DNA of 63,762 nucleotides, counting the filler. It is 8 parts of 8 records of this genome, joined end to end, with 100 filler letters (N's around TTAATTAATTAA, not from the genome) between each part and the next. Parts side by side here need not be neighbours in the genome. Positions count along the whole stretch, not along the records: positions 1 to 5,949 come from SRR31147125_32799; 7 more parts are not named here. One strand, written 5' to 3'. Shown here in pieces: positions 1-63,762 of this stretch. The translations under genes were made by a program, and so were the position numbers. A model generated the notes under the pieces. It saw only the letters and a program-made list of their open reading frames with translations. It ran no database searches and was not told where the DNA came from. Each line of letters begins with the position of its first letter. The stretch's first letter is position 1.

Positions 1-738
1 AACCTATTGTTACCCGTCTGGCGGCTGAAAAGAAGTCGTGAACGGATGTTTGATTCGATTCGGGTTGAGTTTAATCGCGGACATCAAGCCTATTTCGTCT
101 ACCCCAGAATAGAGGATACCGGAAAATCGAACCTGCGTGATGCCGAATCTATGTACGAATATCTGACAACACAAATCTATCCCGGTGTCCCGGCCGGGCT
201 TATCCATTCCCGCATTCCTGAGGATAAGAAGCTGGAAATAATGGATGCTTTCCGGGAAGGCAAGATCACCTACCTGGTTTCTACCAGTGTAGTAGAGGTC
301 GGGGTCGATGTTCCCAATGCCACCTGCATGGTAATAGAACATGCCGAACGCTTCGGGCTCTCCGCCCTGCACCAGCTGCGCGGACGTGTCGGCCGAGGAG
401 AGTTCCAGTCCTATCTGTTCCTGGTCTATTCTGATGAGCTGAATCCGGAAGGAAAAGAGCGGCTGATGATCATGAAAAGCACAAATGACGGTTTTGTTAT
501 CGCCGAAAAGGATCTGCAGATTCGCGGCCCGGGTGAAGTTGCCGGCATTCGCCAGTCTGGTTTTCTGCGATTAACTGCTGCCGACCTGATTTTGGATCAT
601 GACATTCTGACTACAGCCAGAACCGATGCCGAGAATATACTTGAGGATGATCCGGGACTGCTGGCTGCCAGAAATCAGGTTTATCGTGAAGTGCTGCAGC
701 GCTGCCCACCCTTTGATGAGGAACTGACTGAGGGGTAA
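1..738 (+). CDS. recG: ATP-dependent DNA helicase RecG, C-terminal part (5' truncated)
   Basis: Motifs STSVVEVGVDVPNAT, AERFGLSALHQLRGRVGRG, DGFVIAEKDLQIRGPGE and RQSG; probable homopolymer indel near nt 28-35. Confidence 0.95.
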   Translation, partial: NLLLPVWRLKRSRERMFDSIRVEFNRGHQAYFVYPRIEDTGKSNLRDAESMYEYLTTQIYPGVPAGLIHSRIPEDKKLEIMDAFREGKITYLVSTSVVEVGVDVPNATCMVIEHAERFGLSALHQLRGRVGRGEFQSYLFLVYSDELNPEGKERLMIMKSTNDGFVIAEKDLQIRGPGEVAGIRQSGFLRLTAADLILDHDILTTARTDAENILEDDPGLLAARNQVYREVLQRCPPFDEELTEG

Positions 739-766
739 AGGGATTATTCGTTGTAGGAATATCTAA

Positions 767-2068
767 TTACTCAAAATCCTCTATACGAATACTTACCGGT
801 TCCCCACCGGAAACATCGAGTTTTCGAATCTCTTTTATTGCCGCTTTGTAGTCCGCTTCCTTCACATTATGGGTCAGTATAACTACCGGGGCATAGCCGC
901 CTTTAAAGCGTTCACTCTGCACTACCGAAGCAATACTGATATTGTTGTGCCCCATAACTTCCATCACTTTCGCCATAGATCCCGGCTGGTCGAAGAGACT
1001 GAGACGCAGATAGTAGCGTTTTATGCTTTTCTCGGATGAACAGTAAGAAAGAGTATCTTTTTGGAGCATCATTGTGACACTAACCGGCTCACCGGCCTCA
1101 CTGAAGCGGTCCGCCGCCGCTTCCAGGATATCGCCGATTACCGCGCTTCCGGTTGGCATCTTACCCGCACCGCGACCATAGTACATGGTATCATCTACCA
1201 GGTCTCCCCTGACAAACACGGCATTGAACGAGTCGCTTACCGAAGCGATCATATGATCTTTCGGCACCAATGCTGGTTCCACGGACAATTCCACTTCACC
1301 GTTTTTATCTTTGATGATTGCCAGCAGCTTGATGCGATACCCCAGTTCATCTGCGTTGAGAATCTCCTGATTTGAAAGACCACGAATCCCGATTGCCTTG
1401 CAGGCTTCCATGGGGATTGGTGCACCATAGGCCATGGAGGCCAGAATTACCGCTTTGTGAGCTGTGTCGATACCGTCGATATCGAGGTCGGGTGGAGTTT
1501 CGGCGTATCCAAGCGCCTGCGCATCAGCCAGTATTTCATCAAACGGCAAACCTTCATGCTCCATTCTGGTCAGTATATAGTTACAGGTGCCATTTAAAAT
1601 ACCGTAAATGCTTTCAATATGATTACCGATCAGGCCTGCCCGCTGTGAACGTAAGACCGGGATACCTCCTCCAACAGCCGCTTCATAATAGATGCCTGTA
1701 CCGCTTTCTCTGGCAGCCCGGTAAATTTCCTCACCATGCTCCGCAAGCAGGGCTTTATTGGCGGTAACAATCGGCTTTTTATTTTTCAAAGATCTCAGCA
1801 CGAAATCCTTGGCAATCGTAACTCCGCCTACCAGCTCTACGATAACATCTATTTCAGGATCATCAATTACTGCCAGGGCATCGGGTGTAAGAATACTTTT
1901 ATCGATCTGCACACCGCGGTCACTTTCAATATCGAGATCGGCGATTTTTACCACATGGGGGCGCATACCTGTTCGTTGAGTTATAAGCTCCTCATTTTTT
2001 TGCAACCCTTCTACCACACCCGCGCCAACGGTACCGAATCCCAATATACCAATCTTTACTTCCCGCAT
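767..2068 (-). CDS. hom: Homoserine dehydrogenase with C-terminal ACT domain
   Basis: GFGTVG Rossmann motif, VTANKALLA, YEAAVGGGIP, GILNGTCNYIL, YGRGAG; C-terminal DQPG ACT-like domain. Confidence 0.95.
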   Translation of the reverse strand: MREVKIGILGFGTVGAGVVEGLQKNEELITQRTGMRPHVVKIADLDIESDRGVQIDKSILTPDALAVIDDPEIDVIVELVGGVTIAKDFVLRSLKNKKPIVTANKALLAEHGEEIYRAARESGTGIYYEAAVGGGIPVLRSQRAGLIGNHIESIYGILNGTCNYILTRMEHEGLPFDEILADAQALGYAETPPDLDIDGIDTAHKAVILASMAYGAPIPMEACKAIGIRGLSNQEILNADELGYRIKLLAIIKDKNGEVELSVEPALVPKDHMIASVSDSFNAVFVRGDLVDDTMYYGRGAGKMPTGSAVIGDILEAAADRFSEAGEPVSVTMMLQKDTLSYCSSEKSIKRYYLRLSLFDQPGSMAKVMEVMGHNNISIASVVQSERFKGGYAPVVILTHNVKEADYKAAIKEIRKLDVSGGEPVSIRIEDFE

Positions 2069-2172
2069 GTGTTTCCTCTCTATCTATCCACATAATGATT
2101 TTGTGTTTTATTTTTTCAGAGTATGATGGGAAGTGGGAATATTATCAAGGACCCATGTACTTCACAATTGTA

Positions 2173-2201
2173 TTGCCTGTTGGGAGCACTAGCAGTATAT
2201 T
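2173..2201 (+). promoter_or_regulatory. Putative sigma70 promoter for the heliorhodopsin gene
   Basis: TTGCCT-N17-TATATT about 80 nt upstream of the ATG. Confidence 0.45.
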
Positions 2202-2278
2202 CACGCTATCAGGGAATATTTCCTGCATATCGTTTACCACTTAACACTATTCCCTGAATGCAAATAAGGGGAACAAAT

Positions 2279-3076
2279 ATGACTAATAAAAAAACTATCA
2301 GTAAAGCTGAAAATACCATTACTTTCAGCAGACTGCGAAGGTTCAATATCATTATGGGTTGCCTGCATCTTGTGCAGGGACTCTTTATGTGGATAGTGAG
2401 CAACGATACCGCATATCCAATTTTTTCAAACTTTCTGGGATTCAATACCGAAACTTTTTCTTTATCGCCCGTTCCTGTCTTAGCATTTGAACTGCTATTG
2501 GGTCCTGCGGTGGCCATTTTTCTGCTGCTTTCAGCTCTGGCGCATTTTTATCTTTCCACAATAGGGTATGCCCGCTATGTCAAGAACTTGCAGCAGGGGA
2601 TGAATCCCATCAGATTTTATGAGTATGCGTTAAGTTCTTCGGTTATGATTGTGCTTATCGGTCTGCTGGCAGGACTCTGGGACCTTGGGGCAGTAATCCT
2701 GATCTTCTTTCTCAACGCTGCCATGAACCTTTTCGGCATTATGATGGAGTACCATAACCGCAATCTGAACAAGACAAACTGGACATCATTCATCTATGGC
2801 TCTATTGCGGGGATTGTTCCGTGGATCGTTATATTCATCTATTTTTTCGGATCAGTGAATTCCGGTGACGCAAAACCACCGGCTTTTGTCTATGCCATCA
2901 TTCCCACGCTGTTTGTTTTTTTCAATATTTTTGCCGTGAATATGGTCCTGCAGTATAAGAAGGTGGGGAGATGGAGCAATTACCTCTTTGGTGAGTATGT
3001 CTATATCGTGTTGAGTCTGGCAGCAAAGACGGTTCTGGCCTGGATGATTTTTGCGGGAACTCTGGCGCCTGTCTAG
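2279..3076 (+). CDS. heR: Heliorhodopsin (HeR)
   Basis: 7-TM pattern; LRRFN..GCLHLVQG (TM1 His), SALAHF (TM2 His), NPIRFYEYALSSSVM (Arg and Glu counterion), GEYVYIVLSLAAK (SxxxK retinal lysine); AAGGGGA RBS before ATG 2279. Confidence 0.95.
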   Translation: MTNKKTISKAENTITFSRLRRFNIIMGCLHLVQGLFMWIVSNDTAYPIFSNFLGFNTETFSLSPVPVLAFELLLGPAVAIFLLLSALAHFYLSTIGYARYVKNLQQGMNPIRFYEYALSSSVMIVLIGLLAGLWDLGAVILIFFLNAAMNLFGIMMEYHNRNLNKTNWTSFIYGSIAGIVPWIVIFIYFFGSVNSGDAKPPAFVYAIIPTLFVFFNIFAVNMVLQYKKVGRWSNYLFGEYVYIVLSLAAKTVLAWMIFAGTLAPV

Positions 3077-3204
3077 TAGATGACAGGTATTTTAGATAAT
3101 ATTCTCTTCAAGTTCACAGGTGATTTGTTATAAAGCACTTTATGGTTCGGGATTTTCCATAATATGGTACAATAATGCATCTCAGCGATATCAGGAGGAT
3201 TCGT

Positions 3205-3828
3205 ATGCTGAACCAACCGGAAATTACCGCCCGTACACTTGAGAATTTAAGAAGTCTGGATAATTTACAATGGTACCTGGTGGTACTTCTGGCTTTTGTT
3301 CTATATGTATATGGAACCGCGTTAGAACAGAAGAAATGGAATCAGATTTCCGCCGGGCTTGCGCTATACGCCGTGCACTGGTTTGTTGAAATAGTGAATG
3401 CCCTGATTCAGAAGTTCTCCGGCCACGCGCTCTGGACTGCCAGCGGCGGGACAAGTTTTGTAATTCTTGTTGGAGTTGGTATAGAAATCAGTTTTATGTT
3501 TTCCGTGGCAGGTCTTGTACTCTCCAAATTTCTTCCTGAAGACAGAAAACTGAAAATATTCGGTATTAACAACCGTATTCTTTTTGCAATAGTGAATGCC
3601 TTTCTGATTGCCTTAATTGAAGTACCGCTGGCAGCATCTCCAATCTTCCATTGGGTTTACCCTTGGTGGGGCATGCTAACCGTATGGATAATCATCTATA
3701 TACCATTCTTTCTGGCAGCCTTTCTCTGTTATGACGCTAAACCGAAGACACGCCGTGTTTTCATTGGTGGTCTGTTTGCGCTGAACCTGATAATGATGTT
3801 GATATTCATACCGTTGGGATGGATTTAG
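3205..3828 (+). CDS. Conserved-looking hypothetical integral membrane protein (about 6-7 TM)
   Basis: AGGAGG RBS at 3193-3198; multiple hydrophobic helices with intramembrane Glu/His/Trp (HWFVEIVNAL, GIEISFMF, HWVYPWW). Confidence 0.85.
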   Translation: MLNQPEITARTLENLRSLDNLQWYLVVLLAFVLYVYGTALEQKKWNQISAGLALYAVHWFVEIVNALIQKFSGHALWTASGGTSFVILVGVGIEISFMFSVAGLVLSKFLPEDRKLKIFGINNRILFAIVNAFLIALIEVPLAASPIFHWVYPWWGMLTVWIIIYIPFFLAAFLCYDAKPKTRRVFIGGLFALNLIMMLIFIPLGWI

Positions 3829-3862
3829 GAACATTACCCATTCAGGTATTGCATAAGAGATA

Positions 3863-4336
3863 TCACCGAAAATTCATAAACAGCCCGAATTCAGGCCAAA
3901 GGTCGAACGGGAACTGGATATCCCTGATTATATCCGTGTCCTCCTCAAAGAAAAGCGGGAATCCGGCGCCCGCCCGCAACCCTAAGCTAAGCGAATCAGA
4001 AAGATCCCGATGCAGTTCTACAGCTCCCCCGAAAGTGAGCATGGCTGCCTCGAAAGTCAGAGGTGCCGCCAGATTTGGTATCCCAACCAATACTTTCATA
4101 TGCCAGGGATTATCAACTATTGTTGTTTCAACAATTGCGTAGAGATCGCACATTACCAATCCCAAGGGTGAAATACCAAGATCTGTTTTCACACCCAGGT
4201 AATCATTGAAATGGTATTCAATACCTCCCTGGATTCCCAGCTGCCAATCAACTCCAACAGAGAAAATGAATCCCTCTCCTACGGCAGCTCCCAAAACAAG
4301 GCATAAGAGAATCAGTATGACAATGAGCTTTTTCAT
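3863..4336 (-). CDS. Small exported protein, probable outer-membrane beta-barrel
   Basis: MKK plus hydrophobic signal peptide; alternating Gly/aromatic beta-strand pattern; terminal strand FGLFMNFR; AGGAGG RBS. Confidence 0.6.
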   Translation of the reverse strand: MKKLIVILILLCLVLGAAVGEGFIFSVGVDWQLGIQGGIEYHFNDYLGVKTDLGISPLGLVMCDLYAIVETTIVDNPWHMKVLVGIPNLAAPLTFEAAMLTFGGAVELHRDLSDSLSLGLRAGAGFPLFFEEDTDIIRDIQFPFDLWPEFGLFMNFR

Positions 4337-4420
4337 AGCAGTCCTCCTAGGTTCAGTATACTTCCCATGAGGCTAAACTTGAAGATTTCATCATGCAATG
4401 AATCTGGATAAAAACAAACT

Positions 4421-5592
4421 TTATTCCAGATTATCACCAAACATAAGCGCACTGAGCACAAGCAGACCATGCAGCAGACTATCATCGTTGAAATCAAAGC
4501 CTTTCGAGTGGATCGGCGCATGTGTATCACCGGCCCCCAGCCAGAACATACATCCCGGACTTTGTCCAGATAGAATGCAAAGTCTTCAGCACCCATGGTA
4601 TGCTCCCGGGCAGGAATAAAAGCTCCTTCACCCAGTACTTTCTCTACCGCGTATTTAACAATAGTCGTATGTTCCTCATCATTGATAACCGGAATGTGAT
4701 ATTTATGATCATAGATCAGTTCATAATCTACTCCGCAGCTTTCCGCGGCTTTACAAATTTCATCCTTAACAGCTTTTTCAATGGCTTCACCTACACTCTT
4801 TTCCGTGTAGCGGGTTGTACCCTGCACTACTGCTTCACCCGGGATAACATTGGAATTGCTGCCGCCCTGAACGGCACAGACCGAAATAACCGCGCCCGAT
4901 TCGCTGTTGAAGCGCTGATGCAGGTTCTGCAGCCGCATGACAATATCTGCGGCAGGCAGCAGAGGATTGTTTCCAAGCTCCGGTTTTGCTCCGTGTGTAC
5001 CCTTACCTTTTATCGTGACATGAAACGTATGCGCGGCTGCGAACATGATGCCCGGCTTTGCCGAAACGGCCCCAACCGGTAAACCCGGCCAGTTATGAAA
5101 CCCATACACGGCTGACAACCCGTCACATACGCCTTTTTCCACAAGATCGGCACCCATGCAGGCCTCTTCCTCTCCCGGCTGAAAAATAAAGCGTACCGTA
5201 TTCGGCAGCTGGTCACGAAAGGTGTTGGCTATCATTGCTGCACCTATCAGAAGACTCATGTGTCCGTCATGACCGCAGGCATGCATCATACCTTCCAACT
5301 TGGAAGTATATGGCAACCCTGTCTGTTCAGAGAGCGGCAAAGCATCAATATCTGATCGCAGCCCCAGAACTTTTCCGGGGTCGCGGCCTGGTATTTCAAA
5401 TACAAGGTCCGTCCCCAGCTTCGGCTGCCAGTAGAGCGGCTGCAGGGTATCCGTAACTTCTTTAATGATTGAGCGGGTCACTACCTCATTCCCGGCTATC
5501 TCCGGATTCTGGTGCAGTGTATGGCGCAGTTCTTCGATTCCGGGCAATATTTCCTGAATATATGTACTAACAGTATCACGAGTAAGCATCAA
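4421..5592 (-). CDS. M20D family amidohydrolase (single frameshift near 4555, likely sequencing error)
   Basis: LHQNPEI, LRSDIDALP, MHACGHDGH, FQPGEE, GAEDFAFY; adding one C restores ...VPGCMFWLGAG..HSKGFDFND, ending at TAA 4421-4423. Confidence 0.9.
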
Positions 5593-5600
5593 TTTCTCCT

Positions 5601-5948
5601 TTACTCTACCAACCGAATACGGAACAGCATTGATCGGCCGTTTTTACCCGCTTCTTCCAGATTTCCGATTTTCCGCAGAAACCAGGAAAGTTTTGCAGCT
5701 TGTCCATAGGTGATAGATGCATGACCAGCCAACTCTTTATTGGTAAACTGATCTGGCAAAGTTTCTGGTAATAATATATTGAAAGATTCACGATTTTCCA
5801 AGATTATCGCATCTTTTATTTCCAGAAGCTGTCGATTTCTGATGCTGACCCCTTTTCTGCGCCAACTGCCGGAACCGTCATCGACCCGCTCTTCCAATAT
5901 CTTCACCGATACTATCTCACAAGAAAATAGCGGATGGGCAGCTGCCTG
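5601..5948 (-). CDS. Hypothetical protein, C-terminal part with HTH-like end (5' truncated at contig end)
   Basis: Frame open to the contig edge; GSWRRKGVSI and FTNKELA...LRKIG pattern. Confidence 0.7.
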   Translation of the reverse strand, partial: QAAAHPLFSCEIVSVKILEERVDDGSGSWRRKGVSIRNRQLLEIKDAIILENRESFNILLPETLPDQFTNKELAGHASITYGQAAKLSWFLRKIGNLEEAGKNGRSMLFRIRLVE

Positions 5949-5949
5949 A

Positions 5950-6049
5950 NNNNNNNNNNNNNNNNNNNNNNNNNNNNNNNNNNNNNNNNNNNNTTAATTA
6001 ATTAANNNNNNNNNNNNNNNNNNNNNNNNNNNNNNNNNNNNNNNNNNNN
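5950..6049. other. Artificial contig spacer
   Basis: N-run, TTAATTAATTAA (stops in six frames), N-run. Confidence 0.99.
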
Positions 6050-6096
6050 AAAGCGACGCGGCAATCCAGGGAAACTATTTTTTAAATTGGTGAATT

Positions 6097-8766
6097 ATGG
6101 GAAAAGATAAACTCTATTTAATTGACGGTAGCTCATATATTTTTAGAGCTTACTATGCAATAAGACCACTTACAAATTCTAAAGGTATGCCTACCAATGC
6201 GTTATATGGTTTTACCAGAATGGTTATGAAATTTATAGCTAATGAAGATATTAAGCATGTGGGGATTGTCTTTGATACTAAAGAGCCAACATTCAGAGAT
6301 GAGATGTATGATGAATATAAGGCAAACCGAAAAGAGCCGCCAGATGATCTCGTTCCACAATTTCCTTACTTTAAAAAAATTGTAGAAGCTCTGAATATTC
6401 ATAATTTCACAAAGCCTGGTTTTGAAGCCGATGATATTATCGGGACAATTGCTAGAGCTGCTGAAGAGCGTGGTTATGAAGTAGTGATGATAACTGGTGA
6501 TAAAGATTTTATGCAATTGGTTACCGATAATATCAAGATTTATGACACAATGAAGGAACGAAAGATCGATTACCCTGAGGTTAAAACGAAGTTTGGTGTA
6601 AGGCCCGAGCAGGTAACAGATATCATGGGTTTGGTCGGTGATAGTTCTGATAATATTCCAGGTGTACGCGGGGTTGGTCCAAAGACAGCTCTAAAGCTGA
6701 TTTCTCAATATGGTTCATTGGAGAACTTGCTTGAAAATGTTGATAAGGTCGCAAATCCGCGAATTAGAGTGAAGTTAAAAGAGGAATCTGAAAACGCAAA
6801 ACTGAGTAAGGTTCTTGCAACAATTAAGACAGATGTTCCTCTCGATTTTCAGTGGGATGAGTTTGAATTGACTGGGCCGAATCATGAAAAGATGGAAAAA
6901 CTCTTTACCGAATTAGAGTTTTTTAAACTTTTGGGCGAGGTGTCTCAAGATGCTCCCAAACCTTCAAAAAAGAAGAGTCGCTCAAGTAAGCCTCACGCCG
7001 TAAATATTGTTCAAAATGAAAAAGAGTTAAAGAATCTGGTTTTAAAAGTTAAAAAATCAAAGGAGACTTCTCTCTTTTTTGCTCTAAAGCCGGCTCTTGA
7101 GAATGAGTTTTTGGGTTGTTCTGTTTCTGTTGAAAATGAATCGTTTTATATTCCTCTTTGGCATGAAACTTTGGAATCTGTTTCCAACTTTAGTCTTTCA
7201 GATATCAGGCCACTCCTATTAGAGCTCGAAAAAAAACCGCTATATCTCTTTGATGCAAAAAAAATCTTAAGAAAACACAGTACGCTTTTTGATCAGAAGG
7301 AAAATGTTCTAGATATTAAATTGGCAGCATATATCCTAAATCCAGCATACCCTCAGGATCTTTTTGCTCTTTCAAAACAGATCTTGGGTGAAGAATCGGA
7401 AATTATAGCTGATAGTGATACTCCTAAGAGAAAGAAGAAGGAAATAACTCCTTTGACTATCGATCAGGCCAAGGATGTCGCCTGCACAGGCTCTGCAGAG
7501 GTTTTAAAGATAGCAAATGAAATTTGCCCAGAATTAAATAAGAATTTTAGTAGACTTTTATATAAGGTCGAAATGCCCCTTATGTGGCTTCTCTTAGATA
7601 TGGAACTCAAGGGGATTAAGGTTGATGTAGATCATCTCCATAAATTGTCAAAAGAGTATGATAAGAAGATTAGAGCTCTTGAGGAAAAAATCTATGATGA
7701 AGCTGGAGAAGAGTTTACAATTAATTCTCCAAAGCAGCTTTCACATATAATGTTTGAAGTTTTAGATCTCCCCGTAATAAAAAAGACCAAAACCGGTTTT
7801 TCAACAGACTCGTCTGTTTTGACAGAACTATCCGAGGAGTACGTTTTCCCAGAGATGATTTTAGAGTATCGCTCTTTGACAAAGCTGAAATCAACATATA
7901 TCGATGTTTTGCCGACACTTGCTGATGCTAAAAATAATAGAATTCACACTACATTTAATCAGGCTGTTACTGCGACTGGAAGACTTTCAAGTAGTGATCC
8001 AAATCTTCAAAATGTTCCTGCAAGAACAGAAGAAGGCAAGCGAATTAGAAAATCTTTTATTGCTGATAAGGATAATGTTTTACTGTCGGCTGATTATTCT
8101 CAAATTGAGCTAAGGATCTTAGCTGATATTTCAGGTGAAAAAGATCTTATTAATGCTTTTAATAATGGGGTAGATGCCCATACTGCAACTGCAGCAAATA
8201 TTTTTGGCGTTGATGAGAGTGAAGTCGATTCAGATATGCGCGGTGTTGCAAAGACTGTTAATTTTGGTGTTCTTTATGGTCAGAGTGCTTTTGGTCTTTC
8301 AAAACAGCTTGGGATAAATGTTGGTGAGGCTGATGCTTACATAAAAAGTTATTTCGAAAAATATCCAAAAGTTGCCTCTCTTAGAGAGAAGATTTTAGCT
8401 GATGCATCAAAAAACGAATATGTAGAGACCATCTTCGGAAGGCGCAGATATATTCCTGATATTAATAGTTCTAATAAGAGTGTTAAGGCCTTTGCTGAGA
8501 GAACCGCTTTTAATGCAGTATTCCAGGGAACAGCTGCAGACATAATAAAGATGGCCATGATAGATCTGAATAAGACATTAATAAAAGACTTTCCGGACAC
8601 CTCTATTCTTCTCCAGGTCCACGATGAACTTGTCTTTGAGACCCCTAAGAGTGTCGATGATAAATTAATTGAGTTGATTAAAGAAAAAATGTGCGAGATT
8701 GTGAAGTTGAAAGTCCCTCTTGAAGTTGATGTTAACTGGGGAAAAAATTGGTCTGAATGCAAATAA
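6097..8766 (+). CDS. polA: DNA polymerase I
   Basis: LIDGSSYIFRAYYA 5'-3' exonuclease; TATGRLSSSDPNLQN, ADYSQIELR, AKTVNFGVLYG, LQVHDEL. Confidence 0.98.
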   Translation: MGKDKLYLIDGSSYIFRAYYAIRPLTNSKGMPTNALYGFTRMVMKFIANEDIKHVGIVFDTKEPTFRDEMYDEYKANRKEPPDDLVPQFPYFKKIVEALNIHNFTKPGFEADDIIGTIARAAEERGYEVVMITGDKDFMQLVTDNIKIYDTMKERKIDYPEVKTKFGVRPEQVTDIMGLVGDSSDNIPGVRGVGPKTALKLISQYGSLENLLENVDKVANPRIRVKLKEESENAKLSKVLATIKTDVPLDFQWDEFELTGPNHEKMEKLFTELEFFKLLGEVSQDAPKPSKKKSRSSKPHAVNIVQNEKELKNLVLKVKKSKETSLFFALKPALENEFLGCSVSVENESFYIPLWHETLESVSNFSLSDIRPLLLELEKKPLYLFDAKKILRKHSTLFDQKENVLDIKLAAYILNPAYPQDLFALSKQILGEESEIIADSDTPKRKKKEITPLTIDQAKDVACTGSAEVLKIANEICPELNKNFSRLLYKVEMPLMWLLLDMELKGIKVDVDHLHKLSKEYDKKIRALEEKIYDEAGEEFTINSPKQLSHIMFEVLDLPVIKKTKTGFSTDSSVLTELSEEYVFPEMILEYRSLTKLKSTYIDVLPTLADAKNNRIHTTFNQAVTATGRLSSSDPNLQNVPARTEEGKRIRKSFIADKDNVLLSADYSQIELRILADISGEKDLINAFNNGVDAHTATAANIFGVDESEVDSDMRGVAKTVNFGVLYGQSAFGLSKQLGINVGEADAYIKSYFEKYPKVASLREKILADASKNEYVETIFGRRRYIPDINSSNKSVKAFAERTAFNAVFQGTAADIIKMAMIDLNKTLIKDFPDTSILLQVHDELVFETPKSVDDKLIELIKEKMCEIVKLKVPLEVDVNWGKNWSECK

Positions 8767-8867
8767 TAGTTGTTTTGATACACTTGCTTCATCCTGGCTT
8801 TTGAGCTGGGATCCAGCAATGCTTAACAAGTGTTAATTAAAATGTAATCACGAATTGACAATAAACA

Positions 8868-8899
8868 AAAAAAGCCTGCTACGAGTAGCAGGCTTTTTT
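8868..8899. terminator. Bidirectional rho-independent terminator
   Basis: AAAAAAGCCTGCTAC-GA-GTAGCAGGCTTTTTT between convergent genes. Confidence 0.9.
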
Positions 8900-8917
8900 A
8901 ATAAAATAATTTAAATA

Positions 8918-9931
8918 TTAAGCACTGAATTTCAGGACAAAATCGCCTATCTTGACAATATCGCCATTAGCAAGTGCATGCTCATTGATTTTCTCATCAT
9001 TTACAAAGACACCATTTGAACTGTGTAGATCTTCAATCAGAAATTCAGAACCTTGTCTCTTTATTAAAGCATGCTGACGGGATATCTTAGCCTCTTTCAA
9101 AATAATATGATTGGTAGAGGCTCTACCAATAGTCATTTCGTCCTCTGTAAGTTCAAAAATATCACCAGTTCCTTCGCCTTCAATCAACTCAAACTTAGCT
9201 TTTTGCTCACCCTCGATTTCATCAACGCTAATAGGGGTTCGACCAGTTTCTTCAAGTGCTGGGTTTGTATGCTCGCCGGCAGTTTCAGGTGCTACAACTT
9301 CTTCAGTATTAGCAGCAAAATAGTCATCACCACCGACATCATAACCTTCGTCTTCGGAAGCTGCTTCAGAAGTTTCGGGAGCTGCATGAATGTCAGTCTC
9401 TTGTGCGACTTCACTTGGAGGAGGTGGTGGAGGGGTTTCTTCAACAGGTTCTTCTATTCCGCCCTCTTCATCTTCGAAAAGTGATTCGTATTGTTCGATA
9501 TTGTTTTCAATTGCAGCTAATATTTTTTCAAACTTGCCTAATTTTTCATTAGCTTCATTTGCGGATTTATTGAAATCTTCTTCATCAAATTCGCCTAGAG
9601 AGTGACGAAAATTTATCTCTTCAAGTTGCTCGCGGTGAGTTTCAACGTTTTCAGTAACCTTCTTCTTGGCTTCGTATAAGGTGGCAAGTTCGCGATCGAT
9701 ATCTTGCTTTTTTTCAAGAAGTGAGTTTGTGTTCTCTTCAAGTTTTTCATTATAATCGCCTTTTACGCGATCATAGACTGATTCAGAAACTTCCGTTTTG
9801 GAGGCTTCAATTTTGGCTAAACGCTCTTTAATAACTTCTCTCTCTTCTTTGATCTTTGCAGATTCTTCCAAGAGTATCTTATTTAGCGGAAATTGAACCT
9901 CTTCTGTGGTATTTTTGCTCTCTTCTGACAT
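8918..9931 (-). CDS. Coiled-coil, acidic Pro-rich linker and C-terminal FHA domain protein
   Basis: FHA motifs TIGR, ISRQHA, DLHSSNGVFVN, GDIVKIG; heptad-rich N-terminus; GGAGG RBS. Confidence 0.9.
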   Translation of the reverse strand: MSEESKNTTEEVQFPLNKILLEESAKIKEEREVIKERLAKIEASKTEVSESVYDRVKGDYNEKLEENTNSLLEKKQDIDRELATLYEAKKKVTENVETHREQLEEINFRHSLGEFDEEDFNKSANEANEKLGKFEKILAAIENNIEQYESLFEDEEGGIEEPVEETPPPPPPSEVAQETDIHAAPETSEAASEDEGYDVGGDDYFAANTEEVVAPETAGEHTNPALEETGRTPISVDEIEGEQKAKFELIEGEGTGDIFELTEDEMTIGRASTNHIILKEAKISRQHALIKRQGSEFLIEDLHSSNGVFVNDEKINEHALANGDIVKIGDFVLKFSA

Positions 9932-10076
9932 TTTTCCTCCCCAAAAGTTGGCGAATCATAGATAAGAATGCCTTTTTTGTCAACTTAGATGCTTGAATCA
10001 CTATATTTACGTGATTTTTTAGCAATTATCAATATCTTTAATATTTTAAGAGAGTGATTTTATTTAATGATTCTAA

Positions 10077-10120
10077 AAGGTTAAGATTGAGTAGAGGTTT
10101 AGGTCAAGGTTAAGATTGAG
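10077..10120 (+). repeat. 15-bp direct repeat AAGGTTAAGATTGAG x2
   Basis: Exact copies at 10077-10091 and 10106-10120. Confidence 0.85.
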
Positions 10121-10252
10121 CAGTGTTCTTACTCTTGAAAACATACAAAAATATAATAAAAAACAACTAGTTATAGCTGGTTGTGGCTTGACATTGGTCG
10201 GATTGCATTATAAGACATAGTCTTGAAGGGGTAAGCCTTTAGGAGGGCGTGT

Positions 10253-10834
10253 ATGAAGAAGATGATTGTAACTATAGTGCTGCTTATGGTCTTTGTTTCA
10301 ACAAGTGCATATGCAGGTTCAAACTGTAACTTGTATTTGATGGGTGGAATTAATTCCAATTCTGCACAGAGTTTGATTCAGCAATTGAGAGCAGTTGATG
10401 AAGCTAGTGATTGTTCTGAAGCTACACTTACAATTCTTTCAGGTGGTGGAAGTATAATGTCCACAATCGCTATTGTCGGTGTTCTTACAAATATGAAGAA
10501 GAGGGTAAACACGCTGTGTGCTGGTTATTGTGCGTCAGCCGCTTCACTTTTGCTTGCGGCAGGGAGTGGAACAAGAAGTATGTTTTCAACAGCGACTGTG
10601 ATGATTCATCAAGCAGCTTATTCCTTTTCAGGCGAATACTATACAGATATTGAAGACGAATATGAGGCTATTTCAGATATCAATGAGAAATGGGCGGAGC
10701 TTTATGACAACTATACAAATCTCTCAAAGACAGAGTATATAGAGATTATAGAGAAGGACTATGAATTCAATATGACTCCAAAACAAGCTTTAAAATACGG
10801 TTTTGTAGATAAAATTATCCCAGGGATAGATTAA
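10253..10834 (+). CDS. ClpP-like (peptidase S14) protein with N-terminal signal peptide
   Basis: SGGGS, CASAASLLLAAG (catalytic Ser), VMIHQ (His), QALKYGFVDKII; N-terminus MKKMIVTIVLLMVFVSTSAYA; AGGAGG RBS. Confidence 0.85.
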   Translation: MKKMIVTIVLLMVFVSTSAYAGSNCNLYLMGGINSNSAQSLIQQLRAVDEASDCSEATLTILSGGGSIMSTIAIVGVLTNMKKRVNTLCAGYCASAASLLLAAGSGTRSMFSTATVMIHQAAYSFSGEYYTDIEDEYEAISDINEKWAELYDNYTNLSKTEYIEIIEKDYEFNMTPKQALKYGFVDKIIPGID

Positions 10835-10844
10835 TAAAAATAAT

Positions 10845-10888
10845 CGGTGACGGAGTAAAAGGTGGCGGAGCAAATTTGCTCCGTCACC
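10845..10888 (+). repeat. 44-bp palindromic element, left copy (its 3' hairpin plus T-run also acts as a terminator)
   Basis: CGGTGACGGAGTAAAAGGTGGCGGAGCAAATTTGCTCCGTCACC followed by T7. Confidence 0.85.
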
Positions 10889-10939
10889 TTTTTTTGGCAC
10901 TTGATTTATGAGCATCAATAAAATAGAAGTCTTTTTATT

Positions 10940-12409
10940 ATGAATATTAGACCAAATTGGAAGAGTCGTTTAGGTTTTTTATTTGCAGTAATTGGTTCCG
11001 CAGTTGGTTTGGGTAATATCTGGAGATTTCCATATATTGCATATAAAAATGGCGGCGGGGCATTCTTGATTCCTTACATTATTGCTCTACTTCTCGTCGG
11101 TATTCCACTACTTATCCTTGAACAGGGACTTGGTAATATGAAAAGAGGTGCTGCTCCTCTTGCATACTCTTCAATAAAAAAGAGTTGGGAGTTTCTTGGT
11201 TGGTGGGTCTCTATCTTTATCACTTTCGGCCTAATGCTTTACTATAGCGCTGTTCTTTCATGGTGTTTGAACTATTTTTTCTTTGCTTTCAATCAAGCAT
11301 GGGGAACAAACACCGAGGAATTTTTCTTTGGTAGTTTTCTTGCGGTTGCCAAGAATCCATTTCATCTAGGCGGAATACATCTGACTATCTTACTTGGAAT
11401 ATCCTTTATCTGGTTTATTAATTGGTTTGTTATTTCAAGAGGGATTCGTAAGGGGATTGAGATTGCAAATAAGATTGGTATTCCCATGCTTTTTTGCACT
11501 TTAGGTCTCTTGCTTATTTGGTCAGTTATGCTTCCCGGAGCTGGTGATGGAATTAAGGCTTTGATCACACCAAACCTTGAAAGAATATTTCATCCTCATG
11601 TTTGGAGTGATGCTTTTGGTCAGATTTTCTTTACGCTATCTCTAGGTTCTGGAGCTATGATTGTTTACGCAAGCTACCTCCCAAAAAGGGCAAAGATTAC
11701 GGATAATGCCGCTATTACAGCTTCTGCTAACTCTGGTGTTGAGATTATGGCCGGTTTTGCTGTCTTTGCAATCATTGGTTACATTGCCTCAACTTTGGGC
11801 GAACCGGTAGCTGATGCTGTCACAAGTGGTCCAGGAATTGCCTTTGTTGCCTATCCTCAGGCAATAAATAACCTGCCATTTGGAAATGCAATCTTTGGAG
11901 TTGTCTTTTTCTTTACACTTCTTTTAGCGGGCCTTACTTCATCTGTAGCTATGATTGAAACTTTTATTTCAGCTGCGATCGATAAGTTTGGTTGGAGCAG
12001 AATGAAGGTCACAACGGTAGTCTGCTTGGTTGGTTTTGCGGGAAGTATTGTCTTTGCTACAAATGCCGGCCTTTTATGGTTAGATATAATTGATCACTTG
12101 GTTTGTAATGTTGGAATGATCATGGTAGGCCTTTTCGAAGCGATACTTGTTGCCTGGATTTTTGGTGGCGAAAAATTTATTTCAAAAGTAGAAGAATTTT
12201 CGAGAGTGAAATTGGGAAAGTTCTGGGTTTTATGTGCTAAATTTTTTATTCCAGTAATTTTATTGGTTCTATTTGTTGTTGATCTAGTCAAAAATGTCAG
12301 AACACCTTATGGTGGATATCCCTGGGCAGCAATATTCTTAATAGGTTTGGGTTGGCTTCTTGCAACTTTAGTCGCCGCAAAAATCTTCACTCGTAAAAAA
12401 TGGTCATAA
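10940..12409 (+). CDS. Sodium-dependent transporter, neurotransmitter:sodium symporter (SNF/NSS) family
   Basis: WKSRLGFLFAVIGSAVGLGNIWRFPY..NGGGAFLIPY, GQIFFTLSLG, SGPGIAFVAYP. Confidence 0.95.
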   Translation: MNIRPNWKSRLGFLFAVIGSAVGLGNIWRFPYIAYKNGGGAFLIPYIIALLLVGIPLLILEQGLGNMKRGAAPLAYSSIKKSWEFLGWWVSIFITFGLMLYYSAVLSWCLNYFFFAFNQAWGTNTEEFFFGSFLAVAKNPFHLGGIHLTILLGISFIWFINWFVISRGIRKGIEIANKIGIPMLFCTLGLLLIWSVMLPGAGDGIKALITPNLERIFHPHVWSDAFGQIFFTLSLGSGAMIVYASYLPKRAKITDNAAITASANSGVEIMAGFAVFAIIGYIASTLGEPVADAVTSGPGIAFVAYPQAINNLPFGNAIFGVVFFFTLLLAGLTSSVAMIETFISAAIDKFGWSRMKVTTVVCLVGFAGSIVFATNAGLLWLDIIDHLVCNVGMIMVGLFEAILVAWIFGGEKFISKVEEFSRVKLGKFWVLCAKFFIPVILLVLFVVDLVKNVRTPYGGYPWAAIFLIGLGWLLATLVAAKIFTRKKWS

Positions 12410-12425
12410 GAGTAAGATAGAGTGT

Positions 12426-12469
12426 GGTGACGGAGCAAAATTGCTCTGTCACCTTTTACTCCGTCACCG
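12426..12469 (-). repeat. 44-bp palindromic element, right copy (inverted relative to 10845-10888)
   Basis: Reverse complement matches the left copy at 41/44 positions. Confidence 0.85.
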
Positions 12470-12620
12470 TGTGGGCTGATTGAACACAGTTAAGTGTCGT
12501 ATTATCGAAATAATGTTGTTCTATTAGTATAAATTTAGTATAAATTATATATTATTAGCTAAAACATTCCTGGGCGGAATGTCTTATAACGATTTCTATA
12601 TTTATTAATTGGGGGAGTCC

Positions 12621-14198
12621 ATGAAACGTATATTGTCATTATCAGTAATCATTATTTTTCTAGGCCTTAGCGCACTTTCAGTAGTGGGTTGTGGAGAAAG
12701 TGGTGAGTTAGAAGGAAGTGTTGAATGGTCTAGAGAGAGAATTCCTGATGTTTCCTTAAATGACGATGATACAGATACAGATGAAGATGGTGCTTTTGAT
12801 TCTAATGATAATTGCCCTAATCTTGTAAATCCAGATCAGATAGATAGTGACAACGATGGACTGGGTGATCTTTGTGATGACGATGATGATAACGATGGTT
12901 TGTTAGACGATGAAGATAATTGCAGTACAGTTTCGAATGCGGACCAATTAGATATCGATAATGATGGTGTTGGAAATGCCTGTGACAACGATATGGATGG
13001 TGATGGGACTGCTAATGGCGATGATAATTGTCCGCTTGTTCAAAACTCTGGTCAGAGTGATGTCGATGCAGACGGTGTCGGCGATGCTTGTGAAGAAGAT
13101 GCTGATGGTGATGGTTTGGGTAATGACCTCGATAATTGTCCTTTAGCTGTTAACCCAGGTCAGGAAGATCAAGATGGCGACGCAATTGGTGACGTTTGTG
13201 ATCCAGATATCGATGGCGATTCTATAAATAATACAGAAGATAACTGTGCAATAGTCCCAAACACAAATCAGGTGAATCATGATGATGATCCAGAAGGTGA
13301 TGCGTGTGATACAGATGATGATAACGATGGGATTTTAGATGATGGTGGGGATCACATCTGTGCTGATACAGAAGTTGTAGATTGTGATGATAATTGCTCT
13401 GTAGTTGCTAATGCTGGGCAAGAGGATCAGGATGGAGATTTATTGGGCGATGCTTGTGATCCTGATATCGATGGCGATGGTGTTTTGAATGATGATGATA
13501 CCTGTCCAACAGTAGACGATGATCAGACTGATACAGATGGTGATGGTGCAGGCGATGCTTGTGATACAGATGATGACGATGATGGTGTTTTGGATGTTGA
13601 CGATAACTGTCAGTTAATTTCAAACCCAGATCAGTTGGATAATGAAGCTGATGGCCTCGGTGATCTCTGTGATGATGATGATGACAATGATTCGGTTTTA
13701 GATATTAATGACAACTGTCAATTTACAAGCAACTTAGATCAGGGTGTTTCTCACTACGGTGGTCCATTCCCATCAGATCCAATCGGTGAGCTTTTTATGG
13801 CTCAGCATGCCGGCCAGCGTCCTCCAGGAGATGCTTGTAATGATGATTATAATTTCGATGGCACTGTGAATGACCCAGAAGGTCTTGGTGTTTTAGGTTG
13901 TGCTGATTATTTTAGCAGTGATTATTGTGACTGGGCAGACCCTGATGATTGGGATGGTGACGGTGTTGTTAATGGTTCCGATAGCTGTGTTGCTGTAGCA
14001 AATGGTGGTGCTTTGCAGGAAAATATCGATGATCTTCTTCCTGATGAATATGGCTTGGGTTGCGATGCAGATATCGATGGTGATGGAATTCCAAACTTTA
14101 ATATTAATAACGATTTTCTAGATGATGATATGGATGGCGATGGCGTCGATAACTTAATTGAAGATCCGCTATTTTGTGTCTTTACAGATGGCTGTTAA
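12621..14198 (+). CDS. Lipoprotein with thrombospondin type-3 (Ca-binding) repeats
   Basis: Signal peptide with VVGC lipobox; many DNCP..NPDQ.D.D.DG.GD.CD repeats; GGGGAG RBS before ATG 12621. Confidence 0.9.
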
Positions 14199-14247
14199 TT
14201 GTATATAGATGTTCTACTTCGTCACTCGAGGGGGAGTGGCGAAATCT

Positions 14248-14276
14248 AACGCCAGGCATAACGTGTCTGGCGTTTT
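14248..14276 (+). terminator. Rho-independent terminator (preceded by a second hairpin at about 14218-14243)
   Basis: AACGCCAGGCA-TAACG-TGTCTGGCGTT-TT. Confidence 0.7.
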
Positions 14277-14296
14277 CTATTTGTGTGTATGGGTAT

Positions 14297-14328
14297 GACA
14301 TTGCGAGGAGCTTTAGCGACGCGGCAAT
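14297..14328 (+). repeat. REP-like palindromic repeat (..CATTGCGAGG..AGCGACGCGGCAATC type), truncated; partial copy at 6050-6067
   Basis: AGCGACGCGGCAAT is shared between 6052-6065 and 14315-14328, at the two contig ends. Confidence 0.65.
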
Positions 14329-14428
14329 NNNNNNNNNNNNNNNNNNNNNNNNNNNNNNNNNNNNNNNNNNNNTTAATTAATTAANNNNNNNNNNNNNNNN
14401 NNNNNNNNNNNNNNNNNNNNNNNNNNNN
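14329..14428. other. Artificial contig spacer
   Basis: N-run/TTAATTAATTAA/N-run. Confidence 0.99.
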
Positions 14429-14608
14429 TTTAATTTCTCTGTGAACAGTTACTTTCTTTAATGTTGCGTTGAATTTTTTCAATTCAATACGATCAGGTGT
14501 ATTCTTCCTGTTCTTTGTAGTAACGTACCGTGAAGTACCTGGTACTCCGCTGTCTTTATGCTCAGTACATTCCAAAATAACCTGGACTCTATTACCTTTC
14601 TTAGCCAT
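14429..14608 (-). CDS. rpmG: 50S ribosomal protein L33 (stop codon lost at contig end)
   Basis: [39 protein letters not shown], Bacteroidota type. Confidence 0.97.
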
Positions 14609-14619
14609 TGTTTACGCTT

Positions 14620-14861
14620 TTAAATATTCGTTACGAATCCTTTTTCTTTTGCTTCCTTCAGGACTACGCTCAACCCTTTTTTGTTGATAGTACGAATACC
14701 TGCGGCAGAAACAGTCAATGAAATCCAACGATCTTCCTCAGGAAGATAGAATTTCTTCTTGAACAAATTCGGTAAAAACCGACGCTTTGTCCTTCTTTTA
14801 GAGTGAGAAACATTATTTCCCACCATCATTTTTTTCCAGTAACTTGACAAACTCTTGACAT
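14620..14861 (-). CDS. rpmB: 50S ribosomal protein L28 (one A missing from a homopolymer near 14829-14835)
   Basis: ATG 14861 gives [10 protein letters not shown]; the other frame continues [23 protein letters not shown]. Confidence 0.95.
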
Positions 14862-15231
14862 TGTCTTATGTTTTTATTCAGAATCACACGTTTTTCAAAC
14901 AGTTCGCAAAATAAGCACATTATTTTCAATTTATCAAGAACTAGCACAAGTTTTTTCTTTAGATTTCAACAACTTAATGTTCATAACCGCATTTATAAAT
15001 AACCGCTTGAACATCAGATTCAACAAAATATCAAAAATAAATGATTTAAAACCCTTTGCTTCTATAAACTTTTGATTAAAAATTTAAAAAACACACATCT
15101 AAATTAAGAACATTTGCTCTAATAGATATAATTGATTTAACTTTAAATAAAATTGAACTGAATGCATGAACAACTTGCTACCACAATAGTTATAGTTAGT
15201 GAAAACACGAATCACTTAAAAAACAAAAAAA

Positions 15232-15876
15232 ATGGAAGAACAAATTAACCAAATGCCTAGAATTGGAGATATTGCTCCAGATTTTGAGGCAAACACAACC
15301 TACGGCCCATTAAAATTTTCCGAATACAATAAAGGAAATTGGGTAATCTTATTTTCACATCCTGCAGACTTTACTCCTGTTTGCACAACCGAGATGAGTG
15401 GTTTTGCAACTCGAAGCGATGAGTTTAAAGCGCTTAACACAAAACTAATTGGACTAAGCATTGACAGTATTCATGCACATGTAGCTTGGGTGAATAATGT
15501 AAAAAAGAACACAGGTGTACTATTCAACTTTCCAATAATCGCTGACATTGACATGAAAGTCTCCAAGCTATATGGAATGCTTCAGCCAAACGAAAGTGAA
15601 ACGGCTGCTGTTCGTGCAGTATTTATTATTGACCCTACTGGGAAAGTCCGTCTTATCATGTATTATCCGCTTAATGTTGGAAGAAATATGGATGAAATCG
15701 TTCGCTGCCTAAAGGCACTTCAAACTTCAGATAAACATGGAGTTGCACTTCCTCTAAACTGGGTGCCTGGTGAAAAAGTTATTGTGCCTCCGCCAAAAAC
15801 GGTTGAAGAGATGGAAGCTCGTGAAAAATCGGATTACGAGATGGTTGATTTCTATCTGGCAAAAAAAGATTTATAG
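15232..15876 (+). CDS. Peroxiredoxin (Prx6 subfamily)
   Basis: FSHPADFTPVCTTE, YYPLNVGRNMDE. Confidence 0.95.
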   Translation: MEEQINQMPRIGDIAPDFEANTTYGPLKFSEYNKGNWVILFSHPADFTPVCTTEMSGFATRSDEFKALNTKLIGLSIDSIHAHVAWVNNVKKNTGVLFNFPIIADIDMKVSKLYGMLQPNESETAAVRAVFIIDPTGKVRLIMYYPLNVGRNMDEIVRCLKALQTSDKHGVALPLNWVPGEKVIVPPPKTVEEMEAREKSDYEMVDFYLAKKDL

Positions 15877-15895
15877 AGTGGAATTTCTATTTACT

Positions 15896-15937
15896 GAACA
15901 GGAGGCATAATTCATTTTAGCTTCCTGTTCTTTTTTG
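15896..15937 (+). terminator. Rho-independent terminator
   Basis: GAACAGGAGGC...GCTTCCTGTTC followed by T-run. Confidence 0.75.
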
Positions 15938-15973
15938 ATTAAAAGTGTTTATTTTAGAGACAAAATATAATCT

Positions 15974-16798
15974 ATGAGTATAGCCCGGGTAAAATATTAT
16001 CCAACAATTTTGGGAGCAGCCCATCTGGTCATCTTATATATTTTCATTCAAACCATTGTCGATTTCCCGATAGCGATTTGGGATTATTATCATGGTACAG
16101 AATATCTATATAATCCAATTAAGAAGATCACTCTAGGAGTTGGATCAATATTGTTTATTCTATATTTTGCATATCGTAAAGCGAAAACAAAACTAACAAA
16201 CCTCTTCCCTATAAGATGGTTCAATCCTCTCATTTTCATCCCGATTGTTCTTTTTTTGTGGTCAGCTCACATTTATTTGGTAAAAATAAACATTGCTATC
16301 GATGCTGTTTTTCCTCCTCCAGATTGGTTCTGGGAGCTATTCAGTAAAGTTTTTGATAGCGATTATGGAATTTACGGAGCATTTTTAAAAATTGTAATTA
16401 TTGCTCCAATAATTGAAGAACTTATTTTTCGAGGGGTAATCATGCATGGCTTTATGCGTAATTATCCTAAAATCATAGCCATCTTTTTTTCAGCGCTTTT
16501 ATTTGCATTATTTCATTTAAACCCATGGCAATTTCCTGCAACTTTTTTGCTTGGCTTACTTTTGGGATGGATAATGGTGATCACCCGAAATATTTTTGCA
16601 TGCATAATTGGACATGCCATCAACAATGGGATGGTTTTGCTCGAAATACAATACGCTTATAAAATTAGCGAATTTCCAATCTATTTAATTGAAGATGAAG
16701 CTTTGTTACGGCTCAGTTATTTAGTTTCGGCATTAAGTGTAATCCTTATTGGTATATTTGCAATTACATCGAAAAAACACAATACAAACACACTCTAA
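15974..16798 (+). CDS. CPBP (CAAX/Abi) intramembrane metalloprotease
   Basis: APIIEELIFRG, FALFH, GHAINN motifs. Confidence 0.93.
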   Translation: MSIARVKYYPTILGAAHLVILYIFIQTIVDFPIAIWDYYHGTEYLYNPIKKITLGVGSILFILYFAYRKAKTKLTNLFPIRWFNPLIFIPIVLFLWSAHIYLVKINIAIDAVFPPPDWFWELFSKVFDSDYGIYGAFLKIVIIAPIIEELIFRGVIMHGFMRNYPKIIAIFFSALLFALFHLNPWQFPATFLLGLLLGWIMVITRNIFACIIGHAINNGMVLLEIQYAYKISEFPIYLIEDEALLRLSYLVSALSVILIGIFAITSKKHNTNTL

Positions 16799-17275
16799 AT
16801 GGACTACTTTTTAATTGGAATAGGAATTCTATTTATTTTATTTGGAATAGCTGGTGGAATTCTTCCCATAATACCAGGACCTCCGTTAAGCTATTTAGGA
16901 TTGATTTTTCTGCACTTTACAGATAAATATCACTTCACTTCAAAATTTCTAATTATATGGGCAATAATTACAGTGGTAGTTTATGTATTGGATTATGTAA
17001 TACCAGCTTGGGGAACAAAAAAATTTGGAGGAAGTAAGCGAGGTGTATGGGGGAGCATTATCGGACTTATTCTGGGTCTGTTTTTCTTTCCACCCCTCGG
17101 AATAATAATCGGACCATTTGCGGGTGCTGTTGTAGCTGAACTATCAGGTGGAAAAGACCGAGCAACTGCAATCAAAGCTGGTTTTGGGTCGTTTGTTGGC
17201 TTTTTATTGGGCACAATGCTGAAGCTAATCGTTTCGGGAATGATGACCTGGTACTTTTTCGCTGAGATAATCTAA
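16799..17275 (+). CDS. DUF456 family membrane protein
   Basis: LPIIPGPPL, KKFGGSKRGVWGS, IIGPFAGAVVAEL. Confidence 0.9.
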   Translation: MDYFLIGIGILFILFGIAGGILPIIPGPPLSYLGLIFLHFTDKYHFTSKFLIIWAIITVVVYVLDYVIPAWGTKKFGGSKRGVWGSIIGLILGLFFFPPLGIIIGPFAGAVVAELSGGKDRATAIKAGFGSFVGFLLGTMLKLIVSGMMTWYFFAEII

Positions 17276-17278
17276 ATA

Positions 17279-17725
17279 TTAAATTTTTATCTTGCCATCA
17301 ACACGTAAACCATCTGAAATATCATAACCAGCCAACGTATTTTCACTTGACTGTATCACCATATAAATCATAGAGTCATCAGATCTATTACTTAATGTCC
17401 GGCTTCCTTCTGGAGCAACCCGAACTACAGAACCTTCAATAATTTCAAATTCACAATCATCAACCTGATAGCAGCCAGAACCTTTGAGAAATATATAAAT
17501 TTCTTCGTGCTTAACATGTTTATGCAAAAATGAGATTGTAGTTTGAGGAGAAAGCTCACGAAAGGATATTTCAGAGCCGGTAGCCCCCAAGAGATCTCCT
17601 ACAAACAATCTACTATGATCTACCGTCCCTAGTTTAGGATGAATAAACTTATGAGCAGATAATTGATCTAGTTTACCAATATTAATTGCCTTGTGGTTTT
17701 CTCCTTTAGAAATTACGTCAATCAT
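17279..17725 (-). CDS. Cupin domain protein
   Basis: FLHKHVKHEEIYIFLKGSG, EGSVVRVAP. Confidence 0.88.
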   Translation of the reverse strand: MIDVISKGENHKAINIGKLDQLSAHKFIHPKLGTVDHSRLFVGDLLGATGSEISFRELSPQTTISFLHKHVKHEEIYIFLKGSGCYQVDDCEFEIIEGSVVRVAPEGSRTLSNRSDDSMIYMVIQSSENTLAGYDISDGLRVDGKIKI

Positions 17726-17765
17726 GATTATGAAATAACGAGATTAAAATATAAAATCAATAAAA

Positions 17766-18758
17766 TTAAAGTGAGCCTCGCCTATTCAGATATGTTGGTA
17801 GCGTTTCATAGACTTTTTCTTTAGACTGAATAAACTTTGCTGCCTTTTCTCCCATTTCTTTAAAATTAACTGAAATTGTAGTTATGCCTGAACTAACAAT
17901 TTCTTTCATAGGTGTGTCATTGAACGAAATTAGACCTACATCTTCGCCCAATTTCAACCCATTACTTTTACAGTTTTTTACAATCTCCACCAAATCATCA
18001 TCTTTAATGATAAAAAATGCCTGTCCTTTTCGAATAGGTAAGTCAATAGTTTTTGTAACTATCGAATGATTTAATTTATGTTTTTTACAGAATAGTGAAA
18101 ATGAATCAATGGTTTCTCGTGGATGTGGAGTAACTTCAGGAAACACCAAATGAAACTCATTATACATTTTTATCTGAACCAATCCTTGCTCTAAACATTC
18201 TGCTACAGCATCGTGAAAATTTTGATTCAAATAGGATATTTCAGGAACATCGGGCTCTCCCATGTCAAGAATAAGCAACTTATTGGGGTCTATTTTCTTA
18301 ACCACATTTTCAATTCGCTTATTATCAATATTCATAACTACATACATGCTATATCGCCCAAGACTATTCAGAATTAGCTGTTCAAACACAAGAGGGTTAT
18401 AATGATGAAAAAGCAAATCAACAACATAATTATCAGGCAAAGCATTCCTAAAGCTTGTATATAGTTGTTCTTTGAAAGCACTAAAATTGTCGAGCAATAT
18501 AAAAACATTAAATGACTCGTTTCTAACAAAGTACCCTTTAGTTGGAGTAGATGAAATAACGCTTTGATGCTTGAGTTTCGTATATGCTTTAAATATGGTA
18601 TCGCGAGAAAGTCCGCTTTGTTTACTAAGGCTATTAACCGATGGCAAAAAATCACCTTCTTTCAAATCACCATTACTAATTGAACTTGTAATAGCATGAA
18701 TGAGCTGTTGTAATTTTGTTTGTGTAGAAGATTGATCTAGTTGAAATTTAAATGCCAT
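17766..18758 (-). CDS. GntR-HTH plus sugar-binding domain regulator (FucR-like)
   Basis: GDFLPSVNSLS..LSRDTIFKAY..GYFV; C-terminal ISFNDTPMKE..ITTISVNF; located in the fucose locus. Confidence 0.9.
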   Translation of the reverse strand: MAFKFQLDQSSTQTKLQQLIHAITSSISNGDLKEGDFLPSVNSLSKQSGLSRDTIFKAYTKLKHQSVISSTPTKGYFVRNESFNVFILLDNFSAFKEQLYTSFRNALPDNYVVDLLFHHYNPLVFEQLILNSLGRYSMYVVMNIDNKRIENVVKKIDPNKLLILDMGEPDVPEISYLNQNFHDAVAECLEQGLVQIKMYNEFHLVFPEVTPHPRETIDSFSLFCKKHKLNHSIVTKTIDLPIRKGQAFFIIKDDDLVEIVKNCKSNGLKLGEDVGLISFNDTPMKEIVSSGITTISVNFKEMGEKAAKFIQSKEKVYETLPTYLNRRGSL

Positions 18759-18781
18759 TGGTAGATTTTCAATATTTGTTT

Positions 18782-18789
18782 CAAATGTA
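18782..18789 (-). promoter_or_regulatory. Bacteroidota -7 promoter element (TAnnTTTG)
   Basis: TACATTTG on the minus strand about 24 nt upstream of the regulator ATG. Confidence 0.55.
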
Positions 18790-18869
18790 TAAAAAGCAGG
18801 TAAAAACCTACTTTTCACAGTAAACTTTCACCCACATTATTTCGTAATAAATTCAATTAAAGTCAAAAC

Positions 18870-20153
18870 TTATTTATGCAGTTTCAAAGTACGGTAACCG
18901 TAAATTGTTATCATTACAAAACACACAAAAGGCAAAATAAATGAAACATTTACAGCAGGTAACCAGCCAATAGTACCCATGTCGATTATTGCCCCCTGAA
19001 GTGGTGGCATTAACGCCCCACCAACAATTGCCATTACCAGACCAGCAGCACCAAGTGTGGCATCATCTCCAACACCATGAAGTGCAATACCATAAATAGT
19101 TGGAAACATCAATGACATAAAGCCAGAGGTAGCAACAAGGCAATATAAGCCTAGCTGGCCTTCAATAAGAATTACTCCTGATGTTGTAATCATTCCGCCT
19201 ATAGCAAAAATGGTCAACATCATTCGAGCATTTACATACTTCATTAAGGCTGTACTAACAAAGCGACTCGAAATGAAAATTGCCATTGCTACAATATTGT
19301 AATTTTGAGCAGTTGATTTCTTAATCCCTAAGTTTTCAGCATATTGAATAATAAAAGTCCAGCACATGATTTGAGCAGCCACATAGAATACTTGAGCGAT
19401 AACACCTTCTCTATATTTTACATTATTCCATAATCGTTTAGCAGATTGCCAGGCATGAATGCTATGATCTGCATTTTGTCGTTCAGGCATTTTTGATACA
19501 AGTATAATCACAAACATAATGATTACCACAAAGCCCAACATTACATACGGATCACGTATTACGGCCAGATCATGGGTACGAACAACAGCTTTTTCTGCAG
19601 CACTAAGAGTAGAAAACACCAATTCTCCAGCTTCATTGCGAATATCGGATTCCAGAGCTGCTAAAATAAATTTTGAAGCTACAATCATTCCAAATATTGA
19701 CCCTAACGGGTTAAACGACTGAGCCAAATTCAATCTTCGTGTTGCTGTAGACTCATCTCCCATCGATAAGATGTAAGGGTTAGCTGTTGTCTCCAAAAAA
19801 GCTAGTCCAAAAGTCAAAATATAAAGAGACATCAAAAAGAAGCCAAACATTTCAAATTGAGCTGCTGGATAAAACAACAATGCCCCGGTGGCATATAAAA
19901 TCAATCCAAGCAATATTCCCTTCTTATAAGAATATTTCTTAACAAACAGAGCCGCAGGAATGGCCATTGTTCCATAACCACCATAAAATGCAAATTGAAT
20001 CATTGATGCTTTTGCATTCGATATCTCCATTACCGTTTTAAATGCAGCTACCATTGGGTTGGTGATATCATTGGCAAACCCCCACAATGAAAACAGAGCT
20101 GTAATCATGATAAACGGCAACATTACTTCTTTTGAAACTACTTTTGCTTTCAT
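18870..20153 (-). CDS. fucP: L-fucose:H+ symporter
   Basis: LFSLWGFANDITNPMV, AFLETTANPY, RRLNLAQSFNPLG, MFPTIY, MAIVGGA; downstream of fucI. Confidence 0.92.
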   Translation of the reverse strand: MKAKVVSKEVMLPFIMITALFSLWGFANDITNPMVAAFKTVMEISNAKASMIQFAFYGGYGTMAIPAALFVKKYSYKKGILLGLILYATGALLFYPAAQFEMFGFFLMSLYILTFGLAFLETTANPYILSMGDESTATRRLNLAQSFNPLGSIFGMIVASKFILAALESDIRNEAGELVFSTLSAAEKAVVRTHDLAVIRDPYVMLGFVVIIMFVIILVSKMPERQNADHSIHAWQSAKRLWNNVKYREGVIAQVFYVAAQIMCWTFIIQYAENLGIKKSTAQNYNIVAMAIFISSRFVSTALMKYVNARMMLTIFAIGGMITTSGVILIEGQLGLYCLVATSGFMSLMFPTIYGIALHGVGDDATLGAAGLVMAIVGGALMPPLQGAIIDMGTIGWLPAVNVSFILPFVCFVMITIYGYRTLKLHK

Positions 20154-20239
20154 AATTAATTTAACGACCAATTAAGCTATTTGCGAACATCTTGCTAATT
20201 GATCCTTGTTTAGTTTATTTAGTTCGTTTATTCTTCAAT

Positions 20240-21466
20240 TTAATTGAAACTATTTTTTATCTCAACAATAGAAACACCCAAAATTTTGCTGGATATTGCA
20301 TCAAGATCTTCTTCAGATCCCTCAAAATGATATGTTCGTTGTAAGTGGAAACAAGTTTCTCCCGGGTTTAATTCATTTGCAGAAGAAGAAGATTCAAGTT
20401 CGAAAAACGGGCCTAATTGATCTCCATTATCTAAAGGACCATCGTTGTATGAATTAATAAGGTCTCCTTTAAATGGTTCTTCCTGAAATTCTTCCCAAGA
20501 AGAATTAACATAGTCTGTTTTTGTAGTATCTATTGAACATTCAATAATCGTTAATCGTTGATTTTCTTCATCATAACTACCACAAACAGGAAGTGCCCTT
20601 TGTGGAGGAATTCCAATTTTACTACGGAATTTCCCATCTGCCTTAAAGAATATAATTCCATCTTTTACCTTCAATCGATCATCAGGTACTTTAGCAAAGT
20701 AGTTGTCGTTTAAAATAATTCCTTCAGTTTCTTTTTTATAAGGTATTATAACCGTTGTTCCTTCAGAACATTGATACATAGACAGCAACCATAAAGAAAG
20801 TAAGCCTGTTTCTTTTGTCCATTCATTGCTCCCTGCATTTTTCAATTGGTTTAATGATTCATAAGCAACTGAACATACCGATTTTCCTAGTTCTACTTTT
20901 AGGAAATCTTCTAATTCGCTAGGATCAATAATACTTACCCGGCGCATAATCTCAACATCAAGATCGTTTCCTGAATAGTTATTCAATTGAAAGTTCTTAA
21001 CAAAAGTTGCTGTCTCTGGGTTAACTTCACTCACATCCCATGGCATGGTATCAATTGCTTTTGGCACGACCCAATTCTCCATATCCATTGATTTCCCTTT
21101 TTCAAAATAAATCGAGAACTGTCCGCCTTCTGGTCCAAACCACAAGCGCTCTTCACCTCCAAATGGGTTAAATTGTTCAGATAAATCTATTGTAGCAATT
21201 TGCTCATGATTTACCCATCCAAACGAAAACCCATTCATTCCGGAAGTAGTGCTAGTCATTACACGCCCCTGATATTCGGGTACAAGAACAACTCTTGAAT
21301 CATTTGCAACCAGCTCTATAGTGGTTACGTGTTCTTTTAAAAATTCAATATCATAGCCATATTGGCCTTTAACATATTCCATTTTTTCCTTTTTAGCATT
21401 TGAAGCAACGCATGCTCCAAATGCCAAAATAACTAAAAAGCTGATTGCAAAAGATAATTGATTCAT
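20240..21466 (-). CDS. DUF6786-like protein (probable galactose-mutarotase-like fold) with lipoprotein-type signal
   Basis: PEYQGRVMTS, FGGEERLWFGPEGGQFS, INSYNDGP, GPFFELESSS; N-terminal ..LAFGAC. Confidence 0.7.
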   Translation of the reverse strand: MNQLSFAISFLVILAFGACVASNAKKEKMEYVKGQYGYDIEFLKEHVTTIELVANDSRVVLVPEYQGRVMTSTTSGMNGFSFGWVNHEQIATIDLSEQFNPFGGEERLWFGPEGGQFSIYFEKGKSMDMENWVVPKAIDTMPWDVSEVNPETATFVKNFQLNNYSGNDLDVEIMRRVSIIDPSELEDFLKVELGKSVCSVAYESLNQLKNAGSNEWTKETGLLSLWLLSMYQCSEGTTVIIPYKKETEGIILNDNYFAKVPDDRLKVKDGIIFFKADGKFRSKIGIPPQRALPVCGSYDEENQRLTIIECSIDTTKTDYVNSSWEEFQEEPFKGDLINSYNDGPLDNGDQLGPFFELESSSSANELNPGETCFHLQRTYHFEGSEEDLDAISSKILGVSIVEIKNSFN

Positions 21467-21496
21467 TATTTTGATAAAAAAAGTAAAACTTCTTTC

Positions 21497-22456
21497 TTAT
21501 TTATACAATGCACCATAATTCTTACATGCCTTGTAATCAGAAGCCTCTTTATCACTTCCAAAAGCATTCCAGGCGCTTGGACGGAAAATATTAGCTTCAT
21601 CAACATTGTGCATAGATACAGGAATCCTGAGGATTGATGCCAATGTAATTAAATCTGCACCAATATGCCCATACGAAATTGCTCCATGGTTTGCTCCCCA
21701 GTTTGCCATTACCTCATAAACATCTTTAAAAGCACCAGCCCCCTTTAAACGAGGCACAAACCAAGTTGTTGGCCAGGTTGGGTTCGTTCGTTCATCAAGC
21801 ACTTTATGAATATCTTCGGGAAGTTCAACAGTCCAACCTTCAGCAATTTGCAATACCGGACCTAATCCTTTTACCAAATTTAAACGAGACATGGTAACTG
21901 GCATTTCAGCTTCAGTTTTAAATAACGAAGAGAAACCGCCTCCACGAAAATATCCCAAATCAGCAGGGCACCAACTGGTATTTTCCAGGCATTTATTCTT
22001 ATCTTCTTCAGTAATTTCCCAGTATGGTTTCATCACCGAATTACCCTCACTATCTTTTTGTTGTGCAGTTGCATCCAAAGTAGTAGAACCTGAATTAATC
22101 AAGTGAATGATGCCATCTTTTGCACGACCAGACAATTTCTTTCCGGTAACTCGTTCTACTGACTCAGCACTCCAGAACGTACGAACATCTGAGAATATCT
22201 GAGCTGTATTTGTTAAAAGATGGCCAAACATCATAGGCACAGCATTTAAACTGTCATTTTCAGTTGCAAAAACAAAAGCTTCACGAATACCATTCCAATC
22301 AAAAGATGAATTTAGAATTGCCTCAGGGAAATCTGCATTTGGATAATAATCAGTCCACTGACGCTGCCCCTGAAATCCACCAATCATTGCATTGTGTCCT
22401 TTTGCTTCTTCTCCAAAACCGAGTTCTTTCAAACGCGGATTTCCAACCATTAAGTC
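21497..22456 (-). CDS. fucI: L-fucose isomerase, C-terminal part (5' truncated)
   Basis: [37 protein letters not shown]. Confidence 0.97.
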
Positions 22457-22556
22457 NNNNNNNNNNNNNNNNNNNNNNNNNNNNNNNNNNNNNNNNNNNN
22501 TTAATTAATTAANNNNNNNNNNNNNNNNNNNNNNNNNNNNNNNNNNNNNNNNNNNN
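22457..22556. other. Artificial contig spacer
   Basis: N-run/TTAATTAATTAA/N-run. Confidence 0.99.
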
Positions 22557-23462
22557 TTTGGCTACAATGTGTTCGTGGCGTTTTGGGCGGCCCATTATGC
22601 GGCGGAAAAATTGGGTTGCGAGGTCATTCCCGGCGGCGTCCTCGACACCAAGGCGCGGATACTTAAAATTCAGGAATTGCAGGCCACGGCCATCATGGGC
22701 ACGCCAACGTATATTCTTGGGATGGTGGATACGGCCAAGACCAAAATGGGAATCGACCCGAAAAGTCTGGGTATTCAAAGAATTACCTGTGCCGGGGAGC
22801 CGGGCGCCAGTATTCCGGGGACCAAGAATAGAATGGAAGCTGCCTGGGGAGCCAAGGTCTTTGACCATGCCGGGGCAACGGAGATCGGCGCATGGTCGTA
22901 TGAGTGCCATGCGCAATCCGGTGGTATTCATGCCAACGAGGCCATGTTTCTTGTGGAGATCGAAGATGTGGAGACCGGTGAAATCATCGAGGCACCCGGC
23001 CGGCCGGGCAAGATGGTCATTACCGCCCTGGACCGCATGGCCCAGCCCTGTGTACGCTTTGATTCCAAGGACATAATCGAGTGGGCCGAAGACCCCTGCC
23101 CGTGCGGTTCTTCATTCAGGCTGATTCGTGGCGGGGTGCAGGGACGTGCCGATGACATCACCAAAGTCAAGGGGGTTCTGCTCAGTCCGGCGGCCATTGA
23201 AGAGGTGGTGCGCAGCATCGATGGCCTGGGGGATGAATACGAGGTCATCGTTGACAAATTGGGCGACATCGACCGCATCAAACTAAAAGTCGAAGCCTTG
23301 CCGGGGCGTGAAGAACAGGTAAAAGCAATAGAGGCGGAATTGAAGGATCAACTGCGGTTAAAAACCAATCTTGGGTATCGCATCGAGTTTTATGACTATG
23401 GCTGTCTGCCGCGCTATGAAGTCAAGGCGCGGCGCTTTAAGGATTTAAGAAAAGGGCATTAA
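22557..23462 (+). CDS. Phenylacetate-CoA ligase (PaaK) family protein, 5' truncated
   Basis: GTPTY, AGEPG, DHAGATE, CPCG, GRADD..KVKGV, KARRFKDLR. Confidence 0.9.
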   Translation, partial: FGYNVFVAFWAAHYAAEKLGCEVIPGGVLDTKARILKIQELQATAIMGTPTYILGMVDTAKTKMGIDPKSLGIQRITCAGEPGASIPGTKNRMEAAWGAKVFDHAGATEIGAWSYECHAQSGGIHANEAMFLVEIEDVETGEIIEAPGRPGKMVITALDRMAQPCVRFDSKDIIEWAEDPCPCGSSFRLIRGGVQGRADDITKVKGVLLSPAAIEEVVRSIDGLGDEYEVIVDKLGDIDRIKLKVEALPGREEQVKAIEAELKDQLRLKTNLGYRIEFYDYGCLPRYEVKARRFKDLRKGH

Positions 23463-23603
23463 GCGAAGGGGGGGCAGGTTGCCGGGGAGGTGGATTTTTC
23501 CCGTCCGATGAAATCGAACGCTTTTTGTAGTTGAAGAAGAAAAGGGGCCTTGGTCCCTTTTCTTGATTGAGGTGCTTTTCTGCTTGCCTATTGTCCGGAG
23601 ATG

Positions 23604-23649
23604 GTTCATTATCCTGAACATAAATAGGCGTGGGTTCATTATGATGAAA
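23604..23649. promoter_or_regulatory. Two operator-like palindromes GTTCA-N6-TGAA(C/A)
   Basis: GTTCATTATCCTGAAC (23604-23619) and GTTCATTATGATGAAA (23634-23649) upstream of IclR #1. Confidence 0.55.
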
Positions 23650-23828
23650 ACGGTTCCCGGTATGGGTGTCGATTCTTTCCCCCGCTAAACCATATGTGTC
23701 TGAATAATGGCGTGTTGTCCGTATGGAAAATATTGACGTGAACCATGGATCGGTTTAGTTATTCACCATAATAAACCGATTGTGATTTAATTATTATCTT
23801 GTTCAACAGGGGTGACGCAATTAAGCAT

Positions 23829-24623
23829 ATGCTAAAAACACCGACTGGTGAAAAATTGACCGGATACAAGGCACCCGCGGTCCACCGTGCATTCGAGTTG
23901 CTGCGTACGGTGGCCCAATCCCGCAAAAGTCTTTCGCTTACCGAGTTGGCGCTCCAAGTGGGATACAGCAAAAGCACGACCCACGGGCTGGTTCATGCGC
24001 TGCTTCGTGAGGGTGCGCTTGCACAAGATCCGGACGGGCGCAAGTTATATCTTGGACCGGCGGTTGTTGACCTGGCTTTTGCGAGCTGGAACTACCTTAA
24101 AATGGTCGAATCGGTTCAGTCGCCGATCGATGAATTGCGAAAGCAAATCAAGGAAACGGTTGTCCTGGGAGCATTGATCTGCAACCGCATCATGATCCTG
24201 GCGGCGGCCGAGTCGGCGGACCCGTTGAAGATTTCCGCGTCTTCCGGAACGGTGCTGCCCCTATTTGCCGGTGCTTCGGGAAAAGTCCTGCTCGCCGATC
24301 AGCCAACGGAAACCGTAATACAATTGATCCGTGAAAAAGGGCTTCCCCGGCATACTCCCCGATCGATCGTCGATGAAGAAACCTACCTGGCTGAATTGGA
24401 CGTTGTAAGAGCTAAGGGATTTTCCGTGGATGACGAGGAGTACCTGACCGGTGTCAGAGCGGTCGCCGTGGCGCTGCATAACCTCAAGGGGCCTCCCATG
24501 GCGATATGGGTCGTGGCGCTGTCAAGTAAAATGGGGGAGAACAAAATCGAGGAAGCCATTATCAATATGCGGGGCGTGGCTGATAATCTATGTGAAGCGG
24601 TTGACACGTCTTTGGGATGTTGA
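23829..24623 (+). CDS. IclR family transcriptional regulator
   Basis: PAVHRAFELL, LTELA..SKSTTHGL HTH, GASGKVLLA, DDEEYLTGVRAVA. Confidence 0.95.
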   Translation: MLKTPTGEKLTGYKAPAVHRAFELLRTVAQSRKSLSLTELALQVGYSKSTTHGLVHALLREGALAQDPDGRKLYLGPAVVDLAFASWNYLKMVESVQSPIDELRKQIKETVVLGALICNRIMILAAAESADPLKISASSGTVLPLFAGASGKVLLADQPTETVIQLIREKGLPRHTPRSIVDEETYLAELDVVRAKGFSVDDEEYLTGVRAVAVALHNLKGPPMAIWVVALSSKMGENKIEEAIINMRGVADNLCEAVDTSLGC

Positions 24624-24698
24624 GCACGACCCACGGCTTTTGTCGCTAACCTGCCGGTGCGGTCGAGCGGTTAGTCTCATTCGCTGACGGGGATTGGT

Positions 24699-25460
24699 TC
24701 AATGCATGCGCTGGTTGATTTCTTGGGACACGCCTTTAAGCAGGGGGGCCAGGTGTTTTATTGATTCTTGCGCCACTTGCTGCTTTAGGCCCACCACCCA
24801 AATGGCGGCCTGAACGTTGCGACTGCTGGTATTGATCGGGATTCCCAGCGCCATCATGCCTTCGATATATTCCTCTCGGTCAAATGCAATTCCCTCTTGG
24901 CGAACCTTGTCGATCTCGGTCAGGTAGGTCTTCCTTTCGATTATCGTGTTGGGCGTGTAGCGTTTAAAGGATACATTGGATATCAGTTTGTTAAGATCCT
25001 GATTGCTCAACAGGCTTAGCATGGCCTTGATACCGGCACCCGCCAGGACCGGCATTTGCATGCCGATCTCCGAGGAAATTTTAATCCCATGGGCCAGGTC
25101 CACCTTATCTATAATAACGGATCGTAAATCCGCCCGGATGCCTAAAAAGGCCGACAGTTTGGTTTCGGTATTGATTTTTTCCAAAAAAGGGTGGGCAACG
25201 CGAATTAATTCGGAGCGATTTCCGGCGGCGCTGCCCAATACATAAAAACGGGGGCCGAATCCGAATTTTCCGTCATCCATGCCCTCGAGCACATCAAGAT
25301 CGATAAGCGTGTAGACCATGTTGAAAACGGTGCTTTTGTTGAGCGCCAATTGCCTGGAAATATCACTGATGCCAAGGGGTTTGTCTTTTTTCGAAAGCAG
25401 GTCCAAAATGGCGAAGCATTTTCTGACCGCCGGTACGGGCTTGTATGCGGGTGGCATCAC
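24699..25460 (-). CDS. IclR family transcriptional regulator
   Basis: PAVRKCFAIL, ISDISRQLALNKSTV, YTPNTI, DREEYIEG. Confidence 0.95.
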   Translation of the reverse strand: MMPPAYKPVPAVRKCFAILDLLSKKDKPLGISDISRQLALNKSTVFNMVYTLIDLDVLEGMDDGKFGFGPRFYVLGSAAGNRSELIRVAHPFLEKINTETKLSAFLGIRADLRSVIIDKVDLAHGIKISSEIGMQMPVLAGAGIKAMLSLLSNQDLNKLISNVSFKRYTPNTIIERKTYLTEIDKVRQEGIAFDREEYIEGMMALGIPINTSSRNVQAAIWVVGLKQQVAQESIKHLAPLLKGVSQEINQRMH

Positions 25461-25615
25461 GAACTCCTATCCGTTCTATATAGAGAAAATATATTTTTTA
25501 TAGCTAACGGGTGCATAAAGGTCAAGCAAAAAGCAAACCCGTCTGCAAAACAATTTCGGCACCTTGCCCTGAACGGACGAGGCCTGCCGGCAGGAAAGAA
25601 GAATGGCGGAGGGGG

Positions 25616-26404
25616 CTATAAAAGAAGCGATGCGGCGTTTCCGCCGGCGACCTTCTCTTTTTCAGCGGCGGTCAGGAAAGATAGGTTGAGCAGATAGTTC
25701 AATTCAGCCGCCTGATCCGTGAACGGGCTGTCACTGCCGAAAAGGATACGCTCGACACCGTGTTTGCGGAAGAACCGCTTGAGCAGCCCAAATGGCATGA
25801 TTCTCAGCACGAAAGAGGTATCCAGATAAATATCTTCACCAAGTAGCAGGTCTTCGGTCGCCTCATAGTTGTCCTCTCCCCCCATGTGGGCGGCAATCAT
25901 GATTAAGCCTGGAAAAGCCCGATGCACCTTCAACAAACCGGCCGGCATGGCATGCACCGGAGGAGGGAGACCCCGGTCGAGGCCGGCATGGAACAGAACC
26001 GGCATCCCGGTAGCCTGGGCAGCTTCGTAGAACGGATACATGCGTCGGTCGTCAACAAAGAATCCTTGATAATCGGGGTGCAGTTTGACCCCTTTGAATC
26101 CTTGAGCCTTGAGGGCATCGAGATCGCTGGATGCCACCGGTTGGTCTGGATGGACGGTGGCCAGCGCTTGGACGCGGGGACCGACGCATGTGACGAGCCA
26201 GTTGTTGACCGCCGTTACATTCTCTTTCTTGGTGGTGATGCGGCTGATCAGGGACCGGTCGATTCCGCAATCTTCCATCACTTCCAGCAAACCCTCGACC
26301 GTGCCATCGGTGAAATGGGGAATGCGTTTGCGTTTTGCCATGTCTTCAAGGATCGACGGGGCTTTACGGCGGGGAAACACGTGGGCATGAAAATCGATGT
26401 GCAT
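25616..26404 (-). CDS. Amidohydrolase_2 family metal-dependent TIM-barrel hydrolase
   Basis: IDFHAH, GVKLHP, LFHAG, AAHMGG, LFGSDSP. Confidence 0.92.
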   Translation of the reverse strand: MHIDFHAHVFPRRKAPSILEDMAKRKRIPHFTDGTVEGLLEVMEDCGIDRSLISRITTKKENVTAVNNWLVTCVGPRVQALATVHPDQPVASSDLDALKAQGFKGVKLHPDYQGFFVDDRRMYPFYEAAQATGMPVLFHAGLDRGLPPPVHAMPAGLLKVHRAFPGLIMIAAHMGGEDNYEATEDLLLGEDIYLDTSFVLRIMPFGLLKRFFRKHGVERILFGSDSPFTDQAAELNYLLNLSFLTAAEKEKVAGGNAASLLL

Positions 26405-26697
26405 TGCGATCTACGGTTTTAACGTTGATATTGACAGAGTTGAGGGCCGTTTGACATCGCTTTCTCGTTCAGCCGACGGTATTTCCCTCTGCGTATTAAA
26501 ATGATAGAACATATGCAGATGCTTGTATTCTTGACGCTTGATCCGCTTCTTGGCTCGTTGCCGGATAACTGGCAGCGTTTTCGAGCTGCGCCAGGACCCT
26601 CTGGCCGGCTTTCACCGACCACCGATACAGCCGGAGGGTTGCACCGGTGGTCGTGAACATGGACACGCGCGTGGGAAGGCCGTTCGCCGACGCCAGC

Positions 26698-28001
26698 TTA
26701 CGCGGCCAGCAGATTAGGCAGCCACATTATCATACCCGGAAAGATAATTACAATGATCAGGAGAATGAACATCGCCACCAGAAAAGGGAAGGTGCCGCTG
26801 AATATCTTGGAGATGGGGACATCCAGGGCGATACCTTTGGTGACATATACATTAACTCCCACAGGCGGGGTGACCACTGCTATCTGGCTGATCAATACGA
26901 TAACCACACCGAACCAAACCGGATCGAAGTTCAATTGCAGGATTACCGGATAAATGATGGGAATAGTCAGCATAATCAATGCCATGGCATCCAAAAAACA
27001 GCCGCCGACGAAGAACAGGATGCAGATCAATGCCATGATGCCGATGGGGGGCAGGGGAAGTTCGGATACCCACATGGAGAGATTGGCCGGGATTGTGGTT
27101 ACGGCCATGAATTTGCCAAACACAGAGGCGCCGGCAATCAGCATCATGATCATGCATGCGGTCCGCAGTCCTTCTTTTGACGCTTGAAAAATTTTTTCCA
27201 ACTCAGTTCGCGGTGAATCAGGCCCAGTAGCAATGCGCCGGCGGCGCCTACGCCCGCCGCCTGGTTGGGACTGTACCAGCCGAGAAAAAGCCCGCCGATG
27301 GAAAGTGCGAAAAGAAGGAAAATATCGGCAACCCGCCACATGGCTTTCAGTTTCTCAAGAAACGTGGTCGCCTGCCCGGGGGGCGCGATATCCTTGTTCC
27401 TGAAGGCCACTACGAAAACCGTCGCCACGAAGAAGATGGTCAGCATGATTCCCGGGACAATGCCGGCCGCAAACAGCGATCCAATGGACTGTTCCGTAAG
27501 GATGCCGTAGACGATAAAAATCGTGGAGGGGGGGATCAGGATACCGATCACGCCGGCCGATGCAATGCATCCGGTGGCCAGGCGCTGACTGTAGCCGAAC
27601 CGCCGCATTTCGGGGAGCGCCACGCGTCCGATGGTGGCCACCGTGGCGGCGGTGGATCCGCAAATGGCGGCGAAGCCGCTGCAGGCCAGGATGGTGGCCA
27701 CAGCCAACCCTCCAGGCATTTTGCCGGAAATCTTATGCGCCGACTCATACAGGCGACCGCTCATGCCGGAGGCGAAGGCGAAGGAGCCCATCAATACGAA
27801 CAGCACAATTACGTTCAGCGGATAATTGGATAATTGGGAAAAGATGTCACGTATTAACAGTGAGACTGCTGCATCCCAGCTTATCAAATAGCCAAAGCCG
27901 GCAAAACCGACAAAGGCCATGGCGAATGATACCGGCATGTTGAGAGCAAACAACAGCAGCAGGACCAGAATACCAACAAGACCAACAATCACCGGATCCA
28001 T
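26698..28001 (-). CDS. dctM: TRAP transporter large permease (one-base frameshift at homopolymer about 27187-27191)
   Basis: FAAICGS, LIPPS, FAAGIVPG in the first frame; FDPVWFG..TPPVGVNVY in the second. Confidence 0.92.
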
Positions 28002-28480
28002 CAGGAAAAAGCCTCCTTTGTCGCACGAATGAAATCAAGCAGCATCATCATCGCAACCGGCAACAGAGCGATTGAAAACGCATAGGCGAATGGAAAAAAA
28101 GGTATTTTGACCGTCGCCGTTACCTCGCCAGCCTCCAGATACTCGTTGCCCAGGCCGATGCCCTCGTAGATCAGCAGTGTAAAAAGAATCAGGCCCAGCA
28201 GCGAGGTCAGCATCTTTACCCGTGCCCGCATCCGCGGAGAAAGGTTGCCCACAAACATCTCCACGCTGATGTGACCGCCTTCCCGTTGAGTTGCCGCCAC
28301 GGCAAAGACAATCGCGGCCACCTGAATCAGACTGACGATTTCGATACACCCCGGCACCGGAAGAAGAAATAGCTTGGCGCCCACCACGTCGATGCAGGTT
28401 ACCGAGATCATGATCGCGATGCCCGCCACACCTACCCATTCTCCCCAAATACTCAGTCGCTTCACCCATCGATCAATCAT
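28001..28480 (-). CDS. dctQ: TRAP transporter small permease
   Basis: 4 TM, GGHISVE motif, located between dctP and dctM. Confidence 0.92.
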   Translation of the reverse strand: MIDRWVKRLSIWGEWVGVAGIAIMISVTCIDVVGAKLFLLPVPGCIEIVSLIQVAAIVFAVAATQREGGHISVEMFVGNLSPRMRARVKMLTSLLGLILFTLLIYEGIGLGNEYLEAGEVTATVKIPFFPFAYAFSIALLPVAMMMLLDFIRATKEAFS

Positions 28481-28500
28481 TTTTCGTATCGGCTCCTAAT

Positions 28501-28532
28501 AGCGGTGTCCGAAATGCGTTCCGGACACCGCT
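28501..28532 (-). terminator. Intercistronic stem-loop after dctP
   Basis: AGCGGTGTCCG...CGGACACCGCT perfect 11-bp stem; terminator or mRNA-stabilising hairpin. Confidence 0.7.
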
Positions 28533-28545
28533 TGTATGGTTTGTT

Positions 28546-29607
28546 TTATTGCTCGGCGGTCGGCATGGGGATGCCATTGGAACGCTGAAGTTCAGTATAT
28601 TTGTCCCTGGTTTGTTTGATGAATGCAATCCGCGATTTCAGTTCGTCGGGGCTTATGCCTTTTTTCGATGTTTCTTCGATATATGTGTCGATTACCGGTT
28701 CCACTGCCTTGTTCCACCGTGCGGCTTCTTCGTCGGGAAGATGGATGATCTGGCCACCCTTGCTCTTGAAATATTCGACGCCCGCGAGATCGATGTTATT
28801 CCAGCCCTGGGCCATTTTCTCTTCAAACTCACTGTTTATTTCGTCGATGGCCGTTTTGACATTGTCGGGCAGGCTGTCCCATTTCTTTTTGTTCATCACC
28901 GCATAAAACGTATAGACATTGCCGACCTGCCAGTTGGCCGTGCAGTATTTGAGCAGTTCGCCCAGCCGAAAACCCTTGTAAGTTTCCAGGGGCAGCATGA
29001 CGCCGGAGATGACATTGCGTTTGACCGCCTCGTAAGTTTCGCCGATTCCCATTGTCCGGGAGGTCGCGCCCAGTGCCGCATTGGTGTCGGCGATCCGGCC
29101 GGTGGCCCTGAGTGTCTGTCCCTTGAGATCCTCAAGGGTGCGGACCGGTTTTTGGGTGGTGCCGATCAGGTTGGGGCCGCTGGCACAAAAATAGATCACC
29201 TTGACTTTGTCGAATTCTTTGGGTTTGTACTTCTTGAAAAAATCCTGGGCAACATGGGAAGACACCCATCCAGAGGGCATGCCAAGAGGTAAGTCGCACA
29301 TCTCCATCTCCGGGAACCGCCCGCGGGTGTAAGCCAGATTGCTGAATCCGATATCGGCGATTCCCTGCACCACCCCTTCGAAGACTTTGTCGGCCTTCAG
29401 GAGCTGGCCGCCGGCAAAGTGCTGGATCTTAACTTCTCCGTTGGTACGTTTTTCGACTTCCTTGCACCATTCGGCGGACATCTTGGAGGTCATGTGTGTC
29501 GGCGGGAAATAGTTGTTGTAAGTCAGTTTGATTTTGGCAGAGGCAACTCCCGTTGAAAAGCCGATGATCAGGATGATGGACAAGAAAATGGCAAGCTTTG
29601 TTCTCAT
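28546..29607 (-). CDS. dctP: TRAP transporter substrate-binding protein
   Basis: Signal peptide; VEKRTNGEVKI, YTRGRFP, LEDLKGQTLR, MNKKKWDSLP; GAGGAGG RBS. Confidence 0.95.
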   Translation of the reverse strand: MRTKLAIFLSIILIIGFSTGVASAKIKLTYNNYFPPTHMTSKMSAEWCKEVEKRTNGEVKIQHFAGGQLLKADKVFEGVVQGIADIGFSNLAYTRGRFPEMEMCDLPLGMPSGWVSSHVAQDFFKKYKPKEFDKVKVIYFCASGPNLIGTTQKPVRTLEDLKGQTLRATGRIADTNAALGATSRTMGIGETYEAVKRNVISGVMLPLETYKGFRLGELLKYCTANWQVGNVYTFYAVMNKKKWDSLPDNVKTAIDEINSEFEEKMAQGWNNIDLAGVEYFKSKGGQIIHLPDEEAARWNKAVEPVIDTYIEETSKKGISPDELKSRIAFIKQTRDKYTELQRSNGIPMPTAEQ

Positions 29608-29645
29608 TGAATCCTCCTCGTTGAATTACCGCGAAATGCAGGTGA

Positions 29646-29669
29646 TTATTCCAACGCCATAACCTTCAT
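29646..29669 (-). CDS. Tiny ORF MKVMALE with strong RBS (possible leader peptide or gene remnant)
   Basis: GGAGG-N7-ATG AAG GTT ATG GCG TTG GAA TAA, 38 nt upstream of dctP. Confidence 0.35.
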   Translation of the reverse strand: MKVMALE

Positions 29670-30185
29670 GGCAAGACCTCCGTTGATGGTGATTCCAAGC
29701 TCCCGGATTGTAAAAGAACGCTGAAACAGTCACTGGGGCGGTCATGGTCCCATCGCTCTTCAAAGGAAAGCATACTCAACTGTCGTCCGCTTGTATATGA
29801 TCTGAATCATATTCACCCCTGCTGTGTTTCGTTTTTAAGCGTGGTTGAAAGAAGTTGACTCTTTGCCGATCGTTGTAGCCAAAAACGGCCAAGCGGCGAT
29901 GGGTCGATTCTGACCGCTACGGGGGCCGTTTCGTCGAACAACGGTCCGTATGTTGTTTCACATGGTGGAACGTTGTTTTTGATTTTGATGCCCATGAGTC
30001 CTTATTAATCTCCACATGCCGGATTTGTCAAGATCATAATCCGATCAAAACTCCTATTCTATCGTTATATTAGGTAATTATTTGAAATTGCAAAAAAAAT
30101 AATTTTTATTCAGTGAATGATATTAATTTATTGACAAGTAAAATGGCTTTGCAATATATAAAAAGTTGAAACTGAGGTGCATAAT

Positions 30186-30983
30186 ATGGAACAAAACGAC
30201 ATCCCGAAAAAACAAACCATTTACCGGGTTCAGGCCCTGGAGCGGGCGTTGGACATTCTTGATGCATTTTCATACCAGCGGCGCAAGATGAACCTCGCCG
30301 ACGTCGTGGCCACATTAGGTCTTAAAAAAGCGACGGCCAAACGCCTGCTGGCCAATCTCACCCAACGCGGTTACCTCAGACTCGATCCGCAGACCAAGCA
30401 GTACGAACTCGGCCTGCGCCTATTTGAATTGGGGGGCGTGGTCCACGCCAGTTTTTCCGTGCGTAAATCGGCGGTACCCCACATGCGTTCCCTCCGGGAT
30501 CAAACCGGATTGAGCGTGCTGCTGGGCCAATGCCAGAGCGATCAGCTGGTCTATGTGGAAAAACTCGATGGAACCAGTGATATTAAAATCTCATCTGCCG
30601 TGGGTGAGCACAACCCCTTGCATTTCGGTATGCTTGGGCAGGTCCTAATGGCTCACCTGCCGATGGAACATGCACAGCGCATTTTAGCCAAGACCCCATT
30701 GCAACCGTTCACGCCCAACAGCATAACCGATTCGGATGCCTTCTGGTTGCGAATGGCTGAAATACGTGAAAAGGGGTGTCTGATTGAAAGCGGCGAGGCA
30801 CACCAAGGGGTCACGGGCTTTGCAGCGCCGATTCACGATTACTCCAGGGAGGTGGTCGCCGCATTGGGAGCAGCGTTGCCCCTCCCAGATTACACCAGTG
30901 AGGACCAGATCAATACCTACATGGCCATGGTTCGCAAGGCGGCGGAAAACATTTCGGCTGAATTGGGTTATCTTAAGATATGA
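30186..30983 (+). CDS. IclR family transcriptional regulator
   Basis: VQALERALDIL, LKKATAKRLL, YELGLRLFELG, FTPNSIT, AAPIHD; TTGACA at 30131 upstream. Confidence 0.95.
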   Translation: MEQNDIPKKQTIYRVQALERALDILDAFSYQRRKMNLADVVATLGLKKATAKRLLANLTQRGYLRLDPQTKQYELGLRLFELGGVVHASFSVRKSAVPHMRSLRDQTGLSVLLGQCQSDQLVYVEKLDGTSDIKISSAVGEHNPLHFGMLGQVLMAHLPMEHAQRILAKTPLQPFTPNSITDSDAFWLRMAEIREKGCLIESGEAHQGVTGFAAPIHDYSREVVAALGAALPLPDYTSEDQINTYMAMVRKAAENISAELGYLKI

Positions 30984-31010
30984 ATCGGTAAAAAACTACA
31001 GGAGGCAAAA

Positions 31011-32632
31011 ATGGATGCAACGCAAGTATTGTTACGCCCTTGGGAGGAAGACTTCGAACTGCCGGAATCCTTTAATATGGCCAGCCTGCTGTTGGAGCGT
31101 CACCTCGAAGGGGGAGAAAGGACAATCCGGCTATCATCTTCCAGGATGATGAGATCACCTATGGCCAACTGGGCCGAATGGCCAACAAGATCGGGAACGG
31201 TCTGCGGGCGCTGGGTGTCAAGCCGCGACAGCGCGTCATTATCCTGCTTTACGATTGTCCTGAGTTTGTTGCACTCTACCTGGGCGCCATGAAGATTGGG
31301 GCGGTACCGGTGCCGATCAACGTTCTTGCCACGACAAAAGACCATTCCTATTTCATCAAGGACAGCCAGGCCACGACCATCGTCATGGAAAACGAGTTTC
31401 ATGCTAAACTGTCCTCCTTTCTAAGCGGCGCCGAGTATGTCAAAAATGTCGTGGTCAACGGCCAGCCGGTCGAGGGCACCGTCCAATTGGCGCAGCTCAT
31501 GGGCGATGCCGGCGATCAACTCGATATTTACCCCTCATCCAAATATGACCACTCCTACTGGCTCTATACATCGGGAACCACCGGCTTCCCCAAAGGGGTC
31601 GTTCATCTTCACAAGGATTTGGTATACGCCGTGGAAACCTGGGGGCGCCACGTGGTCGATTTCAAGCCCGACGATCGCGTCTTCTGTATGTCAAAACTGT
31701 TTTTCTCATATGGCCTCAACTTTTCGCTTTACCTGCCCCTCTATTACGGTGCATCGATGATTCTAAATCCGGATCGGCCCCTGCCCGAAACGATCCTGTC
31801 CATGGTCGAGCGGTATCGCCCCACGGGTCTTTTCTCGGTTCCGACGGCCTATGGACAGATGCTCAACCATTTGGAGAAATCGGATTATGCACCCGATCTG
31901 AGCAGCCTGCGTTTCTGTATTTCCGCCGGCGAAGCACTCCCCGGGTCGCTGTTCAAACGCTGGCAGGATCGGTTCGGTATCGACATTCTGGACGGTATTG
32001 GCTCCTCGGAAGTCTCCTGGGTTCACATCAGCAACCGGCCCGGCGGTGTCAAGGAGAATTCAAGCGGGCTGCCGTTACCGGGATACACCATTGACGTTCG
32101 TGACGAATTTGGAAAATCAGTAGGCCCCTGCGAGGTTGGGGAATTGTGGGTAAAAAGCAAAACCCTGTTTGATTGTTACTGGAACCATCCGGAAAAATCC
32201 GCCGAGACACTGGTGGATGGATGGATGAAAACAGGGGACATGGGCCACCTGGATGCCGACGGGTACTTCTTCTTTTCTGCTCGGGCCAACGACACCATGA
32301 AGGTCTCCGGGATCTGGATGTCTCCGCTGGAGGTCGAAAATGCCCTGCTGAGTCACCCGGCCGTGGCCGAGTGTGCCGTGGTGGGTTTCGAGGATGACAT
32401 GGGGTTGACCAAGCCCAAGGGGTTCGTGGCCTTGAAAGGCGGCTATGAACCCAGCGACGAGTTGGTCAAAGCCCTCCAGGTCCATGTGAAGCAGAACCTG
32501 GCACCCCACAAATATCCCCGTGCAATCCAATTCGTGGATGACCTCCCCAAAACAGCCACGGGGAAGATTCAGCGCTATAAGCTGCGTGAGGTACCTTCAG
32601 TTCCCGACACTTGTGATGGGCCGCGGGCCTGA
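31011..32632 (+). CDS. Benzoate-CoA ligase family protein (frameshift in G-run near 31110-31115)
   Basis: FNMASLLL, WLYTSGTTGFPKGVVH, SKLFFSYGL, SAGEAL, DGIGSSE, KVSGIWMSP, PKTATGKIQR. Confidence 0.92.
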
Positions 32633-32665
32633 TTGCCTTGATGGTTCGGTGAAACGAGGGCAGGC

Positions 32666-32765
32666 NNNNNNNNNNNNNNNNNNNNNNNNNNNNNNNNNNN
32701 NNNNNNNNNTTAATTAATTAANNNNNNNNNNNNNNNNNNNNNNNNNNNNNNNNNNNNNNNNNNNN
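32666..32765. other. Artificial contig spacer
   Basis: N-run/TTAATTAATTAA/N-run. Confidence 0.99.
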
Positions 32766-32767
32766 TT

Positions 32768-32968
32768 TTCAAAGGTTATTTTTCAAGGAACCCATTAAGT
32801 GAATCCTATTTAATGTGTTATTCAGAATTGCAGGGAAGGTATTCAGACAAAGAAATTGAGAAATGGATTCTCATTATAGCCACATCACGAGTAAGTGAAG
32901 GGATTCCCGGCGAATCCAAGCAATCACATAGCATAATTTACGAATACATTGATAAAACAATTACATAA
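32768..32968 (+). CDS. C-terminal fragment of a protein, resembling the APH/phosphotransferase family
   Basis: Open frame from the contig start: ..SYLMCY..EIEKWILIIATSRVSEGIPGE.. Confidence 0.45.
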   Translation, partial: FKGYFSRNPLSESYLMCYSELQGRYSDKEIEKWILIIATSRVSEGIPGESKQSHSIIYEYIDKTIT

Positions 32969-33120
32969 AGATACTTTCAACAATCCGTATTTTGGGTCAA
33001 AATTAAGGTGATTGTGGAAAATTTACCATGGGCCGAGGTGATAGGTCGAGGATAGAATTTTCTCGCGTAACGCGGAATTTGGGCCCAAAGATAATTATTC
33101 AAGGTTCCCAGGAGAAGAAA

Positions 33121-33678
33121 ATGAGCGTTCTAAGTAATCGTGTATACCCTCTTGAAAGAGCAGGCAGTCTTGATAATAGAATCCGGAGGTGGTTTCAAAA
33201 TCCTCAAAAAATACTTCGGCCATATATAAATGAGGGAATGACAGTTCTTGAGGTTGGATGTGGCCCAGGATTTTTCACCGTTGATATGGCGTTCATGGCT
33301 GGCCAATCAGGTCGAGTAATTGCTTGTGACATACAGGAAGGAATGCTTCAAAAGGTAAGAGATAAAATAAACGGTACAGAACTTGAGACGCGAATCAAAC
33401 TCCACAAATGTGAAGAGAGTAAAATAGGCGTATCAGATCATGTCGATTTTGTTTTCTTGTTTTATGTGGTCCACGAGATTCCAAATAAAGAAATGCTTTT
33501 CAGTGAGATATGGTCAGTACTAAACCAAAATGGACAAGTCCTCATAGTAGAGCCTCCATTTCACGTTTCAAAATCCGCGTTTGAAGGGACTATTAAAAAT
33601 GCCAGAGATGTCGGGTTTGTCGATACAGATGGTCCGAACATGCTTTTTCAGAAATCCGTGATACTGAAAAAGGGCTAA
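33121..33678 (+). CDS. Class I SAM-dependent methyltransferase
   Basis: VLEVGCGPGFF, VIACDIQ, VVHE; AGGAG RBS before ATG 33121. Confidence 0.92.
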   Translation: MSVLSNRVYPLERAGSLDNRIRRWFQNPQKILRPYINEGMTVLEVGCGPGFFTVDMAFMAGQSGRVIACDIQEGMLQKVRDKINGTELETRIKLHKCEESKIGVSDHVDFVFLFYVVHEIPNKEMLFSEIWSVLNQNGQVLIVEPPFHVSKSAFEGTIKNARDVGFVDTDGPNMLFQKSVILKKG

Positions 33679-33742
33679 CATTACAATTACCCAAACGGCG
33701 TTCCACTGCGCCACAATGCTGCTTGTGAACTCAACGTTATCT
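33673..33742 (+). repeat. Degenerate integron attC-like site
   Basis: GGCTAAC overlapping the stop codon, ending in GTTATCT; about 70 bp, imperfect central palindrome (ACGGCGTTCCACTGCGCCACAATGCTGC). Confidence 0.5.
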
Positions 33743-33760
33743 TAATGGATTATTGATCAA

Positions 33761-34231
33761 ATGTTATCTATTGAAATACCTGGTTATCGGCATCTGATGT
33801 TGGATCACCTTGTTCTTGATTTTAACGGGACCATTGCTTGCGACGGTAAATTGATTGGTGGCCTTACGCAAGGGCTAGAAAGGATATCTAAGCACTTATC
33901 TATACATGTCATAACGGCAAATACACATGGGTTCGCAGCGGAACAACTTGAGGGGTTACCATGTAAAATAAAAATTTTATCAGCAGGTCGGCAAGAGGAA
34001 GCGAAGGCAGCCTTCGTCAAAGATTTGGGTGAGAGTCACGTTGTTGCCATCGGGAACGGGCGAAATGACAGGATGATGCTAAAAGTTGCCGAAATCGGTG
34101 TAGCCGTGATTTCACCAGAGGCTTTAGCTGTCGAGACCTTATCCGCCGCCGATATTGTTGCGTACGATATTTCGTTCGCTTTGGATTTACTTATTAATCC
34201 GTTACGACTCGTTGCCACTCTCAGGTCATGA
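33761..34231 (+). CDS. HAD-superfamily hydrolase (soluble P-type ATPase-like)
   Basis: LDFNGT, AIGNGRND, RLVATLR. Confidence 0.9.
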   Translation: MLSIEIPGYRHLMLDHLVLDFNGTIACDGKLIGGLTQGLERISKHLSIHVITANTHGFAAEQLEGLPCKIKILSAGRQEEAKAAFVKDLGESHVVAIGNGRNDRMMLKVAEIGVAVISPEALAVETLSAADIVAYDISFALDLLINPLRLVATLRS

Positions 34232-34334
34232 GGGCAGGACAATCTTTGAGTTTACATTTATTCCTGAAATTCAATTAGATTGAAGATATTTACTTCATAT
34301 CGAATACATTACAAACCATTTAAGGGTCCATTCT

Positions 34335-34622
34335 ATGACAGATAATAAGATTTCCAAAGGCAAAGACCCTTTGCATGGAGTAACGCTAAAGAACATGCTG
34401 GAAGACTTAGTAGAATACCATGGATTTCCCTACCTCGCTGACAAGGTTAAAATCAAAGCATTTAGTATGAAACCAACCCTTACCAGTAGTTTAAAATTCC
34501 TTCGCAAAACCCCTTGGGCAAGAGAGAAGGTTGAAAAACTCTATATCTATCACTTTGTGATCCGCAATGAAAAGAAGAGACCTCGCAAAATGCAAGGTAG
34601 CCATGGGAATAGACGTTCATAA
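34335..34622 (+). CDS. VF530/DUF2132 family DNA-binding protein
   Basis: DPLHGVTL..SSLKFLRKTPWAREKVEKLY. Confidence 0.93.
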   Translation: MTDNKISKGKDPLHGVTLKNMLEDLVEYHGFPYLADKVKIKAFSMKPTLTSSLKFLRKTPWAREKVEKLYIYHFVIRNEKKRPRKMQGSHGNRRS

Positions 34623-34728
34623 ACATAAATTGAAAACCAGGCGTTTATCACCCTTCAGCACACTCACCCTCACTTGGACTCACGGAAGATTCCCAATCAA
34701 CTTATCGTTCTAACCAAGGAGAATTCTC

Positions 34729-35211
34729 ATGAGTATAAAAAGTGCATCTATTGTATTAAGGATCTCTGTACTATTTGTCTTCTCGACCGTAACCGTTACA
34801 TTCGCGAGCCCTCCATTACCTATCAATCCTTGTGATTTAATCACGCACATGGAAGCCGAAGAGATTATGGGAGAAACAATGAAGGCCGGTACGTTACGAG
34901 AGCAAAAAGCAACAGGTATGAAATTGTGCCTTTACGAAGCCGCTGCTGACAATTCATTTGCCATGTTGCAAATCAGCATTATTCAAGGGCAAACTGCCAA
35001 AGAGACTTTTTCGATGATCAAAAACAATTTCCCGGACCATGAGATGATTGATGGATTAAGGGACGATGCATTCATTGCTACGCCCGGGATTCACATTTTC
35101 AATACTGATTGTTACTTAACCATCGCAGCAGGTAACCTCAGTCGGAATAAGGACAAAGCACTGGCAGCTGGGAAAAAGTCTGTAACCAACCTTGAAATGG
35201 CGTTGAAGTAG
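34729..35211 (+). CDS. Exported hypothetical protein (DUF3558-like, NPCDLIT..C.Y)
   Basis: Signal peptide; conserved Cys pair; AGGAG RBS. Confidence 0.7.
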   Translation: MSIKSASIVLRISVLFVFSTVTVTFASPPLPINPCDLITHMEAEEIMGETMKAGTLREQKATGMKLCLYEAAADNSFAMLQISIIQGQTAKETFSMIKNNFPDHEMIDGLRDDAFIATPGIHIFNTDCYLTIAAGNLSRNKDKALAAGKKSVTNLEMALK

Positions 35212-35270
35212 ATTCCAAACCCTCTTGCTTTTCAAGGCTACCTTGAAACTGTTTACAATGTGATAATTAG

Positions 35271-36191
35271 ATGAAAGAAAGCCACCATCCCAATAGATCC
35301 AAAAATAAAAAACCAGCGTCCACTACATTTATCATCGAGCAGGAAGATTCGCTCCTTTCATGCCTGATCAGCCATTTCCCAAACAAAAACCGTAAACTTC
35401 TCAAGGTAGTGCTCAGGGACAGGCAGGTTCGGGTCGATGGAAAAGCCATCACACAATTCGATCATAGACTCCGGCCGGGACAGCAGATAGACGTGCGCTG
35501 GGAACGAGAAGCAAAGATTGCGCATCTCTCTACGTTAGACATTATCCACGAAGACCGGGATATAATTGTAATCAACAAACCACCTGGACTTCTCACCATT
35601 GCCACGGATAAGGAAAAACGCAAAACGGCCTACTCGATTCTCAGTAATTACGTCAAAGCAGAATCACCCGATAATAAGATATTCATCATTCACCGAATTG
35701 ATCGAGAAACGTCCGGGCTCCTCATGTTTGCCAGAAGTGAAACGGTCAAACAACAGATACAGAAGACCTGGAATGCAACCATTAGCCGGCGCACCTATAT
35801 CGCGGTGGTGGAAGGTCTCGTGACACCGCCACAGGGAACGGTCACTTCCTGGCTGACCGAAAGCAAAGCCTATATTGTGTACTCCTCGCAGAGGCAGGGA
35901 CAAGGAAAGAAAGCAGTAACTCATTACCGGAAAATCAAAGGTAACAACGCCCTTTCCATGCTGCAGATAAACCTGGAAACGGGCAGGAAACACCAGATCA
36001 GGGTGCATATGCAGGATCTACATTATCCCGTGATTGGCGACAAAAAGTATGGATCAAAGTCCAATCCTCTGAAACGCATGGGATTACACGCCCAGGTACT
36101 TGAATTTACGCATCCGACGACCCGAGAGCGGTGTCGCTTTGACACAGGAATCCCAAAAGCATTCCTGAAACTTTTCGACTCAGCTGGTTAG
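35271..36191 (+). CDS. RluA family pseudouridine synthase
   Basis: INKPPGLL, HRIDRETSG, LETGRKHQIRVH, GDKKYG, LHA. Confidence 0.95.
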   Translation: MKESHHPNRSKNKKPASTTFIIEQEDSLLSCLISHFPNKNRKLLKVVLRDRQVRVDGKAITQFDHRLRPGQQIDVRWEREAKIAHLSTLDIIHEDRDIIVINKPPGLLTIATDKEKRKTAYSILSNYVKAESPDNKIFIIHRIDRETSGLLMFARSETVKQQIQKTWNATISRRTYIAVVEGLVTPPQGTVTSWLTESKAYIVYSSQRQGQGKKAVTHYRKIKGNNALSMLQINLETGRKHQIRVHMQDLHYPVIGDKKYGSKSNPLKRMGLHAQVLEFTHPTTRERCRFDTGIPKAFLKLFDSAG

Positions 36192-36426
36192 CGTAGAATA
36201 AACAAACAATACTCGAAACAAGATTATCGGGAATTCCGCAGTCGGGTGCCACCGGTATGCGACGTTTATCAGCATCTCAAACTTTTTCACACCATCAGTG
36301 ACCTTTCGAGCTGACAAATATTATCTTTTTTATTTTAACCAGAAATGATGGTATGATTTGATACGTGTGATTTTTCAGATCTGACGCTGGAATAAGATTC
36401 TTACCAATAGAGCTTTCGAGGTTCCC

Positions 36427-37272
36427 ATGTACGCTAAGCTTCTTGTCTGTATCCTTTTTCTTCATCTATCCAGTCCGGCTTTTGCCGAAAGTTATAAATT
36501 CGCCGTGTTTCCATCGAATGATCCGGCAAAGCTGATTGTTCCGATGGAAATTTTGGCTGAACATATGAGTCAGGAAAGCGGGGATCAGTTTGTCGCCATT
36601 GTCACTAAAGATTATGCTGAATTGTCAGAACGGCTGAGAAACAAATCGATTCAATTGGCATGGATTAATCCTATTAATTATATCAAGATGAAAGCAGAAA
36701 CCCCTTCCCTTCGATATGTCGCAACATACATGAAAAAAAACAATGACACGGGCCAGATTATCCCGTATTACGAATCGTTTATTATCTCATTAAAAACTTC
36801 AAATATTAAAACTATTCAGGATGCAAAAGATAAGCGATTTGCATTTACTGACCAGGGATCTACATCGGGATATGCAATTCCCTACATGATGTTGTCAAAA
36901 TTGGGAGTCATACCGGAAACATTCTTTCAGAAAATATTTTTCCTCAAAAAGCATGACAGGGTAATTGAAGCTTTGACCAAAGGGTCAATAGATGTGGGTG
37001 CAGTTTCAGATGGCACATACTATACCGCGGTTAAAAAGTATGGGGATATTTATAATATAATTGAAAGATCTGAACCAATCCCGCTCGACCCTATAGTGGC
37101 CACGGAGAATGTTCCATACGAGAAAATACTGTTGTATCAAAAGATATTGAAAAGCATGCCGACGAATCACGAATTCAACCTATCCATGAAGCAAAATTTA
37201 GGATGGAATGCTGCCGGGTTTGATGTCAAGGATGGCGGATTTTATGACGAGATGAGAGAGACCCTGAAATGA
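36427..37272 (+). CDS. PhnD-like phosphate/phosphonate periplasmic binding protein
   Basis: Signal peptide; FAFTDQGSTSGYAIP, HDRVI..G.ID. Confidence 0.9.
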   Translation: MYAKLLVCILFLHLSSPAFAESYKFAVFPSNDPAKLIVPMEILAEHMSQESGDQFVAIVTKDYAELSERLRNKSIQLAWINPINYIKMKAETPSLRYVATYMKKNNDTGQIIPYYESFIISLKTSNIKTIQDAKDKRFAFTDQGSTSGYAIPYMMLSKLGVIPETFFQKIFFLKKHDRVIEALTKGSIDVGAVSDGTYYTAVKKYGDIYNIIERSEPIPLDPIVATENVPYEKILLYQKILKSMPTNHEFNLSMKQNLGWNAAGFDVKDGGFYDEMRETLK

Positions 37273-37353
37273 TTTCATCGCTGGTAACCGTGAAATGTTC
37301 AAGGTATCCTCCATGCGTGCCTTGATTTTGAAATATACTGCAATTTCATAACA

Positions 37354-40300
37354 ATGACCCTATATGCAAAAATATTAACCGTAACGTTACTTCCCCTTAT
37401 TCTGTTTTTGGGTGCGGGTGTATGGCAGATTCAAACAACTGCTAAAAAATATGCCGCATCATTGGACTATTACTATGAAGCGCAGACCGAGAGTGTAAAG
37501 AAGAACATTATTCAAGCCATTTCCCAGATGGAGATCGCCGCATCAGTTCTCTCTGAGTCAGAAGATATATCCAATGCTCTGCAGCGGGCCGACAACGATA
37601 GATTATTTAATCTCAGTCGTAATTTCATCAATACCATTGACTCGGTTGTATTCGCCGATTCCACCGGAATGGTGATCTCACGCGCACCAGACGAATATCA
37701 CTTCGGAGACAGGGTGTCCAGCAATAAGTATTTTGATATGCCCATGAGAAATGGTCAGTTTTTGGGAGCTGAACCAGTTGATGGGAAAATGAGTTTTGTT
37801 TTTTCAAAATCAATTAAACAATATAATGATGTTGATGTTGGTATTGTCTGTATTGGCATCCATATCACTCCTGAGCTATTGAATTCCTTTGCAGACAGCA
37901 CTGATCTGTTCGTTGAATTCGTACATGACGATTTATCTATCAATGGTGCCGGCCTGAAAGAAACAGGAATTGTCCATCGACTTTCATTACCGGAGCTATT
38001 TGATACGCCTGCGACTGGAAACATTACATTTAACCTTCATTTCAGCGAAGACACAAACTACTCTGAACTGCTTACGATACGAAAGTATCTCTATGGCGGT
38101 AGCGCTTTTCTGGCAATAATCCTGATAAGCAGCGTAGTTCTTTTTTTGAATAGTCAGCTAAAACCCTATTCAGTAATCGTGGAGTTGATCTCCCGCCATA
38201 CTGGTAATAAAATTGATACGGATTCCCTCAAGTTTCGGCTCCTCAACATCAAGCGATCCTCCGGAGAACCGATCGCACGTTTTATTGAATCGCTTGTTAA
38301 AATGCTTGAAGTCATAGATGGAAACTTTAAACAAATTGAACAATCCAATGTCGAACTTGAGCGGATTAATTCACAATTGTCCCGTGAGGTCACTGAAAAA
38401 AAGCGGTCTGATAACATAAACAAAGTTTTATTCTCTATCTCAAATGCCGTTAATATTTCAACTGATATAGATGATCTTTACCCTAAAGTTCATCGTCATG
38501 TTTCCCAGGTAATAGATGTCACTAATTTTTTTATTGCTATTGTAAACCAGAAGAAACAAACCCTGTATTTTCCTTATTTCGTAGACACGGTTGATGACGA
38601 TTTCTCTCCAATTACAGATTTTGATCCCGAAGACTCTCTGACGGGTTATGTGGTTGCGAATCGCAAGCCCTTATTAATAAAAAAGAAGGAGCTTCAACAA
38701 CTCGCGAGCAACGATGGAGTATGGGGTCCGGTTCCCGAGATCTGGATGGGGGCCCCCCTGGTGGTAAAAAATGAAATCATCGGGGTAATGGCTGTACAAA
38801 GTTACACAGACCCTCATTTATACAATGAAAAAGACCTGGAGGTGCTGGTATCTATCTCGGATCAAATGGCTATTGCCCTGGATCGGAAGGCCACTGAAGA
38901 GGAACTGGTTAAAAGTGAGAAAAAATATCGATCCATGATGGAGTCATTCGTGGATCCCTTATATATCTGTTCCCCGAATTACCGGATAGAATACATGAAC
39001 CCGGCAATGGTAACCCGCATTGGGCGTGATGCAACAGGAGAACATTGCTACAACAGTATTCATGGCGGAAACAGGAAATGTGAATGGTGCGCTTTTGATC
39101 GGATCAATGCCCAAAGCATCGTTACCAGTGATATTATAAGTCCTCTTGATAACAGAAATTACCGCCTCACCAGTATGCCGATCCAGAACCCAGATGGCAT
39201 AATCTCCAAAATGACCATTTTCCATGACACCACTGACTACATGCAGGCAGTCCGGGAAAAGGAAAAAGCCCAGGGACAATTACTGCAATCACAGAAAATG
39301 GAATTGATCGGTAATTTGGCAGGTGGCATTGCCCACGACTTTAACAATATCCTGTCTTCAATTATCGGATTTACCGAACTTGCTCAGGAAGATGCACTGA
39401 AAGGATCGGAGCAGGATGAAAGCCTGCGTGAGGTATACATTGCCAGCATGAGAGCAAAAGACCTCGTACAGCAGATTCTAGCTTTCGCCCGGCAGACCAA
39501 AGAAGAAACCAGGCCGGTGAGGCTGAGTGATGTTGTCACTGAGGTTCTCAGGTTGCTCCGACCTTCAACTCCATCCAATATTGACATCGATACGAGACTG
39601 GAAACCAGAAAATCAGTCATTGGGAACACCTCGCAACTGCACCAGGTTGTGATGAACCTGTGCACCAACGCGATATACTCACTACAGGGAGAAGGTGGTG
39701 CACTTGAAATTTCCCTGAAGAATATATCCGTTAAGAGTAAGCAAAATTGTGAAGAACCAGATTTGGCGGCGGGCGAGTATGTTGAGCTGACGGTCACCGA
39801 TAATGGCCCGGGTATTGATCCAACTGTTATCGACCATATCTTCGAACCATATTTCACGACCAAAGGGGTCGGCGAAGGGACCGGCATGGGGCTTGCGATG
39901 GTAAAAGGAATTATCGAGAGTTATGGCGGTGATATTCAGGCTAAAAGTGTACAGGGCCTGGAAACAGTGTTATCGATTCGGTTACCGGTAGCGATAACCG
40001 GGGAGGTCGAACCCGTGGCCAGGGATGAGGCGGTAACGAAAGGAGCAGAGAGAATTCTCTTCGTTGACGATGAACCCTCCATTGTCCGCCTGGGAAGCCG
40101 CATGCTCATCAGTCTGGGCTACTCGGTTACCGAACGAACGAGCAGCACCGAGGCACTTGAGCTGTTCAAAAACAGATATGATGATTTCGATCTGATTATA
40201 ACAGATATGACGATGCCGGGTATGACGGGTGATATCCTCGCTCAAAAGATGCAGAAGATACGGGCGAACATTCCGATCATTCTCTGTACCGGGTACAGCA

Positions 40301-40413
40301 GCAGAATAACTGACCAGCGTGCCAGGGAAGTCGGGATAAACGCTCTGGTCAACAAACCATTCACAAAATCGGATTTTGCCAGAACGATACGAGAGGTTCT
40401 GGATAATTGTTGA
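37354..40413 (+). CDS. Hybrid sensor histidine kinase (periplasmic Cache-like, GAF, PAS, HisKA, HATPase, REC)
   Basis: Two TMs; LAGGIAHDFNNIL, QVVMNLCTNA, FEPYFTTK..GTGMGL, ILFVDDE, DMTMPGMTG. Confidence 0.95.
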   Translation: MTLYAKILTVTLLPLILFLGAGVWQIQTTAKKYAASLDYYYEAQTESVKKNIIQAISQMEIAASVLSESEDISNALQRADNDRLFNLSRNFINTIDSVVFADSTGMVISRAPDEYHFGDRVSSNKYFDMPMRNGQFLGAEPVDGKMSFVFSKSIKQYNDVDVGIVCIGIHITPELLNSFADSTDLFVEFVHDDLSINGAGLKETGIVHRLSLPELFDTPATGNITFNLHFSEDTNYSELLTIRKYLYGGSAFLAIILISSVVLFLNSQLKPYSVIVELISRHTGNKIDTDSLKFRLLNIKRSSGEPIARFIESLVKMLEVIDGNFKQIEQSNVELERINSQLSREVTEKKRSDNINKVLFSISNAVNISTDIDDLYPKVHRHVSQVIDVTNFFIAIVNQKKQTLYFPYFVDTVDDDFSPITDFDPEDSLTGYVVANRKPLLIKKKELQQLASNDGVWGPVPEIWMGAPLVVKNEIIGVMAVQSYTDPHLYNEKDLEVLVSISDQMAIALDRKATEEELVKSEKKYRSMMESFVDPLYICSPNYRIEYMNPAMVTRIGRDATGEHCYNSIHGGNRKCEWCAFDRINAQSIVTSDIISPLDNRNYRLTSMPIQNPDGIISKMTIFHDTTDYMQAVREKEKAQGQLLQSQKMELIGNLAGGIAHDFNNILSSIIGFTELAQEDALKGSEQDESLREVYIASMRAKDLVQQILAFARQTKEETRPVRLSDVVTEVLRLLRPSTPSNIDIDTRLETRKSVIGNTSQLHQVVMNLCTNAIYSLQGEGGALEISLKNISVKSKQNCEEPDLAAGEYVELTVTDNGPGIDPTVIDHIFEPYFTTKGVGEGTGMGLAMVKGIIESYGGDIQAKSVQGLETVLSIRLPVAITGEVEPVARDEAVTKGAERILFVDDEPSIVRLGSRMLISLGYSVTERTSSTEALELFKNRYDDFDLIITDMTMPGMTGDILAQKMQKIRANIPIILCTGYSSRITDQRAREVGINALVNKPFTKSDFARTIREVLDNC

Positions 40414-40493
40414 GGGCATTAAGATGAAATTGTTCGCATTGTTGAACATCGTTTTGAGGTTATGCATTCTCAAAAATGTGAGGGCCTGAGAAC

Positions 40494-41216
40494 ATGACTA
40501 TCCTGGTTGTTGGAGGAAGCGGTGCGACAGGACGGTTGCTCGTGCGGGAGTTACTTGACCGTGGAGTTTCGGTTCGTGTCATCGTGAGGTCTCCGGAGAC
40601 ATTTATCGAAGCTGTCGGAGCACACGAGCGTTTGTCCGTTGTGCACGCTGCGGTGCTTGAACTAAGTGATGCGGAACTAGTTCAGCATGTGGGCGAATGC
40701 AAGGCTGTTGCCTCGTGTCTGGGCCACACGGTGAGTTTCAGGGGGATATATGGGAAGCCTCACCGACTGGTGACCGAGACCACCCGGCGTTTGTGCGAAG
40801 CGATCAAAGCAAATGAACCGAAGAGCCCTGTGAAATTCCTGCTCATGAACTCGACAGGCTGCCGCAATCCCGATCTGGGTGAATCGGTATCGTTTGCGGA
40901 GAGATGTGTCGTCGGTTTGATCCGGGTGCTGGTTCCGCCGCATTCGGACAACGAACATGCCGCTGACTACCTGCGCAGCCACATTGGCCCGGACCACACG
41001 TGCATCGAATGGGTAGCCGTTCGCCCCGACAGTCTGATCGATAATGACGCCGTCTCGAAGTACGAACTACATCCTTCACCGACCAGAAGCGCCATATTCA
41101 ATTCAGGCAAAACCAGTCGCATCAACGTGGGCAACTTCATGGCTGACCTGATAACGGACGACACCGTTTGGGATGCGTGGAAGGGTAAAACACCGGTTAT
41201 CTACAACGGTGCATAG
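40494..41216 (+). CDS. NAD(P)-binding oxidoreductase (NAD_binding_10/BVR-B-like)
   Basis: VGGSGATGR, WVAVRP, SRINVG. Confidence 0.9.
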   Translation: MTILVVGGSGATGRLLVRELLDRGVSVRVIVRSPETFIEAVGAHERLSVVHAAVLELSDAELVQHVGECKAVASCLGHTVSFRGIYGKPHRLVTETTRRLCEAIKANEPKSPVKFLLMNSTGCRNPDLGESVSFAERCVVGLIRVLVPPHSDNEHAADYLRSHIGPDHTCIEWVAVRPDSLIDNDAVSKYELHPSPTRSAIFNSGKTSRINVGNFMADLITDDTVWDAWKGKTPVIYNGA

Positions 41217-41434
41217 CAAAAGAAAACCTTACAGGAACACTTCTATCCCAAAAGGCATTTTCTACGATCAGTACATAAATAATAATTCGGGTACCTTGGA
41301 TAGTTCATATTTTGGTTCAAAACCAAGATACGTGTAGAGATTTTAGCGCAGGTAGGTGGCATGTGGTATATACCTGATATATTGAGGAACTAACCGTCAA
41401 GCAAGCAAATCATAAACAAGCGGAGAAAGAGACG

Positions 41435-41824
41435 ATGGCAGCAACTCCACAAGATGTTCTTGAACAATGGATGCAGGCTATTAACAACGGCGACATTACA
41501 CGCCTGCTTGGTTTATACGATAGCCACGCTGTCTTGATTCCAACATTTTCAAATAGATTGCTGAATACACCGGATAAACTGCAGGATTATTTTGAAAAAC
41601 TGAGTAGCCACGACGATCTGAGCGTCGCTCTCCATGAAAGAACATTGATTGTGCAGGAGCTCTATAATCAAATTATTTTTTCGCTGAGTGGAATTTACAA
41701 TTGGCGTTTTGATGTTGATGGTGAATTGCTGAATTTCGAGGCTCGATTCAGTTATGTTATCAACATTTCAAGTCCCAGCCCAATTTTGCATCATCACTCA
41801 TCACAAATTCCACGCACATTATGA
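41435..41824 (+). CDS. NTF2/SnoaL-like protein (CaMKII association-domain-like)
   Basis: LYDSHAVLIPT, ARFSY, ILHHHSSQIP. Confidence 0.85.
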   Translation: MAATPQDVLEQWMQAINNGDITRLLGLYDSHAVLIPTFSNRLLNTPDKLQDYFEKLSSHDDLSVALHERTLIVQELYNQIIFSLSGIYNWRFDVDGELLNFEARFSYVINISSPSPILHHHSSQIPRTL

Positions 41825-42041
41825 TTCGTAAGGAATACAAAATGACATTCATATTACCGCCCCCAAAAATAGAACCGGTAAATACAATAATTGGTTAGAG
41901 TGGAAGCCCGAGAATACATGGCAACTCAACAACCAAAAGAGAAAAGCCGTCATTGCCGCCATATACGAACAGGAGAATAAAGCGACAATCTCATAAGCCA
42001 GTGAGCTCGGTAGCAGGCTCGCACAGGCATTGCTGGAGTAA

Positions 42042-42389
42042 ATGAACGACATGGAAATCTTCAGAGGAATTCTCAACTCAACGCCCTATCCTATCGTATT
42101 TGTAGACCTTGATCATACAATACGCTTCCTGAATAAGGCCGCCGAATACCATTATTACGCAGAGCGAGGGCTGGAATCTTTGATAGGTAAAAGTATTTTT
42201 CAATGCCACAGGGAAGATAAATCAAAAAAAATCATATGCGAAATTGTCGATGGATTCAAAACTGATGCTAAAGAAAAATTCTTGCATGTCAACGACCGAA
42301 ACTTACGAGTATATATTACCCCGGTTAAAAATGATAAAGGCACGTTAATTGGCTATTATGAAAGATTCGAAAATAATTATCAAATTTAG
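42042..42389 (+). CDS. Stand-alone PAS domain protein
   Basis: PIVFVDLDHTIRFLN, LIGKSIFQCH, PVKNDKG. Confidence 0.88.
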   Translation: MNDMEIFRGILNSTPYPIVFVDLDHTIRFLNKAAEYHYYAERGLESLIGKSIFQCHREDKSKKIICEIVDGFKTDAKEKFLHVNDRNLRVYITPVKNDKGTLIGYYERFENNYQI

Positions 42390-42572
42390 GGGCAAGCTAT
42401 TCAACAACCTTTTTAACAACCAAACGTTCTGCTGGTCAGCCGTAAGCTCGGTATGTGTGACACAAAATGGTATAGTAACACTCATTCACGATTCAATTTC
42501 GATTTCCTGCAGTCATTTTCCGGAGTGCTCTCCGTTACCCTTGAAAATACCAAGTAAAGACATGGAGACAAC

Positions 42573-42707
42573 ATGCTGCTGAAGCGGACCATCGTAACAT
42601 CCTTGTGGCTGCTGATTGTATCAGCGCTATCGTTTACCGGTGAGATAGTACATGTCGATTTGGACGACGAAAAAGAACAGGATATAAAAGATAAAACGCC
42701 ATACTAA
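42573..42707 (+). CDS. 44-aa small protein with hydrophobic N-terminus and charged tail
   Basis: GGAGA RBS; MLLKRTIVTSLWLLIVSALSFTGEIVHVDLDDEKEQDIKDKTPY. Confidence 0.5.
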   Translation: MLLKRTIVTSLWLLIVSALSFTGEIVHVDLDDEKEQDIKDKTPY

Positions 42708-42799
42708 CAGAATCCATTCAAAAAGAGGTTTCAGAACATTGTTACCAGGCACATGCATTCGGGCAGTTGTTAACTGATAATTAAACAGACAGTGGAACT

Positions 42800-43131
42800 A
42801 TGAGACTCAATATATTGTGGACCAACGATGACATCGTAACCACCGAAAAAATGGTATTTATGTATGGAATTAATTCAAAACGAAAGGACTGGTGGGAAGA
42901 GGTTAGAATCATCGTATGGGGGCACCGGCACAGCTTGTCAGCGAGAATAAAGAAGTACAATCTCTCGTACAGGAGGCACAACTCGAAGGTGTCCAGATTA
43001 CTGCCTGTAAAGCATGTGCTGATCAACTCGGTGTTACGGAAAAACTCATTGACTTAGATATTGAAGTGATTTACTGGGGAGAACCTTTGACTGAATTGCT
43101 GAAGTCAGGAGAAAAACTATTAACGATTTAG
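42800..43131 (+). CDS. DsrE-like family protein (frameshift in G-run 42918-42922)
   Basis: LNILWTND..WWEEVRIIVWG joined to ..ACKACAD..YWGEPLTELLK. Confidence 0.85.
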
Positions 43132-43220
43132 GAAGCTGGTTAAACACCCCCTCCATCAGACTCGCTGAGTCTCTTCGGTTGAATCCACGTCAGCAGTATG
43201 AGACATCGTAACGCCAAAGA

Positions 43221-43699
43221 ATGCACATAAGAAAAGCCCAAGCCAGGGAACATCAAAAACTTACGAAGTTAACTTTTGAATCGAAGGGCTACTGGAACTA
43301 TCCTGATGAATATTTCGATATCTGGAGAGACGAATTAACAGTAACTACCGAATACATTCAAAAAAACAACGTGTTTGTCGTCGAACACGAAAGAACAATT
43401 ACCGGTTATTACTCACTCGTACACCTCCCTCAAGACATTGAGGTTTCAGGCATTGTCATCGAGAAAGGCTATTGGCTCGAGCACATGTTTATAGCACCAA
43501 ACTTTATCGGCAAAGAATTGGAACCAAAATGGTTTTCCATTTACTTAACCTGTGTAAGGATTTGAATATTCGATACATACATGTCCTGGCAGACCCTAAC
43601 GCTCAAGAGTTTTATAAAAAGATGGGATTCATATACGAAATGGAGTGCCCATCAACAATCCCGGGAAGGACGACCCCACGATTAAGGAAAGAAATATGA
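43221..43699 (+). CDS. GNAT family N-acetyltransferase (frameshift near 43515)
   Basis: SKGYWNY, LEHMFI..IGK, then ADPNAQEFYKKMG..SIPGR-like end in the next frame. Confidence 0.85.
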
Positions 43700-43786
43700 T
43701 CGCCCTGAACAGTCGTTTCATCATTACTCCGCTCTGTTCTGACTCGCTGATGCGTGCCGATGAACACGAGCTTATGCACCAATAAC

Positions 43787-44242
43787 ATGAAAATATGGGT
43801 TGACGCGGACGCCTGTCCGGCAGTGATAAAAGAAATATTGTATAAAGCGGCAGAGAGAACTCAGATACAAGTGACTCTGGTCGCAAATAATCATTTTCGT
43901 ATACCAAAGTCTTCCTGCATACATTTCCTCCAGGTTCCCCATGGCCTGGATGCTGCGGACGACGAAATAGTAAAGAGGCTTGAGCCTGGTGATCTGGTTA
44001 TTACAGCAGATATACCGCTCGCTGCAAGAGTCGTTCAAGACGGAGGATTGGCGCTTAACCCACGAGGTGAAGTATATACGGTTGAAAATGTGAAAGAAAG
44101 GTTAAGTACCAGAGACTTTCTTGATAGTTTACGGTCCAGTGGAGTTGAAACAGGCGGACCTCCTGCTCTCGATTCCCGTGAAAGGCAGACCTTTGCGAAC
44201 AGCCTGGATCAGATACTGACAAAAAATAGCAACACGACATAA
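43787..44242 (+). CDS. YaiI/YqxD (UPF0178) family protein
   Basis: [32 protein letters not shown]. Confidence 0.95.
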
Positions 44243-44326
44243 CTAAAGGCTACCTGACAAATGCCACTGAGCGGTAATGGTTGGTTGCTCTCCCGTTATG
44301 TCCTCAGGCGCATAGTGAAAATGAGT

Positions 44327-44808
44327 ATGAACATGTGTGAAATTTGAGATGCAACTATCGAAGATGCCCCAGTCATTTTAAATTATGTTACGGAACTGGC
44401 TGCCAACGAACATACAAAACATGAGGCGGGTGCACCGTAACTGACATTGAGGATTCACTTTTCTGCGAGCATTATACCGCAAAATCAGTGCTTTGGTATG
44501 TGAATGACAAACCAGTCGGTTTTGCAGTTTACTTCTTTAACTATTCAACCTGGTTAGGGAAAAACGGGTTATACATGGAAGATCTTTATGTGTGCCCGGA
44601 TAATCGCGGAACAGGGGCCGGCAAAGCATTATTGAAGTATCTTGCCAGGATTGCAGTGGAAAACGAGTGCGGCCGCTTTGAGTGGAGTGTTCTTGACTGG
44701 AATGAACCGGCAATAAACTTTTATAAGTCTATTGGTGCCATCCTGGATGAATGGGTTGGATATCGAATGTTTGAGCAGGAACTGATATATTTTGCGAATG
44801 GGCAGTAA
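44327..44808 (+). pseudogene. GNAT (diamine acetyltransferase-like) pseudogene
   Basis: In-frame TGA at 44345-44347, frameshift near 44430-44440, then intact NYSTWLGKNGLYMEDLYV..EWSVLDWN. Confidence 0.75.
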
Positions 44809-44881
44809 ATGATACTTAACAGGGTACCACTTCTGAAGGCGAAGAAGCTACCTTGAAAAAACACCACAAAGAGGAACAGCA

Positions 44882-45337
44882 ATGATTTTGGATGTAATTG
44901 AAAATGCCCACCAGTATGTAACCATCAATAAAGGGTTTGCGAAGGCGGTTGAATTTCTCTCGCGCTCAGATATCAAGGAGCTTCCTGAGGATACCTATGA
45001 GATTGACGGCGATCGCGTCTTTGCAATGGTGGTCAAAGATCATGGTCGGAAGAAAGAAAATGCTCTCATCGAAACACATGATACATATATCGATATCCAG
45101 GTCGTCCTGGCCGGAACGGACAACATGGGGTGGAAAACAAGGTCAGCTTGTCACCAACCATCTGGAGAATTCGATAACGAATCGGACATCCAGTTCTACT
45201 CGGATGAACCTGACACCTGGCTCTCCGTCAAACCGGGCGTTTTGGCAATCTTCTTCCCTGAAGATGCTCATATGCCGATGATCTCAGACAGCCAGCTCCA
45301 CAAGGTCATCGTGAAGGTCGCTGTCGAACAGGACTAA
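44882..45337 (+). CDS. YhcH/YjgK/YiaL family protein
   Basis: ETHDTYIDIQ, AIFFPEDAHMP, KVIVKV. Confidence 0.93.
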   Translation: MILDVIENAHQYVTINKGFAKAVEFLSRSDIKELPEDTYEIDGDRVFAMVVKDHGRKKENALIETHDTYIDIQVVLAGTDNMGWKTRSACHQPSGEFDNESDIQFYSDEPDTWLSVKPGVLAIFFPEDAHMPMISDSQLHKVIVKVAVEQD

Positions 45338-45360
45338 AGGGAACCTTGAATAATGTGTCT

Positions 45361-46074
45361 ATGAAGAGAAGCCATATCAGACGTTTCATACTGTCGCTCC
45401 TCGCTCTCATTATAATCTCTGCACATTTTGTGCCTCAAGGTTATGCCATTCAGTATAGTTGTGAGCCGAGACTTGGAATTGTAATATCTGCCGCAAATGA
45501 TCAGATGGTCGATCACATCTGCACGGCAGCAGATAGGACTATCAGGTTTCTCGGGGACTATAAACTGAAGCCCAAACGATCAATATATATAGAGATTATA
45601 GAAAAGCTTATCGATCAAGAGGGGTATAAGGCATTTGGAAGTTACGACCGCCAAACTGACCGTATTCTCATGATGTCATTACCAGCCTTGCTACGCAGCA
45701 GTACATCTCCCACAATGTATACTATGCCATTTGACGAGGAACACTATATTGGCGCGATAGCCCATGAAATCGCACATGCAGTCTTCCACCACAACTCTTC
45801 GAATATAAAGGATAAATGGAACAACGCGGCGCAGGAGTATCTTGCTCATGCCACGCAGCTCGGCGTTTTACCGGCCCAAAGACGAGAGGAGATCATTCAC
45901 TCTGAAGATACGGGACCCTGGGAGTCTGGAGATGAGATAAGCGTTACGTACATGGGGTTTAATTCCACGGGTTTTGCTGTGAAATCATACCTCCATCTGA
46001 CCCGGATGCCGGATCCACAACCGTTTATACACATTCTCCTGAATCACAAATGGTTATACATATCAGTACCGTAA
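45361..46074 (+). CDS. Exported zincin-like protein (HEXXH; DUF6639-like)
   Basis: Signal peptide; AHEIAHA, QEYLAH..Q, FAVKSYLH. Confidence 0.75.
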   Translation: MKRSHIRRFILSLLALIIISAHFVPQGYAIQYSCEPRLGIVISAANDQMVDHICTAADRTIRFLGDYKLKPKRSIYIEIIEKLIDQEGYKAFGSYDRQTDRILMMSLPALLRSSTSPTMYTMPFDEEHYIGAIAHEIAHAVFHHNSSNIKDKWNNAAQEYLAHATQLGVLPAQRREEIIHSEDTGPWESGDEISVTYMGFNSTGFAVKSYLHLTRMPDPQPFIHILLNHKWLYISVP

Positions 46075-46186
46075 CAGCCCTGTTATTCAGTAGGAGAATG
46101 CATGGTAATCCACCTGGCCTGACCCGCTGCTCGTCCCAGACTTTTGAATCCACCCTTGAATCCTCTTTCGGAGCTGAAGAAAACAG

Positions 46187-46299
46187 ATGATCACCGATGC
46201 ACGATACATCTCCGACCTCGATACACCCTGTCTGGTGCTGGACATGGATATCCTCGACCACAACCTTCAGAAGATGCAGACCGTTGTCGGGGGTGCCGG
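46187..46299 (+). CDS. DSD1/D-threonine aldolase-like PLP enzyme, N-terminal fragment (3' truncated)
   Basis: MITDARYISDLDTPCLVLDMDILDHNLQKM matches the family's TP.L.LD...L..N start. Confidence 0.7.
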
Positions 46300-46399
46300 N
46301 NNNNNNNNNNNNNNNNNNNNNNNNNNNNNNNNNNNNNNNNNNNTTAATTAATTAANNNNNNNNNNNNNNNNNNNNNNNNNNNNNNNNNNNNNNNNNNNN
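46300..46399. other. Artificial contig spacer
   Basis: N-run/TTAATTAATTAA/N-run. Confidence 0.99.
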
Positions 46400-46433
46400 A
46401 AAAAACCCCAGCTAAAAAAATAGCCGGGGTTTT
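46400..46433 (-). terminator. Rho-independent terminator of csp
   Basis: AAAACCCCAGCTA...TAGCCGGGGTTTT with A-run (U-tail on the minus strand). Confidence 0.8.
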
Positions 46434-46443
46434 GTAAAGTCAT

Positions 46444-46653
46444 TTAAAAATTATATTTTTGAAACGCTTTTTTAGCTTGTAGTCCTTTTGCGCCTTGTTC
46501 AACATCGAACTCGACACGATCACCTTCATCCAATGATTTGTAGCCATCACCAACGATTGCGTTGAAATGTACAAATACGTCATCGCCTTCTTCTCTGCTG
46601 ATAAAACCGTAGCCCTTGGAGCCATTGAACCACTTGACTGTTCCTGTTTCCAT
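46444..46653 (-). CDS. Cold-shock protein (CspA family); last codons probably shifted by a homopolymer error
   Basis: [36 protein letters not shown]. Confidence 0.95.
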
Positions 46654-47249
46654 TAAAAATATCCTCTTGTAAAAATTTTTTGTTACTACAACTGTGTTCT
46701 CGGCCTTTACAGGGCAAAAATTTCGCAATGAATTTTTTTCTGAATTCTTAGCGAGTTCATTCTTGTTTCTTTGTGTCTACCTCAGAGCTTTATCACCAAA
46801 AGCGGAAAGGCGAAAAAGACAGTTACAATGATTAATTGGACAAATATACATAACGAAAATGTAAAAAGCAAGCGTTATTTACTGTTTTTCTTATATTTGT
46901 TTTCCAGTTCACTGTATTTTGCAAAGATAACAAGTCGCTTTTCAAATCCATTTGTCATTATTCAAGAATTTTATCACACGTTTGTTGGTGATTAACGAAT
47001 GAGATGATCGGACAATACGATATTCTCCATCTTGTAAGTTATTATATTTACTATTTTTGAATCTGTAGTAATTTGCGTAAAAGTTAATCCGGGAAATAGA
47101 AAAAAACGATTGATCTTTTATTTTATAAAATAAAATTGATTTATTCTTTGAAATTTTTAACTTTATATTACAGGGAGTTTAATTTATCTGCAGCTACCGA
47201 ATTTATCCATGTTTTAATAAAAGCGAACATTATAAGAAAAGGATTTCCA

Positions 47250-49193
47250 ATGCGAATGTATCTACGGCTTTTTTATCTCTTTCTGCTGTTGGTTTATGTT
47301 GCCGGTTATGCACAAACATCCGTTTCATTTCCGCAGACGCCACCTGATCGTGTAAATGGCTGGATTATCCTTGATGATGATTCTGTTGCGGTGCGGGAAA
47401 CAATTGAAAAAGCATATCAATTTGGAGTCAATCATATCCAATTGTCGCATCATATTATTATGAATATAGACGACATCCTGGGTGATGATCCCGAATCCCG
47501 ATACAAGGTAGAAGTATTAAACAAAGGGATTGCATGGGCACATCACTATAATATGAAGGCCTATATATGGGTGCACGAGTTTTCCGGTATACCAAGAACA
47601 ACCGAAGGACGACGAGTGTGCTATTCTCCAGATAGCCCTATATGGCATCAACGCAAAGAAGCCTATCGCCAAGGTTTGGCTAAAATTCCGGATCTGGACG
47701 GCGTGATTTTCATGTATGGCAGCGCACCAGTACCACCATGGCGAACATCATGCGATTGTGATTGGTGTATAAAAAATAGCTTTGCAAAATCAGGTGGTGA
47801 CGCAGCACAAGCCAAACGAATTCAATTGGTGACTGAAAACATTGGTGGCTATATTGCAAACGATCTTGGTAAAGAATTGTTTATTCGTACTTTTGTCCAT
47901 GAACCGGCAGAAATAGGTTGGCACAACATTGGGCTCTCCTCTGCCAAAGGTATTGAATTTACCGGTATGCATAAGGGACCTGTACAAGACTGGCAGCCTT
48001 ATAATCCACACCACGGATCAACAGGCAATATTGGTGATCATCCCTGTGTCATGGAACTGGATATTGCCGGTGAACTGTATGGTTTATCCATTCTGCCTTT
48101 TTGTTCACCAGGATACTACTGGTATCGCATGCAATACAACTGGGATCATGATGGTCTGGGAACGGTTATTCGGGTGCAACGTAATGAGGATTCTGCGCTT
48201 GGCACACCGAACATGATCAATGTTTACGCCATAACCAAGTTGAATAATAATCATAATATTACTTTGGAATCCGTATGGGATGATTTTATTGCTGATTTTT
48301 ACCATGTATCACCTGAGAATCCAAAGCAGCCTGTATTGAAAAAGATTTTGAAAAAGACCTTTCCCATAAGATTAAAAAGTCATTATGTATTAGGCATCTG
48401 GGCACATAATAAAAACAGTGATGTTCCACGCAGCACAGAATTGAATCAATTTCGTGAACGTGGAAAGATGCAAAAATGGGAAGCGGATTGGGAATCGGTT
48501 TGGAATGCGTTGAACCAACCGGATATGAACACTATGCATTGGATCTGGCAGGAAGGCACTGAGGCAATGGTTTTGGCTGATGAGAGTCTTGAATTACTAC
48601 CACAGCTTAAAGATGTGTTATCACAAAAGGATTACAAGACCGTATCCCAATGGCTACAACATCAGCGGGATGCGGCTGAAATATGGCGCGCAACAGACAT
48701 CTTTACCTTTGCGGATATGGCAGCCGATAATAATCCGGATAATGAAATATATCCGCGTCTTAGTCGCTGGGCTTATGACGAATGCCTGCGGATGAAAAAC
48801 GTGCTTATTGACCATGGATTCTCCAATATTAGCCTTGCCGGTGTTCCCAGTCTGGAACGGTTTTTAAACGCTGAGAAAGACAATTTCCCCCAAAATGCGG
48901 AATCCCTGGCCCCGGATTATTTTACCTTTTCACCGGTTCACATAAATAAAGTGAATAATGGCAGCGTGACTATTTCTTTTTCCACAAGCAATAAAACGGA
49001 TGTGACGGTTTTATATGGAGAGGATTTGCCATTTCCCGAAAAGGAATATCATGTGGGAATCGTACCTGCCGGACAAACCAAAGAAGTGACACTAACGGAT
49101 TTGCAGCCACATCGACGATATGTTTTGCGGCTGGTAACGGAAATGAATGGACAGAAATACTGGGGTGGTGAATATTGGATTTTTACAAAGTAA
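47250..49193 (+). CDS. Secreted hypothetical protein; putative glycoside-hydrolase-like TIM barrel with C-terminal Fn3-like domain
   Basis: Signal peptide ending AGYA; GVNHIQL, LDGVIF, FIRTF, ELDIAGELYG; C-terminal VTLTDLQP..Y. Confidence 0.65.
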   Translation: MRMYLRLFYLFLLLVYVAGYAQTSVSFPQTPPDRVNGWIILDDDSVAVRETIEKAYQFGVNHIQLSHHIIMNIDDILGDDPESRYKVEVLNKGIAWAHHYNMKAYIWVHEFSGIPRTTEGRRVCYSPDSPIWHQRKEAYRQGLAKIPDLDGVIFMYGSAPVPPWRTSCDCDWCIKNSFAKSGGDAAQAKRIQLVTENIGGYIANDLGKELFIRTFVHEPAEIGWHNIGLSSAKGIEFTGMHKGPVQDWQPYNPHHGSTGNIGDHPCVMELDIAGELYGLSILPFCSPGYYWYRMQYNWDHDGLGTVIRVQRNEDSALGTPNMINVYAITKLNNNHNITLESVWDDFIADFYHVSPENPKQPVLKKILKKTFPIRLKSHYVLGIWAHNKNSDVPRSTELNQFRERGKMQKWEADWESVWNALNQPDMNTMHWIWQEGTEAMVLADESLELLPQLKDVLSQKDYKTVSQWLQHQRDAAEIWRATDIFTFADMAADNNPDNEIYPRLSRWAYDECLRMKNVLIDHGFSNISLAGVPSLERFLNAEKDNFPQNAESLAPDYFTFSPVHINKVNNGSVTISFSTSNKTDVTVLYGEDLPFPEKEYHVGIVPAGQTKEVTLTDLQPHRRYVLRLVTEMNGQKYWGGEYWIFTK

Positions 49194-49239
49194 AAATTTT
49201 AAATGATTTGTGTATCCTTGAACAATGAGAAGTAATTTG

Positions 49240-49281
49240 ACTAAAATTCCGACCAGGTTGTGCTCTGGGCGGAATTTTAGT
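49240..49281. terminator. Stem-loop terminator between convergent genes
   Basis: ACTAAAATTCCG...CGGAATTTTAGT 12-bp perfect stem. Confidence 0.8.
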
Positions 49282-49335
49282 TTCTCTTAAAAAAAACAAT
49301 GTTATTTATAAATCGATAATGGCCCTATTCCCCTG

Positions 49336-49992
49336 TTACTTTACACCAGTTATACTAAGCCCGAACGGATTACCACTCACCTGACAACCAGACAAACCTG
49401 TTTTACTGATTAAATTTTGCAACTCGTTCGGCGTATATGCCGCCTTAATGGAAGTAACAAGTCCGGGACGAATCTCTTTTGGTTTCGTTGAAAACCACAT
49501 GAGCCATTTTATTAAAGGATTCATATCTCTTCTCAAATCTGAAATAAATATTCTCCCATCTGGTTTCAGGACTCTCCACATTTCCTTCATCGTATCCACA
49601 GGATGACTCCATTCATGTAAGGAGCCATTGGTAAATACGGCATCAAATAAATCGTCCTCAAATGGTATTTTATCACCACTGCTTTCGACATATTCAACTC
49701 TATCACTCAGGTTATAGTCATTTGCATTTTTTTCCGCCATGCTTATCATATCAGCACTAATATCCAAACCCTTTAACGATGTATTGGTTGTTTTTTTGAG
49801 CCATTCAAGCCCTAAATATCCAGGGCCTGGTCCAATTTCCAGAGCCATTCCGGATACAATGCCACTTTTAATAATTTCATCAGTTCCAATAACTTTCTTA
49901 TCCCTTAGGTTGCGTTGCATTTGGTCATAAATGGACACATTAAATTCACCCTGAATACCTTGATCTGTTTCTACAACTCTGGGTTTGGTCAT
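49336..49992 (-). CDS. Class I SAM-dependent methyltransferase (UbiE-like)
   Basis: LEIGPGPGYLG, GLDISADM, IPFEDDLFD, SLHEW, RVLKPDG. Confidence 0.92.
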   Translation of the reverse strand: MTKPRVVETDQGIQGEFNVSIYDQMQRNLRDKKVIGTDEIIKSGIVSGMALEIGPGPGYLGLEWLKKTTNTSLKGLDISADMISMAEKNANDYNLSDRVEYVESSGDKIPFEDDLFDAVFTNGSLHEWSHPVDTMKEMWRVLKPDGRIFISDLRRDMNPLIKWLMWFSTKPKEIRPGLVTSIKAAYTPNELQNLISKTGLSGCQVSGNPFGLSITGVK

Positions 49993-50093
49993 TATTAGTT
50001 ACCTTTCTCTTCACTGTGATGGAGTTCATGTAGAATGAAATGGATTAGAAATTAAAAAGGAAAGTAATTAACAACTTTTATTAAAACATGTTG

Positions 50094-50250
50094 TTAATAT
50101 TGGTAGGTTGTTATTTTTTTCTTCTCAGCTACTCTTTTCTTTTGAATTTCTTTCTTTCTTACGTCCTTTTCTACAAAAAGTTTCTCACCGGTGAAAAGAT
50201 TTCTGTCAGTATAATACATTAAACTGAAATAGGTGGATTGAGTTGGAACA
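50094..50250 (-). pseudogene. Diverged duplicate of the ygiQ 3' end
   Basis: Translates VPTQSTYFSLMYYTDRNLFTGEKLFVEKDVRKKEIQK, versus TPTPSTYSSLMYYTGKNPFTGEKLYVERDIKRKEKQK in the intact gene. Confidence 0.85.
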
Positions 50251-50332
50251 GAATTGGATGATCAAAATTATTGGGGTGGTAAATATTGTATTTTTACGAA
50301 ATAGAGAATAAATTTATAATATAATTTATTGA

Positions 50333-50368
50333 AAAGCGCCGGAATGTTATTTCCCATTCCAGCGCTTT
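50333..50368 (-). terminator. Probable terminator downstream of ygiQ
   Basis: AAAGCGC.GGAATG...CATTCC.GCGCTTT. Confidence 0.65.
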
Positions 50369-50565
50369 GACGTCAAAATAGAAGAACTGTAGTACCATGT
50401 GTCGATAAAATAAGGCCTTTAATCAGAGCATTTTAATTGAAGGCTTTTTGCCCGATCTGTATTCGTCAAAATAAGGTTCAGCTGGATTGAGTCATTCATT
50501 TTTACACGGATTCTTTATGGGGGTATCAGGAATTATACTATATTATTGCAAAACATATGAATTTG

Positions 50566-52056
50566 TTATTTTCCTTTGATTATACGATTTTTGCGAAATT
50601 TTCCAGGCCTTCGTTTTGATTTTTTGGGCGTTGCGTAAACACTCTTTTGGGTGTTATATATTTTTCTATCTTTTGAGCTTTTTTCTACCAGAAGAGTTTT
50701 CTGCTTTTCTTTTCTTTTTATATCCCTTTCCACATAAAGTTTCTCACCTGTAAAAGGATTTTTCCCCGTATAATACATTAAACTGGAATATGTGGATGGC
50801 GTTGGTGTAAATATTTGAACCTGTTCCGGTGAAATGGCTAATTTTTCTGAAGCAGCGATTTTAAGACGTTCCATTTCCTTATCCGTACATCCTGGATGAG
50901 CGGCAATAAAATAGTAAGTTAAATACTGATCTTTACCGGCATTTGATGAAAGTTTGTAAAACAATTCTTTAAAGTTTAGCAGCGATTTTTTACCTGGCTT
51001 TCCCATTAAAGATAGAATTTTATCATCAAAGTGTTCGGGTGCGATTTTCATCTGACCGGATGTGTTATTAGTCACAATTTGTTTTAAATATTTAAAACCA
51101 TGTTTTTTATCATCCAAAACCATATCATATCGAATTCCTGAAGCGACAAAAACGTTATGGACGCCTTTTATTTTTTGCAATTGTTTTAATAAATCGACCT
51201 GGCCGCAGTGATCCGGGTTCAGCGAGCTACATTTATCCGGGAAAAGACAGCGTTTATTTACACAGGCACCGGATTTAAATTTTTTAGCACATTCAAATCC
51301 ATACATATTTGCTGTGGGACCACCCACATCAGCAATGGTGCCACTGAATTTATTATGTTTGGTAAAATCTTTTGCCTCTTTAAGAATGGATTTTTGACTT
51401 CTGCTGCTAATGGTTCTTCCCTGGTGAACCGCGATCGCACAAAAGTTACATTCCCCGTAACAGCCTCTATGGGTGGTTATTGAAAAACGAATGGTATCCA
51501 GAGCTTTTACCTTACCATGTTGACCATAAAAAGGATGAACGTCCCGTTCATAGTCCAGGTCATAATAGGAATCTATTTCTTCAACGTTTGGCAGTGGCTG
51601 AGGCGGATTCTGGATCAGGTAGCGCTCCCCTGTTTTTTGACACAAACCTTTTGCCGTGATAGGATCATTATTATCATAAAAGGACCTGAACATTTTTGTA
51701 AACGTCCGTTTACTGCGGACGCATTCCTCATATGATGGTAACTGGATATAGCTGTATTTTTTCTCTCTTAAGATAAATGACACACCTCTGACAGATTCAA
51801 CTGATTTTCCGAGTTTCATTTTAGTGGCCAGTTCAAGGATCGCCTTCTCCCCCATCCCGTATACTAAATAATCTGCCTTTGCATCGAACAGGATGGATCT
51901 GCGGAGCTTATCGGACCAAAAATCGTAATGTGTTATACGTCTCAGACTGGCTTCGATTCCTCCCAATACAATAGGTTTGGTATCCTTGAAATATCTCCTG
52001 ATCAGATTGGAATACACAATAACAGCTCTGTCAGGACGTCTGTTATTAGAGGTCCC
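50566..52056 (-). CDS. ygiQ: YgiQ family radical SAM protein (5' truncated)
   Basis: RPDRA, GGIEASLRR..HYD.W, RGCYGECNFC, DVGGPTANMY, SGIRYD, YFIAAHPG. Confidence 0.95.
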   Translation of the reverse strand, partial: GTSNNRRPDRAVIVYSNLIRRYFKDTKPIVLGGIEASLRRITHYDFWSDKLRRSILFDAKADYLVYGMGEKAILELATKMKLGKSVESVRGVSFILREKKYSYIQLPSYEECVRSKRTFTKMFRSFYDNNDPITAKGLCQKTGERYLIQNPPQPLPNVEEIDSYYDLDYERDVHPFYGQHGKVKALDTIRFSITTHRGCYGECNFCAIAVHQGRTISSRSQKSILKEAKDFTKHNKFSGTIADVGGPTANMYGFECAKKFKSGACVNKRCLFPDKCSSLNPDHCGQVDLLKQLQKIKGVHNVFVASGIRYDMVLDDKKHGFKYLKQIVTNNTSGQMKIAPEHFDDKILSLMGKPGKKSLLNFKELFYKLSSNAGKDQYLTYYFIAAHPGCTDKEMERLKIAASEKLAISPEQVQIFTPTPSTYSSLMYYTGKNPFTGEKLYVERDIKRKEKQKTLLVEKSSKDRKIYNTQKSVYATPKKSKRRPGKFRKNRIIKGK

Positions 52057-52156
52057 NNNNNNNNNNNNNNNNNNNNNNNNNNNNNNNNNNNNNNNNNNNN
52101 TTAATTAATTAANNNNNNNNNNNNNNNNNNNNNNNNNNNNNNNNNNNNNNNNNNNN
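52057..52156. other. Artificial contig spacer
   Basis: N-run/TTAATTAATTAA/N-run. Confidence 0.99.
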
Positions 52157-52158
52157 AA

Positions 52159-52446
52159 AAAAAGTCTTTTGAGAGTTTTATCAGCAAGACAGCTTTTCTT
52201 TTGTTAGTGTTCGGGGTGCTCTGTATCCTGAAAGTGTGGTTAAAAGTGCAAAACGATCAAATGTTGCGTAAAAATGGTGAATTGAGATCCACTCTGAGTA
52301 CATTAAAGTATGAAAATGCGCTTTTGGAAGCAAAGGTTGAGGAATTGAAAAAGATGGATCGAATTACCGATATCGCAAAAAACAAAATAGGACTGGGTAA
52401 GGTGCCCGTGTATACAATGGATCTTGGTTCGTTTGATGGTAATTAA
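52159..52446 (+). CDS. ftsL: Cell division protein FtsL (5' truncated)
   Basis: One TM plus coiled coil, RITDIAKNKIGL; directly upstream of ftsI. Confidence 0.8.
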   Translation, partial: KKSFESFISKTAFLLLVFGVLCILKVWLKVQNDQMLRKNGELRSTLSTLKYENALLEAKVEELKKMDRITDIAKNKIGLGKVPVYTMDLGSFDGN

Positions 52447-52582
52447 CGAAATATCCATTTTCTTACTTTAAATGGAAACGAAAGAACTTGGTAAAAGCAA
52501 GTCAAGGTTTTAAGGATGATCACACAGCACGCCGTTCAGCGTAATGGGATGGTAAAACTCATAAAAAAGTGGGTTGATCGGC

Positions 52583-54715
52583 ATGACAAAAAAAGGTGAC
52601 AGATTAGACACAAGGCGGCTGACGATGTATTACGTAGCCGCATTTCTGTATTTAATGTTGTTAATAATTAGATTGGTTCAAATACAGATCCTCGAGCGGA
52701 AAGGATTTGCCATGATAGCTGACATACAATACAAGTATGAGGTGAAGCTGCCTCCAGAGCGCGGAAAGATTTTGGATAGAAATTTTACAACTTTGGCTAT
52801 CAACATACCAACAGTATCTGTTATAGCAAACCCAAACCGAATTAAAAACCGCCAGCTCGTTGCACAAAAGCTGTCCCCTTTACTTGGTAAAAGTGCCAAT
52901 TATTTTAGTCGAAAATTGAATACAAAGGCGGATTTTGTTTATTTGTCAAGACACGAGCCCAAATCAGTGGGTGATAAAATTGAGAAACTGGACATGGACG
53001 GTGTCTATTGCCGCATTGAAATGTTTCGAAGATACCCAAAAGGTCGAGTGGCTTCACAACTGTTAGGATTTACCAATATAGATGGTGATGGCCTGAGCGG
53101 TATCGAATTGTCTTGTGAGTCGTTTTTACGAGGTAAGCCGGGAAAAGCTATTTTGCAGAGGACTGGCACCAGTAAGCTGTTTCGCAGCGCTGAATACCCA
53201 GTTATACCGGAACAAGACGGTTATGACGTTATGTTAACGCTTGATTATATATATCAAAGTATTGCTGAAAAAGAATTACAAAGGACCGTACAGGAGTCAA
53301 ATGCCGATAGCGGTACTGCTGTTATTATGAATCCCTCTACAGGCGAAATTCTGGCAATAGCGTCTGCTCCTAATTTTAATCCCAATCAGCCTGGCAAGTT
53401 TCAGCCGTCTTCATGGCGCTTGAGACCTATTACAGATCAATTTGAGCCGGGATCGACCTTTAAACTTGTCCTGTTTTCTGCTGTTTTGAACGAAGGTTTG
53501 AAAAGTCCGGAAGATCTTGTTTTTTGTGAGAATGGCAGTTACAGTTTAATGGGAGAAACGATCCACGATACATCTCCACACGGTTGGCTCACAATGGGGG
53601 ATGTGTTGGTGAAATCATCTAATATTGGTATGGCCAAAACAGCACTTGAAGTCGATAATGGATTGCTTTACAGGTATGCCCGCGATTTTGGATTCGGTGC
53701 ACAAACCGGAGTCGAACTCAAAGGCGAGATTGGTGGCGTTTTAAAATCAACCATAGATTGGTCGGGATATACTCCTGTTGCGATGGCCATTGGCCATGAA
53801 GTTGCTGTAACAGCCTTGCAAGCATGTAATATGTTTTCAACAGTTGCGAATGGTGGTATATTAATGCAGCCATATATCGTAAAATCCATACAGGATGTGG
53901 AATCAGGCAAGGTTGTTCAACGCGGAAGACAAAAGATGATTCGACGCGTTATCAAACAATCAACGGCTGATGTCGTAAAGGATTACATGCAGGAGGTTGT
54001 AGAACGCGGTACGGCAAAAAGAGCTCATATTGATAACCTGGAAATTTGCGGCAAGACTGGCACAGCCCGGATGGTAAAACAGGGTCAGCGAGGTTATCGA
54101 CCCAATGAACATATAGCTAGTTTTGGCGGATTTTTCCCAAAACAAAATCCAAAAGTTAGTATATTTGTAATGATTGAAAATCCGAAAGGACGTTATCACG
54201 GCGGCGAAGTTGCGGCGCCATGCTTTCGTCGTATAACCGAACAAATTATTGCTATCAACGGAAAAGAATTTTATAATCGGGGTAATGAAATTGTGACTGA
54301 GGATTCTGTCTCCATATCTCGGTTTACTGTTCCTCAATTTATAGGTGTTAAGAAAAAGAACGCACAAAAAATGGCCTCAATCTCTCATGTGGACGTAGAA
54401 ACGGTTGGCCGTGGCGATATTGTTGTTTCCCAGGAGCCCAGGTCGGGCCAATTAAGACAGGACGGTGAAAAAATTGTACTGGAAACAAACGAAAAAGAGC
54501 CGTATTTAGGCAATATGCTCGTTCCGGATGTCACTGGTTTACCTCTGCGTAACGCTTTAAATGTGCTTGCTTCCAAAGGCATATTCGTTCGGGTGGTTGG
54601 TTCCGGAAAGGTGGTAAAACAACAACCCCTAGCAGGACATGAATTACGGGAAAATGAACAGGTTTTATTGCACTGCGAATCATCTATTGATTTACGTAAA
54701 TTATTAGTTTTGTAG
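52583..54715 (+). CDS. ftsI: Class B penicillin-binding protein FtsI/PBP3 with two PASTA domains
   Basis: RGKILDRN, RRYP, EPGSTFK (SxxK), KSSN (SxN), GKTGTA; C-terminal VP..G repeats. Confidence 0.95.
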   Translation: MTKKGDRLDTRRLTMYYVAAFLYLMLLIIRLVQIQILERKGFAMIADIQYKYEVKLPPERGKILDRNFTTLAINIPTVSVIANPNRIKNRQLVAQKLSPLLGKSANYFSRKLNTKADFVYLSRHEPKSVGDKIEKLDMDGVYCRIEMFRRYPKGRVASQLLGFTNIDGDGLSGIELSCESFLRGKPGKAILQRTGTSKLFRSAEYPVIPEQDGYDVMLTLDYIYQSIAEKELQRTVQESNADSGTAVIMNPSTGEILAIASAPNFNPNQPGKFQPSSWRLRPITDQFEPGSTFKLVLFSAVLNEGLKSPEDLVFCENGSYSLMGETIHDTSPHGWLTMGDVLVKSSNIGMAKTALEVDNGLLYRYARDFGFGAQTGVELKGEIGGVLKSTIDWSGYTPVAMAIGHEVAVTALQACNMFSTVANGGILMQPYIVKSIQDVESGKVVQRGRQKMIRRVIKQSTADVVKDYMQEVVERGTAKRAHIDNLEICGKTGTARMVKQGQRGYRPNEHIASFGGFFPKQNPKVSIFVMIENPKGRYHGGEVAAPCFRRITEQIIAINGKEFYNRGNEIVTEDSVSISRFTVPQFIGVKKKNAQKMASISHVDVETVGRGDIVVSQEPRSGQLRQDGEKIVLETNEKEPYLGNMLVPDVTGLPLRNALNVLASKGIFVRVVGSGKVVKQQPLAGHELRENEQVLLHCESSIDLRKLLVL

Positions 54716-54723
54716 GTGTTATT

Positions 54724-56133
54724 CTGAATGATTTTATACTGACAATTCCGGATATTTTTCGTGTAAATACACTTTCAGCCGAGTGGAAAGGATTTAATGA
54801 TCCGCCCACCATGAAATTGAAAGGTGTGTCGACAGATTCCCGCAGTATAGGTGAGAATGAGATTTTTGTCGCCATTGTTGGTGAACGATTTGATGGTCAC
54901 CAATTCATGCAAAAAGCTTTTGATAATGGTGCCATTGCTGCTGTTGTATCGCGGGATTGGTATGATGCGAACCAGCAGGATTACAGTCAACACAACTTTA
55001 TTGTTGTTGAGGATACACTATATGCTTATCAGGAAATCGCGAAATATTACCTGTCAAAATTTAATATACCCAAGATTGCTGTAACCGGAAGTTCTGGGAA
55101 AACAACAGCAAAAGAAACCATTTATTCAGTTTTATCCCAAAGATTTCGTGTCCTGAGAAATAAAAAATCTTTTAATAATCATATTGGTGTACCTGCCACA
55201 CTCTTTGAGCTTCGACCGCAGCATGAACTTTTGCTCGTTGAATTAGGAACCAATCATTTTGGAGAGTTGGAGCGCCTGAGTTATCTGGTTGAACCGGATA
55301 TTTGCCTGTTGTTGAATATAGGCTACGCTCATCTCGAATTTTTTAAAAACGTGAATGGTGTCCTGAAAGCAAAGATGGAAATATTTTCTCATGCCAGTAC
55401 AAAAGGAACTGCGATTTATAATCATGATGATCTTATTCTTGCCAAACAGTCTTATCCAGTGTCGCGTTCCCTTTCCTATGGAATCAAGAAAGGTGCTCAC
55501 ATTGGATGTAATGTGCTAAAATGTGATCCTTTGGCCCGATATAAGATTCGTTTTCAGGATAAAGATATTCAACTTCAAATACCGGGTCACCATAATATAT
55601 CCAATGCGTTGTCTGCAATCGCTGTTGCTTCTGAGTTTGGTTTAACGACAAGTGAGATCAAAAAAGGTTTGGAAAGTTTGAGCAATATTGATCAACGCAT
55701 GGAAATTGTTGAGGTTAGTGGATTAAAGATATTTAATGATTCCTACAACAGCAATCCAAGCAGTTGTGTGGCTTCCCTGTCTACGCTTGCTGATATGCAG
55801 GTTAAAAAGGGTGGCCGAAAAATCGTTATACTTGGTGACATGCTGGAATTGGGTGAGTTTTCTAATATAGAACATGCAAAATTAGCAGAACATGTATCAA
55901 AATACAAGCTGGATGCTCTTTTTCTCTATGGCGATGAAACCTATTCTACTTATGAGCGGGCTTTGCAACTGAAATTACCAATGGTTAAACATTTCAAAGA
56001 TCGGGACATGCTTCATCAAGAAGTTATCGGATTTGTAAGTGAAAATGATATTGTACTCATAAAGGGGTCGCGCGGCATGCGGCTGGAAACAGTCGTGAAT
56101 GCATTGAAAAATATTAATAAAGATTCAATTTAA
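54724..56133 (+). CDS. murF: UDP-MurNAc-tripeptide:D-Ala-D-Ala ligase (start CTG 54724 or ATG 54811)
   Basis: STDSR, GERFDGH, TGSSGKTTAKE, FNNHIGVP, ELGTNHFGE, NDSYNSNP, LGDMLELG, KGSRG. Confidence 0.95.
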   Translation: MNDFILTIPDIFRVNTLSAEWKGFNDPPTMKLKGVSTDSRSIGENEIFVAIVGERFDGHQFMQKAFDNGAIAAVVSRDWYDANQQDYSQHNFIVVEDTLYAYQEIAKYYLSKFNIPKIAVTGSSGKTTAKETIYSVLSQRFRVLRNKKSFNNHIGVPATLFELRPQHELLLVELGTNHFGELERLSYLVEPDICLLLNIGYAHLEFFKNVNGVLKAKMEIFSHASTKGTAIYNHDDLILAKQSYPVSRSLSYGIKKGAHIGCNVLKCDPLARYKIRFQDKDIQLQIPGHHNISNALSAIAVASEFGLTTSEIKKGLESLSNIDQRMEIVEVSGLKIFNDSYNSNPSSCVASLSTLADMQVKKGGRKIVILGDMLELGEFSNIEHAKLAEHVSKYKLDALFLYGDETYSTYERALQLKLPMVKHFKDRDMLHQEVIGFVSENDIVLIKGSRGMRLETVVNALKNINKDSI

Positions 56134-56144
56134 AGGGATACTAT

Positions 56145-57233
56145 ATGCTGTACTATTTGTTAACACCCCTTCGTGACGATTATATATTTTTTAACCTATT
56201 TCGCTATATCTCTTTTCGTGCAACAGCCAGCGCTGTAACGGCGCTCCTGATAAGTTTAATTATTGGTCCCTATGTTATCAAATTGTTGCGCAAACATCAA
56301 ATCGGCGAAGAAATCAGACAAGATGGGCCACAAAGCCATCTTAGTAAAAGTGGTACGCCAAGCATGGGTGGGATTATCATTATTATTAGCGTCGTTATCC
56401 CAACCCTGCTATTTGCCAGGATAGGAGAGACTTTTGTATGGCTGGTTCTACTTTCCACTGTTTGGTTGGCTCTTTTAGGTTTGCTGGATGATTATCTGAA
56501 AATAGTTAAAAAATATCCAAAAGGACTTGTTGCGAGATATAAACTTGTCGGGCAAATTGTGTTAGGACTCGTTGTGGGTTCTGTTATTTATTTTATGCCA
56601 GCTGTTGAATCGGCCCGATCTTCAACAACATTGCCCTTTTTTAAAAATTATGAAATTGAATTTTTTGGTATTTTGTATATTGCATTTGTGGCATTTGTCA
56701 TTACAGCATCTTCTAACGGCAGTAATTTAACGGATGGACTTGACGGATTGCTTATTGGCCTTATTGCCATTGCCGCTGTTGCTTTCGGTGTTATGGCTTA
56801 TTTTACCGGGCGTGTTGATTTTAGTGACTATCTTAATATTATCTATCTGCCTGGTGCAGGTGAGCTAAGCATCTATTGTGCCGCATTATTTGGGGCTTCG
56901 TTGGGTTTTTTATTTTTTAATTGTTATCCTGCTGAAGTTTTTATGGGGGATACAGGTGCCCTTGCCCTGGGTGGCGCGATTGGGACAGTGGCTGTGCTCA
57001 TTAAAAAGGAATTATTGCTTTTACTTATATGCGGGATCTTTGTGATTGAAAGTCTGTCTGTTTTGATTCAGGTTTTTGTATTCAAACGGACAGGAAAAAG
57101 AGTATTTAAAATGGCGCCTTTGCATCATCACTTTGAGCTGCTGGGATGGCCGGAACCAAAGGTGGTTATTCGATTTTGGATCCTCGGTATATTATTGGCA
57201 CTTTTAACATTAACAACCTTTAAGATTAGATAA
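56145..57233 (+). CDS. mraY: Phospho-N-acetylmuramoyl-pentapeptide transferase
   Basis: GTPSMGG, DDYLK, NLTDGLDGL, FMGDTG, MAPLHHHFEL. Confidence 0.98.
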   Translation: MLYYLLTPLRDDYIFFNLFRYISFRATASAVTALLISLIIGPYVIKLLRKHQIGEEIRQDGPQSHLSKSGTPSMGGIIIIISVVIPTLLFARIGETFVWLVLLSTVWLALLGLLDDYLKIVKKYPKGLVARYKLVGQIVLGLVVGSVIYFMPAVESARSSTTLPFFKNYEIEFFGILYIAFVAFVITASSNGSNLTDGLDGLLIGLIAIAAVAFGVMAYFTGRVDFSDYLNIIYLPGAGELSIYCAALFGASLGFLFFNCYPAEVFMGDTGALALGGAIGTVAVLIKKELLLLLICGIFVIESLSVLIQVFVFKRTGKRVFKMAPLHHHFELLGWPEPKVVIRFWILGILLALLTLTTFKIR

Positions 57234-57247
57234 ATTGAAAAGGTCCT

Positions 57248-58438
57248 ATGCAAAAGCATCGTTTCTTAAATATTGCTAAAATTGATTATATATTGGTAAT
57301 CTGTGTTCTGATTCTGGTGGTATTAGGTTCTATCTTTATTTATTCTGCCAGCTCTTATCGGGCAGAAAAAATTGGAAGAAGCAGTGAATATTTTTTGATG
57401 AATCATCTTGTCAGATTAATAGTCGGTATTGTACTCATGGTTTTAGCTGCTGCTATTCCGTACCAGATTTGGCTAGGTCTGTCGCCGCTCTTTTATTTTG
57501 TATCGTTTTGTTTACTCGTTTTTTTGCTGACCGGAATACCGCCAGCGTTTGAAGCAAAAGGATCGTGGAGATGGCTTAAAATGGGACCTGTTATGTTTCA
57601 ACCATCTGATTTTGCCCGATATGCTTTAGTGATGTTTTTAGCCAGAATTCTGACCAGCAAAAGACAACTATTAAATGACTTTTGGAAAGGTTATGTTAAA
57701 TTATTGCTTCTTGTTGTAGCCATTGTCTTGCCAATTGCTCTTGAAAAAGATTTGGGAACAGCTGTACTTATGACGCTCATTGCCTTTTCCATGTTTTATT
57801 TCGCTGAGATAAAGATTAAATATATTTTTGTTACCGGACTAACAGTAACTACCTGTGGATTTGCCTATATGATGAGTAATCCATATCAGTTAAAACGTGT
57901 TATGGATTATATTAATCAGTTCTTGCACAAATCAGAACCAGCCTGGCAAGTTAAGCAGTCTCTTATTAGTCTGGCGCAAGGAGGATTGTTAGGGCAGGGA
58001 ATAGGTAACAGTCGGCAAAAATATGAATTTTTGCCGGAAGCACATAAGGATTTTATTTTTGCCATTTTGGGCGAAGAAATTGGATTTGTTGGTGCGGTGC
58101 TGGTAATTTTATTATTTTTCTTTTTTATTTATAGAGGTATTAAAATAGCAAAAGAAGCTCCGGATAGTTATGGACTCTTACTCGCCGGAGGAATAACCGT
58201 GTGTATCGGTAGCTATGCCTTTATAAATATTGCCGTAGCTCTTGGTATATTACCTACAACCGGGATCCCCATGCCCTTTTTTAGTTATGGTGGATCTTCA
58301 CTGGTGAGTAATTTGGCAGCCGTGGGATTGATAATAAATATATCTTCGCAAGGTAGAAAATCCTATGCCAATTATTTTGGCTGGAGCACTTATAATAAAC
58401 GGCTTAATCGAACCATATTTAGTGGCGCGAAAAATTAA
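57248..58438 (+). CDS. ftsW: Peptidoglycan glycosyltransferase FtsW (SEDS)
   Basis: FQPSD, DLGT, LPEAHKDFIF..GEE.G, TGIPMPFFSYGGSS. Confidence 0.95.
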   Translation: MQKHRFLNIAKIDYILVICVLILVVLGSIFIYSASSYRAEKIGRSSEYFLMNHLVRLIVGIVLMVLAAAIPYQIWLGLSPLFYFVSFCLLVFLLTGIPPAFEAKGSWRWLKMGPVMFQPSDFARYALVMFLARILTSKRQLLNDFWKGYVKLLLLVVAIVLPIALEKDLGTAVLMTLIAFSMFYFAEIKIKYIFVTGLTVTTCGFAYMMSNPYQLKRVMDYINQFLHKSEPAWQVKQSLISLAQGGLLGQGIGNSRQKYEFLPEAHKDFIFAILGEEIGFVGAVLVILLFFFFIYRGIKIAKEAPDSYGLLLAGGITVCIGSYAFINIAVALGILPTTGIPMPFFSYGGSSLVSNLAAVGLIINISSQGRKSYANYFGWSTYNKRLNRTIFSGAKN

Positions 58439-58442
58439 TTTT

Positions 58443-58542
58443 NNNNNNNNNNNNNNNNNNNNNNNNNNNNNNNNNNNNNNNNNNNNTTAATTAATTAANN
58501 NNNNNNNNNNNNNNNNNNNNNNNNNNNNNNNNNNNNNNNNNN
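58443..58542. other. Artificial contig spacer
   Basis: N-run/TTAATTAATTAA/N-run. Confidence 0.99.
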
Positions 58543-58543
58543 A

Positions 58544-60460
58544 AGTGGTATTGATGGTATTCGTGATGTTGGTGTAACGACCGTAGCTTCAGGGAATGAT
58601 GAAACCTATCGAAAAGATACCAATATCAATCCCAAAGGCATTTATACCAACATCAATAATTTAACCTGGACCCACACACTAAGTCCGGCGACATTTTATG
58701 AAGTTAAATTAACCCAGGCAAATATGAACTATCATCAGATTGGTAACGCACGTGCCCGAAACTTTGGCGATGTATACCAAATTGGTCCGGTGTGGATGGA
58801 TGAAGGGCCTAAAGGCTGGTCCTACCAGCAAGGTGATAACAGGGATATTCTCGGCCTTTATAGAATGAGAGGCGACCGTAATACCGATTTAAGCCAGACC
58901 CACACAATGGCGTTAAATTTTGATATTACCAGCCAGGTAACAGCAAATCATCAGTTCAAAGCCGGATTCGAGTATCTTTACAAAGATATTTTGGAAGTGA
59001 CCGGATTTACTCAAAACTATCTGTTCCTGGTCAACGAAGATTACCGTAACGGACCCGATGGCCAATGGGGTACTGCCGATGATGGTGCACCCGGTGATCA
59101 GGCTAACTGGCACGATGTGCACGTTTACCCATGGTACGGAGCTGCCTATGTACAGGACCGTATGGAATATGGCGGTATGATCTTAAATATTGGATTGCGT
59201 CTTGATTTACACAGACCACATAACGACTGGTATGATCGAAATGATCTCTTTTTCTCTAATGGACCGGAATTTTGGGATGTCCATCTTCGCCGCTATGGAA
59301 GCAATGTGGATGACGTATGGAGTGATTCCCGCTCTGTTGCAGCTTATGGTAGTGAAAACTATGTCAACTATTATGGTCTGGAATCGGATACACATCCGCC
59401 CCTCCGTGCTGCCCTAAGTCCTCGATTGGGAATTTCCCACCCGATAGGACCGGAAAGCAAGGTATTCTTTAACTATGGCCATTTTTATGATACCATAACC
59501 AATGACCATTTATACCGCATGCAGCTTGGTGTTGATGAGCCTGTTGAAGAGATTGGGAATCCATGGATGTGGATGCCAAAAACCATTCAGTTTGAAGCGG
59601 GATATGAACAGCGACTGTTCGGTGACTATCTTGTCAATGTATCAGGCTATTACAAAGATGTTTCCGATGATATTGCTGGAACCAGTTTGCGAACACGAGG
59701 TGGCGGTACAAGCTATTCTTATAATGGTATTGGCCGTGACATAAAAGGTGTTGAAATAAACCTTGAAAAACGCTATGGTACGTTCATTACTGGTTTTATC
59801 AATGCCGATTATCGGACAGAAAAAGAGTCCAATTATGGTTATGACAGACTCTATCATCCTGAATCACAGGACTATGTGGATGATCCAGCTTTGATCAATT
59901 GGCTTGAAGTAACCCGTGATCCATTTATTAATTCACAAGAACCAGGCCGCTGGACAGCCAAACTCAATCTGGCAATGCATTCGCCACAGGATTGGGGCCC
60001 CGGACCTGTTGTTGGTGGTGCCAAACTGTTGGGATGGTGGAATGTTTCTTTGTACCACCGATACGAACAGGGTGAGGCATTTACCTGGAACCCGGATGGG
60101 CTGCAGCGTCTGCAGGGTGTTTACAACAAGCGTGAGAAATCGTATCACCGCACTGACCTCCATGTTGAAAAGCGTTTTATCTTTGCCGGGATTAATGCAA
60201 GTGCGTTTATGGATGTTACAAACTTGTTAAATGTCAAAAACTTGTCTGTGATAAATAATGCCAGAGACTGGGGCAGATTGGTTTCCCGTCAGGACAGAGG
60301 TGAAAGCAATGCCATGCAACGTGCATATATGAAAGCGCTGGAAGACGAAGGCAAAAGCTATGGCGAAGAAGTGAGCGATGAAACCCTGATGCCTCAACGA
60401 TTGTATTACTTTTACGATATACCACGTGATTTCTGGTTAGGCGTTCGGTTGTATTTTTAA
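58544..60460 (+). CDS. TonB-dependent outer-membrane receptor, barrel part (5' truncated)
   Basis: AAYVQDRMEY..LNIGLRLD, LSPRLGISHPI, FNYGHF, YYKD, NLLN, terminal PR..LGVRLYF. Confidence 0.92.
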   Translation, partial: SGIDGIRDVGVTTVASGNDETYRKDTNINPKGIYTNINNLTWTHTLSPATFYEVKLTQANMNYHQIGNARARNFGDVYQIGPVWMDEGPKGWSYQQGDNRDILGLYRMRGDRNTDLSQTHTMALNFDITSQVTANHQFKAGFEYLYKDILEVTGFTQNYLFLVNEDYRNGPDGQWGTADDGAPGDQANWHDVHVYPWYGAAYVQDRMEYGGMILNIGLRLDLHRPHNDWYDRNDLFFSNGPEFWDVHLRRYGSNVDDVWSDSRSVAAYGSENYVNYYGLESDTHPPLRAALSPRLGISHPIGPESKVFFNYGHFYDTITNDHLYRMQLGVDEPVEEIGNPWMWMPKTIQFEAGYEQRLFGDYLVNVSGYYKDVSDDIAGTSLRTRGGGTSYSYNGIGRDIKGVEINLEKRYGTFITGFINADYRTEKESNYGYDRLYHPESQDYVDDPALINWLEVTRDPFINSQEPGRWTAKLNLAMHSPQDWGPGPVVGGAKLLGWWNVSLYHRYEQGEAFTWNPDGLQRLQGVYNKREKSYHRTDLHVEKRFIFAGINASAFMDVTNLLNVKNLSVINNARDWGRLVSRQDRGESNAMQRAYMKALEDEGKSYGEEVSDETLMPQRLYYFYDIPRDFWLGVRLYF

Positions 60461-60503
60461 TAAAACGCTTTGTTCGTTTTAGTTTAAACTCATTAATTAA
60501 TAA

Positions 60504-62660
60504 ATGGAGGACAAAGCTGTGAAGAAAATTCAAAGCTTGATTTTTTTGACTCTTATAATAGCGACCTTTGTTCAGGTGGCCGACGCTCAGGTGAGCCGAC
60601 GTTTCTGGATCGGTCGTATGTCATGGACCATAGACAGTCAGGGTACCGAATGGATTTCACAATCCACTTCCACAGGACAGAATGGAATCCAATTATGGTA
60701 CGACTGGGAACCATGGCCAAGTTATGAAAACGATATTGGCTATCACGGAGTTGATGTTAATGGAAACACTAATTTATCAGGTCACGGAAAGACAATTACT
60801 GGTGCTATTGATTACTGGAACGGCGCCAGAAACTGGGCAGCTCCACCTGCTGGCACATGGGGCCCGGATGGTGCCGAGGCTGTTTATACGCCTGGCATTA
60901 CCTACCCTGTTTTTGTCAATGATAATGGACCGGTAACATTGAACTCCTTGATCAATACTCCGGAAGAGGGTTTTGCGATTCCTATTTCCAATTACCGTGT
61001 GGACATGCCAATCATCTCGGTGGATGGTATTGCACAACAACCAATCTCTTTTAGTCCGGTTTCTACCCCATTCAACCACACTCCGAATATTGTAAGTGAC
61101 GGTCATTTTCAAGCAAAATGGAATGATCCCATTGGTGTGACCTATTTTGAAGACCGTTATGTTTACAGTCATCCGGATTACGATCGTATCATCATCCTGG
61201 ATATCAAAATCACCAACGATGGTGATGCAAATTCGATGTTAGACGGATTGGAAAGAGAAGGCCAGACATTAACTGATTATTGGCTCGGCTTAACGTCTAG
61301 TGTTGGCGATGCCCAATGGACAGAGTTTCCGAAAGATGAAGATCCAGAGGTTTGGTATAATGGTCAGATGGACTTTTTACTTGATTATGATCCTGAGACT
61401 CGTTATTTCTGGGCGTGGGATGGTGATGCCCCTGACTGGGCCGGTGATGATCAGTTTGATCCCCGTGGTGGTCCAATTGGCACTGGTATTGCTGAGAATC
61501 CAACCGGTGAATTTACGGCTCCCGAGGTGTCAGGCTATTGTATTATTCATGCACCATCCGTTCCGGGTGGGCCGAATGATCCTGCGCAGCCAAAAACATT
61601 TCGATTTCGTAGATACGATGATATAAAATCACCTGTTAATGGGGACGATATGCTCGAAGCATGGAATTGGATGACCGGTGAAGACGGAAATGATATGTAC
61701 CAACAAGGTTTTGGAGATAATCCTTATACAGGACCTACGGATGGTATTGCACATTATCTGCCAATAACCGGTTTTGGGCCCTATACAGTGGCTCCAAATG
61801 AAACCATCAACCTGGTTTATGCATTTGCAATTGGGCATATCAGTGAAGCCCGTTGTATCGAATTGGGCAAACTGGTTAAAGATGGCTCTATGGCTCTTGA
61901 GGATGCGAAAACAGAGATCTATGAAGGCGGTCTTGCAGACCTTCATGCTCAGTTTGAACGGGCCAAAGAGCTTTATGCAAATAATTATGCTGCACCCAAA
62001 TTGCCAGATCCACCAACCAATATCGCAATCAAATCTGGTCCTGAACAAGTGAGCATAACATGGGATGCTGTTTCCGGTGCTGATGCATATCGTATATACC
62101 GTGCTGTTGGTGGTGTTGATAATGGCCGTGTTTACAACTTGATTGATGAGACAACAAGTACATCCTATGTTGACGATGGACTGCAACGAGGTAGTAACTA
62201 TTTTTATAACATCACTAGTGTCCAGGGTAATCTTGAAAGTAACAAGTTCTTTACCCGCATCAACAAGGAAGCCGTACCATTCCGTACGCCACCAACAGGC
62301 GCAGAGTGGACCGATAACGTACGGGTTGTCCCAAATCCAATAAATGTTAAAGGTAATAGATACGTGGACGCCGCTGGTCATAACACGACTGGTTTTAATT
62401 ATGATGGTGGAAACCGTGAACAGAATACCTTGTTGTTTGTTAACCTTCCTGCTGAATGTACAATTCGGATTTATGATTCTGGTGGCTTGCTTGTAAAAAC
62501 CCTGGAACATACATCCGGTACTGCAGATGAACGATGGTCCCCGATTATTACGGAAGATAACGTGACGCCTGCTTCTGGCATTTACTTTTATACCATAGAG
62601 GCTAACATTGCTCCGTTGGAGGGGCAGGTTGCAACAGGGAAATTGGTCATCGTTCGCTAA
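60504..62660 (+). CDS. Secreted protein with Fn3 domain and C-terminal T9SS-like sorting domain (start may be GTG 60519)
   Basis: Signal peptide; Fn3 ITWD..YRIYR..YVD..YFY; VRVVPNP..FVNLP..CTIRIY..G.LVKTL..ASGIYFY..KLVIVR. Confidence 0.88.
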   Translation: MEDKAVKKIQSLIFLTLIIATFVQVADAQVSRRFWIGRMSWTIDSQGTEWISQSTSTGQNGIQLWYDWEPWPSYENDIGYHGVDVNGNTNLSGHGKTITGAIDYWNGARNWAAPPAGTWGPDGAEAVYTPGITYPVFVNDNGPVTLNSLINTPEEGFAIPISNYRVDMPIISVDGIAQQPISFSPVSTPFNHTPNIVSDGHFQAKWNDPIGVTYFEDRYVYSHPDYDRIIILDIKITNDGDANSMLDGLEREGQTLTDYWLGLTSSVGDAQWTEFPKDEDPEVWYNGQMDFLLDYDPETRYFWAWDGDAPDWAGDDQFDPRGGPIGTGIAENPTGEFTAPEVSGYCIIHAPSVPGGPNDPAQPKTFRFRRYDDIKSPVNGDDMLEAWNWMTGEDGNDMYQQGFGDNPYTGPTDGIAHYLPITGFGPYTVAPNETINLVYAFAIGHISEARCIELGKLVKDGSMALEDAKTEIYEGGLADLHAQFERAKELYANNYAAPKLPDPPTNIAIKSGPEQVSITWDAVSGADAYRIYRAVGGVDNGRVYNLIDETTSTSYVDDGLQRGSNYFYNITSVQGNLESNKFFTRINKEAVPFRTPPTGAEWTDNVRVVPNPINVKGNRYVDAAGHNTTGFNYDGGNREQNTLLFVNLPAECTIRIYDSGGLLVKTLEHTSGTADERWSPIITEDNVTPASGIYFYTIEANIAPLEGQVATGKLVIVR

Positions 62661-62715
62661 ATGAATGACAAGAATGATGATTGAGAAAAATAAAGAAAAT
62701 TTTAGGAGATGAACA

Positions 62716-63762
62716 ATGAAGAATATTATTCATAGATTTCTTATTCTCATGTTGCTTCTGACCCTGACTGTTCCGGTTTTTGCACAACAATCTCCAGGAC
62801 CAGCATTGTTAGACGATCTAAAAGGTTGGAAGCGCTCAGGGCAAGCCGCTATGCCATTTTTGGCTTTTGGTTCTGGCGGCCGGGCCATGGCTATGGGCGA
62901 TGCTGTTACTGCCCATGTCAAGGATGCCTCAGCTCTGTTCTATAATCCGGCAGGGATTGCTTATGTTGAAGGAAACTCTGTCGTTCTCGGCAATATGAAT
63001 TGGCTTCTGGATACACAAATTCTATCAGGAGCTGTAGCCGTCAACGTGAATCAAATCGGTACCTTTGGTTTAAGCTTTATGTATTACGATTACGGGGATC
63101 CGATAAATGCCACTGAAATTGATGCCTCTGCAGAATTCGGTTACCGTGATATCGGTACTATGGAACCTTCAGAATACGTCATTGGCCTTGGTTATGGCCG
63201 ACAAATTTCATCGCAATTCGCCATTGGTGGGCAGGTAAAACTTGCGCATCAGGACCTTCTTGGTGGCACAGGCGTTACGACCCGAATTGCATACGAGACG
63301 GGAACTGGCTGGATTCAGGAAGAACACGACGCAGCCAAAACGATTCTGGCATTCGACGTTGGAACCATCTACAATACGGGATTTCGTGACCTGACCATTG
63401 CCATGAGCTTTAGAAATTTTGGTGGTGAAGTAAAATATGAACGTGAAGCGTTTGATATTCCTCTGACGGTTCGTTTTGGTATAAATGGAGATATTTTCAA
63501 ACTATTTAATATGAACAAAGAGGATATGCAGCTAATACTGAACTTTGATTATCTCCACCCACGTAACTGGGATGAACAGGTTAATACAGGTTTGGAATAC
63601 GCATTTAATAACATGTTCTATGTTCGTGGAGGATATAAATTCAATTATTCGTCAGAAGGTTTAACAGTCGGTGGAGGTGTCAGACTGGATCTGTCTATGG
63701 GTGGCGTCAGAATTGACTATGCCTATAAGGATACCAAAGATACCCTGTTTGATGCTGTTCAT
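62716..63762 (+). CDS. PorV/PorQ family outer-membrane protein (3' truncated; absent from the ORF track)
   Basis: AGGAG RBS; signal peptide; FL....GRAMAMGDA, DASALFYNPAG, FDVGTIY, NFG, GLEY, RGGY, IDYAY. Confidence 0.88.
   Translation, partial: MKNIIHRFLILMLLLTLTVPVFAQQSPGPALLDDLKGWKRSGQAAMPFLAFGSGGRAMAMGDAVTAHVKDASALFYNPAGIAYVEGNSVVLGNMNWLLDTQILSGAVAVNVNQIGTFGLSFMYYDYGDPINATEIDASAEFGYRDIGTMEPSEYVIGLGYGRQISSQFAIGGQVKLAHQDLLGGTGVTTRIAYETGTGWIQEEHDAAKTILAFDVGTIYNTGFRDLTIAMSFRNFGGEVKYEREAFDIPLTVRFGINGDIFKLFNMNKEDMQLILNFDYLHPRNWDEQVNTGLEYAFNNMFYVRGGYKFNYSSEGLTVGGGVRLDLSMGGVRIDYAYKDTKDTLFDAVH

Follow-up and report, generated by a model that had tools for sequence, protein, structure and literature searches.

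Results

Gene content of the heliorhodopsin contig

A heliorhodopsin gene lies near the start of the window, by which we mean the whole 63,762-nt stretch of DNA that was analysed. The features of this part of the window are listed below by position and strand (a dot marks features given without a strand).

1..738, +, 3' part of recG, encoding the C-terminal 245 aa and running off the contig start (Pfam Helicase_C, RecG_dom3_C)
740..4420,., 3.7-kb block (hom, heliorhodopsin, TM217, OMP157) in the recG-M20 spacer, by comparison with four related genomes
767..2068, -, hom, stand-alone homoserine dehydrogenase with ACT domain (Pfam), by sequence foreign and Kiritimatiellales-like
2266..2272, +, Shine-Dalgarno-like AAGGGGA preceding the start codon ATG at 2279 (read from the sequence)
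2279..3076, +, heliorhodopsin, 265 aa, intact (PF18761, E 9.3e-96; PDB relatives)
2615..2617, +, codon of F113, at the Trp105 position of 48C12 (alignment, codon check, clade-wide state)
2621..2623, +, codon of E115, the counterion (alignment, codon check)
3026..3028, +, codon of the Schiff-base lysine for retinal, K250 (K241 in 48C12; alignment, codon check)
3067..3088, +, hairpin and T-rich tail, overlapping the stop codon of the heliorhodopsin gene; possible weak terminator (consensus scan only)
3175..3828, +, TM217, all-helical membrane protein of 217 aa (ESM Atlas features; no Pfam match)
3863..4336, -, OMP157, 157 aa, predicted signal peptide and 8-stranded outer-membrane beta-barrel (AF2 model, Foldseek)
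4421..5592, -, M20 amidohydrolase, frameshifted once near 4537-4564, a sequencing error or pseudogene (Pfam; tblastn)
5601..5906, -, orf101, small 101-aa ORF conserved upstream of M20 in related genomes (tblastn, 47-75% in L181-L184)
5950..6049,., artificial spacer N44-TTAATTAATTAA-N44, ending the heliorhodopsin contig

Six further identical N44-TTAATTAATTAA-N44 spacers lie at 14329, 22457, 32666, 46300, 52057 and 58443. The window had been taken as a single contig; its seven spacers make it eight joined pieces, and the context of the heliorhodopsin gene is therefore positions 1-5949 only. We dropped the remaining pieces as context, given that GC content varies from 0.35 to 0.53 across pieces and that genes are truncated at the joints (e.g., fucI and paaK near 22457), and the genes past 5949 are uninformative on the host. 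The RSCU of polA and fucP, which lie on other pieces, correlates with that of piece 1 at only 0.11-0.15. The gene set of the contig itself is the 3' end of recG, hom, heliorhodopsin, TM217, OMP157, the M20 amidohydrolase gene and orf101.

The window encodes an intact heliorhodopsin

The heliorhodopsin gene is enclosed in an ORF at 2258-3076 (+). Translation probably begins at the ATG at 2279, which has AAGGGG 7 nt before it and gives a 265-aa protein with which relatives align starting at residues 1-3. Residues 19-262 match PF18761 over the full profile (positions 1-242 of 242; 320.3 bits against a cut-off of 26.7). The closest solved relatives are TaHeR (6is6, E 1.4e-74) and the 48C12 entries 6su3/9ljj (~1e-56), and the alignment with TaHeR and HeR-48C12 (6su3, 6uh3, 9ljj) runs from end to end. 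The full-profile match and these alignments bear out the sequence-only reading of an intact heliorhodopsin. Among the 25 N-terminal residues, six are K or R and one is D or E, which is a positive-inside hint, and only a hint, of a cytoplasmic N-terminus.

Residue correspondences were read off the alignment with 48C12 and TaHeR and the codons were checked in the sequence; in the chain numbering of the alignment, the R-W-V-E-Y motif has its Arg at 104, its Trp at 105, its Glu at 107 and its Tyr at 108, which matches the published numbering of 48C12. The signature residues named earlier from the letters of the DNA (the His residues of TM1 and TM2, the Arg, the Glu and the retinal Lys) are all present. 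H30 of TM1 (LHLVQG) corresponds to H23 of 48C12, H89 of TM2 (SALAHF) to H80, and E157 to E149; in TM3, R112, E115 and Y116 correspond to R104, E107 and Y108; and in the SLAAK motif of TM7, S246 and K250 correspond to S237 and K241, giving the SxxxK pattern of the retinal lysine. The two proteins also share S111, M141, F206, Q216, Y226 and E230 (48C12 numbering). They differ at Q213 and I142 of 48C12, which are M222 and N150 in the window protein and agree there with TaHeR, and at W105, which aligns with F113. The R-F-Y-E-Y in place of R-W-x-E-Y that had been remarked on is thus real.

Phenylalanine at the Trp105 position is a clade character

The Phe had been presented as a peculiarity of this protein, and in this respect the earlier view does not hold, as the residue marks a whole clade. 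R-F-Y-E-Y occurs in all 80 of the best genomic relatives (one genome per species). Among the 150 best representatives of 50%-identity clusters, the Trp105 column holds 111 Trp, 23 Phe and 5 other residues and is gapped in 11, so that 23 of the 139 residue-bearing representatives carry Phe. The 23 sequences with Phe are 50-72% identical to the window protein and the 111 with Trp are 29-53% identical. The window protein itself carries Phe at this position and falls in the tree inside the BcHeR/Anaerolineae-type clade; its sequence marks the gene as a typical representative of an established heliorhodopsin clade.

The same clade includes the sole PF18761 match in Bellilinea caldifistulae GOMI-1 (L045), which shares 70% identity with the window protein and has the R-F-Y-E-Y motif. 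As it is the single match in that strain, we infer that it is the characterised protein BcHeR. The original BcHeR paper is reportedly Shibukawa 2019. According to the available part of a later study, BcHeR forms a pigment that transports no ions, has a photocycle longer than 1 s without an M intermediate and contains 88% all-trans retinal (PMC9385722). If L045 is indeed BcHeR, a Phe occurring naturally at this site is consistent with a functional pigment known from earlier characterisation. Trp105 is described, in the available text of Kovalev et al. (PMC7049168), as an aromatic residue of the pocket wall that occupies the position of Tyr83 in bacteriorhodopsin and helps to stabilise Glu149, and the W105A variant formed no pigment in the accessible portion of another report (PMC7807009). 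We attach no special weight to the Phe-for-Trp feature.

The ends of the contig belong to a Spirochaetia-labelled order

The genomes that matter for the host are those of the GTDB order that contains G002, an order of seven species genomes in which one family is the whole order and which includes G001; its 'Spirochaetia' assignment rests on the NCBI labels of two MAGs, G001 (Spirochaetales) and G002 (Spirochaetia). The RecG C-terminus is 72-76% identical in six of the seven genomes, compared with 51% in a MAG from Treponemataceae and 45-47% in two members of Anaerolineae. The M20 protein is 60-71% identical in five of the seven (G001, G406, G407, G408 and G409); its frameshift shows in tblastn with a 389-aa relative, whose match splits into frames -1 and -3. 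The genes for RecG, M20 and orf101 are adjacent in four genomes of the order (G001, G406, G407 and G409), and window DNA at 18-739 and 4421-5714 is collinear at 66-72% with contigs of these same genomes (G407 C140, G001 C202, G406 C81 and G409 C207).

Because both ends of the contig match genomes of this order in sequence and in gene order, we assign the host to it, and by this sequence evidence the piece at 1-5949 is probably a genuine chromosomal 5.9-kb contig from an uncultured organism that belongs to the order or is a close sister to it. The style of recG had been said to point to a spirochaete, and the RecG identities together with the synteny in four genomes agree. RecG and Hom had both been proposed as guides to the host; RecG agrees with the order, and hom, being itself foreign, misleads.

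Flagellin (Flagellin_N), looked for as a sign of the periplasmic flagella typical of spirochaetes, was found in none of five genomes of the order in a search whose controls were positive, a point against the spirochaete label; FlaA was found in none of the five in a search run without a positive control. The host is thus probably without flagella. Non-flagellated spirochaetes exist, Sphaerochaeta being an example (bioRxiv 10.1101/356287).

The heliorhodopsin gene is retained across the order

PF18761 was found in five of the seven genomes of the order, with identities to the window heliorhodopsin of 85% (G406), 82% (G408), 80% (G409), 78% (G001) and 74% (G002); in G406 and G408 the gene is truncated where the contig stops. 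IQ-TREE paired the window protein with that of G406 (SH-aLRT 99) and placed both with those of G409, G001 and G002 in one clade (SH-aLRT 95) nested among 74 Chloroflexota sequences. These trees were quick ones, and the 82-aa G408 fragment, misplaced in one tree, was left out of the later tree. The closest relatives outside the order are from Anaerolineae. The best heliorhodopsin from metagenomes is 77% identical to the window protein.

Heliorhodopsin GC3 follows the GC of each locus, from 0.32 (L002) to 0.80 (L001), and the neighbours of the gene differ in every genome of the order. Comparison of the window gene with those of G406, G409, G001 and G002 gave pN of 0.08-0.17 against pS of 0.73-0.87, the latter saturated, and this substitution pattern indicates that the heliorhodopsins of the order are under strong purifying selection. 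The common clade, the selection and the tracking of local GC by GC3 together indicate that the gene was acquired long ago and has since been inherited under selection.

In a sample of 401 genomes of the class, PF18761 was found in 15, including 10 of the 394 outside the order. The latter make up no fewer than three additional lineages, whose motifs are RFFEY, RFYEY and RWYEY; some of their genes lie on contigs of 31-112 kb and two are fragmentary (G422 and G492). Only one of 401 genomes sampled from the phylum carried the gene, and this was G001 itself.

The sequence-only reading had found no blh or crt genes for retinal synthesis, and we likewise found none among the 6 ORFs of piece 1 (Pfam) or, on the other pieces, among 42 ORFs that are 150 aa or longer (NCBIfam). 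A gene of the phytoene synthase family is present in two of the seven genomes of the order, and blh was found in none of the seven in a search run without a positive control.

One reading of these data is that the heliorhodopsin is a relic without light function in a likely anaerobic lineage, on its way to being lost. The negative blh search and the broken genes of G422 and G492 would fit, as would the source of BcHeR, a low-light digester according to the available part of the report (PMC9385722). Yet no functional residue is missing from the intact ORF, amino acid changes have stayed few while synonymous sites have become saturated, most genomes of the order have kept the gene, and blh is generally rare in heliorhodopsin carriers, at least in the available text of Chazan et al. 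(bioRxiv 10.1101/2021.02.16.431466). We therefore consider a relic unlikely and favour a gene maintained for its function.

The gene lies in an inserted block with a foreign hom

In G407 the spacer between recG and the M20 gene is about 100 bp, and in the window 3.7 kb are inserted there. No flanking direct repeats were found around the 740-4420 block, and the flanks showed no synteny with 160 other heliorhodopsin loci (80 genomic and 80 metagenomic).

Two products of the block besides Hom and the heliorhodopsin are membrane proteins by prediction. TM217 has no match in the local copy of Pfam or in the PDB, and it was not found in 10 related or control genomes or beside the 160 other heliorhodopsin loci. 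Its ESM Atlas features, which are language-model features only, score 0.97 to clusters of the uncharacterised AF_1327 family PF27271, and its single-sequence model is poor (pLDDT 61). We considered whether TM217 is one of the neighbours, DUF2177 or DegV, that the available text of Chazan et al. (10.1101/2021.02.16.431466) reports beside heliorhodopsins, and it is neither. OMP157 matches PF13505 below the cut-off (E 7e-5), and its homologues number only four in a large protein set plus one in G408. An AlphaFold2 model from a thin alignment (pLDDT 79, pTM 0.70) has a helix at residues 2-17 and eight strands, and its Foldseek matches are designed 8-stranded transmembrane barrels, OmpX, Ail, OmpA, OmpW and NspA. 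The neighbouring beta-barrel-like protein that had been noticed earlier is thus modelled as a signal peptide followed by an 8-stranded barrel.

Hom has a different affinity from the contig ends. It is 79% identical to the protein of Tichowtungia aerotolerans and 73-75% identical to those of Pontiella isolates, and it adjoins them in the tree; it is 85-87% identical to MAG proteins labelled Spirochaetes and Bacteroidetes, and its ESM Atlas matches come from mixed phyla. Across 301 genomes from the phylum to which G001 belongs, identity does not exceed 46%. Within the order, a hom of the island type was found only in G407, where it is 85% identical on a 1.7-kb contig and 86 bp of upstream DNA are also conserved, and five genomes carry a distant Hom form of 794-861 aa that is the usual enzyme of the order. 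On this sequence evidence, hom is foreign to the host and part of the inserted block.

Could the contig be chimeric, with the block or just the heliorhodopsin gene contributed in assembly by an organism living alongside the host, whether from Anaerolineae or elsewhere? One public DNA run, X1, contains this DNA (22% of words, in 151-260-nt fragments), and its depth of 2-3 is low. The frameshift in the M20 gene indicates sequence errors or gene decay on the contig, the closest relatives of the heliorhodopsin outside the order are from Anaerolineae, and its RSCU correlates with that of its flanks at 0.50, a value that 28 of 160 foreign heliorhodopsin genes also reach. A chimera, however, would require two joins exactly in a 100-bp spacer that is conserved in four relatives. 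It would also have to account for the nearest kin of the heliorhodopsin being in the same order and not in Anaerolineae, for the uniform GC3 along the contig (0.46-0.53 in all six genes) and for the OMP157 homologue in a genome of the order. The X1 fragments cover parts of hom, the spacer on its side, the beginning of the heliorhodopsin gene and its junction with TM217, all with 100% identity and the same depth, and none of those listed bridges 739-767 or 2090-2162. X1 may be the source sample, in which case its fragments are not independent support. No public RNA run containing the contig DNA was listed. Tetranucleotide composition, RSCU and the short X1 fragments tip the balance neither way. 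On the other evidence, a chimera seems very unlikely to us, and we regard the block as a true insertion in the host chromosome.

An origin of the contig in Kiritimatiellales (PVC), a classical LPS diderm with the heliorhodopsin beside its native hom, was suggested by the Hom identities, its place in the tree and the low identities in the phylum of G001. It was rejected and is now scarcely credible given that recG at one end and M20 and orf101 at the other agree with the order of G002 both in sequence and in arrangement, that the heliorhodopsin clusters with those of this order, that hom sits within the inserted block and that G407 carries a close copy of it with conserved upstream DNA. We accordingly retain the Spirochaetia-labelled order as the host.

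Envelope of the host lineage

Omp85/BamA was found in six of the seven genomes of the order, in frames of 755-859 aa; it was not found in G002 or in two Anaerolineae controls. LpxC was found in none of the seven and in none of the 401 genomes sampled from the class, by searches that did detect it in the controls E. coli, Caulobacter, Synechococcus and Bacteroides. The control genomes of Deinococcus and Thermotoga were BamA-positive and LpxC-negative. From the BamA of relatives whose RecG is only 72-76% identical, and from the predicted barrel of OMP157, the host is best described as outer-membrane-bearing, and judging from the same relatives it is probably without LPS. The sequence-only reading had proposed a diderm, spirochaete-like host. 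The spirochaete-like and outer-membrane-bearing part of this proposal stands, and the host is probably not a classical diderm.

Discussion

A likely history and role of the heliorhodopsin

We think it likely that the window encodes a functional BcHeR-type heliorhodopsin, derived from Chloroflexota and carried in a 3.7-kb insertion by an LPS-less, outer-membrane-bearing host of a Spirochaetia-labelled order. An ancestor of the order probably acquired the gene from a Chloroflexota donor, after which it would have been inherited under purifying selection while moving about within genomes. In the organism of the window, it would have become lodged in the mosaic insertion between recG and the M20 gene.

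What might the protein do? Its 70% identity to BcHeR and its conserved residues suggest that it is most likely a slow-cycling, non-transporting retinal photosensor or regulator. By analogy with relatives, all-trans retinal would form a protonated Schiff base at K250, E115 acting as the counterion, light would drive a slow photocycle without ion transport, and a long-lived late state could signal to or regulate a partner protein. No conserved neighbour hinting at such a partner was found at the window locus. Phe113 would remove the indole that in 48C12 helps to hold Glu149 (E157 in the window protein), a property that it would share with its clade. The retinal is probably scavenged and not made by the host.

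Heliorhodopsins and the monoderm rule

In the available text of Bulzu et al. (PMC8612252), all 1,319 classified contigs of at least 5 kb came from monoderm phyla and heliorhodopsins were concluded to be restricted to monoderms. The available part of a recent preprint builds on this restriction a model in which the outer membrane blocks the uptake of an exogenous xanthophyll antenna (bioRxiv 10.1101/2025.11.27.691015). Kovalev et al. (PMC7049168) took the opposite view from database taxonomy, as far as the available portion of that paper goes. In the library searched, we found no literature pairing heliorhodopsin with terms beginning in Kiritimatiell-, and among papers on heliorhodopsin and terms beginning in Spirochaet-, none describing a heliorhodopsin-bearing spirochaete lineage.

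The value of the locus lies in its bearing on host range, as it documents a synteny-anchored, lineage-wide heliorhodopsin in organisms that have outer-membrane machinery and in which LPS genes were not found. Heliorhodopsin is the rule in the order and recurrent in the class sample. We see in the lineage a firm exception to the "monoderm-only" rule, albeit not a classical Gram-negative one, and since the class is without LpxC, we view the data as sharpening the rule and not as overturning it.

The testable variable that this suggests is LPS-dependent permeability. It is possible that heliorhodopsins are excluded by LPS and not by the outer membrane as such, an idea that we put forward tentatively and for which the class itself offers no contrast, as LpxC is absent from all 401 of its sampled genomes. 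It would fit an order with BamA but no LpxC that has kept its heliorhodopsin under purifying selection, and the entry of several other heliorhodopsin lineages into the same class. If the idea is true, the monoderm rule would become a permeability rule, in which a hydrophobic ligand must reach the cytoplasmic membrane from outside; the candidate ligands would be retinal, a carotenoid antenna or another lipid. Other heliorhodopsin hosts with an outer membrane are Trueperaceae, which we saw in this work, and Dictyoglomota and Thermotogae, which have been reported in the literature.

Comparison with known systems

BcHeR shares the motif and the clade of the window protein, and a common slow, non-transporting photocycle would be expected of the two. 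They differ in their hosts, as that of BcHeR belongs to Chloroflexota and that of the window protein to a Spirochaetia-labelled order with BamA, and the genomic context of BcHeR differs from the window locus.

The nearest precedents for the host are earlier exceptions to the monoderm restriction. Flores-Uribe et al. recorded one, the Sphaerochaeta MAG UBA6084 (bioRxiv 10.1101/356287), and the available text of Bulzu et al. (PMC8612252) records three, including a 60%-complete Spirochaetota genome that its authors left unjudged. As far as the available parts of these sources go, UBA6084 and the Spirochaetota genome resemble our case in that a heliorhodopsin occurs in a MAG of the spirochaete phylum, and their authors likewise raise LPS-less or otherwise atypical envelopes. 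In the same texts, these two are single, doubted cases, whereas here the gene is anchored by synteny and forms one clade in five of the seven genomes of an order; it also occurs in several separate lineages elsewhere in the class.

Genes of the insertion and its flank

Inside the insertion, the block between recG and the M20 amidohydrolase gene, lies a stand-alone hom (homoserine dehydrogenase gene) of the Kiritimatiellales type (window 767-2068; 79% to Tichowtungia aerotolerans), which looks like a housekeeping gene transferred across phyla. A second copy of this window-type hom was found in one related genome (locus L177 on contig C370 of G407; 85%), which carries it besides the long form usual in the order (794-861 aa). 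The presence of a Kiritimatiellales-type hom on piece 1 would be misleading if the host were assigned from a single gene.

TM217, the predicted membrane protein encoded just 3' of the heliorhodopsin gene (3175-3828), resembles the uncharacterised AF_1327 membrane-protein family in ESM Atlas features only (0.97), and no relatives of it were found among the ten genomes searched. The M20 amidohydrolase gene (window 4421-5592) contains a single frameshift near 4537-4564, and its true C-terminus lies in another reading frame, extending to about 4424. The frameshift has two explanations: a sequencing error at low coverage, or a gene that has become a pseudogene.

Composition of the window

The eight contigs range in GC from 0.35 to 0.53 and are linked by seven artificial spacers, and the joints between them interrupt genes such as fucI and paaK. 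More than one organism may lie behind the eight pieces.

Spacers and genes cut at joints
5950-6049, 14329-14428, 22457-22556, 32666-32765, 46300-46399, 52057-52156, 58443-58542: artificial spacers, N44-TTAATTAATTAA-N44
21497-22450: fucI, profile positions 274-590 only
22569-23459: paaK, profile positions 141-422 only

A PorV/PorQ-family outer-membrane protein (window 62716-63762; NF033709, 180 bits) is unusable as heliorhodopsin context because it is encoded on a different piece, piece 8. A 529-aa protein of piece 2 (window 12609-14198) matches MtsC, a thrombospondin-type-3-repeat protein, in five stretches; with E 3e-84, this match falls below the cut-off. The same protein also matches an Omp28-related selenoprotein model.

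Heliorhodopsins in the class and in other phyla

Ten more genomes of the same class have heliorhodopsins, which belong to at least three other heliorhodopsin lineages with the motifs RFFEY, RFYEY and RWYEY; some of the contigs bearing them are 31-112 kb long.

Further heliorhodopsin loci in the class
L185-L192: genomes G595, G436, G732, G513, G677, G420, G489 and G455

In G422 and G492 the heliorhodopsin is present as broken fragments.

Heliorhodopsins of the window's RFYEY clade were also found in two Deinococcota-labelled Trueperaceae MAGs (L025 and L065), where they form a pair (SH-aLRT 99), and in one Actinomycetota genome (L073, Coriobacteriaceae). In L025, the heliorhodopsin gene has a GC3 of 0.94 and the locus a GC of 70%. 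The occurrence of this clade at these three loci suggests additional heliorhodopsin transfers out of Anaerolineae.
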